The notes below the pieces were generated by a model, which worked only from the letters and a program-made list of their open reading frames with translations, did no database searches and had not been told where the DNA came from. Of a stretch of 64,000 bases of DNA, positions 1 through 64,000 are shown one piece after another. The stretch is from sequence record OR498728.1; one strand, given 5' to 3'. A program made the translations under genes and the position numbers. How positions within the stretch are numbered: the first letter of the stretch is position 1; each line of letters starts with the position of its first letter. Origin of the DNA: Escherichia phage ZX4221.

Positions 1-85
1 AAGGCTTTAATGCACCTCTTGTTGAGACAGGTGACTTAAGGGAGAACCTTGCTTATAAAATTTCTACTAAGAAGGGTATTAAAAA

Positions 86-487
86 ATGAGGCTCTTAAAC
101 AGACACAGCTTTGTAGTAAAGCGTAAAGTCTCTGAAGATGGTTATTATAATGATGATGGTGATTGGGTAGCTTCACAAGATATTGTAGAGGTTAACTGTA
201 AAGGTAATATCCAGCCGTATATCAAAGGTTCTGTAAAGAATGGTACACAGATTGCTTTACCGGAAGGTATTAGGCTTACCGATACAAGAATCCTGTATAC
301 CACATATAAACTTAGAACTTCAGATGATGTAGAGTGGAATGAGTCTGACATTGTTATGATTGATGGTCATGAGTATGAAGTATTTATGACTATGGATTGG
401 TCACAGCAATTAGCCCATACGTCCCATTATGAATATATCATTATTAGAAGGGATAAAATGAATGCAGTTAGAAACAGCAGAACTTGA
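86..487 (+). CDS. hypothetical virion/tail-associated protein
   Basis: ORF with AAGGG RBS; first gene of tightly packed structural operon upstream of sheath gene; no motif recognised. Confidence 0.3.
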   Translation: MRLLNRHSFVVKRKVSEDGYYNDDGDWVASQDIVEVNCKGNIQPYIKGSVKNGTQIALPEGIRLTDTRILYTTYKLRTSDDVEWNESDIVMIDGHEYEVFMTMDWSQQLAHTSHYEYIIIRRDKMNAVRNSRT

Positions 488-1061
488 AAAAGGTCTAGTT
501 AGAACCTTAGTGGATGTTATTGGTCACAGACTAGCTCGTGATAAAAATAATAGACCAAATGTAATTAGAGCTTACCCTTCTGATAACTCAAATGACAAAG
601 GTTTAAAACCTGACCAACCATTTATTACCGTATATTGTCAAGATGCTGCAACACCTTATGGTTGGGTTCTTGATAAGTTTGTTGAGGATGATGTAGTTTG
701 CTACAGAATTGCTTTTCAGATTCCAGTATTAATTACGGTGAATGGTAAAGGTGCTCACAGTATTATGCTTGAGCTTAAACAACGATTAGAGATGAGTTCA
801 GTCAGGGATTTAATTCTTGAAGAGACAGGAGCTACAGTTTTAGACACTGGAGCTATCCCAAATGACTACACTTATCTTAATACAGATTTCGAAAATTCTG
901 CACCTCTTGTTGTAACTCTTGTAAAAAATTCAGTCCTGAAAGATGAACGTGGAGGTATTATTGAACGTGTCATTGTTGATGGTGAATTAGTTTACGAAGA
1001 AGGACAAGAGCCACCAGAATATACTATCCATCTAGATGTAGACTCCAAAGGGGTAAAATAA
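462..1061 (+). CDS. hypothetical structural protein (possible tail completion/sheath stabiliser)
   Basis: ORF overlapping previous gene by 26 nt, ends ATGTGG-coupled to sheath gene; position only. Confidence 0.3.
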   Translation: MQLETAELEKGLVRTLVDVIGHRLARDKNNRPNVIRAYPSDNSNDKGLKPDQPFITVYCQDAATPYGWVLDKFVEDDVVCYRIAFQIPVLITVNGKGAHSIMLELKQRLEMSSVRDLILEETGATVLDTGAIPNDYTYLNTDFENSAPLVVTLVKNSVLKDERGGIIERVIVDGELVYEEGQEPPEYTIHLDVDSKGVK

Positions 1062-2414
1062 ATGTGGAATCCAATTGTTAATGTAGATATTACATTGAAC
1101 ACCGCAGGAACTACAAGAGAAGGTTTTGGGCTACCACTATTTTTAGCTTCAACAGATAACTTTGAAGAAAGAGTCCGTGGTTACACTTCCTTAACTGAAG
1201 TTGCTGAAGATTTCGATGAAAACTCTGCTGCATATAAGGCTGCTAAACAACTTTGGAGTCAGACTCCTAAAGTAACCCAGCTTTATATTGGTAGACGTGC
1301 TATGCAGTACACTGTATCAATTCCTGACTCTGTTACTGAAAGTACCGATTATTCTTTAACTGTAGCTGTTAGAGGTGGAGTTTCTCAACCATTCCAGTAC
1401 ACTTCACAGTCAGAAGATACTGCTGAGAAGGTGTTACAGCAGCTTAAAACACAGATTGAAGCAGAACCTTCTGTAAAAGACCTTGTTACTGTCAATGTAA
1501 CTGGTACTGGTGGTTCAGCAACAATGGTAATCACCAAAGCTGGTGACAACGACTTCGTGAAGGTTACTACTACAGCACAAACAGTGTCAATTGCAAGCAC
1601 AACTGCTGACACAGCATCGACTGCTCTGGCAGCTATTGAAGCTTATTCGACTGACTGGTATTTCATTGCAGCAGAAGACAGAACTCAACAGTTTGTCTTA
1701 GCAATGGCTTCTGAGATTCAAGCTCGTAAGAAGATTTTCTTTACAGCTAACTCTGATGTAGCAGCACTGCAAGGTACAGAATTAGCCAGTGCAAATGACG
1801 TTCCAGCACAACTTGCTAAGAATAAGTACACTCGTACAGTTTGCTTGTGGCATCACACAGCAGCAGAAGATTATCCAGAAATGGCATACATTGCTTATGG
1901 TGCTCCATATGATGCAGGTTCAATTGCTTGGGGTAACGCACAGTTAACTGGTGTAGCTGCTTCTCTACAGCCATCTAATCAAAGACCTCTGACAAGTATT
2001 CAGAAGTCAGCTTTAGATGCACGTCACTGTAACTTTATTGACCTTGATGGTGGTGTTCCAGTGGTTCGTAGAGGGATTACTTCTGGTGGGGAATGGATTG
2101 ATATCATCCGTGGTGTTGACTGGTTAGAATCAGACCTGAAAACTTCTCTGAGAGACTTGCTAATTAACCAGAAGGGTGGTAAGATTACTTATGATGATAC
2201 TGGTATTACCCGTATTCGTCAAGTCATTGAAACCTCTCTGCAAAGAGCAGTCAACAGAAACTTCCTGTCATCTTACACAGTTAATGTTCCTAAAGCCTCT
2301 CAAGTTGCTTTAGCAGACAAGAAAGCTCGTATCCTGAAAGATGTTACCTTCGCAGGTATCTTAGCAGGGGCTATCTTGGATGTTGACTTGAAAGGTACAG
2401 TGGCTTACGAATAA
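1062..2414 (+). CDS. tail sheath protein (putative)
   Basis: 450 aa, immediately upstream of 148 aa tube-sized ORF, chaperone pair and tape measure; canonical contractile-tail gene order; RBS AAGGGG. Confidence 0.55.
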   Translation: MWNPIVNVDITLNTAGTTREGFGLPLFLASTDNFEERVRGYTSLTEVAEDFDENSAAYKAAKQLWSQTPKVTQLYIGRRAMQYTVSIPDSVTESTDYSLTVAVRGGVSQPFQYTSQSEDTAEKVLQQLKTQIEAEPSVKDLVTVNVTGTGGSATMVITKAGDNDFVKVTTTAQTVSIASTTADTASTALAAIEAYSTDWYFIAAEDRTQQFVLAMASEIQARKKIFFTANSDVAALQGTELASANDVPAQLAKNKYTRTVCLWHHTAAEDYPEMAYIAYGAPYDAGSIAWGNAQLTGVAASLQPSNQRPLTSIQKSALDARHCNFIDLDGGVPVVRRGITSGGEWIDIIRGVDWLESDLKTSLRDLLINQKGGKITYDDTGITRIRQVIETSLQRAVNRNFLSSYTVNVPKASQVALADKKARILKDVTFAGILAGAILDVDLKGTVAYE

Positions 2415-2429
2415 TAGAGGTAAATTGGA

Positions 2430-2876
2430 ATGGCTATGTATCAGCAATATTCCCCTAAAGACGTTGTGTGTAGCTGGAATGGTATTGCCATTGAAGGCTT
2501 TGCCCCAGACTCATTCTTACGTCTACAGAGAACATCACCACTTGTGACACCAGTTGTAGGTGCAGGTGGTCAAGTTGCTCTGACAAGAAATGCAGACAAG
2601 ACAGGTACTATTGAGATTGAGCTAATGCAGACTTCTCTCTCTAATCAGATGCTTTCTGCAATTCAAGCTAAACAAGACAATATGGAACTTGAAGAAGATA
2701 TCTCTTCTAACTTCGTAATCTACGACCCATCAGGCTCTGTTCTGGCAACTGGTATTAATGCTTGGTTGCAGGAACTACCACAGATTGAACTTGGTCGTGA
2801 CCAGAACTCTAAAACTTGGATTTTTGGTTGTGAGAAGCTAGACTACACTTCTACAATTCCAGCGTCAAGTGTTTAA
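2430..2876 (+). CDS. tail tube protein (putative)
   Basis: 148 aa ORF between sheath-sized gene and chaperone/tape-measure genes; followed by strong terminator. Confidence 0.5.
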   Translation: MAMYQQYSPKDVVCSWNGIAIEGFAPDSFLRLQRTSPLVTPVVGAGGQVALTRNADKTGTIEIELMQTSLSNQMLSAIQAKQDNMELEEDISSNFVIYDPSGSVLATGINAWLQELPQIELGRDQNSKTWIFGCEKLDYTSTIPASSV

Positions 2877-2888
2877 TAAATCCTATAA

Positions 2889-2920
2889 GGGGGAGACTTT
2901 AAAAGGTCTTCCCCTTTTTT
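2889..2920 (+). terminator. rho-independent terminator-like hairpin
   Basis: GGGGGAGAC / GTCTTCCCC stem followed by TTTTTT. Confidence 0.6.
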
Positions 2921-2949
2921 GTTTCTTTTAAAAGTATTAAGGAATCACA

Positions 2950-3348
2950 ATGAAAACAGAAGCTAGAGTAATTAATGGTAAGAAAGTAAATATCGTTCTG
3001 CTTGGGGCAAGAGATGGTATTAAGATGTCTATGAAGTTGGGTAAAATTGTTGTTCCAACCTTTGCACAGATGCTGTCAAGCCTGACTGATAAAGATAAGA
3101 AAGAAGCTCCAATGGTTCCATTTAAAGAACTTGTTGAGGCTTGTTTTGACAGAATTGAAGAAATTAACCTTGAAGAAATGGCTACCCTGCTATTTCAAGG
3201 GGCAACTGTTGATGACTTCCCACTTAATATTGATACATACTTCCAAGCAAACTATGGCGAATTTATTGATTACTTAGCATTTGCGCTGGAGGCAAACTTC
3301 GGAAGTTTTTTCGAAGCAAGCATTTTCAAAAGCCTAACTTCTCAGTAA
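2950..3348 (+). CDS. tail assembly chaperone (putative, G-like)
   Basis: 132 aa ORF between tube and tape measure; contains slippery TTTTTTC near 3' end. Confidence 0.45.
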   Translation: MKTEARVINGKKVNIVLLGARDGIKMSMKLGKIVVPTFAQMLSSLTDKDKKEAPMVPFKELVEACFDRIEEINLEEMATLLFQGATVDDFPLNIDTYFQANYGEFIDYLAFALEANFGSFFEASIFKSLTSQ

Positions 3349-3350
3349 AC

Positions 3351-3589
3351 ATGGGTAACACTCTACAGACACCACTAACTGATGCTGCTGTAGAGGCAAC
3401 CTATGAAGAAGCAGACGAGATGAAATTTGTGCTTGCTATTTATGGTATGGAAGGGTGTAAAGAAACACTTGACCAACTCTTTGCTATGACATTCTCTGAT
3501 TTATTATCATTGAGACAATTTCTTGAAATTCAGAGGTCGTATAAAGAGGAAATTGCTTACAACGAACTTAGAAGAGCAGGAAAAATGTA

Positions 3590-3590
<1 letters not shown>
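3351..3590 (+). CDS. tail assembly chaperone frameshift extension (putative GT-like C-terminal part)
   Basis: 79 aa ORF in -1 frame relative to upstream ORF; -1 frame is open from 3270 through 3351; weak own RBS. Confidence 0.4.
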
Positions 3591-8977
<5,387 letters not shown>

Positions 8978-8978
<1 letters not shown>

Positions 8979-10447
8979 TGGCAGGATTAACTACAACAGG
9001 ATTACAAACTCTAAGATATCAGGAGATTTTTGATAATATCAAATCAAGACTTCTTAGAGATATTTCACCCAACCTTGACGTTTCTGAAGATAGCCAATTA
9101 GGACTCTTCCTAGCTTCAATTGCAAGGTCTTTAGCAGATACTCATGAGATTCTATCAGAAATCTACGATGGGGGTACAATTGATAAGGCTGAAGGCTTTA
9201 ACCTTGATGATATTACAGCTTTAAATGCGGTATACAGATATGTTGCTCAGGCAACAAGAGGTCAAGTTGAGTTTACTGGAACGACTGGTGCTACCATTCC
9301 TTCAACAACAAGATTAAGAAGTACTGCCGGAAACATCTTTTATCCAGTTAATAATATTACCCTTACTCCATCATATTGTGTTGAAGCTATCCTTGAAGTT
9401 AACTCTTTACGAACTGATGCAGATTATGTTATTATTATTGATAACGTCATTTTCTCATATAAACCAACCTCATCAGACACAATCACCACGCTTCTAACAA
9501 AATTAGCAGAAGCTATTAATGGTGGTATTGTAGCAAAAGCAGAAGTCATTAATGATGGAGCCTCACTAAGAGTCTATAAAGAAGAGGGTGATATCATTGC
9601 AAGAACAAACCCTATGGTTGTCACTGCAACAACATTTCTGACCTTTACAAAAATTACAACTATTTCAGATGTAGTAGCTGAAGAGGTTGGTGCTACCCCT
9701 GCTTTGGCTGGTACGCTTATTGAGATTGAGACAACTGTTGATGGTCTTGACAGTATTTATAACAGGTATGACTTAACAACTGGTAGAAACGAAGAAACTG
9801 ACACAGAACTTAGACAGAGATATTTAGAATCTTTAGCAGTTACTGGTGTAGGGACTTTGGATGCAATTGTAGCTGCTGTTAAAAGAGTTCAAGGTGTCTC
9901 AGATGCTTCAGGTGTTGAGAATGATACTGAAGAGACAAGCTCAGAAGGTCTTCCACCAAAATCTTTTAAGATTGTTGTAGTTGGTGGTCAAAATGATAAT
10001 GTTGCTCAAGCAATCTGGGATACAAAACCTGCTGGTATTAGGGCTTATGGCTCAATTTTTGGTACAGCCCATGATTTAGGTGGTTTGGCACATAATATTT
10101 ATTTTAGCAGACCAACACCAAAATACGCATTTGTTAAAGTCTCTTACTCTTTATATGATGAAGAAAGCTTGACAATCCCTGAAGAGGATATCAGAGACAG
10201 CATTGTACAAGGTATTAATGCTTATGGGAGAACTCTTAAGGTTGGTAATGATGTTATCCCTAACAGAATCTATGGATATATCTATGACGTAATTAAAGGT
10301 ATTGAGATTAATGAGGTTAAAGTAGCCTTATCAAACAGTCAATCAGTCCCACCTAGTGACGGGCAGTATACTACAGCAAGAATTACTGTTGACGGTGACC
10401 AATATACTGTTTGGGAAAGCAGCCAGTATACCATCACTAAGGAGTAA
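8978..10447 (+). CDS. baseplate J-like protein (putative)
   Basis: 489 aa following gp25-sized ORF; synteny. Confidence 0.45.
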
Positions 10448-10449
10448 TA

Positions 10450-11304
10450 ATGTTTGAAAAGATTGATAGTGTTTATTACAAAACACTTGATGAAAGGACT
10501 GTAACACAGTTTAAAGATAAATTTATCTATACAAGTATCTTGAAAGCAATCACTGATGAATTACAAACTCTAGAGGATGTTTGCTGGCAGATGCACACAG
10601 AGAGAAATATCAGGACGTCAGTAGGCCAACAACTTGATAACATTGGCTCACTGATTAAAGTTCCTAGACCTTTAGGTGCAGATGATGAAACATATAGGGC
10701 TATGCTTTATATCCAAATCTTCCTAAGACGCTCTGACACCACCCCAACATTCTTGCAAAAAGCAATTATGACGCTATATGGTGCAACTTTCTCTCAGATT
10801 TTTGAGCATATTACTCCTAAGACTGGTGGTATCGTTATCCGTATCAACACTAGAAAAAGCGTTCTAGATGCTGCATATACATTGTCAAAGATTTCTGCAA
10901 CAACTACTGGCTCCGCTGTCATCTTAAGAGATGTTACTTTAAATGGAACTGCTTGGACTCCTGTAGAGGTTGCTGATTCATCACTTGCTATTGTTGATGA
11001 TAAAGAGAACTGGTTTGTAACTGATGCTAACAGAGGTCTTGTCACAAATAACACTGGTGGCTCTCTGGAATCCAACTTAGTAGGTAGTCTTGCAGATGCT
11101 GGTGTTATTGATGGTTACTTTAGGGTTGACAGAACAGCAAACTCACAGAGTGATGATTATATGACTGTAGATAGGTCCAATAATAGTGGCTATTTCATCG
11201 TTGGTAAAGAAGCTATCGCAGGTGGTGCATATGGAATCATGGCTGAGGTTGCACAAATTGTCAAAGGCAGAAAAGATAAATCACAACAAGAAGGAAATTC
11301 TTAA
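10450..11304 (+). CDS. baseplate/tail fibre attachment protein (hypothetical)
   Basis: 284 aa between J-like and fibre genes. Confidence 0.35.
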
Positions 11305-11606
11305 TGGCAGTTTTAAATTGGTCTACAAATGAAGTAGATACTGATGGTAACCAGTTAAAAGTTTTACCACCACCGGAAGTTCAAGAGACAGGTCTTTTAA
11401 AGGGTGAACCTATGGGTAGGCAGTGGTTCAACTATATTATCAACTACCTGCTTAATAAAGTAAACGGCACTGTTGGTGAAGTTCGCTCATATGCAACTGA
11501 GCAACCAGATTTAGTGGCTAATGGCTGGAATCTGATTAAATCTGAGACAGGGACTGCATCAACAAGTACAGGAAACCTTTACACATATGAATATGTAGGA
11601 GCTTAA
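11304..11606 (+). CDS. hypothetical tail protein
   Basis: 100 aa coupled ORF. Confidence 0.3.
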
Positions 11607-11608
11607 TA

Positions 11609-12784
11609 ATGGCAGTAGGTGAAATTCAAATTAGTGCCTTGCCACAAGCGGCCTTACCAGTTGATTTAAGTGATATCTTCCACCTTAAGCAAGGTGTTGA
11701 GGATAAAAGATGTACGCTTGAACAGTTGTTAGCACCTCACGCATCTCTGAGGAATAATCCTCATGGTGTAACTAAATCACAAGTGGGTCTTGATAATGTT
11801 ATTAACTCTCTCCAATTAGTTGCAGCCAATAACTTGTCAGACATTGTGAATGTTGCTGAGGCAAGAGCAAATCTACAAATTATGTCGTCAGAAGAAGTGA
11901 ATAACTCAATTCAGCAACATATTGACGACAAAAGTAACCCACACAATACAACGAAAGCACAGGTAGGTTTAAGTAATGTTCAGAACTGGACAACATCTAA
12001 TCTGTACAATGAAGATGCTGATAAGTACGCTACCGCGAGAGCAGTGAATAATTTATACAAAGCTATTCAAGCATCATATCCAGTAGGGACTATTCACCTA
12101 TCTGTTAACTCTGCCAACCCATCCACTTACTTGCTTTGTGGAGGTACTTGGGAGTTAGTTTCTAAAGGTAGAGCACTGGTTGGTTATGATACAGATTCTA
12201 GACCTGTTGGTTCAACTTTTGGTTCTCAGACTGTAGTATTGACAAATAACAATTTACCAGCACATACTCACTCTATCTATCTAACAGGGGGTGGTCATAC
12301 ACACTCTGCAAGTGTATCTATCTCTAGTTTTGATTATGGTTCAAAGAGTACATCAACTTTTGACTACGGTACGAAGGCAACTAACAGTGCTGGTGCTCAC
12401 ACCCACACATTTAGTGGAACGACAAGTAATGCTGGTAACCACAACCATAGAGTACCTCTGAGGGGTAATGATAGAAGTGGGTCAAATGCTATTACCGCAT
12501 CTGCTGATGCTGGGGTTGGTAATGCTTCATATACTGACTTAGCTGGTGCTCACACCCATAGCTTCTCAGGTACAACTGCATCATCTGGTGCTCATAGTCA
12601 TACTGTTGCAATTGGTGCTCACAGCCACACTGTCAATATTGGTTCACACAGTCATACGGGCACTGTTACTGTTTCTAGCTCTGAGCATACACACTCAGGG
12701 ACATCTGGTTCTGTTGGTGGTGGTCAAGCTTTCAGTGTTGAGCAGCCATCTTTTGTAGTATATGTGTGGCAGAGAACAGCTTAA
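11609..12784 (+). CDS. tail fibre protein with His-x-His repeat tip
   Basis: N-terminal repeats NPHGVTKSQVGLDNV / NPHNTTKAQVGLSNV; C-terminal GAHTHTFSG, GAHSHTV repeats; C-terminus shared with next gene. Confidence 0.65.
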   Translation: MAVGEIQISALPQAALPVDLSDIFHLKQGVEDKRCTLEQLLAPHASLRNNPHGVTKSQVGLDNVINSLQLVAANNLSDIVNVAEARANLQIMSSEEVNNSIQQHIDDKSNPHNTTKAQVGLSNVQNWTTSNLYNEDADKYATARAVNNLYKAIQASYPVGTIHLSVNSANPSTYLLCGGTWELVSKGRALVGYDTDSRPVGSTFGSQTVVLTNNNLPAHTHSIYLTGGGHTHSASVSISSFDYGSKSTSTFDYGTKATNSAGAHTHTFSGTTSNAGNHNHRVPLRGNDRSGSNAITASADAGVGNASYTDLAGAHTHSFSGTTASSGAHSHTVAIGAHSHTVNIGSHSHTGTVTVSSSEHTHSGTSGSVGGGQAFSVEQPSFVVYVWQRTA

Positions 12785-12792
12785 TTTCTTTA

Positions 12793-12814
12793 CAGGGGCT
12801 TTGTAGCCCCTTTT
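12793..12814 (+). terminator. terminator-like hairpin
   Basis: GGGGCT-TTGT-AGCCCC then TTTT. Confidence 0.5.
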
Positions 12815-12830
12815 AAGAGGAAAATTTATA

Positions 12831-15380
12831 ATGGCAGATTACAAATTGAGTCAATTAAACTCAATCGACACAATTCGTTCAGAAGACCTATTGCACATCA
12901 GAGTTAAGAAAAGACCTGAAATGTTGGGTGACGAAGACCGTAGAATGACCTATCAAGACTTCTTAGCTTCCTTCAAACTAGAAAGGTTTGTTCAGATTGC
13001 TGGGAGTACTATGGTTGGGGATTTAGGTATTGTCAAGTTACTTTACGGTGGTAAGGCAGTATTTGACCCAACAGGCTCTTCTGAGATTACTATTGGGGAT
13101 ATTTTAAAGACTTTTAAAATTAACTCAAATGGGCTTAAACTCACTATTGCAGATGCCACAAGGTCGGCAACTGTTTATCATACTTTGAATAAACCAAGCC
13201 CTAATGAACTTGGTATGAGAACTAATGAAGAGAATGATGCAAGATATGCAAGGCTTGCTGTTACAAACACATTCTCTGGGACTCAGAACATTCAAGGTGA
13301 TGCTAACTTACTTCGCCTTAGAAACCGAAATGCAAACAATGCACAATACATTGAAGGTGTAAACCCAGATGGTTCAGCTAGATGGTGGGTTGGTATTGGT
13401 AGCAATGGTTCTGACGAAGTAAAACTGTACAATAACAAATACAACTCAGTCTTGACTGTTGCAAGTAATATCTCTGTTAATAAGTCTTTAGCAATCACTG
13501 GACAAGTCCAACCTTCAGATTTCTCTAACTTAGATGCTAGATACTTTACTCAGACAGTTGCTAATCAGAGATTTGCACAGTTAGCTGGCAATAATACTTT
13601 TACAGGTGCTAACACATTTAGGACTATGAGTGTTATTTCAAATGCTGCTGCTATCACACTGCAATGTGCATCAGCAAACGAATCACTGTATCTACTTGCA
13701 AAAGATTATGAAGGTGGAAACTTATGGTATCTTGGTAAAGGTAGTTCAGGTGCTGGTGTAACTATCTACAACTATACCACTAACACCTCTTTGGTCTTAG
13801 ATGCTGCTGGAGTATCAGCAAATAAAAATGTCAGAATCACTGGACAAGTTCAACCTTCAGATTGGGCTAACATTGACTCTAGATATATTCCGGCAGCAAC
13901 ATTAAGTACAATTGCAAGAACTAATGCAAGGAATACTTTTAATGGTGTACAGACAGTTGTTACGGATAATGAAGGTCTGATTGTTAAAAACTCTACTCAG
14001 AATAGACCATTATATATTCGTGGTGTGGACACTGCTAATGTATCAAGATGGTGGATTGGTGTTGGTGGTGCTGATACGAATGATGTTACCCTAAATAACA
14101 GTTATTCTGGAACCCAATTGGTTCTCGGGAATACAACATCATACATTAACAAAACATTGACTATTGCTGGACAAGTTCAACCTTCAGATTTTTCTAACTT
14201 AGATGCTAGATACTTTACGCAAAGTGCTAGTGATAGCAGATACCTAAGAATCAGAAGCACTAGCTTCAATGTGGGAAACACTGAGAAGTGGGCTAAAATT
14301 GCCACTGTTGTGATGCCACAATCAGCATCAACTGCTGTTATTGAGGTATTTGGTGGGTCAGGTTTTAATATTAATACACCACAACAAGCAGGTAAATGTG
14401 AAATTGTTCTGCGAACTTCAAATAACAATCCAAAGGGCTTAAATGTTGTTGCTTGGAGAACATCAGATAACACCATCGTCAGGGATATTGGTTATGTGAA
14501 TACTTCTGGAGACACCTATGATATTTACTATCTTGCTGGTACGTATCAAAACAGCACAACGACAAGGGTTCAGTCTTCTAGGAATGCAAGTGTACAGTTG
14601 TTTGAAGTCCCACAGACATTTGATGATGCTCCACAAGGTATTGTGAAGGGTACAATTGCAAAATACTACACAAGTTTGCAAAAACCAACCCCTTCAGATA
14701 TTGGTGCATACACTAAAGCAGAGACTGACCAGAAGATTGCAGATGCAATTAGTGACTCTACAGACCTGAATAAAATCTATCCAGTAGGTATTGTGACGTG
14801 GTTTAACAGCAATGTTAACCCTAATACAGCACTTCCTGGGTTAACTTGGACGTACCTGAACAATGGTGTTGGTAGAACTATTAGGATTGCAGCAGCAAAT
14901 GGTTCAGATGTTGCTACAACTGGTGGTTCAGATTCTGTAACGTTATCTGTTGGTAACTTACCTTCACACACGCATAGTTTCTATGCTACCACTTCATCAT
15001 TTGATTATGGTACTAAGACGACAAATACGACTGGCAACCATGCTCATGATAGAGGTAACATGGAAATTTCTGGTGTGTTTGGTTGGTTCAGAAGTGATAA
15101 CGGTGCATTCTACACTGCTAGTGGTGCATTTGTGATGGGTGGTAGTCAGGCTTCGCATGGCTTCACAGGCTCTAACTTCACTTATGGTGCGCCTGTTGAT
15201 TTCCACGCGTCAAGAACTTGGACAGGTGTAACCAACACGACTGGTAACCACGCCCACAGTGTAGGTATTGGCGCTCACAGCCACACAGTTAGTGGTAACA
15301 CAGGTGGTACTGGTTCTGGTTCAGCATTTAGTGTTACTAACCAGTTCTATAAGCTAATGGCTTGGGTAAGAACTGCTTAA
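12831..15380 (+). CDS. long tail fibre protein
   Basis: 849 aa; three internal repeats of ITGQVQPSDFSNLDARYFTQ; C-terminal HxH motifs and terminal AFSV...W.RTA shared with 11609..12784. Confidence 0.7.
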   Translation: MADYKLSQLNSIDTIRSEDLLHIRVKKRPEMLGDEDRRMTYQDFLASFKLERFVQIAGSTMVGDLGIVKLLYGGKAVFDPTGSSEITIGDILKTFKINSNGLKLTIADATRSATVYHTLNKPSPNELGMRTNEENDARYARLAVTNTFSGTQNIQGDANLLRLRNRNANNAQYIEGVNPDGSARWWVGIGSNGSDEVKLYNNKYNSVLTVASNISVNKSLAITGQVQPSDFSNLDARYFTQTVANQRFAQLAGNNTFTGANTFRTMSVISNAAAITLQCASANESLYLLAKDYEGGNLWYLGKGSSGAGVTIYNYTTNTSLVLDAAGVSANKNVRITGQVQPSDWANIDSRYIPAATLSTIARTNARNTFNGVQTVVTDNEGLIVKNSTQNRPLYIRGVDTANVSRWWIGVGGADTNDVTLNNSYSGTQLVLGNTTSYINKTLTIAGQVQPSDFSNLDARYFTQSASDSRYLRIRSTSFNVGNTEKWAKIATVVMPQSASTAVIEVFGGSGFNINTPQQAGKCEIVLRTSNNNPKGLNVVAWRTSDNTIVRDIGYVNTSGDTYDIYYLAGTYQNSTTTRVQSSRNASVQLFEVPQTFDDAPQGIVKGTIAKYYTSLQKPTPSDIGAYTKAETDQKIADAISDSTDLNKIYPVGIVTWFNSNVNPNTALPGLTWTYLNNGVGRTIRIAAANGSDVATTGGSDSVTLSVGNLPSHTHSFYATTSSFDYGTKTTNTTGNHAHDRGNMEISGVFGWFRSDNGAFYTASGAFVMGGSQASHGFTGSNFTYGAPVDFHASRTWTGVTNTTGNHAHSVGIGAHSHTVSGNTGGTGSGSAFSVTNQFYKLMAWVRTA

Positions 15381-15387
15381 TCCCTTG

Positions 15388-15416
15388 TTGACTGATTGTT
15401 AAGATGGTGTTAATAT
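15388..15416 (+). promoter_or_regulatory. sigma70-like promoter candidate (TTGACT-17-TAATAT)
   Basis: TTGACT at 15388-15393, 17 nt spacer, TAATAT at 15411-15416; overlaps 9 bp inverted repeat AAGATGGTG/CACCATCTT. Confidence 0.45.
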
Positions 15417-15459
15417 TCTTTATGGGTATTCTCACCATCTTGGCTGATGAGGTGATTAA

Positions 15460-15657
15460 ATGCCTACAATCCTAGCAATTCTTCTAAAAAATCTAGGTAG
15501 CTTCTTCTGGAAACTCATTTTATCCCTTCTAAGTGAATACATGATTGAGAAAGTGTTCTTTAAGCTTGCAAGATATCTTGCGAGTAAAACAGACACACCT
15601 ATTGATGATGAGTTCGTAGATAACTTAGAAAAAGCTTTTAAGGGGGAGAATAAATGA
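15460..15657 (+). CDS. small hydrophobic protein (hypothetical)
   Basis: 65 aa, hydrophobic N-terminus, RBS GAGGTG. Confidence 0.3.
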   Translation: MPTILAILLKNLGSFFWKLILSLLSEYMIEKVFFKLARYLASKTDTPIDDEFVDNLEKAFKGENK

Positions 15658-16025
15658 AGTGGCTAGAGGAAGCTTTTAAAAATAATATTGGTGCAATTGT
15701 AGTTGGTATTTTTAGTGTTATTGGGATGTATACCACCATGCAAGTCTCGGATGGTAAGCAAGAAGTGTCTGTCACAACAAAGTTACAGCAGCTAGATAAT
15801 TATAGCAAATCTAATTACTCAGCTATTCGTGATTTACAGTCTGACATGAGACTGATTCAGCTAGGGATGGAGAACCAGAAAGTTCAGTTAGAGAATGTTA
15901 AGGGTGAGAATGCAAAACTTACTAAGACTCTTGATAAATTCTCTGACAGTGTGAACAATCTGGCTCAATCAGTATCAGCCTTGCAAGCTATTACTGAAAA
16001 GAACACAAAGAATACTGAAAAATAA
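15654..16025 (+). CDS. membrane-anchored coiled-coil protein (hypothetical)
   Basis: 123 aa, single hydrophobic segment IGAIVVGIFSVIGMY then heptad-like region; ATGA overlap with previous ORF. Confidence 0.3.
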   Translation: MKWLEEAFKNNIGAIVVGIFSVIGMYTTMQVSDGKQEVSVTTKLQQLDNYSKSNYSAIRDLQSDMRLIQLGMENQKVQLENVKGENAKLTKTLDKFSDSVNNLAQSVSALQAITEKNTKNTEK

Positions 16026-16030
16026 AATTT

Positions 16031-16060
16031 AAGGCTCCTTTTTACGGGAGCCTTTTTGTT
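16031..16060. terminator. bidirectional terminator hairpin between convergent genes
   Basis: GGCTCC-TTTTTAC-GGGAGCC flanked by T-runs on both strands. Confidence 0.6.
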
Positions 16061-16960
16061 TTACTTGCCTACTGACAGAGGTGCTTCAATCTTACCTGCA
16101 TGTTGGTAGTTATTAATCCCACCAATAAAATCACTTGCTGTAAGATGTTTTAAGTCACTTAAAGTGTTAAGTGAGATACCAATCTCAAAAGTTGGTGCAT
16201 GGAACTCTTCATTGTTCATCAGTTCATAAACCTGTTTCATATGGTTCTGATAAATCTGAGTATCTCCAAAGACACCTATCAAGTACCGTGGAGTGTATCC
16301 AGTCATCTTACAAAGAACTTCCAGAATAAAACCGTAAGATGCAATATTAAACGGAAGTCCTAAAAAGGTGTCTACTGAACGTTGATACCATTGTAAGTCA
16401 ACTTCACCCTCGTTAGTGATATAAATCTGAAACAGAACATGACAAGGTGCTAAAGCCATTGAGTTTGCTGCAATATCTGCTGCATTCCAAGCATTAACAA
16501 GCATGTAACGGTCTGTGATATCACCCTTCATCTTCGCTACTAAGGTCTCTAGTTGGTCTACAACACAACCATTATGACCTTCAAAGTTTCTCCACTGAAC
16601 TCCGTAGATTCTTCCACCTGCATCTTCTAACCAATCTTGTTCAGAGGAATAATTAGAGCTTAACCAGCGTTTAAAATCGTCTGACCAGATTGTCCAGCGT
16701 TCTCCATCATTTTCACCCCAAGTACGGTAACGGAGTTCACCCAGCTTATTCTCACCGTTCAGAAACCATAAAGCTTCACCGATAACTTGTCGTGTAAACA
16801 CCTGTTTAGATGTTAAGAGTGGGAAACCAGTTCGCATATCAAAACGAAACTGAGGTGGAGCAAATGCAGAGATAACATCTCCAGTTCGTGTAGTACGCAG
16901 TTCACCAACTGATAAAACATGGTTCAGAATATTTTTGTAACTTGTATCTGCTTGTGACAT
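16061..16960 (-). CDS. thyA: thymidylate synthase
   Basis: 299 aa; active-site context LAPCHVLFQ and overall ThyA-like sequence. Confidence 0.8.
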   Translation of the reverse strand: MSQADTSYKNILNHVLSVGELRTTRTGDVISAFAPPQFRFDMRTGFPLLTSKQVFTRQVIGEALWFLNGENKLGELRYRTWGENDGERWTIWSDDFKRWLSSNYSSEQDWLEDAGGRIYGVQWRNFEGHNGCVVDQLETLVAKMKGDITDRYMLVNAWNAADIAANSMALAPCHVLFQIYITNEGEVDLQWYQRSVDTFLGLPFNIASYGFILEVLCKMTGYTPRYLIGVFGDTQIYQNHMKQVYELMNNEEFHAPTFEIGISLNTLSDLKHLTASDFIGGINNYQHAGKIEAPLSVGK

Positions 16961-16961
16961 A

Positions 16962-17507
16962 TCAAAAGTGTCCTTTTACTTGTGGTGTATAGATATCAAA
17001 AGTTGCTTTTCCATCTGCTGATGGTCTTGACTGAATCTTAGCGAAAATTTTACGGTCATGCAACTTGTCAAAGAAGTTCTCAAAAGGTAGATACACAGTT
17101 GCCTCTTCAGTAACTTCATGGAAAACTGTATGGAACACTACATCAGCATATGGTAAAGCACTGACAAGGATACCTGCACCACCAATTACGAAAACATCCT
17201 CTTCAATATTACTATCAAGATACTTTAAAAATGCTCCAAAAGAGTCTTTATGAGCTTTAGCAAACATAACATCATCTTTACTAAAATCTATACCGTAATA
17301 AGGCACAGAGTTTGTCAAGATAAGATTTTCACGTTCAGGTAAAGGTTTACTTCCCAGAGTCTTGAAAGTCTCGTTACCCATTACTACTAAATTGTCTTTA
17401 GTGAGTCTCTTAAACTCTTGCATATCCTCTTTATGTCGAGGCCACGGCATACCAGTTGGAGTACCAAACTCACCATTTTCACCACTTGCAAAGATTAATT
17501 TAATCAT
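16962..17507 (-). CDS. dihydrofolate reductase
   Basis: 181 aa; N-terminal MIKLIF..G.PW motif resembling phage/bacterial DHFR; adjacent to thymidylate synthase. Confidence 0.7.
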   Translation of the reverse strand: MIKLIFASGENGEFGTPTGMPWPRHKEDMQEFKRLTKDNLVVMGNETFKTLGSKPLPERENLILTNSVPYYGIDFSKDDVMFAKAHKDSFGAFLKYLDSNIEEDVFVIGGAGILVSALPYADVVFHTVFHEVTEEATVYLPFENFFDKLHDRKIFAKIQSRPSADGKATFDIYTPQVKGHF

Positions 17508-17764
17508 TTTGTAAACCCTTTCTTAATGAACCAGTTGATAACATTCTTCACAGCTTTATTGCTATGGTAGATTAAGTGTGGCGTAGGCTGGTATGAACCA
17601 TAAGCCCAGAAAGCAATAACTTCACTACACCCTGTACACCTTGTACTCTCTTCAGCAATATGACCGTTGACTATTTCACTTACCTCACCTTGTAAGTCTG
17701 TGCATCCACAATGTGGACAACGGATAGGTGCTCCGTCAGACTCATAGCAGTGTTCAATTTTCAT
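17504..17764 (-). CDS. small Zn-ribbon protein (hypothetical)
   Basis: 86 aa with CPHCGC...CTGC. Confidence 0.35.
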   Translation of the reverse strand: MKIEHCYESDGAPIRCPHCGCTDLQGEVSEIVNGHIAEESTRCTGCSEVIAFWAYGSYQPTPHLIYHSNKAVKNVINWFIKKGFTK

Positions 17765-18280
17765 TTATTTAACCTCAAAAACTGGTTCAAGAACCAATAT
17801 AAAATCTACACAGTCATCTTCTTCATCCAGAATACCATCAAAGTTCTTAGGAACGAAGTCGAAGAGGCTCATAACAAAACAGTCAGAAGTAACCCTGATA
17901 GTTCCTCCCATGTTCTCTACAGTCAACACTGTACGACTTTCTTTTACCTCTCTCAGAAGATTACTCACAAAGTCATCTAAGAAGTACTTCATCAGTGACT
18001 TAAAACCTTTAGGGTAATCTGTACCAGAGTATGTTTCAATCTGGGGTACAAGCTTAACATTTATACTAGTCTTTGTTAAGAATGTGCTAGAGAACATGCT
18101 ATCAGGTAACTTACAAACAGTCTTTCCAGTACCTTCATGCTCAATCTCAACAAAACCAGCTTCGTCGCCACATGTAACTATTTTAAAAGATGCTTCATTC
18201 TCATACTGTGAAGCCATAAACTTTTTAAGCATCACTTTAAGGAAATCTGCATGAGCATCTTGTAAGTATATATCAATCAT
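17765..18280 (-). CDS. hypothetical protein
   Basis: 171 aa ORF in compact minus-strand operon. Confidence 0.35.
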   Translation of the reverse strand: MIDIYLQDAHADFLKVMLKKFMASQYENEASFKIVTCGDEAGFVEIEHEGTGKTVCKLPDSMFSSTFLTKTSINVKLVPQIETYSGTDYPKGFKSLMKYFLDDFVSNLLREVKESRTVLTVENMGGTIRVTSDCFVMSLFDFVPKNFDGILDEEDDCVDFILVLEPVFEVK

Positions 18281-18293
18281 AGTTAATCACCTA

Positions 18294-18653
18294 TTATGGG
18301 AACAGACACTTGATGTCATCGTTTTTAAAAACAAAACTTGTGTAGTTGTGACCGTCAACATCCAGCCAAACCGCCTGAACATCTACACCATCAAGATTGT
18401 GGTGAAGCTCTTTGATGAAGTGGTCTTTCACAATCTGACTGCTGGTTGTTTCCAGCTTAATGTTTGAGATTGCTGAACCTACAGCCATATAACCCATGAC
18501 GCGTTTCTTCTCAGTATGCTTAATCTTACCATCTTTGTAGGCCATAATGAGATTGGAAAGAATCTTCACACCATAATATTTTTCAAGGTGAGTCGGTACA
18601 CCATAAAAACCTAATGCGAAGTTTTCAGAGTGGATAATGTTTTCACGTTTCAT
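18294..18653 (-). CDS. hypothetical protein
   Basis: 119 aa ORF. Confidence 0.35.
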   Translation of the reverse strand: MKRENIIHSENFALGFYGVPTHLEKYYGVKILSNLIMAYKDGKIKHTEKKRVMGYMAVGSAISNIKLETTSSQIVKDHFIKELHHNLDGVDVQAVWLDVDGHNYTSFVFKNDDIKCLFP

Positions 18654-18654
18654 A

Positions 18655-18954
18655 TTAATCTGCCAGCCTTAAATTAAAATTAACACCAAATTTTTCGCAT
18701 ACTTCCAACATATACTCAAGGGAGACATTACCAGTGAGGTGGATTATGTTGGATACACGAGCCTGAGAGATACCACAAATTTTAGCAACTTGCTCTTGGG
18801 AAAGACCTCTGGATTTAATCTCTCTCTTAAAACGATGTGCAACGAAATCTCTCATTTCGTCTACATCCATTGGACAAACATAACTCTCCATTTCAGCCTC
18901 TCTGTCAGCCTCCCAATCATCTTGTGGAGCATAAGGGTCAAAAACCTCATTCAT
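18655..18954 (-). CDS. helix-turn-helix DNA-binding protein (putative)
   Basis: HTH-like segment LSQEQVAKICGISQARVSNI; start moved to in-frame ATG at 18954 with GGAAG RBS. Confidence 0.45.
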   Translation of the reverse strand: MNEVFDPYAPQDDWEADREAEMESYVCPMDVDEMRDFVAHRFKREIKSRGLSQEQVAKICGISQARVSNIIHLTGNVSLEYMLEVCEKFGVNFNLRLAD

Positions 18955-19159
18955 CTTTCTTCTTCCGTTTGCGTGAAGTATCAATCAATGAATCTATGTT
19001 TGTAGCCCTAACCTTTTCACGTTCATCGTTAAGATAATCATCAAGAGCCTTTTCAATCTGTGAATCATCTTGACAGATAACTGTAAAGACTGTAAAGCCA
19101 TCTGTATCGTCAATTATCTTACCATAACCGCTTCTGGGATGTAACTTTTTAAGAGCCAT
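18947..19159 (-). CDS. hypothetical protein
   Basis: 70 aa, acidic with basic C-terminal tail. Confidence 0.3.
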   Translation of the reverse strand: MALKKLHPRSGYGKIIDDTDGFTVFTVICQDDSQIEKALDDYLNDEREKVRATNIDSLIDTSRKRKKKDE

Positions 19160-19160
19160 A

Positions 19161-19544
19161 TTAGATACCTGTGCAGCTTCTGTTTTCTAAGAAATATTCA
19201 ACACCGTACATAGATTTTTGCATCAAATCTTCTTTAAACTGGATACGATGGTTGAGCATAGCCTGTACATCAATATCGTCATGGTGCTTCTCTTTAATAT
19301 TTGCAGATTGCAGGAAATACTCTGCAAGAACACGATACTGATAGTCAGTCACCTTATCTGTCATCTCTGTCAAAGACTCTTCAGAGATTGGTTTAAGTAG
19401 CTCACCATTAGCTAGGGCAACACCTTTTACAATCTGGCAAGTGTCTTCTGGAACACCTGATAAGTCCACATTTGGAAGTTCTGTTGCATTGACTGGTAAA
19501 TTCATTGCCATAACCATTGCAGCAGCTAATAAAATCTTTTTCAT
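19161..19544 (-). CDS. secreted/periplasmic protein (hypothetical)
   Basis: N-terminal signal-peptide-like MKKILLAAAMVMAMNLPVNA. Confidence 0.4.
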   Translation of the reverse strand: MKKILLAAAMVMAMNLPVNATELPNVDLSGVPEDTCQIVKGVALANGELLKPISEESLTEMTDKVTDYQYRVLAEYFLQSANIKEKHHDDIDVQAMLNHRIQFKEDLMQKSMYGVEYFLENRSCTGI

Positions 19545-19593
19545 AATGACCTCAAAGTTATATTAAATTTTGTATTACATTGAGTATAAAAAT

Positions 19594-19632
19594 AAGCTAT
19601 AACACCTGACTTGTCAACAGACTTTATAGCTT
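19594..19632. promoter_or_regulatory. palindromic element in upstream region of minus-strand gene
   Basis: AAGCTATAA ... TTATAGCTT inverted repeat enclosing TTGACA (minus strand). Confidence 0.35.
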
Positions 19633-19661
19633 ATTTGGCAGATTTTTTATAAGGTTACTGC

Positions 19662-19727
19662 CATCCTTCCATACCAAACCTCACCTGACCTCGCCTAACC
19701 CTACCTTACCCCACCATACAGCACCTT
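19662..19727. repeat. pentamer-periodic C/A-rich array (ACCNN-like)
   Basis: ACC recurring at about 5 nt spacing; G-poor on plus strand. Confidence 0.6.
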
Positions 19728-19764
19728 ATTAAAACACCCTGTTTAAAGACCTTTTAAAAAGGTA

Positions 19765-19790
19765 AGTCTCATTTTAATGTAGCTGAGACT
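19765..19790. repeat. conserved hairpin copy 1 (AGTCTCA-loop-TGAGACT)
   Basis: 7 bp stem, loop TTTTAATGTAGC, followed by AACTACCCATAC; recurs at 19896 and 21279. Confidence 0.6.
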
Positions 19791-19801
19791 AACTACCCAT
19801 A

Positions 19802-19856
19802 CCTCACCCTACCAGACCCTACCAGACCAGACCTTACCCTACCAGACCCTACCGAA
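19802..19856. repeat. tandem pentamer array (11 x ACCNN)
   Basis: ACCCT ACCAG ACCCT ACCAG ACCAG ACCTT ACCCT ACCAG ACCCT ACCGA read directly. Confidence 0.7.
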
Positions 19857-19895
19857 CATCACTTAAAAACCCTCTTAGAAGACTCTTAAGTGATG
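19857..19895. repeat. inverted repeat ATCACTTAA...TTAAGTGAT copy 1
   Basis: 9 bp arms, about 19 nt loop; second copy at 21386-21424. Confidence 0.55.
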
Positions 19896-19923
19896 TAATC
19901 GAATTTTAATGTAGCTCCGATTA
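19896..19923. repeat. conserved hairpin copy 2 with compensatory stem (TAATCGa / TCCGATTA)
   Basis: same loop ATTTTAATGTAGC and same AACTACCCATAC tail as copy 1 but a different base-paired stem. Confidence 0.55.
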
Positions 19924-19932
19924 ACTACCCAT

Positions 19933-19981
19933 ACCTCACCTCACCCAACCATACCATGCCTTGCCAGACCGCACCTTACCT
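19933..19981. repeat. C/A-rich pentamer-periodic array
   Basis: CTCACCTCACCCAACCATACCATGCCTTGCCAGACCGCACCTTACC. Confidence 0.5.
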
Positions 19982-20011
19982 CATTAAAAGACCCTCTTAA
20001 AAGACCTTTTA

Positions 20012-20040
20012 AAAAGGAGCCTCCGAAGAGGCTACCTAGT
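20012..20040 (-). terminator. terminator-like hairpin for minus-strand gene 20045..20485
   Basis: AGCCTC-CGAA-GAGGCT; on minus strand followed by CCTTTTT. Confidence 0.5.
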
Positions 20041-20044
20041 CAAC

Positions 20045-20485
20045 TTAGAAAGGTTTTCTACGTTGCTTGTTAATGTTAGCTTTCATAGCAGCTAAATGGT
20101 TTTGCTGTTCAATCAGTCGTGAACGTTCTTGATGACTAAGCGCCATAGTGTTCACATTCTCAATTGCTTGAGTGGCTTGCTTTAAAGCTCGACCAATCTT
20201 ACCAGACATTTTGCGTTTTGCAATAGTTGCTTGATGCTTAGGTTCAACCACACGATAACCAACACCCATTGAAGCAACCAGGTAAATCTTCTCTTCTTTA
20301 AGAAGCTTTTCAATAAACTTCTCAAGTCGGTTTAGACGTGTAAGTGCATAAGCCTTCATTTCATCTTCGTACTTAACAATGTCACCTTGATAAGTTGGCT
20401 TCACAATACCTAAGAAGGTGTCCATCTCGGAATGTGATACAGTGTCGCCGTAACTAAACTTTGCTGCTAATGCTTTTGTATTCAT
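20045..20485 (-). CDS. hypothetical protein (repeat-flanked cassette gene 2)
   Basis: 146 aa, basic C-terminus; no motif recognised. Confidence 0.4.
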   Translation of the reverse strand: MNTKALAAKFSYGDTVSHSEMDTFLGIVKPTYQGDIVKYEDEMKAYALTRLNRLEKFIEKLLKEEKIYLVASMGVGYRVVEPKHQATIAKRKMSGKIGRALKQATQAIENVNTMALSHQERSRLIEQQNHLAAMKANINKQRRKPF

Positions 20486-20487
20486 AA

Positions 20488-21093
<606 letters not shown>

Positions 21094-21176
21094 TTAGTTG
21101 ATTGTTAAGTTGTTTGTAAAGAACCCTCAACAGAAGACTCTTTAGAAACTTGGTAGATTTTTAACGTGGCTACTAC

Positions 21177-21238
21177 CATCCACCCACACCGTGCCACACC
21201 ACACCACACCATACCCAACTCCACCTAATCCTACCACA
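21177..21238. repeat. C/A-rich pentamer-periodic array
   Basis: CCATCCACCCACACCGTGCCACACCACACCACACCATACCC... Confidence 0.6.
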
Positions 21239-21278
21239 CCTTATTAAAAGACCCTCTTAAAGACCTTTTAAAAAGATA

Positions 21279-21304
21279 AGTCTCATTTTAATGTAGCTGA
21301 GACT
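21279..21304. repeat. conserved hairpin copy 3 (AGTCTCA-loop-TGAGACT)
   Basis: identical to copy 1, with the same upstream AAGACCTTTTAAAAAG and downstream AACTACCCATAC. Confidence 0.6.
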
Positions 21305-21316
21305 AACTACCCATAC

Positions 21317-21385
21317 CGAACCTCACCGCACCATACTACACCTGACACCACCTTACACCACCGCACCATACCTGACCGAGCTACA
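21317..21385. repeat. C/A-rich pentamer-periodic array
   Basis: CTCACCGCACCATACTACACCTGACACCACCTTACACCACCGCACCATACC. Confidence 0.55.
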
Positions 21386-21424
21386 CATCACTTAAAAACC
21401 CTTTTCAAAGACTCTTAAGTGATG
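21386..21424. repeat. inverted repeat ATCACTTAA...TTAAGTGATG copy 2
   Basis: matches 19857-19895. Confidence 0.55.
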
Positions 21425-21478
21425 CTGGTGAGTACCCGTTGGTTTATGCTGCTCAGTATACTCACCAAATTTTCTATG

Positions 21479-21667
21479 TCAACAAATTTCTAATAAAGTT
21501 TTATGAAGATTTTGCTTAACAACCCGCCTCACATGCCTGTGCTCTTTCTTAATAAAGAGTGACCTCTTCTTGATAGAGCGCCTATTCTTGTAAGTGTTGC
21601 TAGGGTACTTATCATGAACCGGACAACAACTACCCGTATTTGTAAACTTGATAATCTCTCTTTTCAC
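21479..21667 (-). CDS. small basic protein (doubtful ORF)
   Basis: 62 aa, Lys/Arg-rich; weak support. Confidence 0.2.
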   Translation of the reverse strand: MKREIIKFTNTGSCCPVHDKYPSNTYKNRRSIKKRSLFIKKEHRHVRRVVKQNLHKTLLEIC

Positions 21668-22767
21668 TATTCATAATCCCTAATAACTAGCCCGACAGGG
21701 AACTGTAAAGAACCCTTACGAGTCATCTTCTGGAACTGTACTGTTAAAGGCTTCCCGATAAACTCATCAGGATGCTCAGCAAGATACTGTTTCTTCTCAT
21801 GAGTAGTCTTCCATGAGACATCTACAAAGACGTTAGGAAGAGTCTCTACAACGAACTTACCGTGGCCACGCTTATCAGTCTTTACACCAGTCACTTTAAA
21901 CTCTTCAGTGTGCATCTTCTTATGCTTAATCAAGAAGTATGAACGGTGACCACACTCGTAGAAAGATTCTTCAGAGATTGAGCGGTACATTGCACCTTCA
22001 AACTTAGCTTCAACCCACTTATCATGAGCTTCATCAAACTCTTCCCAAGAGTTAACACGGATAGTCTGTACAGGAACAACTCTACAGGTATCACCAAACT
22101 CAACAATGGGTGAGTTATCAATAACTTCACGACGCTCAGGCCAAGTTTTTGAATTGTCGCAGATATCATACCAGTAGAACTTAAGAAGGTGACGGTCTGG
22201 ATTGTCAGCATTCTTAATCATAGACACAATATCTTCTAAGTCCCAACCATGAGCATAAATCTCACCATCAAAGTCTTCTACTTGTGGATGCAATTTAAGC
22301 AACAAAAGCAAATCTGGGATTAGTTCTTCTGGGACGTTGTAAATAGTATTCTCACGAGAATAAGCCGTGAAGCTAACTAAATCAGCATCTCTTGAAATTC
22401 TACAACGTACACCATCAAGTTTTGGTTGAGCATCAGCAGGGAATATTAAATACTTTGCATGACTCACCTTTGCAGCATCATGAGCAAGCTGCACACCTAC
22501 CTTCTCAGTATTCTGTGCAGACTCTTTTGTGTAAGCATAACCTTTACGGTCAACTTGCTTTTTATACTTAGCAGCAACTTCAAAGAGAGCTTGCTGTTCA
22601 GCGTTACGCTCATTCTTTTTACCGATGTTTTTAGGTTCTGCTGTATACTCTTCAAACATCATCTTGCCATTTTCTTTACCGTAGGTTGTAATAACTTTGT
22701 CACCTACAGCAACACATGACCAGACATTGAAAGAGCCATCTTTATTTTGTTTGTACAGTATTGTCAT
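21667..22767 (-). CDS. ATP-dependent DNA ligase
   Basis: adenylation motif I KLDGVRC (KxDG); start placed at in-frame ATG 22767 preceded by GAGG RBS (ORF track start 22803). Confidence 0.7.
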   Translation of the reverse strand: MTILYKQNKDGSFNVWSCVAVGDKVITTYGKENGKMMFEEYTAEPKNIGKKNERNAEQQALFEVAAKYKKQVDRKGYAYTKESAQNTEKVGVQLAHDAAKVSHAKYLIFPADAQPKLDGVRCRISRDADLVSFTAYSRENTIYNVPEELIPDLLLLLKLHPQVEDFDGEIYAHGWDLEDIVSMIKNADNPDRHLLKFYWYDICDNSKTWPERREVIDNSPIVEFGDTCRVVPVQTIRVNSWEEFDEAHDKWVEAKFEGAMYRSISEESFYECGHRSYFLIKHKKMHTEEFKVTGVKTDKRGHGKFVVETLPNVFVDVSWKTTHEKKQYLAEHPDEFIGKPLTVQFQKMTRKGSLQFPVGLVIRDYE

Positions 22768-22960
22768 TTTTAACCTCTGAGTGATACCAAGTGTAACAAG
22801 CATTACATGCGTAAAGCTCTAAGTCATTTTTATCTGGTTTATGGAAACAGTTTGACCCACAACGACACCGGAATAGTTTACCATCAACACGAAGAATGAA
22901 TGTTTCAAGCTCACCATCTTCTGTAAGAACTGCGTTCTTAAATTTATCTTCTACAGTCAT
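22742..22960 (-). CDS. small Cys-rich Zn-finger protein (hypothetical)
   Basis: 72 aa with CRCGSNC...CNAC. Confidence 0.35.
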   Translation of the reverse strand: MTVEDKFKNAVLTEDGELETFILRVDGKLFRCRCGSNCFHKPDKNDLELYACNACYTWYHSEVKNDNTVQTK

Positions 22961-23163
22961 TTTCTCTTACCACCAATCTCTACGTCGATAACTTGAACAT
23001 CGCCAGCAACATCAAACTTATGAATGATGCTTTCCACAGTGTAAGTCCAACCCCCAATGCGAACCAACTCACCTTCTCGTGGGACGATTGGATTACGTTG
23101 AGCTACGGTTGTAGTGGAGTGAACAACATCATAACAGTAGATATAGTTTACTAGGACTTCCAT
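22957..23163 (-). CDS. hypothetical protein
   Basis: start trimmed to ATG at 23163 with GAGG RBS to avoid long overlap with lipoprotein gene. Confidence 0.3.
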   Translation of the reverse strand: MEVLVNYIYCYDVVHSTTTVAQRNPIVPREGELVRIGGWTYTVESIIHKFDVAGDVQVIDVEIGGKRK

Positions 23164-23173
23164 CGTAAAAACC

Positions 23174-23410
23174 TCACTCAATAACCGTAGTATGTGATTG
23201 ACTATTTTTATCATATCTATAAGATGTTGTTGTTTGAGAGTTTGGACATCTGACAACAACAATATCTGTGCTTATTGCATCACCATTTAACTTATAGACT
23301 TTGCAATCTTGCATCTCTGGTGGGAGGCTATAAGAAGCGTTTTTGTCCTCGTAAGAGGGATTACAGCCAGATAGAAAAATAACACCAAGCGCAATTACTA
23401 CTTTCCACAT
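23174..23410 (-). CDS. small lipoprotein (putative)
   Basis: signal peptide with lipobox-like LSGC (MWKVVIALGVIFLSGC). Confidence 0.45.
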   Translation of the reverse strand: MWKVVIALGVIFLSGCNPSYEDKNASYSLPPEMQDCKVYKLNGDAISTDIVVVRCPNSQTTTSYRYDKNSQSHTTVIE

Positions 23411-23426
23411 AATACTTCTCCTATTT

Positions 23427-23582
23427 ACTGTTCACGATGTTCTACTTCTCTGTACGTTCGTCGATAGTTTATAATAAGCTGTGCTAATTCGTTGCTTTTA
23501 ACATCTGAACGTAGCAGTTGCCAATCAAAACCTTTACCGACTCTTCCATATAAACTAAAGAATTTTACTTTGCGTTTCATTT
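23427..23582 (-). CDS. small basic ORF (51 aa, not in ORF track)
   Basis: MKRKVKFFSLYGRVGKGF... read from reverse complement; fills gap between neighbours. Confidence 0.2.
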
Positions 23583-23597
23583 TGGTGTTCCCAATAC

Positions 23598-23825
23598 TCA
23601 GAGGTCAACGCTAATACGTTCACCCTTAAGGACTCCTGTACGGTCTCTTGCAATCTTACCGTCAACAATAAGGATATGCGCAGACTTTAAAGATTCACTA
23701 TTAAAACCTTTTACGAACTTACTAGGCATCACCACAATAAGCATCTCTTGAATCAACTCTGGAGTGTAGCAATTATCGTGAAGTTGCTGAATAACGTCTG
23801 CAAGTGTCATTTTTGATGTCTCCAA
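23598..23825 (-). CDS. small protein, paralog A
   Basis: 75 aa; C-terminal GKIARDRTGVLKGERISV matches 24013..24231 product GKIAKDKTGYLKGERVNI. Confidence 0.4.
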   Translation of the reverse strand: METSKMTLADVIQQLHDNCYTPELIQEMLIVVMPSKFVKGFNSESLKSAHILIVDGKIARDRTGVLKGERISVDL

Positions 23826-24016
23826 TATTCAATATCAATAAGTTCTTGTGCAATGCTTTTCAGATTACCTTTCAAGAAAACCTTCTCAGAACCTGAAAGA
23901 GATGAATTGTCAATTAACCTGTTCATTCTCTCAAACAACTTCTGCTTACGGTTCTTGATAGTTTCCTTTGAAGCACCTTTCATCATCGCTGCATGGGTTC
24001 TTCCACGGTGGCTCAT
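23807..24016 (-). CDS. hypothetical basic protein
   Basis: 69 aa between the two paralogs. Confidence 0.3.
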   Translation of the reverse strand: MSHRGRTHAAMMKGASKETIKNRKQKLFERMNRLIDNSSLSGSEKVFLKGNLKSIAQELIDIEYWRHQK

Positions 24017-24231
24017 AGTAAACTCTCAATATTTACACGCTCACCTTTTAAGTAGCCTGTCTTATCTTTTGCGATTTTACCTCCAGCAATAAAGATATCT
24101 ACTCTACGTAGAACTTCAGGGTTTACCTTCAAATTCCTACAGCTACTGCAAAGAACAATAAACATCCCTTCAATCTCTTTTTGAGAATAACCTGCACATT
24201 GCAACTGAACTTCAATCTCTGAAAGTGTCAT
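24013..24231 (-). CDS. small protein, paralog B
   Basis: 72 aa; shares C-terminal motif with 23598..23825. Confidence 0.4.
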   Translation of the reverse strand: MTLSEIEVQLQCAGYSQKEIEGMFIVLCSSCRNLKVNPEVLRRVDIFIAGGKIAKDKTGYLKGERVNIESLL

Positions 24232-24292
24232 GTGACCTCCTATACAAGATATAGTATAAGGTACTCTTCCATGAGCACCTTGTCAATACTAA

Positions 24293-26992
24293 TTAGTGTA
24301 CTTCAAGCCAGCTTTTGCCAACCTTACCAGTACCTGTAACAAGCGTTTCTTTCTTAAGACCTAAGTTTTTAGAAGCTTGTCCATAATACCAGTCAGTAAC
24401 TGCTTTCACATCTGCCGTCATACTCTCTGGACATTCCCAACTCGTCTCGTCGTGATATGCGCAGAGCAAACGAGCACCAATAGCTGGTTGACGACCATTC
24501 AACTTCATCAAACCTTCGTCAATCATACGACGACAAGCAAGGTTAATCGCCTCATTTTGAATCTGAGCCTCTGAACCCATTAGCAAATAATTCAATAACT
24601 TATGTGGAGATTTACACCACAACCAAGCTCCAGCAACCCTTACAAAACCCCCTTTAGAGATTGCAGCAGTTTTACCAAACACCTCTTCAAGTGCCTTTTT
24701 AGTTGCTTTGTAGTCAGCTTCCAAGTCATCTAGCAACTTCTTAATTTTAGGCAAACGAATAAAGTAAGTCTGTTTAGTCAGTGCACCTTCCTGAGTAGTT
24801 GCAGCTTTAATCGTCTTAGCAAACTTCTCATCACCTGCACCGAACAGTAGTGCATAGATACCATTCTTAGCTTTCTTACGGCCCTTGCTAATCTCATGGA
24901 GAAGGTTCTCATCCTGAGTAGCTCGACAAGTCAAGATATCCTGCTCATCATTCAAGCTAAAGTAAATACTGTTCAGTGTGTGTGCATCAGTCCCTGAATA
25001 GACAACGTAAAGGTCGTTCTCAGAGTCATAGCGAAGGTACTTATCAATCTCTGGGTTGAGGTACTCATCAAAGTGTTTGCAGTAATAGCGTCCATCTTCT
25101 TGACGAATAAACTCAATCTCTTCTTTACCTTGCGTTACCGCTTTGGTGAAGTCTTTGTCACCCATAAAGTTACAAAGAAGAACTAGCTGGGCTGAGTTCA
25201 TGTCTACAGAGACAACGTTAGTACCTTCCTCACAAATCCATACTGCCCTCATTGGTTCCCCATAGACAGCAGCACCAGACGGTACGTTTACAATACCATA
25301 CTGTGTCATACGTCCAGTTGAAGTACCAAATACCATTGCACCAGCACTAAGGCGACCATCTGGACGAATCTGGTTCAACCAACCTTTTTCATCATCCTTT
25401 GAGTTCTCAATAGTTCTGCGTCGGTGCATCAAGGTATAGTACTTAGCAATCTTCTGTCCAAGCTCACCTTCAATCGTATCATAAGATGATTCAGTAAGTT
25501 TTGGTGAAGTACGGATTAAGCAAGGCTCAAGCAAATCTGTGTACTTCTTCACAGACCAGTTATGCTCAATGTATTGGACACCTTCATGTTCAACATAACT
25601 CAAACCACACCGTTCAACCATCTCCTGCCACTTAGGATGCTTGGTAATCATCTTTTTGTTGTCTTTGAAACGACAAACCTTAACAGGACGACCATCTGAG
25701 TCTTTCTTGTAGTTCCAGTCATCTGGAATCCAACCAACTGATTTCAAGTAGTCTTTAACAACTGCTACCTGAGTCATACGAGAAACTTCGAACTCAATTG
25801 GTGTATATGGTGCATCAATCAAACCTGTGTAGCGACTTGACTCAAGTTCAAAGTGGTTAACAACATGACTGTTATAGTACTTCACAGTCTTAACTGTTTT
25901 TACTGGCTTCCAGTCTTTGCACTTCTTACCAATCTTTGCATTCAACTCATTGCAAATTGCACGAGCATCCTTCATTGCTACAAAACCTTCCTTGTACTCT
26001 TCACCAGTTACAGAGTTGGTTGGGGTATAGCAATTCCGCTTTTCAATGTTAAAAATCTTGGTAGTTGGTTTACCAAATGGCTTGATTTCATATGTCTGCA
26101 TCTCACCGTTACGTACCTGTTGACGATACTTTGTCTTAGGGTACTTGGTAATTCTTTTCAGTCCATCTGCATGACCAAACGCTTCAACATACTCATTCCA
26201 AGCTTTTGCAAACTCTTCTCCAGTAACTTTACCTTTGGTTTTAATAGTTGGAGGAAGATGTGGTTCAACTTCTGAAGCAAGCTCATTAGTCAACTTGTCA
26301 AGTTCCTTTACATGGAACTCCATAAGCTCTTTATCAGCTTTCCAACCATTGATAGCCTGTTGACTCATCCAGAAAGATGTTTCTTTAGCTCGCATGTAGG
26401 TTTCATAAGTATCTACGCCACACTTCTTCAGCTTGAGATATTCATTATCCAGTGCACGTTTAGTTTTGGCGTTAATACGAATATCCTCTACGACACGAGT
26501 GAAGATTTCTGCATTCCACACACCCCAATGTTCAATCTCTGGTTTACGTACACCAACACGAGCACCCCATGCTGCCAAGCCATGAGCACCTTTATAGCCC
26601 TTTGGAGTTGGTCTATCCATCCACTGAACACGAGACTGGATAAGAGAATCCTGAAAGAAATTACTCCACGGCTTACACTTTGGATTATCAAAGTTCCATA
26701 AATCAGGTGCAATGTGATTGAAAACCCACCAGTCATAACCCAGACCATTATGGATGCAAAGTCGTTTTGCCTTTAACGCAAACTCAATACCTTCACGCAA
26801 ACCACCCTTGATGTACTTGGTGTATTTGTGACCGAGGATAGGCTCATCTGTAAAGACCCATACAGGTGGCTCTTCATCGTCAGATTTATAGTCTGCGAAA
26901 GCCATTACGTGCACTTTAGTGAACTCAAGGAGTAAACCATCAGTTTCTGTATCACCAACTAAATGTAAGTTTTTAAAATCTACGTTTTCCAT
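24293..26992 (-). CDS. DNA polymerase, family A, with 3'-5' exonuclease domain
   Basis: Exo I-like DTETDGL; motif A-like VDMNSAQLVLL; motif B-like RKKAKNGIYALLFGAG; motif C-like YHDE; start placed at ATG 26992 with GAGGGAG RBS. Confidence 0.8.
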   Translation of the reverse strand: MENVDFKNLHLVGDTETDGLLLEFTKVHVMAFADYKSDDEEPPVWVFTDEPILGHKYTKYIKGGLREGIEFALKAKRLCIHNGLGYDWWVFNHIAPDLWNFDNPKCKPWSNFFQDSLIQSRVQWMDRPTPKGYKGAHGLAAWGARVGVRKPEIEHWGVWNAEIFTRVVEDIRINAKTKRALDNEYLKLKKCGVDTYETYMRAKETSFWMSQQAINGWKADKELMEFHVKELDKLTNELASEVEPHLPPTIKTKGKVTGEEFAKAWNEYVEAFGHADGLKRITKYPKTKYRQQVRNGEMQTYEIKPFGKPTTKIFNIEKRNCYTPTNSVTGEEYKEGFVAMKDARAICNELNAKIGKKCKDWKPVKTVKTVKYYNSHVVNHFELESSRYTGLIDAPYTPIEFEVSRMTQVAVVKDYLKSVGWIPDDWNYKKDSDGRPVKVCRFKDNKKMITKHPKWQEMVERCGLSYVEHEGVQYIEHNWSVKKYTDLLEPCLIRTSPKLTESSYDTIEGELGQKIAKYYTLMHRRRTIENSKDDEKGWLNQIRPDGRLSAGAMVFGTSTGRMTQYGIVNVPSGAAVYGEPMRAVWICEEGTNVVSVDMNSAQLVLLCNFMGDKDFTKAVTQGKEEIEFIRQEDGRYYCKHFDEYLNPEIDKYLRYDSENDLYVVYSGTDAHTLNSIYFSLNDEQDILTCRATQDENLLHEISKGRKKAKNGIYALLFGAGDEKFAKTIKAATTQEGALTKQTYFIRLPKIKKLLDDLEADYKATKKALEEVFGKTAAISKGGFVRVAGAWLWCKSPHKLLNYLLMGSEAQIQNEAINLACRRMIDEGLMKLNGRQPAIGARLLCAYHDETSWECPESMTADVKAVTDWYYGQASKNLGLKKETLVTGTGKVGKSWLEVH

Positions 26993-27187
26993 TTTTACTC
27001 CCTCTAAAATCATTAACCTCATACATTACTGCAAAAAATTATAAAAAGCAAGTTGACAATGTACTTGACAAGGTGTTAATCTTTGCGAAGTGGGTTTTTA
27101 CTTAAAAGGTTACTTAACAGTTTAACTATACAGATACTTTAAAACTCTTAAAAGATTATTTAATAGCTTTTAAAAAGCTTTAAAGTA

Positions 27188-27206
27188 TAACGTATAGAAT
27201 ACGTTA
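27188..27206. promoter_or_regulatory. perfect 8 bp inverted repeat (operator-like) in divergent intergenic region
   Basis: TAACGTAT-AGA-ATACGTTA; neighbouring near-palindrome AGCTTTTAAAAAGCT; AT-rich region with TTGACA boxes at 27053 and 27065. Confidence 0.4.
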
Positions 27207-27249
27207 AGATAAAAGATTAAAACTTAATAGTTACTTAAAAGAGGCTTAC

Positions 27250-27672
27250 ATGCAGAAAATGTTTGTTCACCCAGACATAGCTGACTTTGTTAGAGCTTTG
27301 CAGAAGTTGGAAGAACTTGACATTGCTGCTCAACGGGAATATGCTCACCATCACAGGAGAATGGTTGATATACAACATGAAATAGAGTTGTCTGAAAACT
27401 ATGAAGATGACTTAAAATGCTCTGTATTTGAGCATATGAAAGATGTTGCTACAGCGAGACGTAAAGCTAAAGACACAGTTGCTTTACTAGATTCTCTTAA
27501 AAAGAGGTTGCAAAGTGGTACAGACCTGTGTAATCTAGCGTCACTGATTAATGATGTTGAAACTTCTTGGGATAGACATTACTATCCACGTTCTGAAAAG
27601 ACACTTGACTTTTCTTCATCCGAAAACTTAAAATGTTCTAGAAAGAAACTTAACCAACTGAGAGAGAAATAA
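27250..27672 (+). CDS. hypothetical protein
   Basis: 140 aa, first gene of plus-strand block. Confidence 0.35.
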   Translation: MQKMFVHPDIADFVRALQKLEELDIAAQREYAHHHRRMVDIQHEIELSENYEDDLKCSVFEHMKDVATARRKAKDTVALLDSLKKRLQSGTDLCNLASLINDVETSWDRHYYPRSEKTLDFSSSENLKCSRKKLNQLREK

Positions 27673-27673
27673 T

Positions 27674-28486
27674 ATGAACACTACTGTAGACCAAATGCTT
27701 AAAGAAAAAGGTATTGACGAAGCATTCTTAATCAATGCCGTAGAAAGCATGGCTATGATTCTTCGTGGAAACAACTACACAGAACGGTTTATGCCTGCAA
27801 GCTATAACTTGCCTAAAGACAAGTCTGATAACGGTGCTTTTGCAGAACAGGTTAACATGATGTTGACAGACACTTCACTAGCTCTGGCATCTATCGCTGT
27901 TGGTGTTGACGCACTTGCTGAGTTCATTTTTTATGAAATGCAAAAGAATGACTATATCAGGATGTCAGACGAAAATAAAGAGCTGTTGCTGACTCAGGAT
28001 AATGATTCCCTTATTGATACAATCATTGCATCAACAAGTGCTGTTATGGCTGCTCTTGAGAAGCGCATGGAAGAGAAGCTTTCACGATATGAAAAGTTTG
28101 ATTGGGGTGTAGAAGAGTTAACCCCACGAATCAGAGAGATTATCCAGCAAACTAAAGAGTCTTTAGCAGAAGCTGTGAAAGATGATTCTGTAGCTGATGT
28201 AGAACCACTACAGGTGAAGGTCGCTCTGATGATTCCAGCTATTTCTACAATGATGAATATCGTTGCACTAATCCAACTTGCTCAGATGTTGGGTGTAACC
28301 ATTGAGTTCGTTGAGGAGATGACTGGTGGTGTCAGTATGCAAGCAATCAATGATGTTTTGGTAAACATTGGTGCTTCAATCATTGAAGAGAAGCTTCGCA
28401 TTCACTTTGGTGACGATTTTGTGAAGCAAGTCTCAGCTATGGCTGAAAAAGAGCACTCACAAATTACTAGTGAACAACTTCACTAA
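27674..28486 (+). CDS. hypothetical protein
   Basis: 270 aa. Confidence 0.35.
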   Translation: MNTTVDQMLKEKGIDEAFLINAVESMAMILRGNNYTERFMPASYNLPKDKSDNGAFAEQVNMMLTDTSLALASIAVGVDALAEFIFYEMQKNDYIRMSDENKELLLTQDNDSLIDTIIASTSAVMAALEKRMEEKLSRYEKFDWGVEELTPRIREIIQQTKESLAEAVKDDSVADVEPLQVKVALMIPAISTMMNIVALIQLAQMLGVTIEFVEEMTGGVSMQAINDVLVNIGASIIEEKLRIHFGDDFVKQVSAMAEKEHSQITSEQLH

Positions 28487-28503
28487 GCATTTATAAATCT
28501 TAC

Positions 28504-28528
28504 AAGCCTCCTTAATTGGGGGCTTTTT
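28504..28528 (+). terminator. terminator-like hairpin
   Basis: AAGCCTCC-TTAATT-GGGGGCTT then TTTT (one mismatch). Confidence 0.4.
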
Positions 28529-28546
28529 AGTAATTAAGGGGATAAA

Positions 28547-29290
28547 ATGAGTAATATTATTGCGTTTACTGGGAAGGCACGTTCTGGAAAAGATACCTCA
28601 TGTTCTATTGTTAAGAATATCTTAGAAGATGAGTATGGCTACAATGTTGCAGTAATGGCCTATGCAGACAATCTTAAGCTGTCTGCATCAAAGATATTTG
28701 ACTTGACATGGAATGACCTGTACGGTGAAACTAAAGAGACTCCACAGGTTTTTGATTTATCATACTCTGAACTGATGTTCAAAGTTACAGAAGCTATGGA
28801 GTTCACCTTCAGAGATGAACGTTACCATATGGACTTTAAGCTTATGTCGGAGTTAACCGGACGATTAATCATGGAACTTAAGAAGGTTGCTAAGCCAACT
28901 CTATTGACACGTCTGGGATTTAGCAAGAAGTATAAATTCTCATCAAGACAAATTCAACAGATTTGGGGCACTGAAGTAATACGTAAAGTTATGGGTGACA
29001 AATTCTGGGCTAAAGACCTTGAAAAAAGAATGGTAAACTTCTTTGACGTTTGCTCACTTAGGAATCAAGAAGGTGTTGTTTTAATCAGTGACTTAAGGTT
29101 TGACTCTGAAGCTGAGTGGCTGAGTAGATTTGCACACCAGATTATTGAAGTAAAAAGAGACAATGTGGACAAGGTTTCATCACATGTTTCAGAAAATGGA
29201 ATTTCTACTAAATATGCGCGTGACATTATCCATAATAATGGTACTCTTGCAGACCTTGAAAGTAAGCTGAGAGCTATCCTGAAAATTTAA
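28547..29290 (+). CDS. deoxynucleoside monophosphate kinase (T4 gp1-like)
   Basis: P-loop FTGKARSGKDT at N-terminus and C-terminal resemblance to T4 dNMP kinase as recalled. Confidence 0.65.
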   Translation: MSNIIAFTGKARSGKDTSCSIVKNILEDEYGYNVAVMAYADNLKLSASKIFDLTWNDLYGETKETPQVFDLSYSELMFKVTEAMEFTFRDERYHMDFKLMSELTGRLIMELKKVAKPTLLTRLGFSKKYKFSSRQIQQIWGTEVIRKVMGDKFWAKDLEKRMVNFFDVCSLRNQEGVVLISDLRFDSEAEWLSRFAHQIIEVKRDNVDKVSSHVSENGISTKYARDIIHNNGTLADLESKLRAILKI

Positions 29291-29298
29291 AAGAGAGA

Positions 29299-29499
29299 AT
29301 GAAGATGAGAGTAAAAGATAATTTTAAGGTTATTGACCATCGTTTAGTGGAACTCTCATCTCTTTCCAATGAGGTAATGATTGAACGTCTTAAGAGAGTT
29401 GAATCACGAAGGAAAGAGATTGCAGATGAGATTCATGAACTGGACAAGATTGAAAATGGATTGAAGGCAGAACTACAACGAAGAGGTGCTAATGTCTAA
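29299..29499 (+). CDS. small coiled-coil protein (hypothetical)
   Basis: 66 aa. Confidence 0.3.
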   Translation: MKMRVKDNFKVIDHRLVELSSLSNEVMIERLKRVESRRKEIADEIHELDKIENGLKAELQRRGANV

Positions 29500-31477
29500 A
29501 GGTCGTAAATTGAAAGAGGCTGGTCAGTTTATTGGTCATTGTGCATGTCCACGTTGTGGTTCATCAGATGCTGGTTCAATCTACCATCATGACGATGATT
29601 CTTATTCAATGACTTGCTTTAGCTGTAACAAAGGTTTCCCAGAGTGGGATTTTGATAAAGGACAAATCGTGAGCACTTATTCTACTGGTTCAGATAATAA
29701 AAACCGTACTTTCCGTGGAATGGATTTAGACGATGTAAAAGAAAACCTAGAAGCAATGGACTTGAAAGATAGGAAGATTCCTGCAAAAGTCCTTGAACGT
29801 TTAGGTATCAAGGTTGACATTGATAGTGACGGTGAAATTGATGCACATTTCTATCCAACTTACAAACGTAATGAAGATGGCAAACTAGAACATGTTGGTT
29901 ATCGTGTTCGTCACCGTTACCCAGAAGACCATCCAAAAGAACACCTACGTGGTAAGTTAAAAGACTTTTCAGGTGGTGTTGGAGATATTAAAGGTGAACT
30001 GGCAATGTTCGGTTCATGGATTGCTCCAGAAGGTGGGAACCGACTGTTCATCTGGGAAGGTGAGATGGAATGTGCGACAGCTATCTACATGACTTCTTTG
30101 GCGATTAAAGATAAGTCTCGTCGTAAGAATTACTGTCACGTATCTGTTCCATCAGGTGCAAACATTAAGTCTATCAAAGACAACTATCAGTACATCACAT
30201 CATTTGATGAGATTTACTTGTGCTTTGATAACGATGAAGCAGGTGCTAAAGCTACCAAAGAGGCGGCTGGTATCCTACCTATTGAGAAGGTTCGTTTGTT
30301 CCAGTATCCAGAAGGTGTAAAAGACCTTAACGAATGGTGGACAAAGTTCTATAAAGAGAAAGACACAGTTCTGGAAGGATTTAAACAGCGTATCTACAAC
30401 GCACCTCGTTACTGCCCTGCTGGTATCAAGAACTTTGCAGATGGTTTTGAGGCAATGAAGAATCGTGGTCAGATTCCATTGATTCCTTTCCCAGAATCTT
30501 TCGGGGATTTGAACAGGTTGACTTATGGTGGTTATGGTTTAGGTGAGATTACAACTCTGGCAGCACCATCTTCAGTAGGTAAATCAGCATACACCCGTGA
30601 AATGATTTACACTGCTTGGAAGGAAACCGATTACAATATTGGTGTAATTCCAGTTGAAGATACCTATGAAGAGTTGATGGAGATGCTCTGTGCAATCCAC
30701 CTGAGCAAGCAGATTTCTGAGATTCCTTATGACGAACGTGATTGGGATGAATTAAAGGAAGCACACGCAGAACTATCTAAAGGTCGTCGTATCCACATCG
30801 TAGACCATCAAGGGGCAATTGACCAAGATAACCTGCTGGAATTTGTTGACTATCTTGTTAACAGTTTAGACTGTAAGATTATTATTCTTGACCCTATTAC
30901 GTTGGCTCTGTCACGTTCAGATACGGATGAAGAGGAAGTTTTGTCTGAACTATTGCGTCGTTGCAAACGCTACCAGTATGCACAGGTTAACGTCTGTCAC
31001 GTTCGTAAGAGTGCAGGTGGTCAGAAAGCTAACTCTGAAGGTGGGGATATTTCTGAAGAGGATATCAAGGGTTCTGGTGCATACTTCCAGATTTCCATGA
31101 ACAACATTCTGTTAATGCGTAACAAGGTTGACCCAGACCCTGTTAAGAAAAACTTGACAAAAATCAAGTTAACTAAGTGTCGTCGTCATGGTAAGTCAAC
31201 AGGTATTGCTGGACACACTTGGTACAATCCAGATACAGGCCGCCTTATCAAAGCTTCTGGATGTGGTGTTGACATTGATGGTGCAGCAGAAAATATCCGT
31301 CAACAGTTTGGCATTGGTGAAGCTGAAGACCATTACGATGACTCTTTACCTCATTATGAGGATGAAGTGTTTGACCGTGAGACTGGTGAAGTCTATACTG
31401 AAGAACAGCGTCAAAGCTCAACGATTCCACCTGTATTAAGTGAGGATGCAGATGACTGCCCGTTCGAAACTGAGTGA
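29486..31477 (+). CDS. DNA primase-helicase (T7 gp4-like)
   Basis: N-terminal Zn-binding CACPRCG...CFSCNKG; TOPRIM-like LCFDNDEAG; Walker A AAPSSVGKSAY. Confidence 0.8.
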   Translation: MLMSKGRKLKEAGQFIGHCACPRCGSSDAGSIYHHDDDSYSMTCFSCNKGFPEWDFDKGQIVSTYSTGSDNKNRTFRGMDLDDVKENLEAMDLKDRKIPAKVLERLGIKVDIDSDGEIDAHFYPTYKRNEDGKLEHVGYRVRHRYPEDHPKEHLRGKLKDFSGGVGDIKGELAMFGSWIAPEGGNRLFIWEGEMECATAIYMTSLAIKDKSRRKNYCHVSVPSGANIKSIKDNYQYITSFDEIYLCFDNDEAGAKATKEAAGILPIEKVRLFQYPEGVKDLNEWWTKFYKEKDTVLEGFKQRIYNAPRYCPAGIKNFADGFEAMKNRGQIPLIPFPESFGDLNRLTYGGYGLGEITTLAAPSSVGKSAYTREMIYTAWKETDYNIGVIPVEDTYEELMEMLCAIHLSKQISEIPYDERDWDELKEAHAELSKGRRIHIVDHQGAIDQDNLLEFVDYLVNSLDCKIIILDPITLALSRSDTDEEEVLSELLRRCKRYQYAQVNVCHVRKSAGGQKANSEGGDISEEDIKGSGAYFQISMNNILLMRNKVDPDPVKKNLTKIKLTKCRRHGKSTGIAGHTWYNPDTGRLIKASGCGVDIDGAAENIRQQFGIGEAEDHYDDSLPHYEDEVFDRETGEVYTEEQRQSSTIPPVLSEDADDCPFETE

Positions 31478-31547
31478 TAGTTATAAAAGAGAGGGGTTCA
31501 TACCCTTCTTTGAAGAAAAAAGTTTAAATAAATTTCAGGAAGAGTGT

Positions 31548-31576
31548 TTGACAAAGATTGATAGGTTCTATAGAAT
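31548..31576 (+). promoter_or_regulatory. sigma70-like promoter (TTGACA-17-TAGAAT)
   Basis: TTGACA 31548-31553, 17 nt spacer, TAGAAT 31571-31576. Confidence 0.5.
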
Positions 31577-31729
31577 GCTCCTCATGAAATGCGATGGGGA
31601 GGTTGCTATAAAAGAAGACTCCTACCAAAGCACGATTACAGTCATCATTACACTGCCTCAGCATAATATTAGTTGGCTGTTTATAATTAAAGAAAATGTG
31701 TTTGAATATCAAGTATATCGGAGAATATC

Positions 31730-31879
31730 ATGAAACACTCTAAAGCATTTGAAAAAGTTTTTGGGGATTCCTTAAAAGCCACTGCTGGCAAACCAGCAAA
31801 ATACTATGAAGAGAAGCGTGTAAGAACTGGAAAAACTGCACGCAAAGCAGCTTCTAAAGATAAGCACAACTTCCAGTAA
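31730..31879 (+). CDS. small basic ORF (49 aa, not in ORF track)
   Basis: MKHSKAFEKVFGDSLK...; GGAG RBS 7 nt upstream. Confidence 0.3.
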   Translation: MKHSKAFEKVFGDSLKATAGKPAKYYEEKRVRTGKTARKAASKDKHNFQ

Positions 31880-31886
31880 TTAATGT

Positions 31887-31915
31887 TTGACAATAGAGTA
31901 TCAACAAATTAGAAT
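31887..31915 (+). promoter_or_regulatory. sigma70-like promoter (TTGACA-17-TAGAAT) upstream of SSB-like gene
   Basis: GTTTGACAA...17 nt...TAGAAT, near-identical to promoter at 31548. Confidence 0.5.
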
Positions 31916-31951
31916 TGGTACTCTTCATAAATTGAGATAGAGGTTTAAATA

Positions 31952-32809
31952 ATGTCTAAAGTTGTTAAAATGAAAGCTCCGGTAGAGAAGTACAATGGTA
32001 CTGAACGTCAAACTCTGCGTTACCTGCTGAAAGATGTTTGGTTTTATTACCTGAACACTTCCCCACGTCCGGGAAAAGGTAAATCCATTGATAAGAAATT
32101 CCCAGGAAAAGACTGCAACTACAGTGTTTCAATTCTGGCAGAAGATGGTAACAAGCTGTTTAAAGAGTTCACTAAGTCTAAGAAAAACCCAGAAGGTTGG
32201 GATAAGGTTACTACTGAAGCAGTTGATGCAGATGACTTCGAAGAGAAGTTTGGTTGCAAACCACCTTTTGAAGCAGACACTTACTACATCTTGAAAGTAA
32301 GTCGTGCAGCAGCTTATAAAGATGGTGCTGTGTGGACAGCTAAACAGTCATTCCCTGTAATGCTGATTGAAGAAGTAAATGGTAAGCGTGTAGCTGTTAA
32401 ACAGCCGATGAAGAAAATCAAAGCTCAAGCATCTGATAAGCATGAAGATGACAAGAACTATGATGTAATTCATCCAGATATTGCAGTTGGTAACGGTTCT
32501 TTTGGTAGTGTGATTCTTTCTACTCACTTCTACACCTTTGAGAACAATGTTCTGACAAAACCTATTCAGGAACAGTTTATCATTGATACACTTGTACCTT
32601 ACACTGGTGGTAATGGTGCTAATGGCGAACCTGAACTGGATGAAGACGAACTGGCTATGCTTGGCCTTGATGGTGTTGAAGATAACGGTGAAATCACTGA
32701 AGAAGATGCAACAGACCACAAACCTTCGAATGATTCTGATGATGGTGACGATGAAGACTTACCAGACCCAGATGACGAAGAAGATGAAGACTTCGATACA
32801 GAAGACTAA
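31952..32809 (+). CDS. single-stranded DNA-binding protein (putative)
   Basis: 285 aa with extremely acidic C-terminal tail DDGDDEDLPDPDDEEDEDFDTED; between helicase and nuclease genes. Confidence 0.5.
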   Translation: MSKVVKMKAPVEKYNGTERQTLRYLLKDVWFYYLNTSPRPGKGKSIDKKFPGKDCNYSVSILAEDGNKLFKEFTKSKKNPEGWDKVTTEAVDADDFEEKFGCKPPFEADTYYILKVSRAAAYKDGAVWTAKQSFPVMLIEEVNGKRVAVKQPMKKIKAQASDKHEDDKNYDVIHPDIAVGNGSFGSVILSTHFYTFENNVLTKPIQEQFIIDTLVPYTGGNGANGEPELDEDELAMLGLDGVEDNGEITEEDATDHKPSNDSDDGDDEDLPDPDDEEDEDFDTED

Positions 32810-32826
32810 TCTCTAAAAGTTACTTT

Positions 32827-32856
32827 AAAGCCCTGTACTTAGTATGGGGCTTTTTC
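32827..32856 (+). terminator. terminator-like hairpin
   Basis: AGCCC...GGGGCT then TTTTT. Confidence 0.45.
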
Positions 32857-32871
32857 ATATGGAGAGTCACA

Positions 32872-33912
32872 ATGGAGAAGTATACGCTAACAAAACTTCC
32901 CGATTCAGTTACACATGTCTTTATTGACTCTGATAGTATTGCCTATAAGGGTGCTTGTGTAGTTGAGAAAGCAAAATATAAATACGTCAATAAACTCACA
33001 GCAGAAGAATCTGAACCATTTGATAATGCAAAAGATGCTGCAAGATGGTTAGCAGACCAGAGAATCCTTGTAGAAGAGCTTGGCCTAACATTTGATGAAG
33101 ATGAATGGGAAAGACAGACTTGGAAAGAAGCTAAGAGTGAAAAAGAAGCTATAATGGCGACTCAGCAGGTTCTTCAGGAATGGCTTAAGGTTGTTGGTAA
33201 AGAAAGAACTTGGGTAGGTTACTTAACAGAGAAGGGTGTACATAAACATAAAGACGTTAAAGGTCTTGAGCACCAATATCAAGGTAACCGTAAAGATGCC
33301 GTCACACCAACACACTTAGTCGCTTGTCGTGAATATCTTTTATCCAGACCAGAGTTCAAACTCTTAAAGGGAGGCTTCGAAGCCGATTCCATCGTAATTG
33401 CTAAAGCTGAAAAGATGGGTAAGAAGGCTGCTCTTATGAGTATTGACAAAGACCTTCGACAAGCTGAAGGTACTTATTGCATTGATATGACTTATGAAAA
33501 GTCACCACTAATTTTTATTGCTGATAATAATGTTGGTGATATCTGGGATTGTCCTATCAAATCAAAACCAAAAGCTGCAAAAACAGTTGGTGTAGGTTTT
33601 AAATTTTTGTGTTATCAGGCTGTTGCTGGAGATAATGCAGATAACTACTTTGGCCTTAAAGGTGCTGGAAAAGTAGCTGTGATGAATGCTTTAGATGGTA
33701 AAGAGACTTATAAAGAGTGTCTTGATGCTATCTATGAACTCTATGCTAAAAAAGAGTCTTATACCTATGTATCGTGGGATGGACAGACTGTTACCAAAAC
33801 ACCATTAGAGTTAATGGAACAGCATTTCTGGATAGCATATCAAGAGAGAAATCCAAAAGATAATTTCTCTTTTAAGAAATATAATTGGGAGCCGTGTATG
33901 AATGAAGATTAA
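32872..33912 (+). CDS. 5'-3' exonuclease / RNase H (FEN-family, T4 RNase H-like)
   Basis: N-terminal VFIDSDSIAYKGA, central acidic cluster ADSIVIAKAEKMG...SIDKD, and GDNADNYFGLKGAGK helix-hairpin-helix-like segment. Confidence 0.6.
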   Translation: MEKYTLTKLPDSVTHVFIDSDSIAYKGACVVEKAKYKYVNKLTAEESEPFDNAKDAARWLADQRILVEELGLTFDEDEWERQTWKEAKSEKEAIMATQQVLQEWLKVVGKERTWVGYLTEKGVHKHKDVKGLEHQYQGNRKDAVTPTHLVACREYLLSRPEFKLLKGGFEADSIVIAKAEKMGKKAALMSIDKDLRQAEGTYCIDMTYEKSPLIFIADNNVGDIWDCPIKSKPKAAKTVGVGFKFLCYQAVAGDNADNYFGLKGAGKVAVMNALDGKETYKECLDAIYELYAKKESYTYVSWDGQTVTKTPLELMEQHFWIAYQERNPKDNFSFKKYNWEPCMNED

Positions 33913-34399
33913 AGGATTTGGCAATTGTCCTACCTATGGTCATTGGGTATCTTTATGTGGGGAAGTTGACCCCACTAAACATTTTGGTTTTGTCTATTTA
34001 GTACACTGTAAGAAAACCGGACAATATTATATTGGAAAGAAACAGCTTAATAGCGTGACCAAAAGAAAAGTTGCTGGCAAGACTCGGAAGAAAGTAGTCA
34101 CTAAGGAGAGTGATTGGATGACTTATGAGACTTCTTCTGAGTATATTAAAAAAGATATTGAGAACTTTGGAAAAGAATTTTTTGACTTTTACATTATCCA
34201 AACCTACTACACGAAAGGTGGTCTAGTTTATGGTGAAGCAAACCTCCAACATAAATTCGATGTAATGACAAAAAGGATTGACTCTAAGCTCAGACTCTTC
34301 TACAATGCCAATATTGCAGCAATTAAGTTTATCACTAAAGAAACTTATGAAGATGCTGAAAAAAGAATCCATAAGGTAATGAAAGCAAATTGTGCTTGA
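33902..34399 (+). CDS. GIY-YIG nuclease-like protein (tentative)
   Basis: GFVYLVHCKKTGQYYIGKK resembles a GIY...YIG module. Confidence 0.35.
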   Translation: MKIKGFGNCPTYGHWVSLCGEVDPTKHFGFVYLVHCKKTGQYYIGKKQLNSVTKRKVAGKTRKKVVTKESDWMTYETSSEYIKKDIENFGKEFFDFYIIQTYYTKGGLVYGEANLQHKFDVMTKRIDSKLRLFYNANIAAIKFITKETYEDAEKRIHKVMKANCA

Positions 34400-34405
34400 T
34401 AACTA

Positions 34406-34651
34406 TTGAGAGAGAATAAAATGTTTAACAAAAGTAAAGCTGTGAGTCATGTAGCAAAGGTTGACAGCAAGATTGAAGAACTTGAGCGCATTCTTGCAAA
34501 TGCCAGAGAGTCAATAATTAAAGAGGTTGAAGCTGTTGAATCTCAAATGCAGCACCTAATGCTTAAACGTCAAGAGTTACGTGAGCATCTGGAATATATT
34601 GAAACACGAGAGCTAAAAGTTAACAGATTTTTAAGGAGTCCGAATGTTTAA
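34406..34651 (+). CDS. small coiled-coil protein (hypothetical)
   Basis: 81 aa. Confidence 0.3.
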   Translation: MRENKMFNKSKAVSHVAKVDSKIEELERILANARESIIKEVEAVESQMQHLMLKRQELREHLEYIETRELKVNRFLRSPNV

Positions 34652-35399
34652 CTCAAGAGAATCAGTAAAAAACTGGAATCTTCGTTGCGGAAACACCCAA
34701 AAGCAACCTTACAGTGATGAGTATTGGGAATCTTTGAAATCCCAATCTCTGTGTATGCTTGAAGAAGCAAAAGAGCTTGTAAAAGCAATTGAAGAGAAAG
34801 ACCCCATTGAGACACTGGATGCTCAGGCAGATTTGCAATACGTTCTTGACGGTCTGATTTATCTGTCACAACATGACCACAATGGCGCTATGGAAGCTGT
34901 TTGTCATAATAATGACCTGAAGTATACAGACAACTATGAAGAAGCTTTAAAGCGTCTTGCAGATGTTGAGAAGCGTACTGGTCAAGAGTGTATCATCAGA
35001 ATGTCAGTGGTTGATGGTAAAGAATGGTATGCGATTGTCCGTGCAGCCGATGGGAAGATTATGAAGCAATCAAATCTCCCTAAAGTACAGCTTGGTGAAT
35101 ACATTGTAGAGCTTGAAAGCCAAGAACTTTTTGTGGTAGTATCTGAGACATGCGTTATCTGCAAAGGTATTGTAGGTAGCTTAAAGGATTTGGGTGTAGA
35201 TGGTTTTGTAGAAGTTAATCCAATTACCTCTAAAGCAGATAAAGATTTCTGTAAAGAGAATGGACTATGGATTGCAGATATTGTCTACTACGATGGTGAG
35301 CAGTTCCATGTAACCTCATACCCGAAACTGAATTATGATGCTAATAACCTGAAGTGCTGGTTAAAAGGGGTTGGTTATAATGGATTCACAGAACATTAA
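34644..35399 (+). CDS. hypothetical protein
   Basis: 251 aa; no motif recognised. Confidence 0.3.
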   Translation: MFNSRESVKNWNLRCGNTQKQPYSDEYWESLKSQSLCMLEEAKELVKAIEEKDPIETLDAQADLQYVLDGLIYLSQHDHNGAMEAVCHNNDLKYTDNYEEALKRLADVEKRTGQECIIRMSVVDGKEWYAIVRAADGKIMKQSNLPKVQLGEYIVELESQELFVVVSETCVICKGIVGSLKDLGVDGFVEVNPITSKADKDFCKENGLWIADIVYYDGEQFHVTSYPKLNYDANNLKCWLKGVGYNGFTEH

Positions 35400-35703
35400 T
35401 AAAGAAGGTGTGGCTCAGAAGAGCCACTTCTCAAACTACAATATTTCTATGACGGTGTTTATGAATGACCCGTTACTTGAGAAGTATGGTGAGACTCCAG
35501 ATACACTTCTGGATAATGAACAAGTTTTAAAAGCAGTCCTGTACAAATATGGGATTGATATTGAGAAAGAGTATTCCTTTGAAATCTGCCAACACAGAAA
35601 TACTTTTGGTAAAGTTGTGATGGCTCCACTCTTCATGGGTGTAGAAAGAACTGACTATGGTTGGTTATATCTAAAAAGAAACTTGGAGAAATACCGTGTC
35701 TAA
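35371..35703 (+). CDS. hypothetical protein
   Basis: 110 aa. Confidence 0.3.
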   Translation: MVIMDSQNINKEGVAQKSHFSNYNISMTVFMNDPLLEKYGETPDTLLDNEQVLKAVLYKYGIDIEKEYSFEICQHRNTFGKVVMAPLFMGVERTDYGWLYLKRNLEKYRV

Positions 35704-36037
35704 AGCAAAAAAGTTATCTTATGATGACATTATCTCAGGTGCTAAGTTAGGTGTTGACAGTATCGGACAAGACGTTAAGCACGGAGACACAGTTATGTAC
35801 TGTGATGACCGAAGAGGGAGAAGTGCAATCTTGTTTGGAAGGATTGTTTGCAAGATGCGAGGTAATTACGTTGTTGCAGACATGGATGTGAACGTTACAC
35901 AAAAACTTGAAACACTTATGGATGATAATACATCATCATCATGGTTCTTCCTGAATTGTATGCACACTTCTTCAGTCACAAAAGTAAGTGATAAGTTTTA
36001 CGATATGTGGCAGAATGAGCAAATTTTCAAGATTTAA
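35696..36037 (+). CDS. hypothetical protein
   Basis: 113 aa. Confidence 0.3.
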   Translation: MSKAKKLSYDDIISGAKLGVDSIGQDVKHGDTVMYCDDRRGRSAILFGRIVCKMRGNYVVADMDVNVTQKLETLMDDNTSSSWFFLNCMHTSSVTKVSDKFYDMWQNEQIFKI

Positions 36038-36040
36038 ACT

Positions 36041-36066
36041 AGGGAGCCTCTTTGGAGGCTCTTTTC
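36041..36066 (+). terminator. rho-independent terminator-like hairpin
   Basis: GAGCCTC-TTTG-GAGGCTC then TTTT. Confidence 0.6.
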
Positions 36067-36083
36067 ATCTGTAGGATTTAAAA

Positions 36084-38318
36084 ATGATTAAGACAATTAA
36101 AAAATCAAACGGTACAGTAGTAAACTTTGACCCAGAAAGACTGAATAAGTGGGCATCATGGGCAGATAAGCGTGGTATTATCTGGTCAGAAGTCACTATG
36201 GAAGCTATGAAACGTGTCTATGAAGGTTGCACTACAAAAGAGATGCACCAAGCCATGATTGATGTTTGTGTTGATAAACAAACTCAAGAGTACTCAGATA
36301 TGGCTGGACGGCTACTGCTGGGAATTATCTACAAAGAAGCCTTTGGAGGCTTTACTAAGGTTCCTACGTTGGTTACCTTCGTTAAAAATATGGAGAGAGC
36401 AGGACTTTGGGAGAAGATGGACTATTCTCAGGAAGAGCTTGAATATCTGCAAGGGTACATTGTACACTCAAAAGATATCTCTTACGGTTATGCAGTCCTG
36501 AAACAGTTCAGAGACAAGTATGGTATCCGTGATATTAAAACGGGAAGACTTTTTGAGTCACCACAATTTATGTTTATGGGTATGGCTATGAAAGCCTTTG
36601 AGAAGCAACCAAAGCACCGTAGACTGCAAGATGTTATCAAGCTGTACACTTACCTATCTGACCTGAAGATTAACGCTCCTACGCCTTATCTGAATGGTTT
36701 AAGAGCTACTAAATCAGGTTATGCGTCATGCTGTTTGATTAAGGCGAATGATACCGCTGAATCACTTGGTATTGCTGCAAAGGTTGCTTATGATATGACT
36801 ACAAAGCAAGCTGGTATTGGGATGCTGATGGAGACTCGTACTATTGGTGATGGTATCCGTCAAAATACTATTGAGCACATGGGTAAACTACCTTATTACA
36901 AGCTTGTACGTTCATCTGTAGAGGCAAACAAACAAAAGAGCCGTGGTGGTTCAGCTAACAACTTCTACACCGCTCTAGACCCGCAGATTGAAGATTTACT
37001 GCGTTTGAAGCACCCTACAACGGTTCCTTCGAAACGTATTAACGAGATGGACTACTCATTTGGTACAAATGATTATTTCTGGCAGTGTGTTCAATATGAT
37101 ACAGACTGGTTGCTATTCTCTTACAAGGATGCACCAAAGCTCTATGACATGTTCTACACAGCATCTGCTGATGAGTTTGCTATGGCAGTTGGTCACGCAG
37201 TACATTCAGGTGTTAAGCACAGACGGGTGAAGGCTCGTGAAATTGCTAAACTGTTTATCCAGCAGCGTTATGCAACAGGCCGTGTGTACCCATTCTTCAC
37301 GAATAATGCAAACACACATACACCATTTAAAGAGCCTTTGAAGATGTCAAACCTTTGTATGGAAATTGTGTTGCCAGTGTACGGCTTTGAGAAAGAGACA
37401 GACCTTTACAGAGATGATGCTGTGAAAGAGGATGGTGAGGTAGCTCTTTGCTTCCTAGCTAGTTTGGTTGCAGGGAGAATTTCAGAAGATGAATACGCTG
37501 ACGTTGCTTATTATGCTCTTGCAATGGTTGACTCCGTTATTGACCTTATGGATTATCCGTATCCGTCGATGCGTAACCATGTTCAGAAGCGTCGTTCTGT
37601 TGGTATTGGCCTTACAAATGTGGCTCATTACCTTGCAAAAAACTACGTGAACTACTCTTCAAGAGCAGGTAAGACGAAGCTTCATGAGCTTGCTGAAATG
37701 CACTCTTACTACTTACACGAAGCTTCTTTAAGACTTGCTAAAGAACGTGGTGTACCTGAGTATATGCAGTTCACTAAGTATCCTGAAGGTTGGGTTCCTC
37801 CGAAGACAGCTAACAGGAAGATTGATGAGAAGCATGATGCAAAACTTCGTTATGATTGGGATGACTTAGCACAACGTATTAAAGAAAATGGTGGAATCCG
37901 TAACTCTGTATTAGAAGCTTACATGCCTAATGAGAGTTCTTCACTGGCAACTAATACGACAAACGGCTTGTACCCAATTCGTGACTTTATTTTAACTAAA
38001 AAGTCTGCAACTGGTAACGTACTGTTTATTGTTCCAGATTACGAAGAGTTGAAGTATGTCTATGAAATTGCTTGGGATATTGACACCTTTGACCTGATTG
38101 ATTGTTATGCAATTGTTCAAAAGTTCACTGGTCAAGCTATCTCTTCAGATTTCTATGTTGACTACGCAAAAGCTAAGAAGGTATCATTGGCTCAAGCTTT
38201 GAAGTATATGATTTATGCCAACTCAGTAGGTATGAAAACCATGTACTACCTTAACAGTCGCATTGGTGTAGGTAAATCTGCACTACAAGATGCTTATTGC
38301 GAGGGTTGTGGTGTTTAG
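36084..38318 (+). CDS. nrdA: ribonucleotide reductase class Ia large subunit
   Basis: 744 aa; ATP-cone-like N-terminus IKKSNGTVVNFDPERL; C-terminal Cys pair CEGCGV; followed by nrdB-like gene. Confidence 0.8.
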   Translation: MIKTIKKSNGTVVNFDPERLNKWASWADKRGIIWSEVTMEAMKRVYEGCTTKEMHQAMIDVCVDKQTQEYSDMAGRLLLGIIYKEAFGGFTKVPTLVTFVKNMERAGLWEKMDYSQEELEYLQGYIVHSKDISYGYAVLKQFRDKYGIRDIKTGRLFESPQFMFMGMAMKAFEKQPKHRRLQDVIKLYTYLSDLKINAPTPYLNGLRATKSGYASCCLIKANDTAESLGIAAKVAYDMTTKQAGIGMLMETRTIGDGIRQNTIEHMGKLPYYKLVRSSVEANKQKSRGGSANNFYTALDPQIEDLLRLKHPTTVPSKRINEMDYSFGTNDYFWQCVQYDTDWLLFSYKDAPKLYDMFYTASADEFAMAVGHAVHSGVKHRRVKAREIAKLFIQQRYATGRVYPFFTNNANTHTPFKEPLKMSNLCMEIVLPVYGFEKETDLYRDDAVKEDGEVALCFLASLVAGRISEDEYADVAYYALAMVDSVIDLMDYPYPSMRNHVQKRRSVGIGLTNVAHYLAKNYVNYSSRAGKTKLHELAEMHSYYLHEASLRLAKERGVPEYMQFTKYPEGWVPPKTANRKIDEKHDAKLRYDWDDLAQRIKENGGIRNSVLEAYMPNESSSLATNTTNGLYPIRDFILTKKSATGNVLFIVPDYEELKYVYEIAWDIDTFDLIDCYAIVQKFTGQAISSDFYVDYAKAKKVSLAQALKYMIYANSVGMKTMYYLNSRIGVGKSALQDAYCEGCGV

Positions 38319-38370
38319 TTTTAATAACTATGAGGGTCGTAAAAGACCCTCTAAAATTAACTTTGGAGAA

Positions 38371-38631
38371 ACTATGAAAGACCTAATAGAAAAACATGAG
38401 AGACCAATATACCTGTTCTACAAACCCCGCAAAACATTATACTACGTGAGCAGCACAGGCATCATGATAAAGCAGAATGATGACTTATGGGTAACTGGAG
38501 CCTCTTACATCTCTACAGCAGATGGTAAAATCTACGCAAGACCTTACGAGATGTTCAATGAAGAAAATTGGGAAGTTTTAGACAGAAAACAAGCCTTAGA
38601 GATGATAAAGAAAGGAGAAATCACACTATGA
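38371..38631 (+). CDS. hypothetical protein between nrdA and nrdB
   Basis: start at internal ATG with GGAG RBS; ATGA overlap with nrdB start. Confidence 0.3.
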   Translation, partial: TMKDLIEKHERPIYLFYKPRKTLYYVSSTGIMIKQNDDLWVTGASYISTADGKIYARPYEMFNEENWEVLDRKQALEMIKKGEITL

Positions 38632-39701
38632 TTAACCAACACCCAATCTTTTTAGGTGGTGAAAGAAAAACATTTGACTCCCTTAATAAACACTACCCAA
38701 AAATCTTTGAGCTATACAAACAACAAAAAGCGCAAGACTGGTCAGAAGATGAGTTCCCTTTTGAACAATCACGTCTTGATTTTGAGAGTGTGCCAGCATC
38801 AATGTCAGGTGTAATGCTTGAGATTCTTAAGTGGCAGTGGGAAGCAGATACCCAAGTTGCTAAGAGTTTAGCGTTTGCCTTTGCACCATTTATCTCTGAT
38901 GACATTTATGCAACTGCAATTATGAAGCAGTCTGAGATTGAAAACCTACATGCTCTCACTTACTCGGAGATTGTAAGGCAATGTATTAAAAACCCTGAAA
39001 CAATCTTAGATGAGATTAACCAGAATATTGCTGTGCAAGACCGATTAAAAACTGTGAATCGTGTTCTTGAAGAATTGCTGGACGAAGGTATAAACTATCG
39101 GCTGAGTTATGTCCGTGACTCACTTCTGGACAAAGACCCTTTACACTTCCATAAAGTGATTTTAAAAGGTCTATTTGCAGTGACTGCACTTGAAGGTATA
39201 TCTTTTATGGCATCCTTTGCGTGTACTTTTGCACTTGATGCTCAAGATAAATTTCAAGGTATTGCTCAAGCTGTCCAGAAGATTATGCTTGATGAAATCC
39301 TTCACACTAAAATTGATATTGAAGTTTTAAAAGAAACTTTAAGAGATGATGAGTGGCAAAAAGCTTTCCAACAAATTCTTCCAGAGATTAAAGTAATCTT
39401 AGATGAAGTAGTTGAAAGTGAAGAGAAATGGTCGTATTATATCTTCTCCGAAGGACGTGCTGTAGTTGGGTTAAATACAAAGCTTCTTCATGAGTGGGTT
39501 TACTATAATGCTGCCCCACTGTATGATATGTTTGGCATTCCCAGAGATTTTGTAGCTCCTAAAGAACCACCTTTGAAGTATATGATTAAGAAGATGGAAA
39601 TTGATAAAGAGCAGAATGCTAATCAGGAGCAACAGAACGGTGCGTATTTATTGAATACTGTTGTAGATGATTTGAATAGTGGATTTTTAGAGGTTCCTTA
39701 A
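38628..39701 (+). CDS. nrdB: ribonucleotide reductase class Ia small subunit
   Basis: 357 aa; start placed at ATG 38628 (ATGA coupling); size and synteny with nrdA. Confidence 0.75.
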   Translation: MINQHPIFLGGERKTFDSLNKHYPKIFELYKQQKAQDWSEDEFPFEQSRLDFESVPASMSGVMLEILKWQWEADTQVAKSLAFAFAPFISDDIYATAIMKQSEIENLHALTYSEIVRQCIKNPETILDEINQNIAVQDRLKTVNRVLEELLDEGINYRLSYVRDSLLDKDPLHFHKVILKGLFAVTALEGISFMASFACTFALDAQDKFQGIAQAVQKIMLDEILHTKIDIEVLKETLRDDEWQKAFQQILPEIKVILDEVVESEEKWSYYIFSEGRAVVGLNTKLLHEWVYYNAAPLYDMFGIPRDFVAPKEPPLKYMIKKMEIDKEQNANQEQQNGAYLLNTVVDDLNSGFLEVP

Positions 39702-39943
39702 TGACTTATGTAATTTACTCCAAAACTGGATGCCCTCAGTGTGAGACTGCAAAGAATTTTGCAAAAGCTCGTGGTATTGACCATGTTGTAAGAATGTTGG
39801 GGCAGGATTATGAACTGTCAGACCTGATTGATATTGCACAGATGCCAGTTCGTCAGATGCCATTCATCATGAAAACTGATGGTCAAAATCTAAAACCTGT
39901 TGGAACGCTACAGAATTTCATGGCAGAGGTGAATAATGCTTAA
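39701..39943 (+). CDS. nrdH: glutaredoxin-like protein (NrdH-like)
   Basis: 80 aa with CPQC redox motif directly after nrdB. Confidence 0.6.
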   Translation: MTYVIYSKTGCPQCETAKNFAKARGIDHVVRMLGQDYELSDLIDIAQMPVRQMPFIMKTDGQNLKPVGTLQNFMAEVNNA

Positions 39944-40142
39944 ACGCCTTTGGGAAGGCTTGGTTGTTGATGCACCAGCCATTGTGATTGGTATGCTTGT
40001 TGTTAACCTATTTACTGATTTTGAACAAGGTTCATTGTTTGGAGCCATGTTACTATGGGTTATCTTTGAAATATTAGAGATACAGCTAGGCATTACTGAA
40101 AAACTAAGAAAACTTGTTTCGAAGTTTTCTAAAAAGATTTAA
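39936..40142 (+). CDS. small membrane protein (hypothetical)
   Basis: 68 aa, two hydrophobic segments. Confidence 0.25.
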   Translation: MLKRLWEGLVVDAPAIVIGMLVVNLFTDFEQGSLFGAMLLWVIFEILEIQLGITEKLRKLVSKFSKKI

Positions 40143-40148
40143 AATGAA

Positions 40149-40171
40149 AGGGTCTCTTCGGAGACCTTTTT
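40149..40171 (+). terminator. rho-independent terminator-like hairpin
   Basis: GGTCTC-TTCG-GAGACC then TTTTT. Confidence 0.6.
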
Positions 40172-40190
40172 AGCATGTAAAGGGGCAATA

Positions 40191-42335
40191 ATGAACAAAG
40201 TACAGATTATTAAAAAGAACGGCTCACTTGAAGAACCTGATATCAAAAAAGTTTTAGCAGCAGTAACTAAGTCAGCTAACAGAGTTGGGTATAAAGAACT
40301 CCCACCAGATGTTACCCAAGCTCTTGAGTCAGCATTTATGAGGATTCTGGTAAAGTCCACTAAGCAGAATAATTTGCTCATCTCGGTAAACGATATTCAC
40401 AGTATTGTTGAAGGTGCTTTGGCAGAAGTCAATCACGAGATTTATGAGTCTTACTCAACATACAGAAATTACCGTAAAGAGGTTGCTCAAAATTGGGATG
40501 AGCTTTACCAAAAGACTAAAGACACACTCTTCTTAGGTGACCGTGAAAACGCTAACTTTGACAGTAGTTTAATTTCTACAAAAGGCTCAATTATTCGTGG
40601 TTACCTGACTAAAGAAATCTTTAAACAGTACCATTTAACACCAGAGGAACTTGAAGCCATTGAAAAAGGGTTTATCTACATCCATGACTTAAGAGACCTA
40701 ATTTTTGGTGGGATTAACTGTTGCCTGTTTGACATTGGTAGAGTACTGAAAGGTGGCTTTGAAATGTCTGGCATCGAATACTGTGAACCGAAGTCTGTAC
40801 TGTCAGCCTTACAGGTTATCGGTGATGTAGTTCTTTCAGCAACTGCACAGCAATTTGGTGGCTTTACTTTAGCAGAGATTGACAAGGTGCTTGTACCGTA
40901 TGCTAAGAAGTCTCTACGCTATCATGCTGAGAAAGCAGCATCTTACGGTATTCCTAAAGAACATTACCATAATTATGTCATGGAGCAGCTACAGATTGAA
41001 TTAACTCAAGGTTTCCAGTCACTAGAGATGAAGCTAAATACTGTACCTTGTAGCCGTGGTGATTTCGCATTCACAACTTTAACATTTGGTTTACTTGACT
41101 CAGACATGTCTAATGAAGACAACCGACTACAATACATGATTGCAAACACCATTCTTGATGTTCGCATGAATGGACAAGGTAAGAGCAAGAAGCCTGTTGT
41201 ATTCCCTAAACTGGTTTATATTCATGACCAGAAGAGACACGATGAGAATATCTGTCAAGGTCAACTGTACAGTAAAGCTATTGAGTGTTGCTCTAAAGCT
41301 ATGTATCCAGATTTCTTAAGTGTATCTGGTCATGGTGCTGTAGCAGAGGCTTTTGAGCGTTCTGGCAAGGTAATTTCACCGATGGGTTGCAGAGCTTTCT
41401 TATCCCCATATCTTAACGAGAATGGAGAAGAGTTCTACGTTGGTCGTGCTAATATTGGTGCTGTATCTTTGAACTTACCTATGATTTACCAGTATTCTAA
41501 AGAGAATGGTTTAGATTTCTGGAAAGAACTTGATAAGTACCTAGAGATGATTCGCAGCTTCCACAAGAAACGCTACGAAATGATTGCTAATATGTCAGCA
41601 AGTTCTAACCCTCTTGCATTCACACAAGGTGGTTTGTACAAAGGAACTAAAAAACCTACCGACAAGGTTGGTTGGGATATCGTGAAGTCCTTCACAGCTT
41701 CTTTTGGGGTTACTGCGCTTGATGAGTTGTCTGTTCTTGCTGAAGGTAAACGACTCCATGAAGTTGGAAGTTCTAGTTTTGCATACGATGTTCTGGCATA
41801 CATTAACATGAAAACTGAAGAGTTTAAGAATGAAGATGGCTTCCTGTATGCAGTATATGGCACTCCAGCAGAGTCATTGTGTGGAACTCAGCTAAAACAG
41901 TTCAGAGATATGTTTGGTGTTATCAAAGGCGTTTCTGACAAGGAATACTTTACAAACAGTTTCCATATGAATGTTGCAGCAAACATTTCACCATTTGAGA
42001 AGCAGGACTTAGAAGAGCCATTCTTCCACATCTGTAGAGGTGGCAGAATCCAGTATGTAAGGGTAGCTAACCCAGAAAACTTAACAGCACTTAAAAGTTG
42101 TATTACCAGAGGGATGTTGAAAGGTTTTTATCAGGGGCTTAACTTTGACTTAGCAATCTGTGAGCATTGTGGTAACAGACCAAAGGCTGATGTTGAAGAA
42201 TGTGAGGTTTGCCATTCACATGATATCTCTGTGATTAACAGGGTGTGTGGTTATCTTGGATGGACTAAGATTAAAGGTGAATCCCGAATGAATGATGCAA
42301 AAATTGCTGAGATTCGTGACAGAGTTTCTATGTAA
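40191..42335 (+). CDS. nrdD: anaerobic ribonucleoside-triphosphate reductase
   Basis: 714 aa; ATP-cone N-terminus; C-terminal Zn site CEHCG...CEVCH and glycyl-radical motif RVCGY. Confidence 0.85.
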   Translation: MNKVQIIKKNGSLEEPDIKKVLAAVTKSANRVGYKELPPDVTQALESAFMRILVKSTKQNNLLISVNDIHSIVEGALAEVNHEIYESYSTYRNYRKEVAQNWDELYQKTKDTLFLGDRENANFDSSLISTKGSIIRGYLTKEIFKQYHLTPEELEAIEKGFIYIHDLRDLIFGGINCCLFDIGRVLKGGFEMSGIEYCEPKSVLSALQVIGDVVLSATAQQFGGFTLAEIDKVLVPYAKKSLRYHAEKAASYGIPKEHYHNYVMEQLQIELTQGFQSLEMKLNTVPCSRGDFAFTTLTFGLLDSDMSNEDNRLQYMIANTILDVRMNGQGKSKKPVVFPKLVYIHDQKRHDENICQGQLYSKAIECCSKAMYPDFLSVSGHGAVAEAFERSGKVISPMGCRAFLSPYLNENGEEFYVGRANIGAVSLNLPMIYQYSKENGLDFWKELDKYLEMIRSFHKKRYEMIANMSASSNPLAFTQGGLYKGTKKPTDKVGWDIVKSFTASFGVTALDELSVLAEGKRLHEVGSSSFAYDVLAYINMKTEEFKNEDGFLYAVYGTPAESLCGTQLKQFRDMFGVIKGVSDKEYFTNSFHMNVAANISPFEKQDLEEPFFHICRGGRIQYVRVANPENLTALKSCITRGMLKGFYQGLNFDLAICEHCGNRPKADVEECEVCHSHDISVINRVCGYLGWTKIKGESRMNDAKIAEIRDRVSM

Positions 42336-42489
42336 AACTTGACAAGGTGGTGTGAGTCTTGATAGGCTTACATCACCTTTTTTATTGGATGTTAGATATG
42401 GCAGAGAGTATTATTGGGTTGTTCATAGGTTCTGTCTTACTAGGGTTCTTTTTAGGACTCTCTTATTGTGAATTGAGAGATAAGTTAAA

Positions 42490-42690
42490 ATGTTTAAAAT
42501 ATCAAAAACGTTGATATACATACTCCACATTCTAATCTTCTTCTTTGGGGTTAGTGTTATGGTATGGGGTTTTTCAGACCCACAATGGAGTTTATCATAT
42601 CATGGACAAATGGATTTATGGTCATGCTTCAAACCATTTTTAGGGTTAGCTATAGCATTCAGTGCATTACCAACTAGGGTGAAATTATGA
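42490..42690 (+). CDS. small membrane protein (hypothetical)
   Basis: 66 aa, hydrophobic. Confidence 0.25.
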   Translation: MFKISKTLIYILHILIFFFGVSVMVWGFSDPQWSLSYHGQMDLWSCFKPFLGLAIAFSALPTRVKL

Positions 42691-43082
42691 TTAAGTTGAA
42701 CCAAAAACAGTTAGAGTGGATTAAAGACTACGCCTCAGAGTGTGGCTCTTGCGAAAAGAATCACGTAAAATACTCAACATTCCATACAGTCTTCACATTG
42801 TACATCAGCGACAATGTTCTAAGTGATTCCGTGGAAGACGGTGTAGCGTTACCTAATGAGTTACTTGATAAACTAGCTGTAGTCACTGGAACTTGGTCTG
42901 AAGAAGACGGTCATGAATTATCTGATGATGTTGTCTTCTACACTCTTGAAAACATCATGAATCCAGAGTACATTATGCTAATGACTTGTGCACAAGACTG
43001 TGTGCCATTACAAAACTTCATTAAAGAACACTGTGAAGAATTTATTACTAAACAGGTTCCTTGTCAGGTAGTGTTTGAATAA
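42687..43082 (+). CDS. hypothetical protein
   Basis: 131 aa, Cys-containing. Confidence 0.3.
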   Translation: MIKLNQKQLEWIKDYASECGSCEKNHVKYSTFHTVFTLYISDNVLSDSVEDGVALPNELLDKLAVVTGTWSEEDGHELSDDVVFYTLENIMNPEYIMLMTCAQDCVPLQNFIKEHCEEFITKQVPCQVVFE

Positions 43083-43117
43083 GTAAAACAATTAAATAAT
43101 ATTGGTGAGGTAACTAG

Positions 43118-43603
43118 ATGAATTACATGGAGATTCGACCATTTGACACAGCTAATGGTGAAGGGGTTCGTGTAAGCCTCTTCGTAGCTGGCTGTAAACA
43201 TCACTGTGAAGGCTGCTTTAACAGGGAGTCTTGGAAGTTTAATGCTGGTAAAGAGTTTACTTATGCAAACCTCTACGGCATCATTAAGTTAATGGATGAT
43301 AATGCTATCAGTGGGCTGTCAATACTTGGTGGGGAACCTCTGGATGACAGAAACATTCAAGAGGTCACCAACATATGCAAGCGTATTAAAACTGTTTATC
43401 CAGAAAAGTCTATATGGCTTTGGACAGGTTTTCAACTACACGAAAAAATTCATCTAGATGTGATGAAATATGTTGACGTGGTAATTGATGGTAAGTATGA
43501 TTCTTCTAAACCAACAGTTAAACCATACCGTGGCTCTGATAACCAAAACCTCTGGAGAAAAGAATATGGGTGGCAAGGCGATTGTCAATGGCGAGCAGAA
43601 TGA
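43118..43603 (+). CDS. nrdG: anaerobic RNR activating enzyme (radical SAM)
   Basis: 161 aa with CKHHCEGC (CxxxCxxC) near N-terminus; downstream of nrdD. Confidence 0.75.
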   Translation: MNYMEIRPFDTANGEGVRVSLFVAGCKHHCEGCFNRESWKFNAGKEFTYANLYGIIKLMDDNAISGLSILGGEPLDDRNIQEVTNICKRIKTVYPEKSIWLWTGFQLHEKIHLDVMKYVDVVIDGKYDSSKPTVKPYRGSDNQNLWRKEYGWQGDCQWRAE

Positions 43604-43841
43604 TTATTCTGGCAAGTGGACTTATGACATCAACAAGTTAGATGCCTGGATTATTTATACAAGAGAAAAATTTGGTGCACATTCATTATGTGCTCTTGCA
43701 ACGATTGTAAAGAATGTCACCTTTGTCATACACGAGTCAGATAAATTTGGAGACTTCTACAGGATTCAAAACATGAGAGAGGGTATCACTCCAATAGGAA
43801 TCACTGAAGAAGAACTTCATAAGTTCTGCATTAAACTTTAA
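43566..43841 (+). CDS. hypothetical protein
   Basis: start placed at internal ATG 43566; upstream part of track ORF overlaps nrdG. Confidence 0.3.
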   Translation: MGGKAIVNGEQNDYSGKWTYDINKLDAWIIYTREKFGAHSLCALATIVKNVTFVIHESDKFGDFYRIQNMREGITPIGITEEELHKFCIKL

Positions 43842-43856
43842 TGAGAGAGACTAAAA

Positions 43857-44123
43857 ATGGGAATTTTAGGTAATATGAAGGCTGGCTTCTTGAAGGCACT
43901 GGCAAAAGCAGCAGCAATCATTTCTATGACTGGAAAGCAGGTTGGTGTAGATGCTTCAGCAGTTGCACAAGTTCTTGCAAGCCAAATTGAACAGCAGCCT
44001 TACATCCACGTAGGACGTGGGAAAGGTGGTAAAAAACAAGCACATCGACCAACTGGTGCAGCAGCTATTAAACGGGCAGCTAAGAAAGCTCGTAACCGTA
44101 AACGTAATAAGAAGGCTAAATAA
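43857..44123 (+). CDS. small protein with highly basic C-terminus (hypothetical)
   Basis: 88 aa ending KRAAKKARNRKRNKKAK. Confidence 0.3.
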   Translation: MGILGNMKAGFLKALAKAAAIISMTGKQVGVDASAVAQVLASQIEQQPYIHVGRGKGGKKQAHRPTGAAAIKRAAKKARNRKRNKKAK

Positions 44124-44125
44124 TC

Positions 44126-44446
44126 ATGAGCAAAGTTTATAACACTCGTAAATTACAGATTTTCGTACTGTGCCAGTTTATGGCTAAAGAGCATAACTAC
44201 TACTATTGTGGTACAGGGTTCATTAGTGATGATGACGGCTCATATCTACCGTTCAAAGAGGCTGTAAAGCTCTTCAATGAAGAGGAAAGCTCTAAGAAAG
44301 ATATTGAAAAGGTTAAGCTAACCTACAGCAAGAAAGATAAGAAGATTATCTGCCTAGATAACTTTGTAAAAGTTACTGGAGAAGCAAAAGAGTTTATGGA
44401 TGAGAGTGAAATCTCGTTCACAAGCATCTTGAAAGTAGCTCAGTAA
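44126..44446 (+). CDS. hypothetical protein
   Basis: 106 aa. Confidence 0.3.
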   Translation: MSKVYNTRKLQIFVLCQFMAKEHNYYYCGTGFISDDDGSYLPFKEAVKLFNEEESSKKDIEKVKLTYSKKDKKIICLDNFVKVTGEAKEFMDESEISFTSILKVAQ

Positions 44447-44467
44447 ACAGATACTATAAGGGGACTG

Positions 44468-44496
44468 TAAAGGTTCCCTTTTTTATTTTGGAGATA
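44468..44496 (+). terminator. terminator-like hairpin
   Basis: AAGGGGA...TTCCCTT then TTTTTT. Confidence 0.45.
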
Positions 44497-44498
44497 AT

Positions 44499-45014
44499 AT
44501 GTATCTGTCAAATTTGAAACGTTCTGCTGCAATGTCTGTCCTAAGACTGAGCTTTGAGGAACGTCAAGAGTTCATTGACTCCCACCAATACGACCCTTCT
44601 AACTCAAATCACATGATTCTCTGGAATCGTGACAGTACTCGTGAAAGAGCACTATTCCGCTATTACCCACATTACACCATAGATAATCTGTATGAATGTT
44701 TTGTTGTGAAGAACACCATTGCAGTGCTCAATAAGCTTTGTAGATACACAGGTAATCAAACCTTCACATTAGGTCACCACAAGCCTGTTACAAAAGGTGG
44801 TGAGCATCACTGTACAAACTGGTTTATCCAAACTAAAGCTGATAACCAGAGGCAAGGCGATAGCCTTCTAAGTGCTCCTAAGATGACCTATGAAGAGCAA
44901 GAGAAATATATCAAAAATAATATGCCAGATGTGCTTGACAACAACTATACAGATTTGGCAATATCTCTCCTGTTGAAGTTCGAGACAGTTTATAGGGCAA
45001 CTTACAATGGCTAA
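44499..45014 (+). CDS. HNH nuclease-like protein (tentative)
   Basis: GHHKPVTKGGEHHCTNW resembles an HNH core. Confidence 0.35.
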   Translation: MYLSNLKRSAAMSVLRLSFEERQEFIDSHQYDPSNSNHMILWNRDSTRERALFRYYPHYTIDNLYECFVVKNTIAVLNKLCRYTGNQTFTLGHHKPVTKGGEHHCTNWFIQTKADNQRQGDSLLSAPKMTYEEQEKYIKNNMPDVLDNNYTDLAISLLLKFETVYRATYNG

Positions 45015-45285
45015 AGAGAAGTGGGAGATTTTACCATTAGTGAGTGAAGGTGGTAACGGTTGTGAGATGTACATGATACGAGGTCATGTTCCAGAACCAA
45101 TTGCACTTGAGATGGTAAACAATTTTACAGATGGTTCTTACAAAGACTTAGGAGAACCAACTGTCAAGCAACAATGGGTTAAACCTGTACCAGACAGCAC
45201 AGGTAACTGTAGTGTACTTTATCACGTTGTAGACCCTGCAAAATGCAAATCTGCAATGGCAGTAACAAACATAACCTTTGATTGA
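45007..45285 (+). CDS. hypothetical protein
   Basis: 92 aa. Confidence 0.3.
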   Translation: MAKEKWEILPLVSEGGNGCEMYMIRGHVPEPIALEMVNNFTDGSYKDLGEPTVKQQWVKPVPDSTGNCSVLYHVVDPAKCKSAMAVTNITFD

Positions 45286-46180
45286 GAGAGAGAAAACTAT
45301 GAAAACTGTTATTGAAGTAGTTGTCACCGCACAAGAGAAATTCTTCCACACAGAAAAATTTAATATCATCCAATTCCCATCTGGAGAAATTGGTGGAAAC
45401 TTCTCTGAAGATTTTGTTAAGTTTACTGAGCGTAATGCTGGTAACATTGACAATGTTATACTCACTGTGCAGGGATATGATAAAGATACACTGTTTGCAT
45501 TAGCTTTGGCTAAGGATGCCGTTGACAGTCTTGTTCCATACAAATCAGCGATGAAAACCGTTGTTTTCGGGTTCTTACCGAATGCTAGATATGACCGCCA
45601 TATGTTCAAAGGTGATTCAGCAGCACTGAAAGCTTTTGCCAACCTCGTTAATGCAATGGGTTTTGATGCAGTATGTGCTCTTGACCCTCACAGTAATGTT
45701 GCAGAAAACTTATTTAAGTGCTTTCAGAGCATGAAGCAAAAAGATGTAGCAGCACACTTTGCAAGTGACCCACGCATTGACTTCTTGGTAGCCCCAGATG
45801 CAGGTGCAGCTAAGAAGACTGAAGAGACTGCTAAAGAGGTGGATAAACCATACGTCACAATGTCTAAAGTACGCAACCTTAAGACTGGTGAAATTACTGG
45901 TATGCGAATCCTTGATGCTGTTGATTTGACCGATAAAACTGTCATGATTCTTGATGATATTTGTGATGGAGGCCGAACCTTCATAGAAGCAGCTAAACAT
46001 CTTCGTGAAGCAGGTGCAAAACGTGTGGAACTCTATGTAACTCATGGCATTTTCTCTAAAGGTGTTGAAAACTTACTTGACAATGGTATTGACCATATCT
46101 ACACTACAAACTCTTTAGGGGAAGCTAAAGACCGTGGCTTAACACCTTATGCCCAAGTTACTGTAGTAACCATTGATTGA
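45278..46180 (+). CDS. ribose-phosphate pyrophosphokinase family protein (Prs-like)
   Basis: C-terminal half aligns by eye with Prs PRPP-binding region: VMILDDICDGGRTFIEAAKHLREAGAKRV. Confidence 0.75.
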   Translation: MIEREKTMKTVIEVVVTAQEKFFHTEKFNIIQFPSGEIGGNFSEDFVKFTERNAGNIDNVILTVQGYDKDTLFALALAKDAVDSLVPYKSAMKTVVFGFLPNARYDRHMFKGDSAALKAFANLVNAMGFDAVCALDPHSNVAENLFKCFQSMKQKDVAAHFASDPRIDFLVAPDAGAAKKTEETAKEVDKPYVTMSKVRNLKTGEITGMRILDAVDLTDKTVMILDDICDGGRTFIEAAKHLREAGAKRVELYVTHGIFSKGVENLLDNGIDHIYTTNSLGEAKDRGLTPYAQVTVVTID

Positions 46181-46188
46181 AACTTTAT

Positions 46189-46214
46189 AGGGGGCTTCAA
46201 AGCCCCATTTTGAG
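46189..46214 (+). terminator. terminator-like hairpin
   Basis: GGGGCTT-CAA-AGCCCC then ATTTT. Confidence 0.45.
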
Positions 46215-46226
46215 AGAGATTAAAAG

Positions 46227-48008
46227 ATGACTAAATCACTTTATGCAGTACCAGCAGGTTTAAACGCAGATGCTTACAAATCTGGTCACATTTACCAGTA
46301 TCCTAGTGCAACAGAATACTTGATGTTCAACCTTACACCACGTAGTGATAAATGGTTTAACAGTCCTTTAGCAATTGACGGTGTAGTGGCTTTTGGTATT
46401 CAACGTTTTGTTAAAGATTACTTGATAGACCACTGGAACGCCACCTTCTTTGAACGTGACAAAAAAGAAGCAATTGACGAAATCTTAGAAGTCATGAACG
46501 GTGTTCTGGGTAAAGATGCTATTGGTCGTGAACATTGGGAAGCACTTCACGACTTAGGTTATCTACCAGTTGAAGTATACGCTGTAGAAGAAGGCACAGT
46601 TGTTCCTATGCGTGTACCAATGATTGTCTTCCAGAACACTGTTTCAGGTTTCCATTGGGTAGCTGGGTATCTGGAAGATGCTTTCTCTGCTGAGATTTGG
46701 AAGGCTTGTACTATTGCAACTATTGCATTGCACTACAAACGTATCTGTAAGAAGTGGTCTGACCTTACTTGTGATAACGACTTACATTTGCCTTATCAGT
46801 GCCATGACTTTGCTATGCGTGGTATGTCCGGCTTTACTGATGACGCATTTAACGCTGTAGGACACTTAACCAGCTTTAAAGGTACTGATAGCTTCCCTGC
46901 TGTATATACAGCTAAACGCATCTATGGACAGTCCTACCCAATCTCTGATATTGGTAGCTCTGTACCAGCTACTGAACACTCTGTAATGTGTGCAAACATT
47001 GCTTGGGAAGGTGGTAATGAGTTGATTGAAGAAGAAAGACGCTTTAAAGGTGAGTTACAAACCTTCCGTCGTTTCTTAACAGAAACTTACCCAACTGGTA
47101 TTGCAAGTGTTGTTTCAGACACTTATAACTTCTGGAGAACTGTATCAGAAATCTTACCAGCACTTCGTAAAGAGATTATGGAACGTGACGGCAAACTGGT
47201 AATTCGTCCTGACTCTGGTGACCCTGTACATATTGTCACAGGTTATAAAGCAATCCACTTAGAGTGTGCTAAAAAGGCTTACTATGAACACCTAAGCAAG
47301 CTGGAAGCCAGCGACACAATGCTGAATGCTGTTCTGAACATGAAGCTTGAAAACATCAACTATGGTATTGCTGGATGGCTACTGTCAGAAGGCTACGAGA
47401 TGGTTGTTGACAGAGAAGACTTTGAAGTTGCTGATACAGTGTTGTTGAAAAATGCTTATATGGTTGGCTCTGCAAACGTTGTAACACGTCCTGTAGCAGA
47501 GATTGATGGGGCTATTAAGACCTTGTATAACATCTTTGGAGGGACTATCAACTCTAAAGGCTTTAAGGTACTGGATGAGCACATTGGCCTCATCTATGGC
47601 GACTCTATCACGTTGGAACGTGCAAACGAAATCCTTAAGCGTTTGTATGAAATGGGTTTTGCAAGCTCTAACGTAGTGTTTGGTGTAGGTTCTTACACTT
47701 ACCAGTACATGACTCGTGACACCTTTGCATTTGCTGTCAAAGCAACTCTTGCAAGCATTGGTGGTAAAGAGATTATGCTTGCAAAAGACCCTAAAACAGA
47801 TAGTGGTGTTAAGAAGTCTGCTTTTGGTGGTGTAGCACCTATGTGGGATGGTGATAAGCTGAAAGCTGTAGATGGCTATGGATTCCAGAGCTTTGAAGAT
47901 GTACTTGAGCATCCAGCTTGTGCTTTACGTTTAGTCTTTAGCGAATCTGAGCAGTTTGGCTACACAACTCTTGGTGATATTCGAAATAATATTGACAAGC
48001 AACTCTAA
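46227..48008 (+). CDS. nicotinamide phosphoribosyltransferase family protein (NAMPT/NadV-like)
   Basis: several blocks match NAMPT as recalled: DAYKSGH, HDFAMRGMS...FKGTDS, SVPATEHSVM, SVVSDTYNFW, IRPDSGDP. Confidence 0.8.
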   Translation: MTKSLYAVPAGLNADAYKSGHIYQYPSATEYLMFNLTPRSDKWFNSPLAIDGVVAFGIQRFVKDYLIDHWNATFFERDKKEAIDEILEVMNGVLGKDAIGREHWEALHDLGYLPVEVYAVEEGTVVPMRVPMIVFQNTVSGFHWVAGYLEDAFSAEIWKACTIATIALHYKRICKKWSDLTCDNDLHLPYQCHDFAMRGMSGFTDDAFNAVGHLTSFKGTDSFPAVYTAKRIYGQSYPISDIGSSVPATEHSVMCANIAWEGGNELIEEERRFKGELQTFRRFLTETYPTGIASVVSDTYNFWRTVSEILPALRKEIMERDGKLVIRPDSGDPVHIVTGYKAIHLECAKKAYYEHLSKLEASDTMLNAVLNMKLENINYGIAGWLLSEGYEMVVDREDFEVADTVLLKNAYMVGSANVVTRPVAEIDGAIKTLYNIFGGTINSKGFKVLDEHIGLIYGDSITLERANEILKRLYEMGFASSNVVFGVGSYTYQYMTRDTFAFAVKATLASIGGKEIMLAKDPKTDSGVKKSAFGGVAPMWDGDKLKAVDGYGFQSFEDVLEHPACALRLVFSESEQFGYTTLGDIRNNIDKQL

Positions 48009-48022
48009 AAGTATATGATAAG

Positions 48023-48045
48023 AGGCTCCTACGGGAGCCTTTTTA
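48023..48045 (+). terminator. rho-independent terminator-like hairpin
   Basis: GGCTCC-TAC-GGGAGCC then TTTTT. Confidence 0.6.
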
Positions 48046-48061
48046 ATTTCTGGAGAAGATT

Positions 48062-48397
48062 ATGAAAATCAAAGAAATGAATATCAATATTGTCTTAGAA
48101 GAACGTTGGGAGAACATCAAGACGCCTGAAAATGGTCATAAGTTCCTCAACAAAATCTTAGTAGCAGCCAAAGAAGAACTGACTGGTAAGGTTGCAGCAG
48201 CAATCACAATAAAGGTGTGTGTAAAGGGTCTTCCAGACAATCACCAATTTGCACTTGACGAGTTTAAAGAAAGCTTCTACAATCCAAACAAACAGATGCT
48301 TGAAAGTAACTTTGCAGTATCTACAAGTATCGTCCATGACAGAAGCTTTATCCTTTACAAGAATATGAGAGGTGAGTCATGCAAGCATATTGGATAG
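48062..48397 (+). CDS. hypothetical protein
   Basis: 111 aa. Confidence 0.3.
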   Translation: MKIKEMNINIVLEERWENIKTPENGHKFLNKILVAAKEELTGKVAAAITIKVCVKGLPDNHQFALDEFKESFYNPNKQMLESNFAVSTSIVHDRSFILYKNMRGESCKHIG

Positions 48398-48555
48398 AAA
48401 TTTTACTGTCACTTGGTAGCGTAGCAGTATTTGTTTACCTTCTTTGCAAGTACTATGCAGAGCACAAAAAATGTGACTTCTGTGATGGAGAAGGTTATAC
48501 AAGAGCAGGTTGTTGCCCTATGTGTGGTGGTTCTGGTAAAATGTTTAATAAGTAA
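48379..48555 (+). CDS. small membrane Zn-finger protein (58 aa, not in ORF track)
   Basis: hydrophobic N-terminus then CDFCDGEG...CCPMCGGSG. Confidence 0.3.
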   Translation: MQAYWIEILLSLGSVAVFVYLLCKYYAEHKKCDFCDGEGYTRAGCCPMCGGSGKMFNK

Positions 48556-48583
48556 TTTAACAGTAAACTAAGAGGAAAGTATT

Positions 48584-50950
48584 ATGCGCATGGTAAATGA
48601 CCACGCAGAAGTGATTAAGAGTTCAACTTCTTTAGAGACGTCTCAAGCACAGATTACAATGACACCTGAAATGTTCAGCCTTTTGAGTTCTGGTGTATAT
48701 ACCTTTAAAGAAAGGGCAGTTATTCGTGAACTGTCATGTAACGCAGTAGATGCTCAGAAAGAAGCTGGAAAAGAGAACATCCCGTTCCATGTGCATTTAC
48801 CTACTCGTTTTGAGCCTTACTTTGAAGTTCGTGATTTTGGAACTGGATTGACTCATGATAAAGTTATGAGTTTGTATCTAAATTACGGGGCTTCTACGAA
48901 GAATGACTCTAATGACTACATTGGTGCAATGGGTATCGGCTCAAAATCCCCATTTGCAATTGCTCAGTCATTCACAGTATCTAGCTATGTTGATGGTGTT
49001 GTCAATAAGTACTCTGTTTACCTTGAGAATGGTATCCCTCAAGTAACTAAGCTGACCACTAACCCAACAAAAGAACCTAATGGTTTAGCTGTACGTGTAG
49101 CAGTTGCTGACCACCGTATTTCAAAGTTCTTTGAAGAAGCTGGTCACGTATACTCATACTTTGCTGTAAAACCAGAAAGTAATATCGAGTACGACGATGT
49201 ATTAGCAGACATGAATGTCATTGCCCGTGAAGAAGGTGTTTATGATGCCATGATTCATAAGCAAAGCTGGCGCTCTAGTGGTAACAGGACAGAGTTTAAT
49301 GTGGTGATGGGTAACATCGCCTACCCTGTTAACATGGAAGCACTACTTGGTGATGATTTCTTCAAAGTCTTGCCAGAGTTTTTCCGTAGGAGCGTAGACC
49401 TTGTAAACATCTATATGCCTATTGGTTCAGTTGCTATTGCAGCTTCTCGTGAAGCATTGCAGATGAATGATACAACAAAAAATGTTATCATTGAGGCTAC
49501 TAAAAAGATAACTGAAGCAATTACAAAGGATGTTATCAAGAAAGTTAATAGCCAACCTACACTCATGGATGCTGCACAGGCTTATGCTGAGTTACGTTTA
49601 AACTCACGAGAGATGTTTAATGCTGTGTGTCCAAAACTAGAGTGGGGAGGCGTTAAGCTTGATTCTTTGGAAGAAGAATTGCTAAACATTCGTCGTGGAA
49701 TTATCTACGCAGAAGACGGCTCAGTTATCTATGAACGTGATGGTAAAGGTAATATTAAGGTTGATAGGAACGGAAACAATATCCCTAAAGTAGATTATCT
49801 TTATAATCCAGTTGCTTATGTTAAGTTCAACTCTTTAGAAAGTAAGATTCGTGCAACAGCACTTTCCTACACTCAAGAGGCAAGTATGTTCAATATCTTT
49901 GGCGCAATGCGCAAAAGCCAAATTGAACAGTTTTTGTTTGTTATCAATGACCGTCGCAATAAAAATGGTACTGAGAAGACTGTAGGACGCAACCAAATCT
50001 TGCGTGGTGCATGTCGAGACTATGCCAGTGAGTCAAGTCTGTTTCACAGATATAATGGTATTGTCTTTGTATTCTCTAATGAGGAAGAGCTAGATGATTT
50101 AATCAATCTGCACAAACTTGATAAAAGCTTGTTAAAGATTGTGAAGATGTCTGATAAGGAACACCATTACCAGCGTAAAGAAGCTGTAAGAGGTGTTGTA
50201 AAACTCTGGAAAGCTGTTCCAGCAGAAGGTGTAGCTTCATACAAAGAGGTGTCAGAAGACTTAGATACGATTGAAGAGCCTCAGCTTTATATTAAGGCAG
50301 TAGGCGACACAGTTGATGGCGAATGTTTTTGCTCATCTCCAGAAGATGTAGCTAAGTCAGTTGCCAATGTCATTGAAAAGACAGTCTATGTTTTCCGAAA
50401 AGCAAATTGGAAAAAGATACCAGAAGACTGGATTGAAGTAGATGAGAAGCTCTTGAACGACAGCTTAACTGGTATTCACTGGATTAATCATAACAGGTAC
50501 ATGACACGTATCTATATGAATGGTGTCCTAGACCTTACAAGCAGTTGGATTATTGCCAGAAACTTTACGTTCAATAACAGGAAGATTTCTCGTGGCTATT
50601 GCTATTCACGAGACACAAACAAAACTATCTTCTTAGAAGGTAATGAAGATGCTGTTGAGGCAATGTTTGGTAAAATCCAATACGTTGCTGCACCGTTTGC
50701 ATACACTTACACTATTAGTGTGTTGCAAGATTTGAAAAGGTGTCTTGACAATGATACAAAGCTGTACAAGAAAATTAAGAAAGCTGGTGACCGTATGGTT
50801 ATTAAGGTGACAAACTATCTTTTAAAAAGAAAACAAGAAAACTTCTTGCTTTCTCATTTAGATTGGAATAAAGTGTCACCCATCGAAGTGAGTAAGTTCT
50901 TAGGCTTTGATGTGAAGTGTGTTCCAGAAGGGACTACAATTTACGATTAA
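48584..50950 (+). CDS. rIIA: rIIA-like protein (GHKL ATPase-like N-terminal domain)
   Basis: 788 aa; N-terminal RELSCNAVDA resembles GHKL N-box; followed by rIIB-sized gene. Confidence 0.6.
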   Translation: MRMVNDHAEVIKSSTSLETSQAQITMTPEMFSLLSSGVYTFKERAVIRELSCNAVDAQKEAGKENIPFHVHLPTRFEPYFEVRDFGTGLTHDKVMSLYLNYGASTKNDSNDYIGAMGIGSKSPFAIAQSFTVSSYVDGVVNKYSVYLENGIPQVTKLTTNPTKEPNGLAVRVAVADHRISKFFEEAGHVYSYFAVKPESNIEYDDVLADMNVIAREEGVYDAMIHKQSWRSSGNRTEFNVVMGNIAYPVNMEALLGDDFFKVLPEFFRRSVDLVNIYMPIGSVAIAASREALQMNDTTKNVIIEATKKITEAITKDVIKKVNSQPTLMDAAQAYAELRLNSREMFNAVCPKLEWGGVKLDSLEEELLNIRRGIIYAEDGSVIYERDGKGNIKVDRNGNNIPKVDYLYNPVAYVKFNSLESKIRATALSYTQEASMFNIFGAMRKSQIEQFLFVINDRRNKNGTEKTVGRNQILRGACRDYASESSLFHRYNGIVFVFSNEEELDDLINLHKLDKSLLKIVKMSDKEHHYQRKEAVRGVVKLWKAVPAEGVASYKEVSEDLDTIEEPQLYIKAVGDTVDGECFCSSPEDVAKSVANVIEKTVYVFRKANWKKIPEDWIEVDEKLLNDSLTGIHWINHNRYMTRIYMNGVLDLTSSWIIARNFTFNNRKISRGYCYSRDTNKTIFLEGNEDAVEAMFGKIQYVAAPFAYTYTISVLQDLKRCLDNDTKLYKKIKKAGDRMVIKVTNYLLKRKQENFLLSHLDWNKVSPIEVSKFLGFDVKCVPEGTTIYD

Positions 50951-50955
50951 AGTGT

Positions 50956-50985
50956 TTGACAAGGGGCTTTGAAGCCCCTTAGAAT
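50956..50985 (+). promoter_or_regulatory. promoter candidate TTGACA-18-TAGAAT with terminator hairpin in spacer
   Basis: TTGACA 50956-50961; GGGGCTTTGAAGCCCC palindrome; TAGAAT 50980-50985. Confidence 0.4.
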
Positions 50986-51029
50986 ATCCTTACAAAATGA
51001 TTTATTAACTGACAAGAGAGAGTAATAAG

Positions 51030-52139
51030 ATGACTACTAAAACTAAAGCACAGATTGACGCAGAAATTTACAAACTGGTTAAAGAAGGTAAGCTGACTAA
51101 AACAGCTATTGCACAGAAGTTCAATACTTCAACCCGTTCAGTTGGTCGTGCTGTAGAGCGTCATGAAGCAACCTTAAAAGGTAAGAAAAAGGTAGCTTCG
51201 ACACCAGCTAAGAAGACTTTGAAGCAAGTTGCTAAGTCAGTTAAAAAGAAAGCTGGAAAACCAGTTGAAAAGGTTGTTAAAGACACTGTACAGAAAGTTC
51301 CAGTAAATAAACTGCACGAAGCTATGCAGAAAGATGACAAGATTGAGTACATGATTACTGGCGACTCTGTAATTATGACTTACGGTTCAGAATCTGAAAT
51401 TGTTGAGTCTACTCATCCGAACTATCAAGAGATTGTAGTTCACGTTGTGAAAGGTGAGTTCAAGAAAGCATTTGAACTGATGAACATTCGTAAGTCTATC
51501 GAAAACTTCACTCAGGGTGCTATCACAATCAAAGGTGACAAGCTATTCTACGGTGCTGTTGAGATGCGTTCTACTCTGGTTGACCGTATCCTTCACATGA
51601 TGAAGACTGGTGATAAAGGTTTTGAACGCCTTGTAATGTTCTTCGAAAAACTGATGGAAAACCCATCTAAAGATTCTGTAGAACAACTTTGGGGATTCGT
51701 ATCTCACCTTGATGTTGAAATTGATGAAGAAGGCTACATCATTGGTTGGAAGAAAGTCTCTACTCGTGAAGGCAAGCTGGTTGACTCTCACACCTACAAA
51801 GTACCTAATGATTTGGGTAACATTGTAGAAATGCCACGTTGGATGGTTGATAACAACCGTAACGTAACTTGCTCTCAGGGTCTTCATGTTGGTGCTTGGG
51901 ATTATGTTCGTTGCTTCTCAGGCGATACAATCCTGAAGGTTCGTGTCCATCCACGAGATGTTGTATCTGTTCCGACTGATTACAACGATATGAAGATGCG
52001 TTCATCCCGTTATGAAGTTGCAGCAATCGTTGATAATCAACGTAAAGTGCTGAAAGCATGGGACGGTAAGACTGAAGCTTTGCATGTCATCGTTGGCACT
52101 GCTGGTGAACTCATCTCCCAACGCAAACGTGAAATCTAA
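51030..52139 (+). CDS. rIIB: rIIB-like protein (putative)
   Basis: 369 aa directly downstream of rIIA-like gene; synteny and size only. Confidence 0.45.
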   Translation: MTTKTKAQIDAEIYKLVKEGKLTKTAIAQKFNTSTRSVGRAVERHEATLKGKKKVASTPAKKTLKQVAKSVKKKAGKPVEKVVKDTVQKVPVNKLHEAMQKDDKIEYMITGDSVIMTYGSESEIVESTHPNYQEIVVHVVKGEFKKAFELMNIRKSIENFTQGAITIKGDKLFYGAVEMRSTLVDRILHMMKTGDKGFERLVMFFEKLMENPSKDSVEQLWGFVSHLDVEIDEEGYIIGWKKVSTREGKLVDSHTYKVPNDLGNIVEMPRWMVDNNRNVTCSQGLHVGAWDYVRCFSGDTILKVRVHPRDVVSVPTDYNDMKMRSSRYEVAAIVDNQRKVLKAWDGKTEALHVIVGTAGELISQRKREI

Positions 52140-52155
52140 TAAGTAATTTCTTAAA

Positions 52156-52179
52156 AGGCTGCTTCGGCGGCCTTTTTTA
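52156..52179 (+). terminator. terminator-like hairpin
   Basis: GGCTGC-TTCG-GCGGCC then TTTTTT. Confidence 0.5.
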
Positions 52180-52202
52180 TTTGTATTTTGTGCAGAGTGC
52201 TG

Positions 52203-52208
52203 TATAAT
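52203..52208 (+). promoter_or_regulatory. consensus -10 hexamer TATAAT (TG-prefixed) upstream of transglycosylase gene
   Basis: GCTGTATAATTG with weak TTGTAT -35-like box upstream. Confidence 0.35.
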
Positions 52209-52239
52209 TGTTGTCACGATAAACTAAACAGGAGAACCA

Positions 52240-52788
52240 ATGAAGAAATTGATTCTAGGCTTGTGCTTAATGTTTACAGCACACTTATCTTATGCAGTTG
52301 ACTGCCCAGAGCTATCAATTAGCCAAAAAGTTAACATGTTAAAAGCTTACCAATATGGTGAGAATAATATGGGTAAAGGTTGGGGTATCACTCTAGCTGC
52401 TATAGCCTTACAAGAGTCAGAGTTAGGTCTGAAGGTAGAGAATAAAAAGACCCATGACTATGGTATCTTCCAGAATCACTTGAAGACTGTTGTAAAGCGT
52501 AACAAAATTAGTCCTAATGTGGCTAAAAAGAAACTCTTAAAAGATTTTGACTATGCTGCAAAGGAAACACACAAAGAGCTTGAGTTTTGGACGAAGGTAC
52601 ATGGTCAACCAAAGTCAAAGAAGACTTTACAAAAAGTTTTAGCATCATATAATGCTGGGTATTCGTACAAAATCCCTAAAGCTAAGAAATACTCTCAAGA
52701 TGTCTACAACAATATGAAAGTCATCGCTCAATGTGAATTTGCAACAAACATTTCTAAGGTAAATCATGAAAAAATTAAGAAAGTCTGA
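52240..52788 (+). CDS. lytic transglycosylase (SLT-domain) with N-terminal signal peptide; candidate endolysin
   Basis: signal-like MKKLILGLCLMFTAHLSYA; catalytic-like ESELG, YGIFQ and SYNAGYS motifs. Confidence 0.55.
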   Translation: MKKLILGLCLMFTAHLSYAVDCPELSISQKVNMLKAYQYGENNMGKGWGITLAAIALQESELGLKVENKKTHDYGIFQNHLKTVVKRNKISPNVAKKKLLKDFDYAAKETHKELEFWTKVHGQPKSKKTLQKVLASYNAGYSYKIPKAKKYSQDVYNNMKVIAQCEFATNISKVNHEKIKKV

Positions 52789-53461
52789 TGAAGTACTGTG
52801 CCATGCTTACGACTTGCATCCTCATGAGTTAGGTCTTGATTCCTGTGTATGGACTCCAGAACAGTGCAGAGATTTTGAAGATACTGCAAGAGAAGTTGTA
52901 TGTTCACTTGAAGAGTTCCACACATCAGAACCAATTGTGAACGTTGTGGACAAAGAGACTGGACAATCTATAGGTGTAAGACGTGACAGTTTAGTCATAG
53001 TCAATAAAGACCTTGTAGAAAAAGGTAACCTCATCTTAGCAGATATTGATGGTGTTCTTACAAATTTTAATCACGAAGATTGCTCAACGGAATTGACTGA
53101 TGGGTCATTCTCACAGTACACTAATCTTCTTGACTCTGTAAGAGCAAAACCAACGTATGTTTTCAGTATCATTGATGCAATTGCTAATCATGCTGCCATT
53201 GGACTCTTGACAGCTAGAGGTGAATCCCAGAGAATACCTACTGAGATGTTTTTAAGGCATAACATAGAGCATGATTACATGCTTTTTATGCGTGGTTTTG
53301 GAACTAACTCTATAGATGCAGAAAGTTTGAAAGTGAGGATGATTCAGTCTTGCATTCTTCCTTACTTTAATATAGTATGTTTTATAGAAGATACAGAGAA
53401 GAATGTTCAGAAGGTAAACAGAATCCTTCCGCACATTAAAACTATGTTAGTAAAACATTGA
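52766..53461 (+). CDS. HAD-superfamily phosphatase-like protein (tentative)
   Basis: LADIDGVLT resembles HAD motif I (DxDG). Confidence 0.35.
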   Translation: MKKLRKSDEVLCHAYDLHPHELGLDSCVWTPEQCRDFEDTAREVVCSLEEFHTSEPIVNVVDKETGQSIGVRRDSLVIVNKDLVEKGNLILADIDGVLTNFNHEDCSTELTDGSFSQYTNLLDSVRAKPTYVFSIIDAIANHAAIGLLTARGESQRIPTEMFLRHNIEHDYMLFMRGFGTNSIDAESLKVRMIQSCILPYFNIVCFIEDTEKNVQKVNRILPHIKTMLVKH

Positions 53462-53471
53462 GAGAAAACTT

Positions 53472-53936
53472 ATGAACAATATCATTACGGTAGCACTGGA
53501 CGTTACGGCAAACAAATCTGAAGTAGTTCGTAACATTATCAAAAGCAACTTTGAGGGTAAAATCTTCCGTGCTGTCAATGTAAAAGCAGACGGTAACATC
53601 CGAGAGTATCGTGCTCTTCTGAATGTTAAGAAACACGTCAAAGGTGCTGGTTCAACGACTGCACACAAAGAAAACCTGATGACTATCTATGATATGGGTA
53701 TGGCTTCAGAGTTAGGTGCTGAAGGTATCGTTAAAGAAGGTGCTCCGTATCGCTCTTTCAATCTGGAAACTGCTCTTATGCTTTCCTTTACAAGTGGTTC
53801 TAAAACAACTACTTATCTCTTTACTGATGCTGCAACGGTATCTGCTATTAAGGATAGCACTGTCAAAGCTGGGGTAGCTGCTGCTGCAAAAGCTTCTTCG
53901 ATGGCTGCAAATGTCCTTGCTAAAGTCCTCGGTTAA
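53472..53936 (+). CDS. hypothetical protein
   Basis: 154 aa. Confidence 0.3.
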   Translation: MNNIITVALDVTANKSEVVRNIIKSNFEGKIFRAVNVKADGNIREYRALLNVKKHVKGAGSTTAHKENLMTIYDMGMASELGAEGIVKEGAPYRSFNLETALMLSFTSGSKTTTYLFTDAATVSAIKDSTVKAGVAAAAKASSMAANVLAKVLG

Positions 53937-53946
53937 GGTTAAGATA

Positions 53947-53970
53947 CAGGCTCCTTCGGGAGCCTTTTTC
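53947..53970 (+). terminator. rho-independent terminator-like hairpin
   Basis: GGCTCC-TTCG-GGAGCC then TTTTT. Confidence 0.6.
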
Positions 53971-53988
53971 ATTTCAGGAGATTGTTAA

Positions 53989-54336
53989 ATGACATTTAAA
54001 GAGTTCTGTCAAGCTACTTTCATAATTGTTTTCTTAGTTGGGGCAGGTGTCTGGGGAGGATACTCTTACAGAGACTACCAAGTTGCTGAAGCTGAGTTAA
54101 GCAATGAGAAACTAATAAGTGTTGCTAAAGACGCTTATCAGGAAGGTTTAGCCACACTGAGCACCAATTACAAAAATGATTTGAAAGATGTGCTTGCTAA
54201 GAATAAGCATACAAAAGAGGTACTAACATATGAAAAAACTAAGCCAGAGTTTTATAATGTTTGTGTTACTGATAATTATGTCAGGGTGTTCAACGAACAA
54301 AGTGAACAGTACATTCAAAAACTCCCAAGTAAGTGA
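53989..54336 (+). CDS. i-spanin-like protein (putative)
   Basis: 115 aa with N-terminal transmembrane segment FIIVFLVGAGVWGGYSY; overlaps following lipoprotein gene in another frame. Confidence 0.4.
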   Translation: MTFKEFCQATFIIVFLVGAGVWGGYSYRDYQVAEAELSNEKLISVAKDAYQEGLATLSTNYKNDLKDVLAKNKHTKEVLTYEKTKPEFYNVCVTDNYVRVFNEQSEQYIQKLPSK

Positions 54337-54499
54337 GAGTGACAAGTACACTCAAGAGGAGTCAAGATTCACTGTCAAAGGTAATACTGGTAGTGATGTG
54401 GCAGCAGCCCTTGAGTTTTATCGTGATGGTTTTTACCAGTGCACAATCAAAGCTAATAACCTGATTGATATGATTTTATTAGGAAATAAACAGCAATGA
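54230..54499 (+). CDS. o-spanin-like outer-membrane lipoprotein (putative)
   Basis: 89 aa, lipobox-like IIMSGC after signal peptide; start embedded in previous gene. Confidence 0.45.
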   Translation: MKKLSQSFIMFVLLIIMSGCSTNKVNSTFKNSQVSESDKYTQEESRFTVKGNTGSDVAAALEFYRDGFYQCTIKANNLIDMILLGNKQQ

Positions 54500-54765
54500 C
54501 AGAGAATGAAGATACTTTCTATGTAGAAGGGTACTTACTACTACCACGACCAAAAGAAACTTATATGCGGGTTGATTTCTCACCAACCATTATGGATAAC
54601 GTGATGTGCCATATCTTTATGCAAGGTGTCACAGCACAGCTTAAGCATGTTGGTAAAGAGTGCAAAATAAAGGTTGACACTCATCCAGAAATCAAAGAGA
54701 ATCACTACACATGGTTCTTACCAGACTCTAAAGAAATCTTAGCAGTTCTTAAAACGAGGAAGTGA
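54496..54765 (+). CDS. hypothetical protein
   Basis: 89 aa, ATGA coupling. Confidence 0.3.
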   Translation: MTENEDTFYVEGYLLLPRPKETYMRVDFSPTIMDNVMCHIFMQGVTAQLKHVGKECKIKVDTHPEIKENHYTWFLPDSKEILAVLKTRK

Positions 54766-55094
54766 CTATGCAGATTAATGGAAGAGACTTTGTAGCTGTT
54801 TACTACGAGAAAGATAAAGAAGTTGGCGTAGCACAAGTATCTTATGGTAATGGTAAGTGGTTGTATGGAACAATCGCAGTAGTCGGAACAAGGAGTGATA
54901 CAAAAACTTTTAAAGATTGTGTTGACCTTCTTGAAGAATCCATCCACAATCATTGGTGTCTGATATGGATGACTGACAACGAAGTGATAGAACGCTTCAA
55001 AAAGATTGGTATCAACATTGATAGCATTGAGCATGTTGACTTGTATGAGCTAACTGAGAAGGTAAACTATGAAAGTAATACTAGCCAGAGATAA
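54762..55094 (+). CDS. hypothetical protein
   Basis: 110 aa, coupled. Confidence 0.3.
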   Translation: MTMQINGRDFVAVYYEKDKEVGVAQVSYGNGKWLYGTIAVVGTRSDTKTFKDCVDLLEESIHNHWCLIWMTDNEVIERFKKIGINIDSIEHVDLYELTEKVNYESNTSQR

Positions 55095-55302
55095 AAAGAC
55101 CCGCAAGATTGTACGTTCAGCAGTATTCATAGGGAGAGATGAAGTCGTCCCGTTTGCAGGGGAAGATGTGCTAACTTATAAGAAGGTTTTAAAACGTAAA
55201 TTCAGTGACCGTTTACGTGGCTTCATCTCTGAACCATTAGAAGATTTCAAAAGTCGCTGTGGCGAAGGCATCATCATTCAAGAGGCAATTATTCATGGCT
55301 GA
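55069..55302 (+). CDS. hypothetical protein
   Basis: 77 aa. Confidence 0.3.
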   Translation: MKVILARDKKTRKIVRSAVFIGRDEVVPFAGEDVLTYKKVLKRKFSDRLRGFISEPLEDFKSRCGEGIIIQEAIIHG

Positions 55303-55495
55303 TTTCTGCAAAGATTGTGCTATCGAAATGTTTGGACGTGATACAGGTGACTTAAAAGGTCTTATCACTGAAGATGACTTTAAAGCTGGTTATGCAATGC
55401 CAGTAATCTGTGAAGGTTGTGGGTGCATCTGGGTAGACCACGAAGGACAGCGTGTAAAACCTTCAGAAGATAAAGAATCTTGGGAGAGATGTTAA
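55295..55495 (+). CDS. small Cys-rich protein (hypothetical)
   Basis: CKDC ... CEGCGC; start placed at ATG 55295. Confidence 0.3.
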   Translation: MADFCKDCAIEMFGRDTGDLKGLITEDDFKAGYAMPVICEGCGCIWVDHEGQRVKPSEDKESWERC

Positions 55496-56281
55496 ATGGG
55501 TATTGTAAAAATCATCAAAGGTGATATCTTTGACGCATTTGATAAAGGTAAATTTGATATCATTGGTCATGGTTGCAACTGTATGAATTTCATGGGTGCA
55601 GGTATTGCAGCAACTATTTCTAAGCGTTATCCAAAAGTGTATGATACTGACACAGAAGTTTACCTGTTTGCAGGTGGCATTCGCCACAAACCTTGTGAAA
55701 ATTTACTCGGTAATTTCTCTGTAGCACGTTTAAAACAAGGTCGTATAGCTAACCTTTACACCCAACTCCATACTGGTAAAGATGCCCGATACAGTGCTTT
55801 AGAGTCATCTTTGAAGCAGCTTAACAGATACTGTGAAGTCAATCAGTTGAAGAAAGTCGGGTTACCTATGATTGGTGCAGGTATCGGTGGGCTAGACCCT
55901 CAAGCCGTCACAGTCATCATCAATCAGGTGATGAAGAGTGTAGATGTTTATCTGTATGTCTATGAAGGAGAGATGTACCACAAGTTACGCTCAGGTTGGA
56001 AGAACTACTGTGAACCAGAGTACTTTGCAGGTGTAGTTGTCTTCACAGATAACGCAGTTACCCTCTTCAGACGAAGAAAAGGTAAGATACATCAAAGTAA
56101 CCCTCCGGTTGAAAAGATGTCTCTAAGTAACGCTCTAGTTACCCACCTGTCGAAGAGCAACCACAGGATTGCTGTAACATTTGGTAGTGATGCAGAAACT
56201 TATATCTATGCAAGAACTGATGAGGATATCGAGACAGTTTTTTCTTCACCAGAAGTTACCTTCTTAGACGCAAAGAACTAA
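55496..56281 (+). CDS. macrodomain protein (ADP-ribose binding/hydrolase-like)
   Basis: IKGDIF, FDIIGHGCNCMNFMGAGIAATI and VGLPMIGAGIGGLD match macro-domain signature blocks as recalled. Confidence 0.55.
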   Translation: MGIVKIIKGDIFDAFDKGKFDIIGHGCNCMNFMGAGIAATISKRYPKVYDTDTEVYLFAGGIRHKPCENLLGNFSVARLKQGRIANLYTQLHTGKDARYSALESSLKQLNRYCEVNQLKKVGLPMIGAGIGGLDPQAVTVIINQVMKSVDVYLYVYEGEMYHKLRSGWKNYCEPEYFAGVVVFTDNAVTLFRRRKGKIHQSNPPVEKMSLSNALVTHLSKSNHRIAVTFGSDAETYIYARTDEDIETVFSSPEVTFLDAKN

Positions 56282-56337
56282 GAAACTCTGTAGAATATTC
56301 ACAATAGACTAAGCCTTTCTTATCTGGTAGATTTTTC

Positions 56338-56550
56338 AGGTAAGGAGGGCTTTTTCATTTCAGGATTGTGCAGGTAGAGTTCTGTAGAGAAGTCTGTAGA
56401 GAGAATTTTGAACTCCAAAGAGAAAATTCATTTTCAAACTGTGCAGGTAATCTCCAAAGAGCTTTTTCATTTTCAAAACGTGCAGAGAAAAATCAGGTCG
56501 GGCAAGAAAAATCATTTTAGAATTGTGCAGGTAGGTGGGTGCAGGTGGGG
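56338..56550. repeat. iteron-like degenerate direct repeats (TTCATTTTCA..TGTGCAGGTA)
   Basis: GTGCAG motif at about 56370, 56442, 56472, 56527 and 56539, each preceded by TTCATTTT-like sequence; CTGTAGAG repeated three times. Confidence 0.55.
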
Positions 56551-56719
56551 ATGTCGCCATTTCTCACAAGGCTACCACATCTGGAAATAAAAGTCAACAG
56601 AAAAATTTGTAGCGGATTGAAAAATAATTCTTGATTGTAGTTCTGTTTTGTGGTAGTCGCGCGCACCCGTTTCATTACAATTTTTGCAAAAAAAAAAAAA
56701 AATATTTTTAAAATTCCTA

Positions 56720-56798
56720 TTGACTCTTTGAGTATGGTTATCTAATATTTGCATCAGACGGGCAAGCAAGCCCACTTCCTAAACTGGAGAATCTAAAA
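56720..56798 (+). promoter_or_regulatory. strong sigma70-like promoter (TTGACT-17-TAATAT) with A15 tract upstream and leader hairpin
   Basis: TTGACT 56720-56725, TAATAT 56743-56748, hairpin GGGCAAGCAAGCCC, conserved RBS region CCTAAACTGGAGAATCTAAAAATG. Confidence 0.55.
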
Positions 56799-57005
56799 AT
56801 GCTTTACAGTCGTGAATTGATGGTTACAACTAACGTTAACACAAAGGTAAAACGTTTTTACATGCAAATTTGTGACGTATGGTCTAGAATATCAGAGGCT
56901 GACTATTGCAACTATGTAGAAACGGCTATTAATTCTAATTGCTACCTTACAAGAAACACTAAGAAATTTACAAGGCAGACAGCGATTTACTACTACGACA
57001 AATAA
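56799..57005 (+). CDS. small early protein (hypothetical)
   Basis: 68 aa; conserved leader/RBS cassette. Confidence 0.4.
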   Translation: MLYSRELMVTTNVNTKVKRFYMQICDVWSRISEADYCNYVETAINSNCYLTRNTKKFTRQTAIYYYDK

Positions 57006-57093
57006 AGTACTTTACAGGGGGCTTAAAAGTTGATATCTTAAGCCCCAGATAAAGAGCTTTACTAAATTAACCCTTAAACTAGGAGATTCAAAA
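57003..57093 (+). repeat. intergenic cassette type A (hairpin GGGGCTTAA..TTAAGCCCC + conserved RBS)
   Basis: AAGTACTTTACAGGGGGCTT...AGCCCCAGATAAAGAGCTTTAC...TAAACTAGGAGATTCAAAAATG. Confidence 0.6.
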
Positions 57094-57474
57094 ATGGCTT
57101 ATCGTGCACCGAAATTCATCAACAAAGACAACTTCCGCAACGCACTGGAGAAGTCACTTGATGAAAAATTTAACGGCAAATTGATTGTTGTCCACGCATT
57201 CAATTTTAAGTATGATATTAACGGGAATAAAATCAACCATTACACGGCAACCATGTTAGATGGCACGCTATCAAGTGAAAAAGCCGTACTGAATGCACTT
57301 GCAGGACGTGGTAAAAACCTGATAAGATGCGATAAGAGACGTTATCAGGGTGGCGCATATGGTTATGATGATGCTGTTTATCATCTTGAAAATATGGGCT
57401 ATTCAGTGGAAAAAGCTGGAGTGTCTCAAATAATCGGCAGTGACGGCTATGTGACAATTTTCAAAATTAACTGA
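57094..57474 (+). CDS. small early protein (hypothetical)
   Basis: 126 aa. Confidence 0.45.
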   Translation: MAYRAPKFINKDNFRNALEKSLDEKFNGKLIVVHAFNFKYDINGNKINHYTATMLDGTLSSEKAVLNALAGRGKNLIRCDKRRYQGGAYGYDDAVYHLENMGYSVEKAGVSQIIGSDGYVTIFKIN

Positions 57475-57562
57475 TAAAGTACTTTACAAGGGGCTTATAG
57501 TTCGATAAAGTAAGCCCCAGATAAAGAGCTTTACCACTCAATCCTAAATTGGAGATTCTAAA
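57475..57562 (+). repeat. intergenic cassette type A
   Basis: CTGATAAAGTACTTTACAAGGGGCTTATAGTTCGATAAAGTAAGCCCCAGATAAAGAGCTTTACCACT...GGAGATTCTAAAATG. Confidence 0.65.
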
Positions 57563-57820
57563 ATGGCTATTATCAAAAACGTTGTAATTGCTGCAAAAAC
57601 TCGTGATGACGCTCGCGTTATGGCTAAAAAGTTATGCGGAAAAGTTGTTGACAACGGGAAACAATCTGCTGTAAGGTGGAGCGTGAAGGCTGATAAACAA
57701 CTAACCTTAAAACGCAGTTCAAACAATCTTTTTAAAGGTGTAAAATCACTCGGTAAAGTGAACGTGTTTACCAAAAAAGGCTATAAAATGCACTTATCAT
57801 TAACTGGCAATTTAATCTGA
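57563..57820 (+). CDS. small early protein (hypothetical, basic)
   Basis: 85 aa. Confidence 0.45.
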   Translation: MAIIKNVVIAAKTRDDARVMAKKLCGKVVDNGKQSAVRWSVKADKQLTLKRSSNNLFKGVKSLGKVNVFTKKGYKMHLSLTGNLI

Positions 57821-57908
57821 TAAAGTACTTTACAGGGGGCTTAAAAGCTGATATCTTAAGCCCCAGATAAAGAGCTTTACCACTAAATCCTAAACTGGAG
57901 ATTCAAAA
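57821..57908 (+). repeat. intergenic cassette type A
   Basis: same cassette with variant hairpin loop. Confidence 0.65.
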
Positions 57909-58421
57909 ATGAAAACTGTAGACGCTACCTTTGAAGTTGTAAAAGAAAAATTCACCATTATTTATGAAGCTGTCAATTGCTTTGAAGCAAGCCATAATCT
58001 CGATAATTGGGAGTTTACAAACGACCATCAAGGCGGTGTGACTGTTAAAAATCCTAACTGTCAGCATAATGATTTTAAATATGCAATCCCTTTGCATTAC
58101 AGCCTTAAACAGCTTTCAAGTGACTATGCAAAACAAGGCCGCGATAATCCATCGAAAGAGGCTTACACGAGCTTACAGAAAGAACTAGAAAGAGATTTAG
58201 AGGCTTCAGAGTATAACCTTGCCGCGAAAGTTGTGGATGCAAACGGTAGCACGGTTTTAGAAAGTTTTTATCTTGGTTATGCTTTCGATTGGTGCTATCG
58301 TGACGGTGATGATTTAGAGGATAGACTAAAAGAAGAGGTGAACAACGCAGACGCAGAATCTGAAGTATTAGAACGTTTGGAATCGTTGAAAGACTCAGTG
58401 ATGAATATCTTTAAGAACTAA
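57909..58421 (+). CDS. small early protein (hypothetical)
   Basis: 170 aa. Confidence 0.45.
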   Translation: MKTVDATFEVVKEKFTIIYEAVNCFEASHNLDNWEFTNDHQGGVTVKNPNCQHNDFKYAIPLHYSLKQLSSDYAKQGRDNPSKEAYTSLQKELERDLEASEYNLAAKVVDANGSTVLESFYLGYAFDWCYRDGDDLEDRLKEEVNNADAESEVLERLESLKDSVMNIFKN

Positions 58422-58511
58422 ATAGATTTCTTTACACGGGGTTATCAAGCTGGTAGGATAGCCCCAGATAAAGAGATTTATCACTAAATCCTTAAACTAG
58501 GAGATTCAAAA
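58422..58511 (+). repeat. intergenic cassette type A (divergent copy)
   Basis: TTTCTTTACACGGGGTTATC...GATAGCCCCAGATAAAGAGATTTATCACTAAATCC...GGAGATTCAAAAATG. Confidence 0.55.
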
Positions 58512-58808
58512 ATGAAACTATCAAATAAAGTCCGTGAAAATCTAAGCAAGTTGCTTAATAAAATTGATTTCATTGAAACATCAAGGAATAGTCATGATGT
58601 TATGGAATGGTTACACGGAAAAATCAAAGGTCGTCGTGTAGTGATTTGCTTATGGAATAGTTGCAGGGAATATAAAAAACCTGTATTACAAGTCAATATC
58701 TATGATGATACTTTTAAAAGCCCTGTAAAGTCTAAAAGCGATTTATTAGAATCTTATGAGATAACTGTAAATGGCAAGGTATCACGTAAAGAGGAAGCAC
58801 CATGTTAA
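58512..58808 (+). CDS. small early protein (hypothetical)
   Basis: 98 aa. Confidence 0.45.
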   Translation: MKLSNKVRENLSKLLNKIDFIETSRNSHDVMEWLHGKIKGRRVVICLWNSCREYKKPVLQVNIYDDTFKSPVKSKSDLLESYEITVNGKVSRKEEAPC

Positions 58809-59134
58809 TGATGGGTATCACTGCAATCATTGCCATTATAGCACTTTACAAGGCTTATAGCGCATATAATTTGGCAAGTAAGGCAATCACGCAGCAGGTC
58901 AATAATAACCTTGTAATGAGCTTTCTGGAGCGTTTAAGCGATGAACAAATAAAACGGTTAGAAATGAGCTTCAGATTTCAATCAAAAACTTATCAAATCA
59001 GCGACATTTTCAAAGATGATTTTCAGCTTGTCGATGATTATAACTCTCTGATAAATGCTTTAAATATCAGTGATTTAAAAGATTATCATGCTGTAATAGT
59101 TCAAGAATTGAGCAAACGAAAAAATTCCTCTTGA
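58802..59134 (+). CDS. small membrane-anchored protein (hypothetical)
   Basis: 110 aa, N-terminal hydrophobic segment; overlaps previous gene by 7 nt with no cassette between. Confidence 0.4.
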   Translation: MLMMGITAIIAIIALYKAYSAYNLASKAITQQVNNNLVMSFLERLSDEQIKRLEMSFRFQSKTYQISDIFKDDFQLVDDYNSLINALNISDLKDYHAVIVQELSKRKNSS

Positions 59135-59140
59135 TTTTGG

Positions 59141-59224
59141 TTTTTAAAACAAGTAAATTACTAATCAACGGGGAGGTAATGACCTTCCCCACTAAGTAAA
59201 GTCCTTAAACTAGGAGATTCAAGA
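59141..59224 (+). promoter_or_regulatory. intergenic cassette type B: promoter TTGATT-17-TAAATT + leader hairpin + conserved RBS
   Basis: -35 59141-59146, -10 59164-59169, hairpin GGGGAGGTAATGACCTTCCCC. Confidence 0.55.
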
Positions 59225-59383
59225 ATGTTTTGTGCAGGTGATAAAGTTGTCTGGAATGATATAGATGACGGTTTATGTACGAAAGTTGTTGTTATCTTAG
59301 AAATTGATTATATCACTGGTGTTGCAACTGTAGCAGATAATGATATAATCTTTGATGTCTTAATTAGTGAACTGTCAAAATAA
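59225..59383 (+). CDS. small early protein (52 aa, not in ORF track)
   Basis: MFCAGDKVVWNDIDDG...; preceded by type B cassette. Confidence 0.4.
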   Translation: MFCAGDKVVWNDIDDGLCTKVVVILEIDYITGVATVADNDIIFDVLISELSK

Positions 59384-59407
59384 AACCTTAAACTAGGAGC
59401 TTTTAAA

Positions 59408-59680
59408 ATGTACACTACTAACAACGGTCGCACTTTAAACATAACCCTACGCCACTATGTGAACGGTGTAATGCACTTCGAGGATTTACAAGCTGAACAA
59501 CATATATTGGATTGGCAAGTAGCAGGACTCCAAAAAACTGCTACCGGATACGGGAAAAAGATTCCAACTAGTTGGAAAGTTCACTATGAAGGACGTTTGC
59601 GCAGAATTTATCAAGATGTTTACAGCAATAGCGCAGCAAGTTACATCATGGTAAAAGGTAAAAAGCTGCATTTAGTGTAA
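59408..59680 (+). CDS. small early protein (hypothetical)
   Basis: 90 aa; partial cassette AAACCTTAAACTAGGAGCTTTTAAAATG upstream. Confidence 0.4.
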   Translation: MYTTNNGRTLNITLRHYVNGVMHFEDLQAEQHILDWQVAGLQKTATGYGKKIPTSWKVHYEGRLRRIYQDVYSNSAASYIMVKGKKLHLV

Positions 59681-59765
59681 AGTACTTTACAAGGGGCTTA
59701 TAGTTCGATAAAGTAAGCCCCAGATAAAGAGCTTTACCACTCAATCCTAAATTGGAGATTCTAAA
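59681..59765 (+). repeat. intergenic cassette type A
   Basis: near-identical to 57475-57562. Confidence 0.65.
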
Positions 59766-60170
59766 ATGGCTATTAATAACCGTGAGTTATCAATCTTAAA
59801 AGCACGTTTGACCGTTAACCGGATTAATGTTATTACATCATCAGCACCGGATGAAACATTGCACAACATTATCGGGAAGATTCAAAGTGTTATCTTAGAC
59901 GTTGAAAACGTAAAAAACTCATTGTCTGACGTTGCAGCAGGTATCACGCTAGACGGTGCACAATATGAAATGGCTGACATGTTAGGCAAATCAAAGGTAA
60001 TGAATAAAGAGCTTGATTTAAAAATGTTTCGTTTTGCTGTTAAAGTGTGGCTATCTGTTGAGTATGACGCAAATTTTGCAATCGCTGACTTTTTCGCAAC
60101 ATGGTTGCAACGTAATTTAACAAATCATGATTTTCGTGATGTCTGTGATGCAATTTATGCAGAACTCTAA
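59766..60170 (+). CDS. small early protein (hypothetical)
   Basis: 134 aa. Confidence 0.45.
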   Translation: MAINNRELSILKARLTVNRINVITSSAPDETLHNIIGKIQSVILDVENVKNSLSDVAAGITLDGAQYEMADMLGKSKVMNKELDLKMFRFAVKVWLSVEYDANFAIADFFATWLQRNLTNHDFRDVCDAIYAEL

Positions 60171-60180
60171 AAAAATTTTG

Positions 60181-60274
60181 TTGACACTGGTTTTTAAAAC
60201 AAGTAAATTACCAATCAACGGGGAGGGAATGAACTTCCCCACTAAATAAAGTCCTTAAACTAGGAGATTCAAAA
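60181..60274 (+). promoter_or_regulatory. intergenic cassette type B: promoter TTGACA-17-TAAATT + leader hairpin + RBS
   Basis: -35 60181-60186, -10 60204-60209, hairpin GGGGAGGGAATGAACTTCCCC. Confidence 0.6.
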
Positions 60275-60472
60275 ATGGCTATTATTAATGGTTTAAACAT
60301 TGAAACTACTCATATCAAAGATATCAAAGTTGGCGATATAGTCCTTTTTCACGGCGTAGAAAAAACCGTCACTGAAAAGGATATCAAGGAGGATTCATTC
60401 ATGGGTCGGACGCTTTTCGGTGATTCTTATTGCTTAGGTTACCTTGCAGTTTTAAAAGTTGTAAAAAATTAA
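60275..60472 (+). CDS. small early protein (hypothetical)
   Basis: 65 aa. Confidence 0.4.
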   Translation: MAIINGLNIETTHIKDIKVGDIVLFHGVEKTVTEKDIKEDSFMGRTLFGDSYCLGYLAVLKVVKN

Positions 60473-60564
60473 CTGATAAAGTACTTTACAAGGGGCTTAT
60501 AGTTCGATAAAGTAAGCCCCAGATAAAGAGCTTTACCACTAAATCCTAAACTGGAGATTCTAAA
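60473..60564 (+). repeat. intergenic cassette type A
   Basis: near-identical to 57475-57562. Confidence 0.65.
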
Positions 60565-61107
60565 ATGAAATGCTTTCACGGTACTACTCAAGAAAACTTT
60601 ACCAACCTGCTTAATAACGGTGATAAACCATCAGGCGCATGGAATTGTTCGGATATGGACGGCAATTTTTACGTGTATCCAGAAAATAAAATCTATGGCG
60701 ACGATGAGGAAGAAATAATCTCTGAAGGTATCCAGCAGGCTCTAGGTAATGCAGCTATCACCGCAGCTTTCCAGATGAAAACCCAAAATATTGTTATCTT
60801 AGAACTTGATATCCCAGAGGATGACCTAAATGATGATTATTCTTGTGATAATATGTCGAGCGTGGCAAGTTTTACAGAGTATTTTGATATAAGCTGGATT
60901 AAAAAGGTTTACATCACTGAATTTAATGCTATGTTTTCACCTTTTTGTCTTCCTTCACTGGATAACCCAAATTTAAACTATCTTGATGAGTCTCTGGAAC
61001 TTCTCGCTAAAAGTGTTCAACAATCAGACAGTATTCAGGTTTTTTGTGACATCATGGATACACTAACAGGAAACATTGCAGAAGAGGATTTAAAGAGCTT
61101 TTTCTAA
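60565..61107 (+). CDS. small early protein (hypothetical, acidic)
   Basis: 180 aa. Confidence 0.45.
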   Translation: MKCFHGTTQENFTNLLNNGDKPSGAWNCSDMDGNFYVYPENKIYGDDEEEIISEGIQQALGNAAITAAFQMKTQNIVILELDIPEDDLNDDYSCDNMSSVASFTEYFDISWIKKVYITEFNAMFSPFCLPSLDNPNLNYLDESLELLAKSVQQSDSIQVFCDIMDTLTGNIAEEDLKSFF

Positions 61108-61173
61108 AAACCTATGCAATCACCTTATAAACACTATTCAGCCCCTACAAGGGGCTTCTAGGAGGCTTTAATC

Positions 61174-61407
61174 ATGCTTACAACCGTTTACCTCATCCTT
61201 TCTATTTGTAATGGTCATTCGTGCGATTTTAAAGGGCTTGAGGAGTTTACAGGAAGTAAAGAAAATGCTATTCAAGTTTGCCAGATAGCAAGGCAAGACT
61301 ATCCCGCCAGTGATGATATTCAATGCTACTTTAAGACAGAAGATGACGATGGAATCTATTTCGACAGTGTTGATGGTCAATATGAAATTATCATTGAAAA
61401 AGACTAG
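61174..61407 (+). CDS. small early protein (hypothetical)
   Basis: 77 aa; hairpin GCCCCTACAAGGGGC and AGGAGG RBS upstream. Confidence 0.4.
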   Translation: MLTTVYLILSICNGHSCDFKGLEEFTGSKENAIQVCQIARQDYPASDDIQCYFKTEDDDGIYFDSVDGQYEIIIEKD

Positions 61408-61498
61408 ACAAGCCTGATAAAAGTCTGTAAATTACACATCAACGGGGAGGGAATGACCTTCCCCACTAAATAAAGTCCTTAAACTAGGAGATTCAAAA
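61405..61498 (+). promoter_or_regulatory. intergenic cassette type B: promoter TAGACA-17-TAAATT + leader hairpin + RBS
   Basis: -35 61405-61410, -10 61428-61433; -35 overlaps the stop of the upstream gene. Confidence 0.55.
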
Positions 61499-61840
61499 AT
61501 GGCTTATGTAACCGTAATTACCGATAAAGAGGATTCATCTTGGTCAACTCAAGTAAGTGACAAGATGTCACCTATGCAGTGCCTAAAATACTTTGAGCAG
61601 TGGAATAAAGGAGAGGATATCAGCCCCTTTCAAGTGATGCAGATTATCCATACAGACAACGAAGGGATTAAAACGGTTTTAAATAGTGAGCACTACGCAA
61701 CCCGATTTGAAACGAGATGTAAAACGATGAAGTTATTACGTGAATCCGGTTATGCCCATATCGCCGCGTTAATCTGGGATGACCTGCTAAAAAGTCAGCG
61801 TATCAGCTATGTAAAACCTGAAAAAATATTCATCAGTTAA
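61499..61840 (+). CDS. small early protein (hypothetical)
   Basis: 113 aa. Confidence 0.45.
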   Translation: MAYVTVITDKEDSSWSTQVSDKMSPMQCLKYFEQWNKGEDISPFQVMQIIHTDNEGIKTVLNSEHYATRFETRCKTMKLLRESGYAHIAALIWDDLLKSQRISYVKPEKIFIS

Positions 61841-61969
61841 TCAACAACTTACAAAAAACTTTTAAAAAAGTATTGACAATACCCCTTGACATTGGTAACT
61901 TTGTTCGAGGGGGTTTATCTAAAAGGGATTAACTTAAAAGATTCTTTATAGATAAACTTAAAAAATTAC

Positions 61970-62060
61970 TTGCAATCAGATATCAAAACAAGTAAATTAC
62001 TAATCAACGGGAGGGAATGACCTTCCCCACTAAGTAAAGTCCTAAACTGGAGAATCTAAA
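61970..62060 (+). promoter_or_regulatory. intergenic cassette type B: promoter TTGCAA-17-TAAATT + leader hairpin + RBS
   Basis: -35 61970-61975, -10 61993-61998; extra TTGACA boxes and a CCCC/GGGG hairpin at 61873-61900. Confidence 0.55.
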
Positions 62061-62591
62061 ATGAATAAGTTCAAAGCTATCAACTTCATTCGTTCAAATG
62101 CTGTAATGTCTAAACCTGTTAAAGATACCTATGAATTTCGCTGCAATGGTGTGCACTTTGCAACCATCACCAAATCAGAAAACGGGGCTTATTACGTTCA
62201 TCGTCGTAATGCTGCAACCGTTGTAGTCTCACATTTTATGCAAGCTGTAGCGGAATTATTACCGCTATTCTTAGAGATTTATCTAGATGATTGCAAAAAC
62301 GTTCACAGCCACGTTAAAAACCTTTTAAACGGTTATAAAATGGCTTATGAGCGTTCTATCAAGTCCTTAAACAAGTTCTATAAAGCCCCTGTAAATACCG
62401 TTTCAATGGCCTACGGCGTAGGTGGCTGGACTGTTAACCTTTCTCTAGTGGAAGAAATCGAGCTTTACGACCATCGACCTAGCGGTTACTCTAAGACACT
62501 TGGTGAAGGTTTAACGTTCAATATCAAGAACTTAGAAAAAACTTTAAAAGATATTGAAAAAGATATTGACGAGACAATCAAAAGTCTGTAA
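62061..62591 (+). CDS. small early protein (hypothetical)
   Basis: 176 aa. Confidence 0.45.
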   Translation: MNKFKAINFIRSNAVMSKPVKDTYEFRCNGVHFATITKSENGAYYVHRRNAATVVVSHFMQAVAELLPLFLEIYLDDCKNVHSHVKNLLNGYKMAYERSIKSLNKFYKAPVNTVSMAYGVGGWTVNLSLVEEIELYDHRPSGYSKTLGEGLTFNIKNLEKTLKDIEKDIDETIKSL

Positions 62592-62657
62592 ATTGTCAAT
62601 CAACGGGGAGGGAATGACCTTCCCCACTAAGTAAAGTCCTAAACTGGAGATTCAAAA
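62566..62657 (+). promoter_or_regulatory. intergenic cassette type B: promoter TTGACG-17-TAAATT + leader hairpin + RBS
   Basis: -35 62566-62571 (inside 3' end of upstream gene), -10 62589-62594, hairpin 62605-62625. Confidence 0.6.
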
Positions 62658-62906
62658 ATGGCAACTATCCGCGCAATTGTAAATTCTTATGGCTGCTACA
62701 CTCTGGACGTTAAATTTGATATAGGTGGGACTGATGAGTGTTTCGAACTGGTGAAGACAGTCATTAAACAAGTTATCCCAGACTATAACCCTACTGATGA
62801 CTTCTGGAAAGATGCAGTAAAAGAGGCGCTGAACGATGAATATCATTACCATTATTGGGGTGATTTGATTGTCTCCCTGTACTACAATAAACAAGGTTGC
62901 AACTAA
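62658..62906 (+). CDS. small early protein (hypothetical)
   Basis: 82 aa. Confidence 0.45.
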   Translation: MATIRAIVNSYGCYTLDVKFDIGGTDECFELVKTVIKQVIPDYNPTDDFWKDAVKEALNDEYHYHYWGDLIVSLYYNKQGCN

Positions 62907-62915
62907 TCGACGCAA

Positions 62916-62995
62916 CGGGGCTAAATAGCCCCAGATACCTTTACAGCCCCTTTATATAGATTCGATAGAGTCTATCTCATAGGGGCTTTTTTACG
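62916..62995 (+). terminator. compound hairpin/terminator at end of small-gene cluster
   Basis: GGGGCTAAATAGCCCC, then CCCCTTTATATAG...CTCATAGGGGC followed by TTTTTT. Confidence 0.45.
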
Positions 62996-63399
62996 TCCTA
63001 TCAAATCCCTTATACAACCCTTTCCCTTTCCTTTCCAGAATCTTACTAGACCTTAAAAAGCAATAACTCTATAGCTTACTCTATAGCCTTTTATTAAATC
63101 AACTTAAATATAAGCCCATAACCCGAAAGGGAAGGGCAACCATTAATTGGTATTGTTACCAATCCCTTAAACGCTCTATAAAGCCCTATAACGGCCTTAT
63201 TAACCTAACTTAAGGGATTGCATTACCTCACTCTAAAAAGCCCTTTATAGAGCTTTCTAGAGCCTTAAAAGAATCTTATAAGGGTGTGAGCTTTATCATC
63301 TCGTTAGAATTCTTGTGAATAACTAAACAACCCCTTGATAGTCACTAAAAAGTGTGTTATAGGGGCTTTAAAGTTACTTTGAAGTAGCTTAAAAGTTAC

Positions 63400-63990
63400 G
63401 TAAATGCTAGCCCCCTTAACATTTTCTTAACAATTTCTTAACAACCCCTACATAGTTATGCTTTTAAGGCACTTGTTAGCAACTTGTTAGCCCCTTGTTA
63501 AATATCTGTTAAGACCACGTAAAAGCCTTGTAAGAGTCTTTAGCATAGCCTTTAAAGCCTCTGTAAAGCCCTATAAAGAGGTGTTTGTATAGTTGGGGTG
63601 TAATTACTAGGAAGAGACTTAAAAGAGCTTACAAAGAGCTATAGAGAGCTTTTAAGAGGGCTATTTAGAGAATCACTAAGAGGGAAAGGGAACGATAAGA
63701 AAAGAGATAGTGACCATGTTAATAGCTTGTTAAAAAGATTAAACACTTGTTAGGAACTTGTTAATTATCTTAACAAAATAACTCTTAAAAATTAACTTGT
63801 TAGCTCTTGTTAGTCATCTGTTAAGACTCTGTAAAGTCTATGTATCAACTGTTAAGAACTTGTTACACCCTTGTTAGTTCTGTTAAGAATCTGTTAAGAC
63901 CTCTGAAGAGATGTTAAGAGGATGTAGTAGCTGTTAAGAGATTGTTAAGGATATTTTAAAATTCTGCAAAGTACTTGTAAGGGAGCTGTT
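63400..63990. repeat. dense array of degenerate heptamer repeats (CTTGTTAG / CTGTTAAG / TTGTAAG)
   Basis: about 20 copies in about 590 bp; no ORF of 60 aa or more on either strand from 62916 to 64000. Confidence 0.6.
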
Positions 63991-64000
63991 AAGGGCTACC

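What the first reader, a model, noticed from the sequence alone, without database searches (positions are those of the whole stretch)
3270..3590. Probable programmed -1 frameshift in the tail assembly chaperone pair
Between the tube and tape-measure genes lie a 132 aa ORF and a 79 aa ORF in the -1 frame. The heptamer T TTT TTC (3306-3312) is a classical slippery site in the zero frame of the first ORF. The -1 frame is open from 3270 to the start of the second ORF, so a slip would fuse the first ORF to the whole second ORF. This matches the conserved G/GT chaperone arrangement of tailed phages.
Basis: partly seen in the sequence, partly recalled or inferred. Interest (0 to 1): 0.45.

Follow-up and report, generated by a model that had tools for sequence, protein, structure and literature searches.

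The report
Known tail-chaperone -1 frameshift site
This is the ordinary programmed -1 ribosomal frameshift that lets a Felix O1-like phage make a short and a long tail-assembly chaperone from one gene; it is well supported by comparison with relatives and is already annotated in near-identical phages.

Summary
The window is a Felixounavirus myophage, about 98.7% identical to Escherichia phage JN01. ORF1 (2950-3348, 132 aa) is a tail assembly chaperone (Pfam Phage_TAC_15). It carries T_TTT_TTC at 3306-3312 in phase. The -1 frame is open from 3270 to 3590, so a slip gives a 213-aa fusion.

All 24 homologue lineages sampled (under 60% aa identity, GC 35-65%) keep T_TTT_TTY in phase, with the -1 extension open and conserved as protein. 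Most lineages have no start codon for that extension.

A Buttiauxella prophage provides a natural control. It encodes the long form as a separate in-frame gene that aligns across the predicted junction, and its short gene has lost the slippery codons.

I found no downstream stimulatory structure. A Shine-Dalgarno-like GGAGG lies 13 nt upstream and is conserved at synonymous sites, so it is the likeliest stimulator.

The frameshift is already annotated as a joined CDS in Salmonella phage Mushroom (97% identical) and in Citrobacter phage Michonne. It is also stated in the Moogle and Mijalis genome announcements. I found no experimental proof for this phage group. The finding is real but ordinary and of low interest.

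The parts
2430..2876 (+). Context: tail tube-type virion structural protein gene (148 aa)
   Evidence: phrog_280 at 1e-47. Pfam KPP10_Orf10 at 3e-07. It follows the sheath gene 1062-2414 (phrog_205).
2887..2926 (+). Context: intrinsic terminator-like hairpin plus T-run between the tube and chaperone genes
   Evidence: 13-bp stem followed by TTTTGTTTCT. The same site is annotated as a rho-independent terminator in phage AYO145A.
2950..3348 (+). Short chaperone gene ('G' equivalent), 132 aa, with SD AGGA at 2940-2943
   Evidence: Pfam PF21822 Phage_TAC_15, 71.5 bits against a cut-off of 22. phrog_1613 tail assembly chaperone.
3288..3292 (+). Shine-Dalgarno-like GGAGG, 13 nt 5' of the heptamer: candidate frameshift stimulator (inferred)
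   Evidence: Anti-SD duplex -9.3 kcal/mol, in the top 2.4% of windows in the locus. The Glu codon is GAG in 19 of 24 lineages against 9.6 expected, P=5e-5. The spacing lies within the 9-14 nt range given in PMC5009743.
3306..3312 (+). Slippery heptamer T_TTT_TTC in the zero frame of ORF1 (Ser-Phe-Phe)
   Evidence: Conserved as T_TTT_TTY in all 79 IMG/VR loci and 24 lineages. U_UU.U_UU.C is listed among efficient E. coli motifs in PMC4066793.
3312..3590 (+). -1 frame extension ('T' part), 92 codons. Predicted long product = join(2950..3312, 3312..3590), 213 aa
   Evidence: Frame open from 3270 to 3590. Fusion sequence. The T part is conserved as protein across lineages. phrog_4963 tail assembly chaperone.
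3351..3353 (+). ATG of the annotated 79-aa ORF2, with no SD upstream; probably not the main route of expression
   Evidence: The upstream sequence CTTCTCAGTAAAC has no SD. The ATG is ATA in Felixounavirus contig L023 and is absent in most lineages.
3590..5821 (+). Context: tail length tape measure protein gene (743 aa)
   Evidence: phrog_4036, full length, E=0.

Best explanation
This is programmed -1 ribosomal frameshifting in the tail assembly chaperone gene of a Felix O1-like myophage.

Most ribosomes translate ORF1 to its stop at 3348 and make the 132-aa short chaperone. A minority slip when tRNA-Phe occupies both the P site (UUU, 3307-9) and the A site (UUC, 3310-12). Both tRNAs slip back one base onto U UUU UU and re-pair. 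Reading continues from 3312 in the -1 frame to 3590. The result is a 213-aa long chaperone made of 121 aa of the short form plus a 92-aa extension.

By analogy with lambda gpG/gpGT, the shared N-terminal part would coat the tape measure protein and the extension would recruit the tube protein. Neither form would end up in the virion.

The slip is probably enhanced by pairing of the 16S rRNA 3' end with GGAGG (3288-3292), 13 nt upstream, and not by a downstream RNA structure.

What is shown: the sequence anatomy, the family-wide conservation and the reality of the fused architecture. What is inferred: that slippage happens, its efficiency, the role of the SD-like element and the binding partners.
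For: 1. Anatomy is exact.
2. ORF1 is Pfam Phage_TAC_15, and both ORFs hit PHROG 'tail assembly chaperone' families. They lie between the tube and tape measure genes.
3. T_TTT_TTY is in phase, with the -1 frame open, in Felixounavirus, Mooglevirus, Suspvirus, Kolesnikvirus, Yersinia P778, Pectobacterium Arno18 and the Vequintavirinae phage PBES02.
4. The same holds in all 79 IMG/VR loci, which form 24 clusters under 60% aa identity with GC 0.35-0.65. The codon before Phe-Phe is always NNT, from three codon families (AGT, TCT, TGT), and the first Phe codon is always TTT. The naive probability from local codon usage is 7e-23.
5. The only blastn match to Erwinia phages is window 3295-3335, at 92.7% identity.
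6. The -1 part is conserved as protein. Its first start codon lies far downstream in most lineages, and one Felixounavirus has ATA in place of the ORF2 ATG.
7. Natural control: in a Buttiauxella prophage the long form is a separate in-frame 201-aa gene. It aligns with the predicted fusion across the junction (residues 81-208, E=6e-13), and the short gene there encodes Ser-Phe-Phe as TCA TTC TTC, which is not slippery.
8. Phage CL1 has T7 in place of T6, and its record annotates the in-frame 213-aa protein.
9. The slippage is annotated as a joined CDS in phages Mushroom and Michonne and is stated in PMC4319497 and PMC5543628.
10. U_UU.U_UU.C is among the efficient -1 motifs in E. coli (PMC4066793).
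11. SD-like element: GAG in 19 of 24 lineages against 9.6 expected, P=5e-5. Mean anti-SD duplex is -9.1 kcal/mol against -3.4 for control windows. Several lineages carry GGAGGTGA.
Against: - No protein-level evidence exists for this phage group in the literature I could search.
- There is no downstream hairpin or pseudoknot at the usual 5-9 nt spacing. The 50 nt after the heptamer fold at -3.2 kcal/mol with z=+0.63. RNAalifold finds no consensus pairs among Ounavirinae, and there is no Rfam hit.
- ORF2 has its own ATG two bases after the ORF1 stop, so some independent expression by coupling cannot be excluded in this phage.
- The 24 lineages are not statistically independent.
- The IMG/VR search patterns included the Phe-Phe dipeptide, so its amino-acid conservation is partly ascertained. 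The codon choice is not.
- The SD-like element overlaps a conserved Leu-Glu-Ala/Val-Asn motif, and five lineages, including Kolesnikvirus, have GAA instead of GAG.
Confidence: 0.9

Rival explanations
1. Transcriptional slippage. RNA polymerase adds an extra U on the T6 run, and a fraction of mRNAs then encode the fusion in frame. The protein product would be the same and only the mechanism would differ.
For: - The site is a homopolymer, and some lineages have T7-T8.
- A weak hairpin followed by the T-run (3286-3312) scores as terminator-like.
- Upstream hairpins can stimulate polymerase slippage (PMC5009743).
- Conservation of the T-run alone cannot separate the two mechanisms.
Against: - Six U's is shorter than the runs (about 9) on which bacterial RNA polymerase slips appreciably. 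This point rests on my own knowledge and was not tested here.
- 18 of 24 lineages keep C, not T, at position 7. A slippage mechanism would favour a longer run there.
- The upstream hairpin is not maintained across lineages.
- The run always sits in the X_XXY_YYZ phase.
Confidence: 0.05
2. There is no recoding. ORF2 is translated on its own from ATG 3351 by termination-reinitiation coupling to ORF1. The two chaperones are separate 132-aa and 79-aa proteins, as most GenBank records annotate them.
For: - The ATG lies 2 nt after the ORF1 stop.
- Most records list two separate CDSs.
- The PHROG family phrog_4963 is modelled on the 79-aa form.
Against: - There is no SD before ATG 3351.
- The ATG is replaced by ATA in a Felixounavirus contig and is absent in most lineages. 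In these the first -1-frame start lies 100-200 nt into the conserved region.
- This reading does not explain strict synonymous conservation of AGT TTT TTY.
- The in-frame Buttiauxella homologue shows that the domains function when joined.
Confidence: 0.04
3. The heptamer is a by-product of a conserved Ser-Phe-Phe motif needed by the chaperone protein, and it has no decoding role.
For: F120 and F121 are invariant in the protein alignment.
Against: - Amino-acid conservation does not fix the third position of the Ser/Cys codon or TTT over TTC, least of all in 60-65% GC phages where TTT makes up 16-38% of Phe codons.
- Where the long form is a separate gene, the same Ser-Phe-Phe is encoded as TCA TTC TTC.
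Confidence: 0.01

Closest known systems
Lambda gpG/gpGT and the conserved tail-chaperone frameshift of dsDNA phages (Levin 1993; Xu, Hendrix and Duda 2004, as cited in PMC5009743 and PMC5543628)
   Same: - Two overlapping ORFs lie between the major tail/tube gene and the tape measure gene.
[quoted passage not shown]
   Different: - The heptamer here is T_TTT_TTC, not lambda's G_GGA_AAG (the lambda sequence is from my own knowledge).
- The host phage is a contractile-tailed myophage.
- The chaperone family is PF21822.
- A candidate upstream SD-like stimulator is present.
- Product ratio and binding partners are untested here.
Annotated frameshifted tape measure chaperones of Felix O1-like phages: Mushroom (NC_041923), Michonne (NC_028247), Moogle and Mijalis
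   Same: This is the same gene, heptamer and junction. Mushroom is 97% identical in DNA and carries a joined CDS over the equivalent coordinates. Michonne is annotated 'ribosomal slippage'. The Moogle and Mijalis papers state the frameshift.
   Different: Nothing of substance. Those annotations are also computational.
E. coli dnaX -1 frameshift (tau/gamma)
   Same: A heptamer of two identical-tRNA codons with an internal Shine-Dalgarno-like stimulator at 9-14 nt upstream (PMC5009743).
   Different: dnaX also uses a strong downstream hairpin and A_AAA_AAG. Here no downstream structure is detectable. The SD role is inferred only.
Phage P2 gpE/gpE+E' (myophage tail chaperone frameshift on a T-rich heptamer)
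   Same: A myophage chaperone pair located before the tape measure gene, with a T-run slippery site. This comparison is from my own knowledge and was not checked here.
   Different: It belongs to a different protein family, and no sequence similarity was tested.

Membership tests
G/GT-type tail assembly chaperone with programmed -1 frameshift | Gene pair located between the major tail/tube gene and the tape measure gene | tested here: met
   Sheath 1062-2414, tube 2430-2876, ORF1 2950-3348, ORF2 3351-3590 and tape measure protein 3590-5821.
G/GT-type tail assembly chaperone with programmed -1 frameshift | Second ORF in the -1 frame, open across the 3' end of the first ORF | tested here: met
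   The -1 frame is open from 3270 to 3590, giving a 79-nt overlap.
G/GT-type tail assembly chaperone with programmed -1 frameshift | Slippery X_XXY_YYZ heptamer in phase within the overlap | tested here: met
   T_TTT_TTC at 3306-3312. The motif is efficient in E. coli according to PMC4066793.
G/GT-type tail assembly chaperone with programmed -1 frameshift | Slip site and frame relationship conserved in diverged relatives | tested here: met
   24 of 24 lineages and 79 of 79 IMG/VR loci. Seven phage genera or groups among GenBank records.
G/GT-type tail assembly chaperone with programmed -1 frameshift | Downstream ORF lacks its own translation start signals | tested here: inconclusive
   The window has ATG 3351 but no SD. 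The ATG is lost in L023 and absent in most lineages.
G/GT-type tail assembly chaperone with programmed -1 frameshift | Both short and long products made in a fixed ratio, and both needed for tail assembly | not testable with these tools
   This needs proteomics and genetics. No such data were found for Ounavirinae.
G/GT-type tail assembly chaperone with programmed -1 frameshift | Shared domain binds the tape measure protein and the extension binds the tube protein | not testable with these tools
   Inferred from lambda (PMC5009743).
Pfam PF21822 Phage_TAC_15 | Score above the curated gathering threshold | tested here: met
   71.5 bits against 22, E=1.2e-19, residues 9-124.
dnaX-like SD-stimulated -1 frameshift | Anti-SD-complementary sequence 9-14 nt 5' of the heptamer | tested here: met
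   GGAGG at 3288-3292 with a 13-nt spacer and -9.3 kcal/mol duplex. Enriched across lineages.
dnaX-like SD-stimulated -1 frameshift | Downstream stem-loop 5-9 nt after the heptamer | tested here: not met
   No stable or conserved structure was found.
Programmed transcriptional slippage | Long homopolymer run (about 9 A/T for bacterial RNA polymerase, from my own knowledge) | tested here: not met
   The run is T6 here. It is followed by C in 18 of 24 lineages.

The most novel reading that the evidence does not exclude
Across the whole PF21822 chaperone family, in phages of hosts from 35% to 65% GC, the -1 frameshift uses one fixed signal. That signal is T_TTT_TTY plus an internal Shine-Dalgarno-like GGAGG(UGA) at a constant 13-nt distance upstream, with no downstream RNA structure needed. 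This would be a dnaX-style 5' stimulator acting alone in a phage tail-chaperone frameshift, and it does not appear in the annotations of these phages that I saw.
Probability: 0.45. Interest if true: 0.3.

Novelty: already known. Interest (0 to 1): 0.15.

Why it matters
For annotation, it means the 79-aa 'ORF2' listed as a separate gene in most Felixounavirus records should be a joined CDS, join(2950..3312, 3312..3590), giving a 213-aa product.

Biologically it is one more instance of the chaperone frameshift that is near-universal in long-tailed phages.

There are two small additions:
- The exact heptamer is conserved across a very wide GC range, and a candidate upstream SD-like stimulator accompanies it.
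- A natural control shows the slippery codons decaying once the long form is encoded by its own gene.

Tried and rejected
- **Downstream stimulatory structure.** Folding of 3313-3400 gave z -0.56. The 50 nt after the heptamer gave -3.2 kcal/mol and z +0.63. RNAalifold on 10 Ounavirinae sequences gave 0 pairs. No Rfam family matched. Rejected for this phage. Six of 24 distant lineages do have a local hairpin with z below -1.5, against about 8% of control windows.
- **Long-range pairing of 3316-3328 with 3421-3436.** It was seen in the 181-nt fold, z -2.15. The partner is invariant in Felixounavirus, Mooglevirus and Suspvirus, so no covariation is available. It is absent in Kolesnikvirus and L041, although the 5' half is conserved there. 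Not supported.
- **Upstream hairpin 3286-3302 as the reason for GAGG conservation.** The pairs are broken in most lineages. Rejected in favour of the SD-like reading.
- **T7 variant in IMG/VR.** No match was found, so CL1 is isolated. It could be a homopolymer sequencing error or a rare variant.
- **Sequence search of the PDB with the fusion.** Nothing significant was found.
- **The search for homologous proteins with the fusion.** It returned only 132-aa short forms, so no deep alignment was available for the extension. I did not run structure prediction.
- **Literature search.** I found no experimental demonstration in Felix O1-like phages.

Full report
**Identity of the window.** A megablast of 2400-6000 finds 296 phage records. 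The best is Escherichia phage JN01 at 98.7%, and nearly all are Felixounavirus (Ounavirinae) myophages of E. coli, Salmonella and Shigella. The local gene order is:
- tail sheath, 1062-2414 (phrog_205);
- tube-type virion protein, 2430-2876 (phrog_280; Pfam KPP10_Orf10);
- ORF1, 2950-3348;
- ORF2, 3351-3590;
- tape measure protein, 3590-5821 (phrog_4036).

**Check of the observation.** Every coordinate is right.
- ORF1 codons start at positions = 1 mod 3 and ORF2 codons at = 0 mod 3, so ORF2 is in the -1 frame.
- TTTTTTC occupies 3306-3312 with zero-frame codons AGT TTT TTC (Ser-Phe-Phe), which is X_XXY_YYZ in phase.
- The -1 frame has its last stop at 3267-3269 and is open from 3270 to 3590.
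- A tandem slip gives join(2950..3312, 3312..3590). This is 121 aa plus 92 aa, a 213-aa product with junction ...ANFGSFF|RSKHFQKPNFSVNMGNT....
- In-phase slippery heptamers occur at 0.004 per codon in this window, so about 0.1 is expected in the overlap. In-phase T_TTT_TTN occurs twice in about 20,000 codons.
- Of 25 ORFs followed by a long -1 ORF, only this pair has a heptamer in the overlap, apart from one antisense shadow ORF.

The heptamer alone is therefore only mildly improbable. The case rests on comparison with relatives.

**What the genes are.** ORF1 matches Pfam Phage_TAC_15 (PF21822) at 71.5 bits against a cut-off of 22. It also matches PHROG tail assembly chaperone families. ORF2 matches phrog_4963, also labelled tail assembly chaperone. 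No solved structure is detectable by sequence.

**Conservation in GenBank relatives.** T_TTT_TTC is present in phase, with the -1 frame open through to just before the tape measure gene, in:
- Mooglevirus (Michonne);
- Suspvirus (SUSP1);
- Kolesnikvirus (phiEa21-4, Prophecy);
- Yersinia phage P778;
- Pectobacterium phage Arno18;
- the Vequintavirinae phage PBES02, which is only 26% identical in ORF1.

In the blastn search the only stretch still alignable with Erwinia phages is window 3295-3335, at 92.7% identity. This is an island of nucleotide conservation centred on the slip site.

**Conservation in IMG/VR.** A scan with an alignment of ORF1 homologues gave 79 loci. All carry T_TTT_TTY in phase inside the -1 overlap. 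They fall into 24 clusters below 60% aa identity, with locus GC from 0.35 to 0.65.
- The codon before Phe-Phe is always NNT. It comes from three codon families (AGT, TCT, TGT).
- The first Phe codon is always TTT, even where TTT makes up only 16-38% of Phe codons.
- The naive product of local codon-usage probabilities is 7e-23.

Two caveats apply. The lineages are related, so this figure is not a true P value. One of the two search patterns required Phe-Phe, so the dipeptide is partly ascertained, although its codons are not.

**The -1 extension.** It is conserved as protein across lineages at 76-123 aa. In most lineages its first possible start codon lies 100-200 nt into it. One Felixounavirus contig (L023) has ATA where the window has the ORF2 ATG.

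**A natural control.** The homologue P0086 lies in a prophage on a 1.88-Mb Buttiauxella noackiae contig. There the short chaperone (126 aa) is followed by a separate in-frame 201-aa gene and then the tape measure gene. That 201-aa protein aligns with the predicted window fusion across the junction (query 81-208, 30% identity, E=6e-13). The fused architecture is therefore a real protein. In the short gene of that prophage the same Ser-Phe-Phe is encoded as TCA TTC TTC, which is not slippery. Where no slip is needed, the synonymous positions are free to change.

**Phage CL1.** The Escherichia phage CL1 record has T7 in place of T6 at exactly this site and annotates the 213-aa protein in frame. 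No other T7 copy exists in IMG/VR. This is either a homopolymer error or a rare variant.

**Mechanism.** E. coli has a single tRNA-Phe (anticodon GAA; this is general knowledge). It reads both UUU and UUC and can re-pair with UUU in both the P and A sites after a one-base slip. U_UU.U_UU.C is listed among the efficient -1 motifs in E. coli and is used by IS elements (PMC4066793).

I found no downstream stimulator:
- the 50 nt after the heptamer fold at -3.2 kcal/mol, z +0.63;
- 3313-3400 has z -0.56;
- RNAalifold on ten Ounavirinae sequences gives no pairs;
- no Rfam family matches.

Upstream, GGAGG at 3288-3292 lies 13 nt before the heptamer. That is inside the 9-14 nt range given for SD-like stimulators of -1 frameshifting (PMC5009743, section 36).
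- The Glu codon within it is GAG in 19 of 24 lineages, against 9.6 expected from local usage (Poisson-binomial P=5e-5).
- Several lineages carry GGAGGTGA.
- The mean anti-SD duplex energy at this fixed position is -9.1 kcal/mol, against -3.4 for control windows. In the window it is -9.3, in the top 2.4% of the locus.
- The alternative that GAGG is kept for a small upstream hairpin (3286-3302) fails, because the pairs are broken in most lineages.

I therefore rate an SD-like stimulator as likely but unproven. It overlaps a conserved Leu-Glu-Ala/Val-Asn motif, and five lineages lack it.

**Rivals.**
- Transcriptional slippage would give the same protein. A run of six U's is short for it, however, and 18 of 24 lineages keep C at position 7 instead of a T that would lengthen the run.
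- Independent translation of ORF2 from ATG 3351 cannot be excluded as a minor route in this phage. It does not explain the heptamer conservation or the lineages without a start codon.
- A pure protein constraint on Ser-Phe-Phe is contradicted by the codon evidence and by the Buttiauxella control.

**Comparison with what is known.** This is the conserved tail-chaperone frameshift of dsDNA phages, described for lambda G/GT and generalised by Xu, Hendrix and Duda 2004, as cited in PMC5009743 and PMC5543628. It is already annotated for this very gene:
- Salmonella phage Mushroom (Felixounavirus, 97% identical) has a joined CDS over the equivalent coordinates.
- Citrobacter phage Michonne is annotated 'ribosomal slippage'.

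Many other records, including RefSeq AYO145A, still list two separate CDSs. I found no experimental demonstration for Ounavirinae.

**Verdict.** My confidence that a -1 ribosomal frameshift produces the 213-aa long chaperone is 0.9. The finding is already known and of low interest. The modest additions are the family-wide fixed heptamer, the candidate upstream SD-like stimulator and the natural unshifted control.

Noticed in passing
L092:4001-4986 (Buttiauxella noackiae JPRU01000001.1, prophage): A relative encodes the short chaperone and a separate in-frame 201-aa long form, which is a duplicated chaperone domain plus the extension. There is no overlap, and the short gene has non-slippery TCA TTC TTC. 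This looks like a case of a frameshift replaced by gene duplication, or the reverse.
   Followed up: partly
L009:1553-1559 (Escherichia phage CL1, OK040806.1): The slippery run is T7, not T6, so the record encodes only the 213-aa fusion in frame and no short form. It is either a homopolymer sequencing error or a variant that makes only the long form. No other T7 copy exists in IMG/VR.
   Followed up: partly
window 3313-3331: The 19 nt right after the heptamer (GAAGCAAGCATTTTCAAAA) are almost identical in Felixounavirus, Kolesnikvirus and contig L041, although the rest of the gene is too diverged for blastn. Dual-coding constraint is the simplest reason. A role as a spacer or in ribosome contact was not tested.
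   Followed up: partly
window 3316-3328 and 3421-3436: There is a long-range complementarity: GCAAGCAUUUUCA against UGAAAUUUGUGCUUGC. It starts 3 nt after the heptamer. The 181-nt fold has z -2.15. The partner is present but invariant in Mooglevirus and Suspvirus and absent in Erwinia phages.
   Followed up: partly
window 3361-3395: There is an 8-bp hairpin, CUCUACAG...CUGUAGAG, about 50 nt after the slip site. Mooglevirus and Suspvirus have a different stem (CCCC/GGGG) at the same place. RNAalifold does not support a shared structure, and it lies too far downstream to be a classical stimulator.
   Followed up: partly
window 2887-2926: A strong intrinsic terminator-like hairpin (13 bp plus a T-run) sits between the tube gene and the chaperone gene. 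It is annotated as a terminator in phage AYO145A. It would lower chaperone and tape measure transcript levels relative to sheath and tube.
   Followed up: no
window 3286-3312: The slip site, together with a weak upstream hairpin, scores as terminator-like (6 pairs, then AAGTTTTTTC). The hairpin is not conserved in other lineages.
   Followed up: yes
window 1-64000: ARAGORN finds no tRNA genes in the 64-kb window, although Felix O1-like phages carry about 22-25 (PMC5543628). The tRNA cluster must lie in the part of the genome outside the window.
   Followed up: no
L070, L077, L081 and related high-GC IMG/VR loci, about 7 nt after the heptamer: High-GC members of the family have a perfect 9-bp stem (CCGCGAGCG...CGCTCGCGG) starting about 7 nt after T_TTT_TTC. 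This is a classical frameshift hairpin that the Felix O1-like phages lack.
   Followed up: partly

Follow-up and report, generated by a model that had tools for sequence, protein, structure and literature searches.

Mosaic tail fibre genes with probable T4 gp37-type tips in the Felixounavirus Escherichia phage ZX4221

Two neighbouring genes of Escherichia phage ZX4221 encode proteins with repeated His-x-His units near their C termini, and the longer product also contains internal repeats. What are these proteins, and do the shared modules and repeats act as recombination sites? We analysed them within a window of 64,000 nucleotides (the whole stretch of DNA under study, from record OR498728.1). 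It is highly probable that the region comprises two Felixounavirus baseplate fibre genes with T4 gp37-type tips, a shaft of beta-domains and recombining mosaic cassettes. The sequence comparisons directly show homology, conserved motifs, a mosaic layout and breakpoints of recombination; the fibre architecture and the mosaicism agree with published work (cryo-EM of phage Bas63, 2025; adhesin shuffling in T-even phages) and are real, ordinary features already known for this phage group.

Both open reading frames, like every feature described below, lie on the + strand. The first (11609..12784) encodes 391 aa and the second (12831..15380) encodes 849 aa. The shorter product belongs to the tail fibre family phrog_2097 (E = 3e-137) and matches Pfam Gp10_C over aa 154-276 (E = 1.3e-18); the longer belongs to the PHROG tail-fibre family phrog_4277 (E = 0) and matches Gp10_C over aa 647-750. 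The short fibre protein is identical in DE17 (WAX24978.1) and ZX4221 (WNV46076.1), and the long fibre has an exact match in WNV46077.1, annotated there as "hypothetical protein ZX4221_51". The region matched 234 phage records, nearly all of them Ounavirinae. Phage wV8 is 94% identical across the region, and each gene is 94% identical to its counterpart, gp82 or gp83; its gene order is also the one seen here, namely baseplate wedge subunit, baseplate protein, 100-aa ORF, short fibre and long fibre. These families, this order and this identity confirm that the two ORFs encode tail fibres, as the initial annotation had proposed, and identify them as the short and the long fibre of a Felixounavirus. 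The short fibre is the orthologue of wV8 gp82 and the long fibre that of gp83; equivalence to Bas63 gp26 (short) and gp27 (long) is by gene position and description. Between the genes lies a hairpin, GGGGCT-TTGT-AGCCCC, followed by TTTT (12795..12814), and wV8 carries an annotated rho-independent terminator at the equivalent site. A consensus terminator scan did not report this hairpin because the scan requires at least 5 T.

We observed nine H-x-H boxes in the short fibre (aa 219, 230, 264, 278, 315, 329, 338, 347 and 360; four descending, five ascending) and four in the long fibre (aa 713, 737, 807 and 816; two of each). Shuffling the residues yielded means of 1.4 and 0.16 boxes, respectively, and never reached the observed counts (0/20000); none of the window's other ORFs of 80 aa or longer exceeds 2 boxes. 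The repeated units reported near both C termini are thus borne out, as are the similar terminal segments, which read ...GGGQAFSVEQPSFVVYVWQRTA in the short fibre and ...GSGSAFSVTNQFYKLMAWVRTA in the long one. The T4 gp37 tip structure 2XGF matched short fibre aa 146-362 (E = 2.3e-27) and long fibre aa 710-828 (E = 6e-8). Among 99 long fibre tip homologues, boxes 2-4 and the Gly preceding them are invariant, and box 1 nearly so. Cryo-EM of the fibres of Bas63 (Escherichia phage JohannRWettstein), short gp26 and long gp27, describes for both a T4 gp37-like collar, a six-stranded HxH needle, a head and a chain that doubles back (PMC12609058, Sci Adv 2025). We conclude that both fibres carry a T4 gp37-type tip made of collar, His-box needle and head, which upholds the earlier assignment to the T4-type module.

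The likeness to T4 gp37 (2XGF; domains D10 and D11) is one of sequence homology over the collar, FDYGTK, the His boxes and the tip. T4 gp37 differs in being the distal quarter of a jointed fibre of four proteins and in requiring the chaperones gp38 and gp57A (PMC6957217), whereas in the phage studied here two genes encode the module, each on a fibre made of one protein, with other rung numbers and head sizes. Bas63 is of the same genus, and the gene order here fits the paper's gp23-gp27 numbering; as described in that paper, however, it has 7 (short) and 6 (long) boxes rather than 9 and 4, and its long head is, judging from a described HHxH motif, apparently of the finno/SUSP2 type, whereas the phage studied here has a 67-aa type and a shorter needle.

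In one respect the original description was mistaken. It placed the modules at a C-terminal tip, but by homology with T4 the chain folds back, so that the C terminus lies in the collar and the head is an insert between the His-box strands. In T4 gp37 the collar domain contains the needle as an insertion, and D10 includes residues 1010-1026 (PMC6957217). The phmmer alignment to 2XGF ends at short fibre aa 362, about 30 residues before the C terminus; hence it is the topology of T4 and Bas63 that supports a return of the chain to the collar. Both fibres are presumably trimers. Each chain would leave the collar, run down the six-stranded needle, form the head at the far end and climb back to the collar, and the G-x-H-x-H boxes, set on both the descending and the ascending strand, would be internal rungs keeping the needle together. 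The boxes may well bind metal: T4 gp37 holds seven iron ions, each coordinated at one box by six histidines from three chains (PMC6957217). The heads (short aa 281-314, long aa 740-806) would contact the receptor, most likely lipopolysaccharide; T4 tip residues 932-959 bind LPS and OmpC (PMC6957217). An AlphaFold2 monomer of the long fibre tip was a poor model (pLDDT 66, pTM 0.37, head pLDDT below 50; a monomer, not a trimer), and a fold search with that model gave nothing significant.

Parts of the short fibre could be assigned along its length. Two NPHxxTKxQVGLxNV shaft motifs were found by regular-expression scan (11756-11800 and 11936-11980), and aa 41-152 were matched by many PHROG tail-protein families. 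The collar (aa 146-218, 12044..12262), equivalent to T4 gp37 D10, was delimited by alignment to 2XGF and the gp10 C-terminal domain, with T4 limits from PMC6957217. The descending needle strand (12263..12448) carries the boxes at aa 219-278 and two FDYG(S/T)K motifs, and H278/H280 align with T4 H929/H931. The predicted receptor-contacting head follows (12449..12550); with an offset of +133, aa 281-308 align with T4 tip subdomain 932-959. Comparison of relatives defines a mosaic cassette around this head (12377-12585), with at least four head types among 18 phages, and in finno and SUSP2 short fibre identity drops to 30-42% only at the head. The ascending strand (12551..12694) carries the boxes from aa 315 to aa 360 and includes a 27-nt tandem repeat (12586-12651, repeat family D1) encoding GAHSHTV(A/N)I rungs. 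The C-terminal segment, ending ..AFSVEQPSFVVYVWQRTA (12695..12781), is conserved in all 18 short fibres and is the part that would return to the collar.

The long fibre opens with a region comprising the N terminus and a first, degenerate shaft unit (aa 1-145, 12831..13265), 80-100% conserved up to ~13267 in all Felixounavirus relatives and closed by a degenerate linker, PSPNELGMRTNEENDARY (nt 13194, aa 122); its baseplate-binding role is taken from Bas63 (PMC12609058). Three shaft domains of ~110 aa follow, R1-R3 (aa 146-257, 258-370 and 371-478; 13266..14264), detected as three stretches of PF20744 (gp37_trimer, E = 6.8e-77) and 32-42% identical in pairs. The three ITGQVQPSDFSNLDARYFTQ copies that had been noted in this protein are the conserved ends of these domains. 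They begin at nt 13494, 13836 and 14163: copy 1 is ITGQVQPSDFSNLDARYFTQT (aa 222, 13494..13556; repeat family D2), copy 2 the diverged ITGQVQPSDWANIDSRYIPAA (aa 336, 13836..13898) and copy 3 IAGQVQPSDFSNLDARYFTQS (aa 445, 14163..14225). Copies 1 and 3 share 19/20 aa, and copy 2 has diverged (ITGQVQPSDWANIDSRYIPA). The 60-nt DNA repeats are likewise present, the second at 14166: 13497 and 14166 agree at 53/60 nt, 13497 and 13839 at 44/60. In Bas63 the long fibre consists of serial beta-domains, called "beta-helix repeat domains", with helix-and-turn linkers between them, and that paper likens the shaft domains to the T4 gp34 rod (PMC12609058). We also found a weak sequence match of the shaft to the T7 gp17 pyramid region (4A0T/4A0U; E = 0.01 here, 3e-5 for PHB11).

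Beyond the shaft lies a fifth, "mid" domain in a long form (~aa 479-618, 14265..14684), a predicted beta-sandwich that has no sequence match in Pfam or PDB; its model, of moderate confidence (pLDDT 69.6), aligns with part of Pantoea WceF (6TGF). Many relatives carry instead a shorter domain of the PF12604 (gp37_C) type, which matches the chain labelled "Tail fiber protein S, S'" in PDB 8JU3. A degenerate fifth linker, PTPSDIGAYTKAETDQKIADAI (aa 619, 14685..14750), leads into the collar (aa 641-712, 14751..14966), in which all 99 homologues agree at YPVG..W..P and at other columns. The descending strand (14967..15047) bears the first two boxes and FDYGTK, and is followed by the predicted receptor-contacting head of 67 aa (15048..15248). 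In the homologues the stretch between boxes 2 and 3 is hypervariable and 29-71 aa long. The ascending strand (15249..15326) bears the last two boxes, and the C-terminal segment (15327..15377), in which L, M and W are invariant and R almost so among the 99 homologues, would by T4 topology rejoin the collar.

Could the internal repeats act chiefly by changing in number? Unequal crossing-over would then vary the copy number, and fibre length rather than cassette content would tune host range. The coding DNA of linker copies 1 and 3 is indeed more alike than their peptides require (55/63 nt identical against 47.6 predicted, P = 0.006), the relatives' long fibres span 779-849 aa, a difference of ~60 aa, and the tandem repeat in the short fibre encodes His-box rungs. 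However, the length difference is due to the alternative fifth domains and not to repeat number, three PF20744 stretches were present in 4/4 relatives scanned as well as in this fibre, the shaft units are only 32-42% identical, and the Bas63 study describes no variation in repeat number within the genus (PMC12609058). We consider this account very unlikely and retain exchange of cassettes.

We also considered the likeness of the two tips to each other. The near-identity of about 20 bp between the genes was found, displaced by 3-4 nt from where it had been placed: the 20-mer GGTGCTCACAGCCACACTGT at 12614 has a copy with two mismatches at 15270 (18/20), and allowing up to three mismatches gives 4 hits in 64 kb, every one of them within the two fibre genes, against 0.01 expected. 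The heptapeptide GAHSHTV and phage codon usage predict a mean of 15.8 identical positions, and 18/20 does not exceed that expectation (P = 0.15); hence the DNA identity adds nothing beyond the protein motif. Two further islands are common to both genes, FDYG(S/T)K (12329/15000) and CTGGTAACCAC..CA (12432/15241).

Perhaps, then, the tips are alike through ongoing gene conversion between paralogous fibre genes, rather than through ancestry and structural constraint? In nearly all relatives examined, islands of 20-56 nt with 73-100% identity are common to both genes. In Felix O1 (FO1a), moreover, the same head occurs on both fibres: the two head proteins are 82% identical and their DNA 87-98% identical over most of ~180 nt, the collars only 36-58%, so head cassettes can pass from one fibre gene to the other. 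In ZX4221, by contrast, the DNA of the two genes is alike over two stretches only, one of 46 nt (78%) and one of 23 nt (91%). Its two heads are unrelated (31-33% nt identity), its collars are 45-56% identical, and its His-box identity is what the peptide gives. Since the heads are unrelated, there is no sign here of exchange between the phage's own two fibres, and we regard continuing conversion as an unlikely source of the likeness; common ancestry with structural constraint is preferred.

To follow exchange among phages, we compared the locus with that of 17 relatives (18 phages with this one). The closest relative changes by segment: DE17-like to ~13200, H12-like to ~14750, then PHB11-like. 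DE17 is 100% identical over 10450-13270 and then ~40%; H12 is 98-100% identical over 12790-15000 and then 65-82%; PHB11 is 100% identical over 15010-15370 and unalignable over 13270-13500 and 13930-14650. The maximum chi-square test placed breaks at 13110-13208 and 14747-14807, its observed value being attained in 0/2000 permutations, with counts inflated by sites in unalignable stretches. By these comparisons the fibre locus is a three-parent mosaic.

Across the relatives, identity breaks recur at the three linker repeats, FDYGTK and the His boxes, an association that is partly an effect of conserved islands in the identity plot. Linker copy 1 is a conserved island (92-100% in Felixounavirus relatives) flanked by variable cassettes, copy 2 bounds both the HMD-P10/Tf cassette and the wV8 cassette on the right, and directly after copy 3 (14214-14230) identity to SP22, PHB11, DE17 and FO1a collapses. 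From ~14680 identity returns to 87-100% in Felixounavirus relatives, and Mooglevirus and Suspvirus remain at 63-80%. The long head forms a cassette of its own (15035-15240), with breaks at 15034 and 15241 in five relatives; it is 100% identical in PHB11 and 53-82% in H12 and wV8. Outside the genus, in the Mooglevirus Silverhawkium, identity of 93-97% is confined to this head (15070-15250), against a background of 60-80%. Every relative carries the repeats, and mosaic boundaries at them, a test set beforehand, were found. The proposal that repeats and shared modules are recombination sites is supported by the recurrent breaks. The two latest crossovers in the ancestry of this phage fall in the long conserved stretches 13110-13208 and 14747-14807 and not in the 20-bp His box.

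Such a pattern might in principle arise with no exchange at all, the motifs being kept by the fold while point mutation under diversifying selection drove the intervening segments apart in place. The islands that stay conserved have structural roles (linkers and predicted metal-binding rungs), the 18/20 His-box identity is explained by the peptide alone, and point variants are visible inside one head type (SGSNAITASAD, GGTNAITASAD and SGGDAITASAY). Divergence in place is nevertheless extremely improbable given the fall of DE17 across a single boundary (13270), the switch of closest relative from DE17 to H12 to PHB11, the chi-square result and a near-identical head in another genus between flanks of 60-80%.

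Exchange of cassettes thus remains our reading. A conserved framework (linkers, collar, FDYGTK, His-box strands and C terminus) alternates with variable cassettes (shaft domains, fifth domain and head), so that homologous recombination between co-infecting relatives could swap cassettes and leave the fold intact; such exchange may alter host range. Within the genus, the fibres vary most in their tips and shaft domains (PMC12609058). T-even adhesins, as summarized by Trojet et al. 2011 from Tetart et al. 1996 and 1998 (PMC3157838), have hypervariable specificity segments between conserved motifs, with exchanges in or near the motifs, the same layout and kind of breakpoint as seen here. In that summary they were demonstrated by genetic crosses with a host-range read-out, whereas the present evidence is genome comparison. 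Exchange between two fibre genes of one genome is an extra feature relative to the T-even phages: the short islands common to both genes would let a head move between fibres, as it did in Felix O1.

The two fibre genes lie in tandem on the same strand: a short fibre ORF at 11609-12784 (+, 391 aa) and a long fibre ORF at 12831-15380 (+, 849 aa). The pair is preceded by a Baseplate_J protein (8978-10447, identified with Pfam), by a baseplate protein of 284 aa and by an ORF of 100 aa; two small ORFs and then a convergent thymidylate synthase on the opposite strand follow it. Comparing this ORF map with the wV8 annotation and 16 other loci, we found the fibre pair at the position expected in Felixounavirus. 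A DNA search matched 234 phage records, the best being KEP2 (96.4%), vB_EcoM_H12 (96.1%) and wV8 (94% nucleotide identity over the region), and placed the window in the genus Felixounavirus. The wV8 counterparts of the two genes, gp82 and gp83, are annotated "tail fiber protein". In ZX4221 the long fibre is annotated as a hypothetical protein; it is the sole member of its own 90%-identity cluster, and phrog_4277 spans it from residue 1 to 849 (E = 0). The 100-aa ORF directly 5' of the short fibre gene (11304-11606; phrog_4141, function not assigned) would, by gene order, correspond to the "LTF platform" gp25 of Bas63, which the Bas63 paper likens to T4 gp9 (PMC12609058).

The initial annotation had described His-rich repeated boxes in both products, and these are indeed present far beyond chance. 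The short fibre carries nine H-x-H boxes and the long fibre four, compared with residue-shuffle means of 1.4 and 0.16, and the observed counts were reached in none of 20,000 shuffles of either fibre. Among the other ORFs of at least 80 aa in the window, none exceeds two H-x-H boxes, and only ORF 40191-42335 (714 aa) has more than one, namely two. The boxes flank a central insert on both sides, as 4+5 in the short fibre and 2+2 in the long. A 27-nt tandem repeat at 12586-12651 (2.4 copies, 76% matches) encodes 9-aa rungs, GAHSHTV(A/N)I, on the ascending needle strand of the short fibre. With two to four of these rungs in homologues, the needle may vary in length by 9 aa at a time. A 70-aa ORF in the +1 frame inside this His-box region (12546-12758) has the high content of L, H and V that an out-of-frame reading of repeated codons would give. 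It lacked support and was taken as a chance ORF, as were the small opposite-strand ORFs in the region.

A near-identical stretch of about 20 bp had also been noted in both genes. We found the 20-mer at 12614 and a copy with two mismatches at 15270; with up to three mismatches allowed, it has four matches in the 64 kb, all within the two fibre genes, where 0.01 were expected. However, random codings of the heptapeptide GAHSHTV at the codon usage of the phage gave a mean identity of 15.8, so that the observed 18/20 is no excess over what the shared peptide predicts (P = 0.15). Hence, the stretch exists, but its DNA identity is ruled out as a mark of recent exchange.

The tip to which these boxes belong is recognizable in both products. 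Searched against the PDB with phmmer, the solved T4 gp37 tip (2XGF) matched aa 146-362 of the short fibre (E = 2.3e-27) and aa 710-828 of the long fibre (E = 6e-8); gp10 chains were also among the PDB matches. The Pfam Gp10_C collar scored 68.7 bits in the short fibre and 27.8 bits in the long (cut-off 27). These matches, together with the box series, bear out the assignment of a T4-type fibre tip to both. In T4 gp37, whose folding depends on chaperones of the gp38 and gp57A type, the collar domain D10 consists of residues 811-881 and 1010-1026, and the needle D11 (882-1009) is inserted in this domain; D11 has a stem (882-931 and 960-1009), a tip (932-959) that binds LPS and OmpC, and seven iron ions held by histidines (PMC6957217). 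An ungapped alignment block places H278 and H280 of the short fibre on T4 H929 and H931, and aa 281-308 on the T4 tip. Because of this last correspondence, the wording "C-terminal tip" needs correcting: the head is an insert between descending and ascending box strands and not the C-terminus. By homology, the descending strand carries four boxes in the short fibre or two in the long; the chain then forms the head (aa 281-314 of the short fibre by the 2XGF alignment; aa 740-806 of the long) and ascends with five or two. The common ending AFSV...W.RTA would, by analogy, be the strand returning to the collar. A C-terminal L-M-x-W-x-R motif is conserved, and the 2XGF alignment itself ends at aa 362 of the short fibre. 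The same layout of descending strand, head, ascending strand and return has been seen by cryo-EM in the short (gp26) and long (gp27) fibres of Bas63 (PMC12609058). By analogy with T4, the His boxes of both fibres are predicted to bind metal, with one ion per box coordinated by six histidines of a homotrimer; the receptor is probably LPS, as has been stated for the genus.

Among 99 homologues of the long fibre tip, many of them prophage-like fibres of Erwinia, Mixta, Photorhabdus, Xenorhabdus, Providencia and others, boxes 2-4 and the glycine before each are invariant, and box 1 is nearly so. The stretch between boxes 2 and 3 varies from 29 to 71 residues and is without conservation. Such a pattern is typical of a fixed scaffold with a variable head. 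An AF2 monomer model of the long fibre tip (aa 640-849, from the 99-sequence alignment) gave pLDDT 66 and pTM 0.37, with the head below 50; a monomer model is unsuited to an interlaced trimer and does not show how the C-terminal strand packs. Foldseek matched this monomer to no PDB entry at E <= 0.001; the top non-significant matches were gp10 C-terminal domains.

The internal repeats described for the long fibre lie in its shaft. Pfam recognized three units of PF20744 (gp37_trimer; 254 bits against a cut-off of 21.7, E = 6.8e-77), at aa 146-257, 258-370 and 371-478. The units are only 32-42% identical to one another, and each closes with a conserved linker motif, starting at nt 13494, 13836 and 14163. 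The three motif copies and the 60-bp repeats were confirmed: the 60-mers at 13497 and 14166 agree at 53 of 60 bases, and the middle copy at 44 of 60. Linker copies 1 and 3 are equal at 55 of 63 nt, above the 47.6 expected from the encoded peptide (P = 0.006). Degenerate linkers occur at aa 122 (PSPNELGMRTNEENDARY), closing an N-terminal unit, and at aa 619 (PTPSDIGAYTKAETDQKI), closing a fifth domain. These linker-closed domains correspond to those of the Bas63 long fibre, in which five beta-domains are separated by helix-and-turn motifs (PMC12609058).

Repeats of this kind could vary in copy number, and this would be one source of fibre variation. PF20744 is likewise present as three stretches in PHB11, DE17, Tf and FO1a (the Felix O1 record), so that all five long fibres scanned, the window's and those of four relatives, have three units; this explanation is contradicted and was set aside. 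DGR-type mutagenesis was also rejected. Linker copies 1 and 3 differ by several types of substitution, including A>G, C>T, T>G and G>A, without an adenine-specific pattern, and the variation among relatives involves whole cassettes. The annotation of the 15.8 kb surrounding the wV8 fibre genes lists no reverse transcriptase.

We took the locus from 17 relatives and compared it by blastn and by 60-nt sliding identity. Identity to the window switches segment by segment. DE17 matches it completely over 10450-13270 and falls to about 40% immediately afterwards; for H12, identity is 98-100% over 12790-15000 and 65-82% in the head; PHB11 shows no difference over 15010-15370, yet much of its shaft cannot be aligned. 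HMD-P10 and Tf have a cassette in common, at 92-98%, that fits exactly between linker copies 1 and 2. In the Shigella phage Silverhawkium (a Mooglevirus; L014), the head is 93-97% identical over 15070-15250 on a background of 60-80%, a match with divergent flanks, pointing to a head cassette that crossed from one genus to another. Because of these switches, point mutation alone cannot, on the sequence comparison, have produced the pattern, and divergence in place without exchange is at best weakly supported.

Breaks recur at 12376 and 12586 in the short fibre and at 13250-13267, 13477-13494, about 13620, 13810-13870, 13930, 14214-14222, 14679-14684, 15034 and 15241-15243. All of them fall at conserved islands, namely FDYGTK, His boxes, the five linkers (the fifth at nt 14685) and the NTF(T/N)G motif with which a shaft unit starts. 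The mosaic cassettes are the short fibre head (12377-12585), the long fibre head (15035-15240), the fifth shaft domain (about 14230-14680) and the shaft units bounded by linker motifs. The comparison that had been proposed for mosaic boundaries among relatives was therefore positive, with recurrent breaks at the repeats, FDYGTK and the His boxes.

For the window's own ancestry, maximum chi-square on triplets of window and parents placed one break at 13110-13208, from DE17-like to H12-like sequence, and another at 14747-14807, from H12-like to PHB11-like. The observed value was reached in none of 2,000 permutations, a figure that overstates the support because counts in unalignable stretches are not independent. 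These two recent crossovers map to the N-terminal region and the collar, both of them long conserved stretches, and not to the 20-bp His box. Short islands mark cassette edges, but ordinary homologous recombination seems to use the longest conserved flank.

Host labels give no clue to what the heads recognize, since both long-head sub-types come from O157:H7 isolates: the window's sub-type in KEP2 and the other in wV8, KEP3 and HY02. A tail fibre of Escherichia phage REP7 (P0024) has a head region that closely resembles the stem and tip of T4 gp37; this likeness suggests that Felixounavirus and T4-like phages have exchanged heads.

When the heads of both fibres were clustered across 18 phages, they fell into at least four types for the short fibre and five for the long. 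Felix O1 (FO1a, L008; 2053-3219 versus 3270-5609) carries the same head on both fibres, with 82% protein identity. The DNA of these heads is 87-98% identical over most of about 180 nt (blastn: 271 nt at 81.6%), and the neighbouring collars are only 36-58% identical. This pattern indicates that the head, from FDYGTK to a His box, was transferred between the two fibre genes of FO1a. FDYGTK and the His box are the only sequences common to both genes, which makes the short islands plausible footholds there. Continuing gene conversion between the two tips of the window phage was considered as a rival explanation. The shared 20-mer lies in the His boxes of both its fibre genes, at an identity that the peptide predicts; its heads are unrelated (31-33% nucleotide identity), and the similarity between its fibre genes is confined to 46 nt at 78% and 23 nt at 91%. 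Such conversion is contradicted or, at most, weakly supported.

The long fibres of the relatives measure about 780-790, 812 or 843-849 aa, and the difference in length maps between linker copy 3 and the fifth linker. The fifth domain that lies there (window about 14230-14680, about aa 479-618; alternatives also in the relatives' loci L005, L006, L008 and L009) has at least three alternative forms, which accounts for length classes some 60 aa apart. The window has the long form (about 155 aa), together with wV8, KEP2, KEP3, H12, HY02, finno and BPS17W1. This form has no Pfam or PDB sequence match, and modules about 40% identical to it occur in Salmonella prophage tail fibres; it is a predicted beta-sandwich that resembles WceF and carbohydrate-binding modules. 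The short form (about 95 aa), found in PHB11, FO1a, DE17, SP22 and others, is Pfam PF12604 in all three relatives scanned (PHB11, FO1a and DE17), and in the PDB the fibre of PHB11 has a match to chain 8JU3 ("tail fiber protein S/S'"; E = 1.6e-25). Tf has a third form. A 276-aa partial protein labelled Pseudomonas aeruginosa (P0001) shows 86% identity to the fifth domain of the window and 93% to its collar; its source is probably Felixounavirus DNA in an assembly (an 829-nt contig) that was mislabelled or contaminated.

A sugar-binding role for the fifth domain is a possible one, offered as a guess. We think it rather unlikely, though worth stating, that the long fibre carries two independently exchangeable specificity modules, the head (aa 740-806) and a lateral sugar-binding fifth domain above the collar, with heads also moving between the fibre genes by way of the FDYGTK and His-box islands, as in Felix O1. 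If this were true, a single phage could re-pair both fibres with the same or different receptors.

On the best-supported account, the two fibres are built on the same kind of scaffold, a collar, a His-box needle and a return strand, each presenting a different head, and the long fibre shaft is a series of beta-domains joined by conserved linkers. This alternation of framework and cassette would allow heads and shaft domains to be exchanged by recombination among co-infecting relatives and, occasionally, between both fibre genes. Exchange within or near conserved motifs is the established model for T-even adhesins, from work of the 1990s (PMC3157838), and the fibre architecture was published for the genus with Bas63 in 2025 (PMC12609058). 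Our literature search found no paper tying His boxes in tail fibres to recombination, and the PhageMaP paper does not discuss the Bas63 fibres. The finding is real and was mainly read correctly by the initial annotation; it is also ordinary and already known, and introduces no new principle. What is added locally is the coordinate map of cassettes, the three-parent ancestry, the common head on both Felix O1 fibres and the alternative fifth domain. The fibres of Felix O1-like phages, which serve in typing, biocontrol and therapy, would decide to which E. coli, Shigella and Salmonella strains they can attach. The cassette map gives the places at which natural recombinants are joined, and engineered swaps made there are likely to fold.

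In the 46-nt gap between the fibre genes, a hairpin at 12795-12814 (GGGGCT-TTGT-AGCCCC, then TTTT) coincides with a rho-independent terminator annotated at the same place in wV8. It might lower transcription of the long fibre relative to the short. A promoter and terminator consensus scan of 11200-16100 gave no more matches than shuffled sequence and missed this hairpin; tRNA and Rfam scans of both strands of 11000-16200 found none. The two small downstream ORFs (65 and 123 aa; 15460-16025) are annotated in relatives as hypothetical protein and, for the second, holin. Quite unlike the mosaic fibres, these ORFs keep 97-100% identity in the Felixounavirus relatives over most of their length, with a dip to 80-98% in 15730-15850. 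A two-way terminator-like hairpin lies 3' of them, at 16031-16054.

Follow-up and report, generated by a model that had tools for sequence, protein, structure and literature searches.

Results

Five pentamer arrays flank a two-gene block in phage ZX4221

Escherichia phage ZX4221 is a Felixounavirus, a Felix O1-like myovirus with 99% identity to vB_EcoM_ESCO45 and ~91% identity to wV8. In the window, i.e., the whole 64-kb stretch of its DNA that was analyzed, we identified five arrays of ACCNN pentamers on the plus strand (GGYNN on the minus strand), each with 10–13 clean units and at most 16. The arrays were confined to two intergenic gaps (array-bearing sequence 19545–20044 and 21091–21478) flanking a two-gene block at 20045–21075, and the exact repeat tracts were located at 19671–19725, 19799–19853, 19931–19980, 21186–21240 and 21313–21377. 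A preliminary description of this DNA had reported a strict 5-nt periodicity, and a phase-locked count confirmed that it is real. When ACC was counted at a fixed 5-nt phase in a 10-unit span across the 64 kb, at least 5 of 10 positions were in phase at only five places on the plus strand (~19653–19747, 19776–19880, 19908–19997, 21168–21257 and 21295–21399), with peaks of 7–10 of 10. The remainder of the 64 kb almost never exceeded 3 of 10, and the same count for plus-strand GGT reached a maximum of 4 of 10. The run of ACCNN units quoted in that description was present and starts at 19806 instead of 19802, a trivial offset. Its statement that the arrays are non-coding was also correct, as no ORF of 60 or more residues spans them; the ORF map placed the genes around them on the minus strand, as claimed, and the relevant molecule is indeed the minus-strand RNA, which carries GG every 5 nt. 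No Rfam 15 match at gathering score and no tRNA were found within the 64-kb window. Public records label the array region merely as 'repeat_region' or 'DR_4', and the Felix O1 genome paper gives other direct repeats and leaves these arrays unmentioned.

The two-gene block encodes Vipr and Vap1

The ORF at 20488–21090 (200 aa) matched PDB entry 36pp, 'SUSP1 Vipr protein', with an E-value of 7e-128, and the ZX4221 protein was 98% identical to SUSP1 Vipr over 195 aa; its identity to Vipr of wV8 is 100%. The alignment with 36pp began at residue 6 of the ORF, whose mechanically assigned start is a GTG five codons upstream of the ATG at 21075; the solved SUSP1 protein and all annotated homologs begin at the equivalent of this ATG. 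Therefore, the true start of vipr is probably ATG 21075, giving a gene at 20488..21075 on the minus strand that encodes a RAMP-like protein of 195 aa. Thirteen of the 14 published contact residues were present in ZX4221 Vipr, with GGY/DNA contacts at H17, K33, R39, E71, M72, K82, G87, K88, R138, C173, D177, W178 and R179. Position 175 is V in SUSP1 and ZX4221 alike, whereas the structural preprint names T175. Directly downstream of vipr is the accessory gene vap1 (20045..20485, minus strand, 146 aa), whose product was 99% identical to that of the neighbor of vipr in SUSP1. Pfam contained no family for either protein; in PHROGs, Vipr belongs to phrog_4652 and Vap1 to phrog_5926, both of 'unknown function'. 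A vipr gene of the SUSP1-clade kind was found in 117 Ounavirinae records.

VIPR (Viral Interference Programmable Repeat) is the subject of two bioRxiv preprints (10.64898/2026.04.26.720920, 10.64898/2026.04.26.720927). As described there, Vipr is a RAMP-like protein of ~20 kDa that polymerizes on vrRNAs, each of which consists of 9–16 GGY/NN pentamers and, at its 3' end, an invariant tail that folds as a pseudoknot in the SUSP1 clade. This clade was defined by >90% Vipr identity and comprises 13 loci. In the SUSP1 complexes, Vipr flips out every GGY and holds its guanines individually; small RNAs of ~100 nt co-purify with Vipr, and targeted transcription is silenced. A rule of one skipped base per unit was shown in vitro and in vivo for SUSP1. 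Guides of the SUSP1 clade are mostly aimed at an E. coli satellite phage, and satellite-borne guides matching other satellites were also reported. The authors propose that CRISPR effectors descend from VIPR and that the system could be used as a compact programmable silencer (10.64898/2026.04.26.720920, 10.64898/2026.04.26.720927). The protein-binding array suggested in the preliminary description thus proved to be the right idea, in that Vipr is encoded beside the arrays and binds with one protomer per GGY according to the preprint 10.64898/2026.04.26.720927. What was missed there is that the information resides in the two variable bases of each unit, which make up a gapped guide.

Anatomy of the five vrRNA genes

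Alignment of the five copies revealed a minus-strand module of ~130–140 nt, composed of a 39–42 nt hairpin, the GGYNN tract and a conserved 3' segment that reads GGGTAGTTAGTCTCAGCTACATTAAAATGAGAC or a variant of it. Two vrRNAs are located upstream and three downstream of vipr-vap1, all on the minus strand. Upstream, up1 (21276..21377) has 13 units at 21313–21377 and a pseudoknot tail at 21276–21312, with 3 further degenerate units reaching 21392, and up2 (21152..21240) has 11 units at 21186–21240 and a tail at 21152–21185. Downstream, dn1 (19897..19980) contains 10 units (19931–19980) with a tail at 19897–19930, dn2 (19762..19853) 11 units (19799–19853) with a tail at 19762–19798, and dn3 (19637..19725) 11 units (19671–19725) with a tail at 19637–19670. 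From these coordinates, the ZX4221 vrRNAs including tails are 84–102 nt long. A sigma-70-type promoter, TTGACA-16-TATACT, matches the consensus at 11 of 12 positions (21455..21482, minus strand) and is identical in wV8, dune, Mijalis, SUSP1, ASO1A and Bas63; judged from its sequence, it would drive the upstream vrRNAs and vipr-vap1.

The hairpin 5' of up1 (21386..21424, minus strand) is 39 nt long and is predicted to form ~18 bp, including four G.U pairs. The same element was present between consecutive vrRNAs at 21239–21279, 19979–20019, 19857–19895 and 19724–19765 on the minus strand, in two lower-stem sequence variants that both pair. It is conserved in its length of 39–42 nt and in an apical motif, GTCTT(N3-4)AAGAGGGT, and a related shorter hairpin was observed at 21118–21143. 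The available text of the VIPR preprints contains no description of this hairpin, and the ASO1A record annotates one copy as a terminator. The inter-vrRNA hairpins may be processing or termination signals. A separate terminator-like hairpin, AGCCTCTTCGGAGGCT, follows vap1 at 20018..20033 (minus strand). Because it precedes the downstream vrRNAs and no good promoter was found for these three genes, we infer that they are made by read-through or processing; that they are transcribed would follow by analogy with SUSP1.

Downstream of dn3, a composite hairpin/terminator (19583..19636, minus strand) encloses the promoter of the next gene, a 127-aa ORF. It reads AAATAAGCTATAA...TTATAGCTTATTT followed by a T run, with the -35 box TTGACA of that promoter lying inside, and looks like a combined terminator and promoter.

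The inter-vrRNA hairpins also bear on the strand from which the arrays act. As they need four G.U pairs, they are formed in the minus-strand RNA only. The preliminary description had considered that the plus strand, which is C-rich and G-poor for 50–65 nt at the arrays, could be a Rho-utilization site that stops antisense transcription. We regard this as highly improbable: there was no evidence of plus-strand transcription, with no convincing plus-strand promoter directed into the arrays, the flanking hairpins fold on the other strand, and a Rho site leaves the strict 5-nt period, the tails and the link to Vipr unexplained.

Variation of repeats and tails in related phages

The search of related genomes proposed in the preliminary description showed that the periodicity is kept in Felixounavirus, Mooglevirus and Suspvirus, in place and register and not in sequence. 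Arrays in the same place and register were found in wV8, dune, Mijalis (Mooglevirus), SUSP1 (Suspvirus), ASO1A and Bas63. In these six relatives GGY was kept, while the NN dinucleotides and the number of units (~7–16) varied freely, and degenerate units (xGT, GGC) stayed in 5-nt phase. Since GGY and register are kept and NN is free, the constraint is on GGY and the period rather than on the sequence. The tails were compared in a set of 15 distinct sequences from ZX4221, its relatives and satellites. A two-helix pseudoknot was paired in 86.7% of cells, compared with no more than 45% in slid-partner controls, and compensatory changes were present in 9 of its 11 pairs.

The same comparison speaks against a replication origin, or a protein that binds phased 5-bp repeats in double-stranded DNA, both of which had been raised for this locus. 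In favor of an origin, the arrays are AT-flanked repeats downstream of a strong promoter, in an early-gene region near ligase and DHFR. However, GC skew changes with gene orientation and shows no switch at the arrays, the repeat sequence differs between close relatives, unlike that of iterons, and both the copy number and the entire cassette vary among relatives, leaving this explanation with very little probability.

Two of the relatives keep arrays apart from the genes. No vipr or vap1 was detected in the whole genome of Bas63 (MZ501086.1; best tblastn E = 3.5), and neither gene was found within the locus around the arrays in ASO1A. In both phages the conserved promoter is still present, and one or two vrRNA-like arrays, their tails intact, lie between the ligase gene and the 127-aa gene. 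Such orphan arrays may be relics of a deletion that occurred between the flanking modules, serve in trans, or act as decoys.

One of the orphan arrays, in Bas63 (locus positions 2314–2418), includes (GGTTAGGTAT)x5, a 10-nt periodicity that resembles the product of recent slippage and suggests that array length can change by replication slippage.

Linkage of heterogeneous arrays to Vipr in IMG/VR

A scan of IMG/VR for (GGTNN)6GGT matched at least 120 contigs. About half of the matches listed were plain microsatellites, and the true microsatellites among them had one or two spacer types. Many others were arrays of 10–20 units in which the spacers were heterogeneous, and these arrays were often clustered in tandem. 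The gene adjoining the array cluster in two unrelated contigs belonged to phrog_4652, the family of ZX4221 Vipr. Using a Vipr-family profile built from 120 homologs, we found a Vipr-family ORF at 33 of 52 heterogeneous (GGTNN)7 loci, compared with 2 of 55 simple-microsatellite loci, among the IMG/VR matches listed.

This difference bears on whether the arrays could be no more than neutral pentanucleotide microsatellites, or repeats prone to recombination on either side of a mobile two-gene cassette. Unit number is variable, (GGTTAGGTAT)x5 in Bas63 resembles slippage, and some relatives lack vipr-vap1 as if it had been deleted between flanking repeats. Nevertheless, a neutral origin is scarcely credible given that simple repeats are rarely linked to Vipr, that GGY is kept while NN is free, and that satellite genes are matched by the NN strings far better than by shuffled controls (see below).

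Three IMG/VR contigs (L016 4602–5047, L026 2302–3404 and L104 3228–4333) each contained 7–11 back-to-back GGTNN arrays. They are derived from unrelated phages, and their arrays are ~53–68 nt apart and lie beside distant Vipr homologs. The arrays have constant endings of their own, GGTAA GGC or GGTAA GGTAA GGAAT GGT. The L016 cluster is located between terminase/portal morphogenesis genes, and the L026 cluster follows the Erf and RusA recombination genes.

Four of the five decoded guides match an E. coli satellite

The five guides, read as the NN dinucleotides of successive units, are CA AT GC GG AA GG CA GT AT GC GA TC AT (up1), GT AG TA GG TG AT GT GT GT AC GT (up2), AA GC CT AA AT AT TG GA GA AT (dn1), AG CT AG AA CT CT AG CT AG GA AT (dn2) and GC AT GG AA AG TA GA CA GA TT AT (dn3). 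Decoding followed the published rule: one base of the target is skipped per unit, so that a target reads NNxNNx. Satellites were identified by blastn with the phage baseplate gene (5821–6618) against 5426 complete E. coli genomes, 474 of which contained a related 'phage baseplate protein' with no more than 95% DNA identity to the phage's own. The satellite is a ~10 kb island with tape-measure, baseplate and serine recombinase genes, often also with an HNH endonuclease or Dam methylase, and is integrated at three or more chromosomal sites (yciI-tonB, a DUF72 gene and ymdF-wrbA). One variant, L129, encodes proteins that are named in the preprint, the tape measure WP_096972664.1 and the baseplate protein WP_096972663.1.

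The five guides were scanned against 11 satellite variants of the 474 carrier genomes (0.5 Mb, both strands), with 400 shuffles of guide unit order as the null. The best target of up1 was in the satellite tape-measure coding sequence (23 of 26 bases, 11 consecutive units being perfect) and that of dn3 in a coding sequence for a hypothetical protein (20 of 22); up2 also matched at 20 of 22, and for none of these three guides did any of the 400 shuffles do as well. The best target of dn1 was intergenic in the satellite (18 of 20; 1 of 400 shuffles). The best match of dn2 was weak (18 of 22; 7 of 400 shuffles), and no convincing target was found for this guide among the 11 satellites. Thus, four of the five guides matched the satellite at 88–91%, and the best matches of the guides were all inside it. 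Predicted targets lie at L133 8599–8630, L134 2676–2707, L137 4952–4980 and L129 7292–7323. The targets of up1 and dn3, the two located in coding sequence, have their skipped bases at codon position 3. Only background was obtained in the 11 satellites with reversed guides or when 0, 2 or 3 bases were skipped. No guide matched the ZX4221 window at 80% or more, the best self matches being 62–77%.

These sequence-specific matches also weigh against two-tetrad G-quadruplexes, which the preliminary description had suggested for the minus-strand RNA and which, in that RNA or in non-template DNA, could be structural regulators acting through R-loops, pausing or translation control. With GG every 5 nt and 3-nt loops, the arrays formally resemble the thrombin aptamer. 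However, the third base of the triplet is conserved as Y, which is needless for a G-quadruplex, unrelated phages show a genetic link between the arrays and Vipr, and the guanines are individually held by protein in the solved complexes. Together with the satellite matches of the NN dinucleotides, this makes G-quadruplexes a most improbable basis for the arrays.

The best match of up2 was located at L134 2676–2707, which is the 3' end and constant tail of a vrRNA gene of the satellite itself. The equivalent tail of the phage (21163–21194) matched up2 at 17 of 22, just under the 80% criterion. As up2 resembles the phage's own tail DNA, part of its satellite match may reflect shared tail ancestry. 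Such vrRNA-like genes, one each, were present in 5 of the 11 satellites (L129 3948–4002, L130 3050–3119, L133 2185–2259, L134 2689–2763 and L136 2783–2847, all on the minus strand of the locus) and had the tail variant GGGTGGATTGTCGTAGCCACGTTAAAAATCGAC. No vipr or vap1 was detected in the satellites. Their guides gave only background against the phage window. As a positive control, the guide shared by L130 and L134 matched another satellite variant at 22 of 22 under the one-skip rule.

Discussion

We consider it very likely that the ZX4221 locus is a type II VIPR system of the SUSP1 clade and that its five arrays are vrRNA genes. This assignment follows from the identity of Vipr and Vap1, the repeat-tail anatomy with a covarying tail pseudoknot, the hypervariable NN dinucleotides between conserved GGY triplets, and the gapped one-skip matches to the satellite. 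Small-RNA expression, the RNP filament, the R-loop triplex and silencing are carried over by analogy from the 98%-identical SUSP1 system, as described in the preprints. By this analogy, transcription of the minus strand would yield five vrRNAs, the two upstream ones behind the sigma-70 promoter, and each would consist of a run of GGY-NN pentamers with a 3' pseudoknot cap. Vipr protomers, one per pentamer, would assemble on it into a helical filament, flipping out and holding GGY and presenting the NN dinucleotides, which would pair with double-stranded DNA that reads NNxNNx, one base being skipped per unit. The target-bound filament would then block transcription of its target. The guides appear to be aimed at the ~10 kb chromosomal satellite of E. 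coli, whose tape-measure and baseplate genes are related to those of the phage, so that the locus would be a weapon of the phage against its own parasite.

Several known systems share single features with these arrays. TRAP on the Bacillus trp leader is an oligomer that reads a triplet with 2-nt spacers at a 5-nt period, over ~11 units of single-stranded RNA. VIPR is unlike TRAP in that its triplet is GGY and not GAG/UAG, its protein is unrelated and forms a helical filament instead of a ring, its spacers are informative and pair with DNA, and its function is not attenuation. ToxI repeats of type III toxin-antitoxin systems and T4-type PeSL cassettes are tandem non-coding modules with variable copy number, and PeSL-like promoter and stem-loop modules flank variable genes. 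The locus of ZX4221 differs from both in lacking a toxin endoribonuclease, in having 5-nt units within ~130-nt modules, and in its guide RNA function.

Some of these systems had been among our candidates. A TRAP-like ring protein, an idea derived from the 5-nt period and ~11 units, was dropped upon identification of Vipr, and so were an R-loop/G-quadruplex origin (unsupported by GC skew), antitermination through a boxA-like motif in the hairpin between vrRNAs, repeated sites for recognition by primase, GT-rich hotspots of recombination or cassettes that shuffle in the manner of PeSL, and mimics of type III antitoxin RNA. A TRAP-regulated leader was rejected on the basis of its GAG/UAG triplet, and CRISPR-Cas because the repeat unit is 5 nt and not ~25–40 nt and the locus contains only vipr and vap1, with no Pfam Cas domains in the neighboring genes.

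The closest system is VIPR of SUSP1. It shares with ZX4221 the promoter, the GGY/NN code, a tail that folds into a pseudoknot, the placement of vrRNAs on either side of vipr-vap1, and the class of target, an E. coli satellite. The two phages belong to different genera, SUSP1 being a Suspvirus and ZX4221 a Felixounavirus. As described for SUSP1 in the preprint, its locus has one upstream and three downstream vrRNAs, compared with two and three in ZX4221, and the five guide sequences of ZX4221 are its own, unlike those of SUSP1. More distantly, according to the preprints, VIPR resembles the crRNA-Cas7 filaments of class 1 CRISPR, in which a RAMP-fold protein also polymerizes on a guide RNA, its thumb periodically flips bases out, and a constant, structured handle caps the guide. 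Unlike class 1 CRISPR, VIPR has a non-contiguous guide, with protein holding 3 of every 5 RNA bases and one target base in 3 being skipped; it has no repeat-spacer array, Cas1/Cas2 or PAM, and it silences rather than cleaves.

The vrRNA-like genes of the satellites raise the question of whose protein they use. Satellites that have a vrRNA with a phage-like tail and no vipr or vap1 would need Vipr of the helper phage for their RNA, and the best match of up2 on a satellite vrRNA gene suggests that the phage may silence the guide with which the satellite hijacks this protein. It is conceivable, though we hold it to be doubtful, that phage and satellite fight guide against guide over a shared Vipr protein. 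The orphan vrRNA-like genes of Bas63 and ASO1A might likewise act in trans or as decoys, beyond being relics.

The ZX4221 locus is a near-identical member of the SUSP1 clade of VIPR, an instance that was already known and nothing new in kind. VIPR itself is a newly described way in which RNA recognizes DNA, with an RNA of pentamer repeats that stores a gapped code and a small RAMP-like reader, and our analysis shows that its 5-nt periodicity allows it to be recognized in raw sequence. When applied to the five guides of ZX4221, an independent set, the published one-skip rule gave correct predictions of satellite targets, dn2 being weak, and the resulting guide-target pairs are concrete material for testing the conflict between Felix O1-like phages and their satellite.

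Follow-up and report, generated by a model that had tools for sequence, protein, structure and literature searches.

A probable NARP1 operon for NAD+ reconstitution in Escherichia phage ZX4221, a Felixounavirus

NARP1 and its characterised representatives

It is now established biology that phages can rebuild NAD+ from what SIR2, TIR and SEFIR NADases leave behind. The pathway, NARP1 (NAD+ reconstitution pathway 1, comprising Adps and Namat), was discovered in gp79 and gp80 of Bas63 (10.1101/2024.02.11.579819). Without genes 79-80, this phage plated about 20-fold more poorly on SIR2-HerA, and NAD+ was restored by the wild type only (Osterman et al., 10.1101/2024.02.11.579819). In the same study, ADPR-pyrophosphate (ADPR-PP, m/z 720.010) appeared in infected cells only when both Bas63 genes and the defence were present, and the phenotype held in a pncC nadR double-deletion host, showing that neither PncC nor NadR is needed (10.1101/2024.02.11.579819). 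PhageMaP independently found that single g79 or g80 deletions cut plating on Sir2-HerA by 10^4-10^6, with rescue by complementation (10.1101/2024.10.10.617714).

Because purification of Bas63 Adps failed, the in vitro specificity of the pathway rests on the SpbetaL1 homologs (33% identity for Adps and 43% for Namat), for which both reactions were shown in vitro (Osterman et al.). Crystal structures of SpbetaL1 Namat (9W5W and 9W5X) show how the enzyme selects ADPR-PP (Lan et al. 2026, PMC12774641), and some PRPP-dependent NMN-forming activity is retained by Namat in vitro. Bas63 Adps was among the queries used to define the Adps clade, 97% of whose members directly adjoin a Namat homolog. Bacterial NARP1 also occurs in Paenibacillus foliorum (Lan et al. 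2026, PMC12774641). Plain NARP1 cannot beat aRES-type defences; in the NARP1-AP operons of Vibrio phages Gary and Dax, the gene order is Adps, Macro-domain Adpp, Namat (10.64898/2026.01.28.702374).

The adps-namat locus of phage ZX4221

The window, by which we mean the whole 64,000-nucleotide stretch analysed (Escherichia phage ZX4221, OR498728.1), comes from a Felixounavirus (Felix O1-like phage) and is collinear with the BASEL phage Bas63 (JohannRWettstein) at ~92.6% nucleotide identity. Both genomes share the order nrdG, small ORFs, the adps-namat pair and rIIA/rIIB. A sequence-only reading had described adjacent Prs-family and NAMPT-family genes at 45278-48008, and Pfam, NCBIfam and PHROG matches bear this out. 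Both ORFs and their plus strand stand as described, but the start of the first does not: the mechanical ORF, opening with the TTG at 45278, runs across the stop codon (45283-45285) of the preceding gene, and the true start is almost certainly the ATG at 45299, which we chose because GAGAGAGAGAAAAC lies just upstream of it and because the gene is annotated with this same length, 882 nt, in Bas63 and AYO145A. The same TGAGAGAGA-type motif precedes the namat ATG. On these calls, adps (ADP-ribose pyrophosphate synthetase, Prs-family) would span 45299-46180 and encode 293 aa, and namat (nicotinamide ADP-ribose transferase, NAMPT-family) spans 46227-48008 and encodes 593 aa, with a same-strand spacer of 46 nt (46181-46226) between them.

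We assign the pair, with a probability of about 0.94, to the NARP1 operon of a Felixounavirus. Its products are 95% (Adps, 277/293) and 98% (Namat, 582/593) identical to Bas63 gp79 and gp80 in gapless alignments, which upholds the earlier proposal of a candidate NAD+ reconstitution module. The module itself is already known; the Bas63 version, essentially the same, is its founding example. In the predicted mechanism, a host SIR2, TIR or SEFIR NADase would split NAD+ into ADP-ribose and nicotinamide, Adps (45299-46180) would convert ADP-ribose to ADPR-PP by ATP-dependent pyrophosphorylation of its free ribose, and Namat (46227-48008) would let nicotinamide replace the pyrophosphate, yielding NAD+ directly. 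The restored NAD+ pool would then allow the phage to escape abortive infection. This is the two-enzyme route, ADPR pyrophosphorylation followed by nicotinamide condensation, that had been offered as one of two options and that coincides with the published NARP1 pathway; the link drawn to Thoeris and SIR2-type defences likewise agrees with the literature.

Family matches for both proteins are far past chance level. Adps matches Pfam Pribosyltran (1.4e-13) and Pribosyl_synth (3.7e-09) and PHROG 619 'ribose-phosphate pyrophosphokinase' (1.1e-97), and among NCBIfam Prs models TIGR01251 ribP_PPkin, a broad subfamily model, is the sole one that it passes (134 bits, cut-off 113). It fails every housekeeping-Prs equivalog model used (NF002095, NF002844, NF002758, NF001815, NF003428, NF002686 and NF002618), scoring 48-110 bits against cut-offs of 296-536, and it also falls below the stricter Prs subfamily models NF002320, NF005537 and NF005299 (53-96 bits against 297-327). 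In pairwise comparisons it scores higher to the biochemically characterised SpbetaL1 Adps (93 bits, 33% identity) and to Dax gp175 (120 bits, 37%) than to E. coli Prs (63 bits, 27%). Judged by these pairwise scores, the window protein belongs to the Adps clade, apart from housekeeping Prs, and its gene directly adjoins a namat homolog as is the rule in that clade. Its PRPP loop and ARxDR motif are kept (FPSGE, NARYDRH, DPHS and DDICDGGRT are all visible), and its catalytic Lys190 (codon 45866-45868), within TMSKVRNLKTGEI, aligns with K162 of SpbetaL1 Adps, the counterpart of loop lysine K197 in B. subtilis Prs, and with the loop lysine of archaeal and mycobacterial Prs structures. Among Felixounavirus phages, the N-terminal ~180 residues of Adps are strongly divergent and appear to evolve fast.

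Namat matches NAPRTase in Pfam (7.7e-35), passes NCBIfam NF006629 (466 bits, cut-off 405) and falls in PHROG 448 'nicotinamide phosphoribosyl transferase' (3.6e-201). Its best sequence match in the PDB is SpbetaL1 Namat (9W5W/9W5X, E 9e-128), compared with 7e-52 for Xanthomonas Nampt and ~1e-40 for human NAMPT. An AlphaFold2 model (pLDDT 92.5) has the same two Namat structures as its best fold matches (TM 0.94 on the target), with HdNadV and human NAMPT ranking lower. All catalytic residues are retained: compared with the SpbetaL1 crystal structure, the window protein keeps D15, Y17, F195, R198, D221, A248, H251, R327, D329, G458, D459, G488, S489, T496, R497 and D498, and the Nampt-like core among them (F195, Y17, D221, R327, D329 and H251) is invariant in a 27-sequence alignment. 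The catalytic histidine of NAMPT-type enzymes is a phospho-histidine; here it is His251, encoded at 46977-46979 on the plus strand within ATEHS, aligned to H245 of SpbetaL1 and present in 27/27 homologs. Two ligand contacts differ from the SpbetaL1 enzyme, S190 to A196 and A362 to S460, the latter being made through the backbone.

The elements that select for ADPR-PP are recognisable as well. The selectivity-clamp helix (SCH) motif GSYTYQYMTRD (residues 488-498, 47688-47720, plus strand) matches by regular expression the published Namat motif GS-X-Phi1-X-Phi2-X-Phi3-TRD and carries the adenine-stacking aromatics Y490 and Y494, equivalent to F392 and Y396 of SpbetaL1; its Phi3 is Met, against the published 'mainly Asn/Val', and Bas63 has the same sequence. 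The selectivity-clamp loop (SCL), RSDKWFNSPL (R39-L48, 46341-46370, plus strand), maps onto R37-E42 of SpbetaL1 and is identical in Bas63. Adenine stacking by this loop follows a rule in which the third residue is Arg, or else Lys or Tyr with the fourth residue stacking; a third-position Lys with a stacking fourth residue is described for, 'e.g. Bas63 Namat', where the role was assigned through an AlphaFold3 model (Lan et al. 2026, PMC12774641). With K42 as third and W43 as fourth residue, W43 would be expected to stack on adenine in the window protein too.

These features bear on the main competing view, canonical salvage, in which the Prs-like enzyme would make PRPP from ribose-5-phosphate, a NadV would make NMN, and a host or phage NMN adenylyltransferase would complete NAD+ in a NARP2-like manner. 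Such a view matches how the families are named in Pfam, NCBIfam and PHROG and how almost all GenBank records annotate the genes. We nevertheless consider it very improbable: Bas63 still overcomes SIR2-HerA in the pncC nadR double-deletion host; SpbetaL1 Adps gave no product in a Prs assay, yet made ADPR-PP from ADPR and ATP; Namat offered both donors formed NAD+ only; the window protein has the Namat clamp motif rather than a Nampt-type sequence; Adps lies under every Prs equivalog threshold; and no NMN adenylyltransferase is annotated in Bas63 or turned up among the scanned window neighbours. A NadV-type salvage step fed by phage PRPP, the other option originally offered, is thus disfavoured by the Bas63 and SpbetaL1 data, the clamp motif and the Prs cut-offs. 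A minor salvage contribution by Namat is possible.

We judge the ADPR route to be the right one given the Namat catalytic and clamp residues, the fold match, the retained Adps lysine and the failed Prs thresholds. The window proteins would be expected to behave like their Bas63 counterparts, in view of their near-identity, conserved catalytic and clamp residues and fold; the predicted activities are ADPR + ATP to ADPR-PP and ADPR-PP + nicotinamide to NAD+, in preference to PRPP, with counter-defence as the predicted outcome. The sequence-only reading had held that sequence alone cannot tell which substrates are used, which was too pessimistic, given near-identical characterised orthologs and a Namat-specific clamp motif. 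It had also named what would speak against it: firm clustering of both proteins with housekeeping Prs and canonical NadV together with lack of a defence-dependent phenotype, or else loss of catalytic residues. Adps scores below all Prs equivalog cut-offs, the Namat catalytic residues and Adps Lys190 are kept, and for the Bas63 orthologs a phenotype is documented.

The genomic setting invites a second alternative. The pair lies directly downstream of ribonucleotide reductase genes, in a block that also holds nrdAB, nrdDG, thymidylate synthase and similar genes, as might be expected if it mainly boosted PRPP and NAD for phage nucleotide metabolism and its anti-defence effect were incidental. We find this hard to credit, since no ADPR-PP was seen in Bas63-infected cells without the defence, which argues that the pathway idles when NAD+ is not cleaved, and since the same block holds other genes with counter-defence roles reported from experiments (gp77 against retron Ec67, rIIA/rIIB against qatABCD). 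Idling is what the NARP1 assignment would predict, because the substrates are themselves the cleavage products and NARP1 would have nothing to act on until a defence fired.

A pattern scan suggests how the operon may be transcribed. A terminator-like hairpin at 48020-48049 (plus strand), with a 10-bp stem and a T run, begins 12 nt past the namat stop, and the identical sequence follows namat in Bas63; it is the probable 3' end of the transcription unit. A second terminator-like site lies at 44458-44490, upstream of the gp77-like gene. Taken from these patterns, the two sites would bound a unit at 44499-48008 that runs from the gp77-like gene through the gp78-like gene and adps to namat. Within the adps-namat spacer, a further hairpin, GGGGCU-UCAA-AGCCCC followed by AUUUU (46191-46211, plus strand), has a centroid fold of -11.4 kcal/mol with a z-score of just -1.75 and looks terminator-like or attenuator-like. 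It is kept in Bas63 and AYO145A, and the AYO145A record labels it a rho-independent terminator; with 4 T only, it fell short of the terminator criteria of our scan. In GEC_vB_B1, an HNH homing endonuclease gene stands in place of this hairpin, the spacer being the site of an HNH gene in relatives.

The sequence-only reading recognised a genuine anti-defence module. About 250 Felixounavirus records still name the pair 'ribose-phosphate pyrophosphokinase' and 'nicotinamide/nicotinate phosphoribosyltransferase'; many of these phages are candidates for biocontrol or therapy against E. coli and Salmonella. Re-annotation to Adps and Namat is possible and bears on host-range prediction against NAD-depleting defences.

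An unlinked Macro-domain gene and a Namat insertion domain

A candidate accessory gene lies 7.5 kb downstream of namat (55496-56281, plus strand, 261 aa). Its product has a Macro domain (Pfam Macro, 30.1 bits, cut-off 22) and falls in the Poa1p/Adpp family (PHROG 335, 6.6e-115). Residues 3-154 of this protein align with Dax gp176 of Vibrio along its entire length (29% identity, E 1e-16); in phage Dax, gp176 lies between adps and namat, and it shares 94.3% identity with the Adpp characterised in Vibrio phage Gary. One could therefore envision an extended pathway in trans, in which the Macro protein would act as an Adpp-like ADPR-1''-phosphate phosphatase and supply NARP1-AP function without operon linkage, so that NAD+ could be rebuilt after attack by aRES-type RES-domain defences. 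Shared PHROG 335 membership, the end-to-end alignment with Dax gp176 and common HxCNC...MGxGIA and GLPxIGxG motifs are in keeping with such a role, and the published Adpp screen spanned two genes around NARP1 and would have missed an unlinked copy. We regard it as rather unlikely even so. PHROG 335 comprises ~2,700-3,000 phage records, including T4-like Tk.4, most of them away from NARP1, and membership therefore implies no NARP1-coupled role. Among solved structures, the nearest in sequence are TARG1/OARD1 and the DarG macrodomain, the match to Poa1p is weak (E 0.004 over residues 5-55), and the protein has a C-terminal extension of ~100 residues that Adpp lacks. It is no less plausible that the protein removes ADP-ribosylation, for instance to counter DarT-type toxins.

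Ounavirinae Namat proteins carry two insertions (~15 and ~85 residues) that are absent from the crystallised SpbetaL1 enzyme. The larger, at residues ~342-427 (47250-47507, plus strand), is a compact alpha/beta module placed after the RPDSGDP ribose-binding strand and before the YGDS loop, and it is confidently folded in the model. It is probably an autonomously folding domain specific to the Ounavirinae-type lineage; no structural relatives of it were found. Rather than neutral decoration, it may be a functional add-on, serving for instance in docking, in regulation or in protection from a host inhibitor. We think it improbable, at perhaps one chance in several, that NAD+ rescue in Felixounavirus is more elaborate than two-gene NARP1, with the Macro protein feeding in ADPR-1''-phosphate or other ADPR derivatives in trans to cover aRES-type defences and the insertion serving as a functional add-on. 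The insertion domain, the unlinked Macro gene and the N-terminal divergence of Adps are covered in none of the NARP1 papers cited here.

Comparison with known systems

With housekeeping Prs of E. coli and B. subtilis, Adps shares the type I phosphoribosyltransferase-like fold, the flexible-loop lysine and the ARxDR and DxH motifs; it differs in its low identity to the E. coli enzyme, its failure at the equivalog cut-offs and its Namat neighbour. Namat likewise has the NAMPT fold and catalytic core of KVP40 NARP2 (NadV-NatV) and of bacterial NadV (Haemophilus ducreyi NadV, 9KE8), whereas the HdNadV sequence GAQTYQRNTRD lacks aromatics at clamp positions 3 and 7, and NARP2 pairs its enzyme with an NMN adenylyltransferase instead of a Prs-like partner. 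We rejected NARP2 (NadV plus NatV), as no NatV is annotated in Bas63 or turned up in the scanned neighbours and the clamp motif is present.

Among the relatives compared, the closest outside the insertion-bearing phage group are chromosomal NrtR-linked pairs of enterobacteria (Klebsiella michiganensis, Cronobacter), which share the gene order and SCH motif (Adps 49%, Namat ~47% identity). Unlike the phage genes, they lie among core genes with a divergent NrtR-type (Nudix plus winged-helix) regulator, and their Namat has 496 aa and no insertion domain. NARP1 is under active study, and these NrtR-linked chromosomal versions are among its side leads.

The NARP1-AP systems of Vibrio phages Gary and Dax (10.64898/2026.01.28.702374) resemble the window in having Adps and Namat homologs and a PHROG 335 Macro protein in the genome. 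Here the Macro gene sits outside the operon, 7.5 kb away, and a scan of five ORFs upstream and two downstream of NARP1 found no Macro or RyR domain (Pfam E<=1, PHROGs); by the operon criterion of an Adpp within two genes, the locus is not NARP1-AP.

SpbetaL1 NARP1 has the same two-gene order, the Adps catalytic lysine, all Namat catalytic residues, an SCH motif with two aromatics and the same fold (TM 0.94). Against this stand identities of just 33% (Adps) and 43% (Namat), a clamp loop that in the window uses K42-W43 rather than R40 and is 4 residues longer, the ~15- and ~85-residue insertions, and a 46-nt spacer with a hairpin where the SpbetaL1 genes abut. Closest of all is Bas63 NARP1 (bas63_0079/0080), which differs by 16 substitutions in Adps and 11 in Namat and is followed directly by the small gene bas63_0081, absent from the window, but which shares its genus, genomic position, protein lengths (293/593 aa), 95%/98% identity, intergenic hairpin, downstream terminator, clamp loop and clamp helix.

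A NARP1 gene pair

The two adjacent genes encode Adps and Namat, the enzymes of NAD+ reconstitution pathway 1 (NARP1), in which Adps makes ADPR-pyrophosphate (ADPR-PP) from ADP-ribose (ADPR) and ATP, and Namat joins ADPR-PP to nicotinamide to form NAD+. The sequence-only reading had placed neighboring Prs-like and NAMPT-like genes at 45278-48008, and ORF calls for gene 1 (45278-46180, +) and the adjoining gene 2 (46227-48008, +) agreed with Pfam, NCBIfam and PHROG searches in confirming them. In Pfam, gene 1 matched the phosphoribosyltransferase and Prs-associated domains and gene 2 matched NAPRTase/NAMPT_N. In NCBIfam, gene 1 passed the broad Prs subfamily model at 134 bits (cut-off 113) and gene 2 passed NF006629 at 466 bits (cut-off 405). 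The PHROG matches were 619 for gene 1 (1.1e-97) and 448 for gene 2 (3.6e-201). The pair thus stands, with a correction to its first coordinate. The mechanical call for gene 1 begins at a TTG (45278) whose codon overlaps the stop of the gene upstream; the start is most likely ATG 45299, giving 293 aa, because an RBS-like GAGAGAGA-type motif common to gene 2 precedes this ATG and because the corresponding 882-nt version is annotated in Escherichia phage JohannRWettstein (Bas63) and in AYO145A.

The phage group of the window is the very one in which NARP1 was discovered (Osterman et al., 10.1101/2024.02.11.579819). In that study, deleting Bas63 'genes 79-80' (its adps and namat) made plating on SIR2-HerA ~20-fold worse, NAD+ was restored by wild-type Bas63 only and not by the deletion mutant, ADPR-PP was seen only with both genes 79-80 and the defense, and the effect was kept in a pncC nadR double-deletion host. 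Because Bas63 Adps purified poorly, the reactions were demonstrated with homologs from Bacillus phage SPbetaL1, whose Adps converts ADPR and ATP to ADPR-PP and whose Namat converts ADPR-PP and nicotinamide to NAD+, preferring ADPR-PP over PRPP (Osterman et al., 10.1101/2024.02.11.579819). An independent genome-wide knockout study found that single g79 or g80 deletions in Bas63 lowered Sir2-HerA plating by 10^4-10^6, with complementation restoring it, and reported weaker effects of g79/g80 deletion on retron Ec86 and the hhe system (PhageMaP, 10.1101/2024.10.10.617714). The window proteins align without gaps to their Bas63 counterparts, at 277/293 identical residues (95%) for Adps against gp79 and 582/593 (98%) for Namat against gp80, and we infer that these 16 and 11 substitutions leave function unchanged.

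In the solved structures of SPbetaL1 Namat (9W5X, 9W5W), adenine is bound by a 'selectivity clamp' with two parts, a variable loop (SCL) and a helix (SCH) with the motif GS-X-Phi-X-Phi-X-Phi-TRD (Lan et al. 2026, PMC12774641). We transferred the SPbetaL1 ligand contacts through a phmmer alignment, with positions verified by script. The window Namat keeps D15, Y17, F195, R198, D221, A248, H251 (the catalytic His), R327 and D329, as well as G458, D459, G488, S489, T496, R497 and D498; the sole contact differences are S190 to A196 and A362 to S460. Its clamp aromatics, Y490 and Y494, lie within GSYTYQYMTRD, and its clamp loop (R39-S-D-K42-W43) is the same as in Bas63, where adenine stacking is ascribed to the fourth loop residue (Lan et al. 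2026, PMC12774641). A PDB search by sequence also ranked Namat structures first (E 9e-128), with Xanthomonas Nampt (7e-52) and human NAMPT (~1e-40) far behind, and the AlphaFold2 model (pLDDT 92.5, pTM 0.91) matched 9W5X/9W5W best (TM 0.94 on target). The window Adps, whose catalytic Lys190 aligns with SPbetaL1 K162, falls below every housekeeping-Prs equivalog cut-off in NCBIfam and scores higher in pairwise comparison with the Adps of SPbetaL1 and of Vibrio phage Dax than with E. coli Prs.

These comparisons, of family profiles and of substrate-binding residues, were among the checks that the sequence-only reading had proposed. Of its two routes, the first, a NadV-type salvage step fed by phage-made PRPP, would make the pair a canonical Prs and NadV, an assignment that now lives on in database names alone. 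Genetic and metabolite data from the orthologs contradict it, as does the clamp motif in the window protein, and no NMN adenylyltransferase is among the annotated Bas63 genes. The second, the two-enzyme ADP-ribose route, is the one that the ortholog data and the clamp motif bear out. The gene pair is real, its interpretation as an NAD+ reconstitution module was right and the module was already known.

Gene neighborhood and phage background

Terminator-like hairpins found by pattern scan at 44458-44480, upstream of the gp77-like gene, and at 48020-48043, after namat, enclose a block of four genes: the gp77-like gene, a gp78-like gene, adps and namat. The 46-nt adps-namat spacer (46181-46226) holds a smaller conserved hairpin followed by AUUUU (46191-46206), annotated as a terminator in AYO145A; we regard it as an unproven candidate terminator or attenuator that is both conserved and annotated. 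It does not qualify as a significant structure, with a z-score of only -1.75, and it misses the T-run criterion of the terminator scan. An HNH homing endonuclease gene fills this spacer instead in several relatives, among them GEC_vB_B1, Mushroom, VpaE1, Si3 and D1-2. A search beside the pair for the accessory genes encoding the Macro-domain Adpp and the RyR-domain RyDEP found none, and the locus is therefore the plain two-gene form of NARP1.

The gp77-like gene (44499-45014, +) is an ortholog of Bas63 gp77 (94% identity), a reported counter to retron Ec67 described as GIY-YIG (PhageMaP, 10.1101/2024.10.10.617714). Pfam and PHROG scans of the window gene gave no GIY-YIG match, only a weak HNH-endonuclease-like one (phrog_2214, 1e-4) together with an HNH-looking motif, HHKPVTKGGEHHCTNW. 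Downstream of the pair, 48584-50950 and 51030-52139 (both +) are rIIA-like and rIIB-like genes by position and length, in a collinear block ~92.5% identical in nucleotides to Bas63, and correspond to Bas63 g84/g85, reported counters to the qatABCD defense system (PhageMaP, 10.1101/2024.10.10.617714). Because gp77 and g84/g85 are reported as counters in Bas63, the stretch from gp77 to rIIB is rich in counter-defense genes.

A megablast of the locus returned 257 phage records, the top one at 96.4% identity across the locus. Nearly all belong to Felixounavirus, the Felix O1-like myoviruses that infect E. coli, Salmonella and Shigella. Two records labeled otherwise, GU169904.1 ('Staphylococcus phage SA1', ~94% identical) and MG065668.1 ('Campylobacter phage A126', ~90%), probably reflect contamination or mislabeling. 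The window is collinear with Bas63 (MZ501086) 7,891-71,566, at a mean nucleotide identity of 92.6% with a few small indels, and a tRNA scan of the whole window found none. Relative to Bas63, the window lacks bas63_0081 (phrog_20372, function unknown), which directly follows namat, at 48009-48061; bas63_0072, at 43093-43100; and, at 41388, a 741-bp segment within the two-piece nrdD of Bas63 that includes the homing-endonuclease gene bas63_0068 and is probably an intron. A homing-endonuclease region near the DNA polymerase also differs (24017-24292), and the window has ~1.3 kb that Bas63 lacks (19895-21198), whose two ORFs (phrog_5926, phrog_4652) are of unknown function.

Variable regions of Namat and Adps

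Compared with SPbetaL1 Namat, the Ounavirinae enzyme has ~100 additional residues. Most of them form a main insertion of ~85 residues (residues ~342-427, window 47250-47507, +) that separates the RPDSGDP strand from the YGDS loop; a second insertion, variable and smaller, spans residues ~258-272 (46998-47042, +). Whether modeled by itself (pLDDT 92, pTM 0.81) or within the whole protein, the main insertion is predicted to be a compact alpha/beta domain, one that folds autonomously. No structural or Pfam relative of it was detected. It can be aligned over 13 diverged lineages; within the phage collection only 253 records, of Felixounavirus/Mooglevirus type, have it. Its divergence outpaces that of the core, with 42-50% amino acid identity in the Moogle/Sf13 group against 74-77% for the whole protein. 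Across the family, its site is a hot spot of length variation, from 13 to 95 residues.

Adps varies at its N terminus. Against GEC_vB_B1-type Felixounaviruses, identity is 57-80% over residues 1-180 (45299-45840, +), 93-97% over residues 181-270 and 78% over the last 23 residues, with Namat 96.8% identical. The first ~180 residues thus set apart two Adps allele groups among Felixounaviruses, and many records lack megablast similarity over the first ~300 nt of adps. Recombination or diversifying selection could account for this divergence.

A Macro-domain gene, chromosomal relatives and the published pathway

A gene 7.5 kb downstream of the pair (55496-56281, +) encodes a protein of 261 aa with a Macro domain (Pfam Macro, 30.1 bits; PHROG 335, 'phosphatase'), the ortholog of Bas63 gp95 ('putative phosphatase'). 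It shares PHROG 335 with Dax gp176, whose gene is located between adps and namat. The Adpp of Vibrio phage Gary is a characterized ADPR-1''-phosphatase (10.64898/2026.01.28.702374), and Dax gp176 matches it at 94.3% identity. The window protein is 29% identical to Dax gp176 over the full Adpp length (E 1e-16), with an extra C-terminal part of ~100 residues, and the published Adpp screen covered only genes within <=2 genes of NARP1 (10.64898/2026.01.28.702374). Because PHROG 335 is very broad (~3,000 records, including T4-like Tk.4), an Adpp role is only a hypothesis. The best solved-structure matches are TARG1/OARD1 (E 1.7e-6) and the DarG macrodomain (E 4e-5); the NCBIfam DarG model has a cut-off of 250 bits and the protein scores 54, so it is not a DarG equivalog. 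The Asp of the TARG1 GCGLD loop, which we take to be catalytic Asp125, aligns with Gly in the window protein and, by eye in a pairwise alignment, with Ala in Dax gp176. The protein could act as a de-ADP-ribosylase, or as an Adpp encoded apart from NARP1.

The product of 60565-61107 (+), probably by collinearity the ortholog of Bas63 gp107, had no Pfam match; gp107 is reported to resemble slightly, in structure, the NAD-binding domain of RNA 2'-phosphotransferase (Tpt1) (PhageMaP, 10.1101/2024.10.10.617714). This product, the Macro protein and a polynucleotide kinase gene (Bas63 gp87) are a hint that the phage carries out further RNA chemistry linked to ADPR or NAD. It seems unlikely that NAD+ rescue in this phage is an extended system, unlinked in part, in which Namat has a lineage-specific add-on domain.

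Among the relatives compared outside the insertion-bearing phages, the closest (~47-49% identity) are Adps-Namat pairs on the chromosomes of Klebsiella and Cronobacter. In Klebsiella michiganensis (DAHJTQ010000013.1, 4211-7491), an Adps-like protein of 289 aa, 49% identical to the window Adps, and a Namat-motif protein of 496 aa are encoded beside the divergent gene of an NrtR-type regulator (Nudix + WHD_NrtR), and core genes surround them (crp, prkB ... yheS, kefB, slyD). NrtR comes off DNA in response to its effector, ADP-ribose; if this NrtR does so too, the pair would be a NARP1 induced by its own substrate.

The cited NARP1 papers mention possible housekeeping roles and do not mention NrtR, and the word 'insertion' is absent from Lan et al. 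2026 (PMC12774641). Set against these papers, four points go beyond what they cover: the Namat insertion domain, the Macro-domain gene, the Adps allele divergence and the chromosomal relatives.
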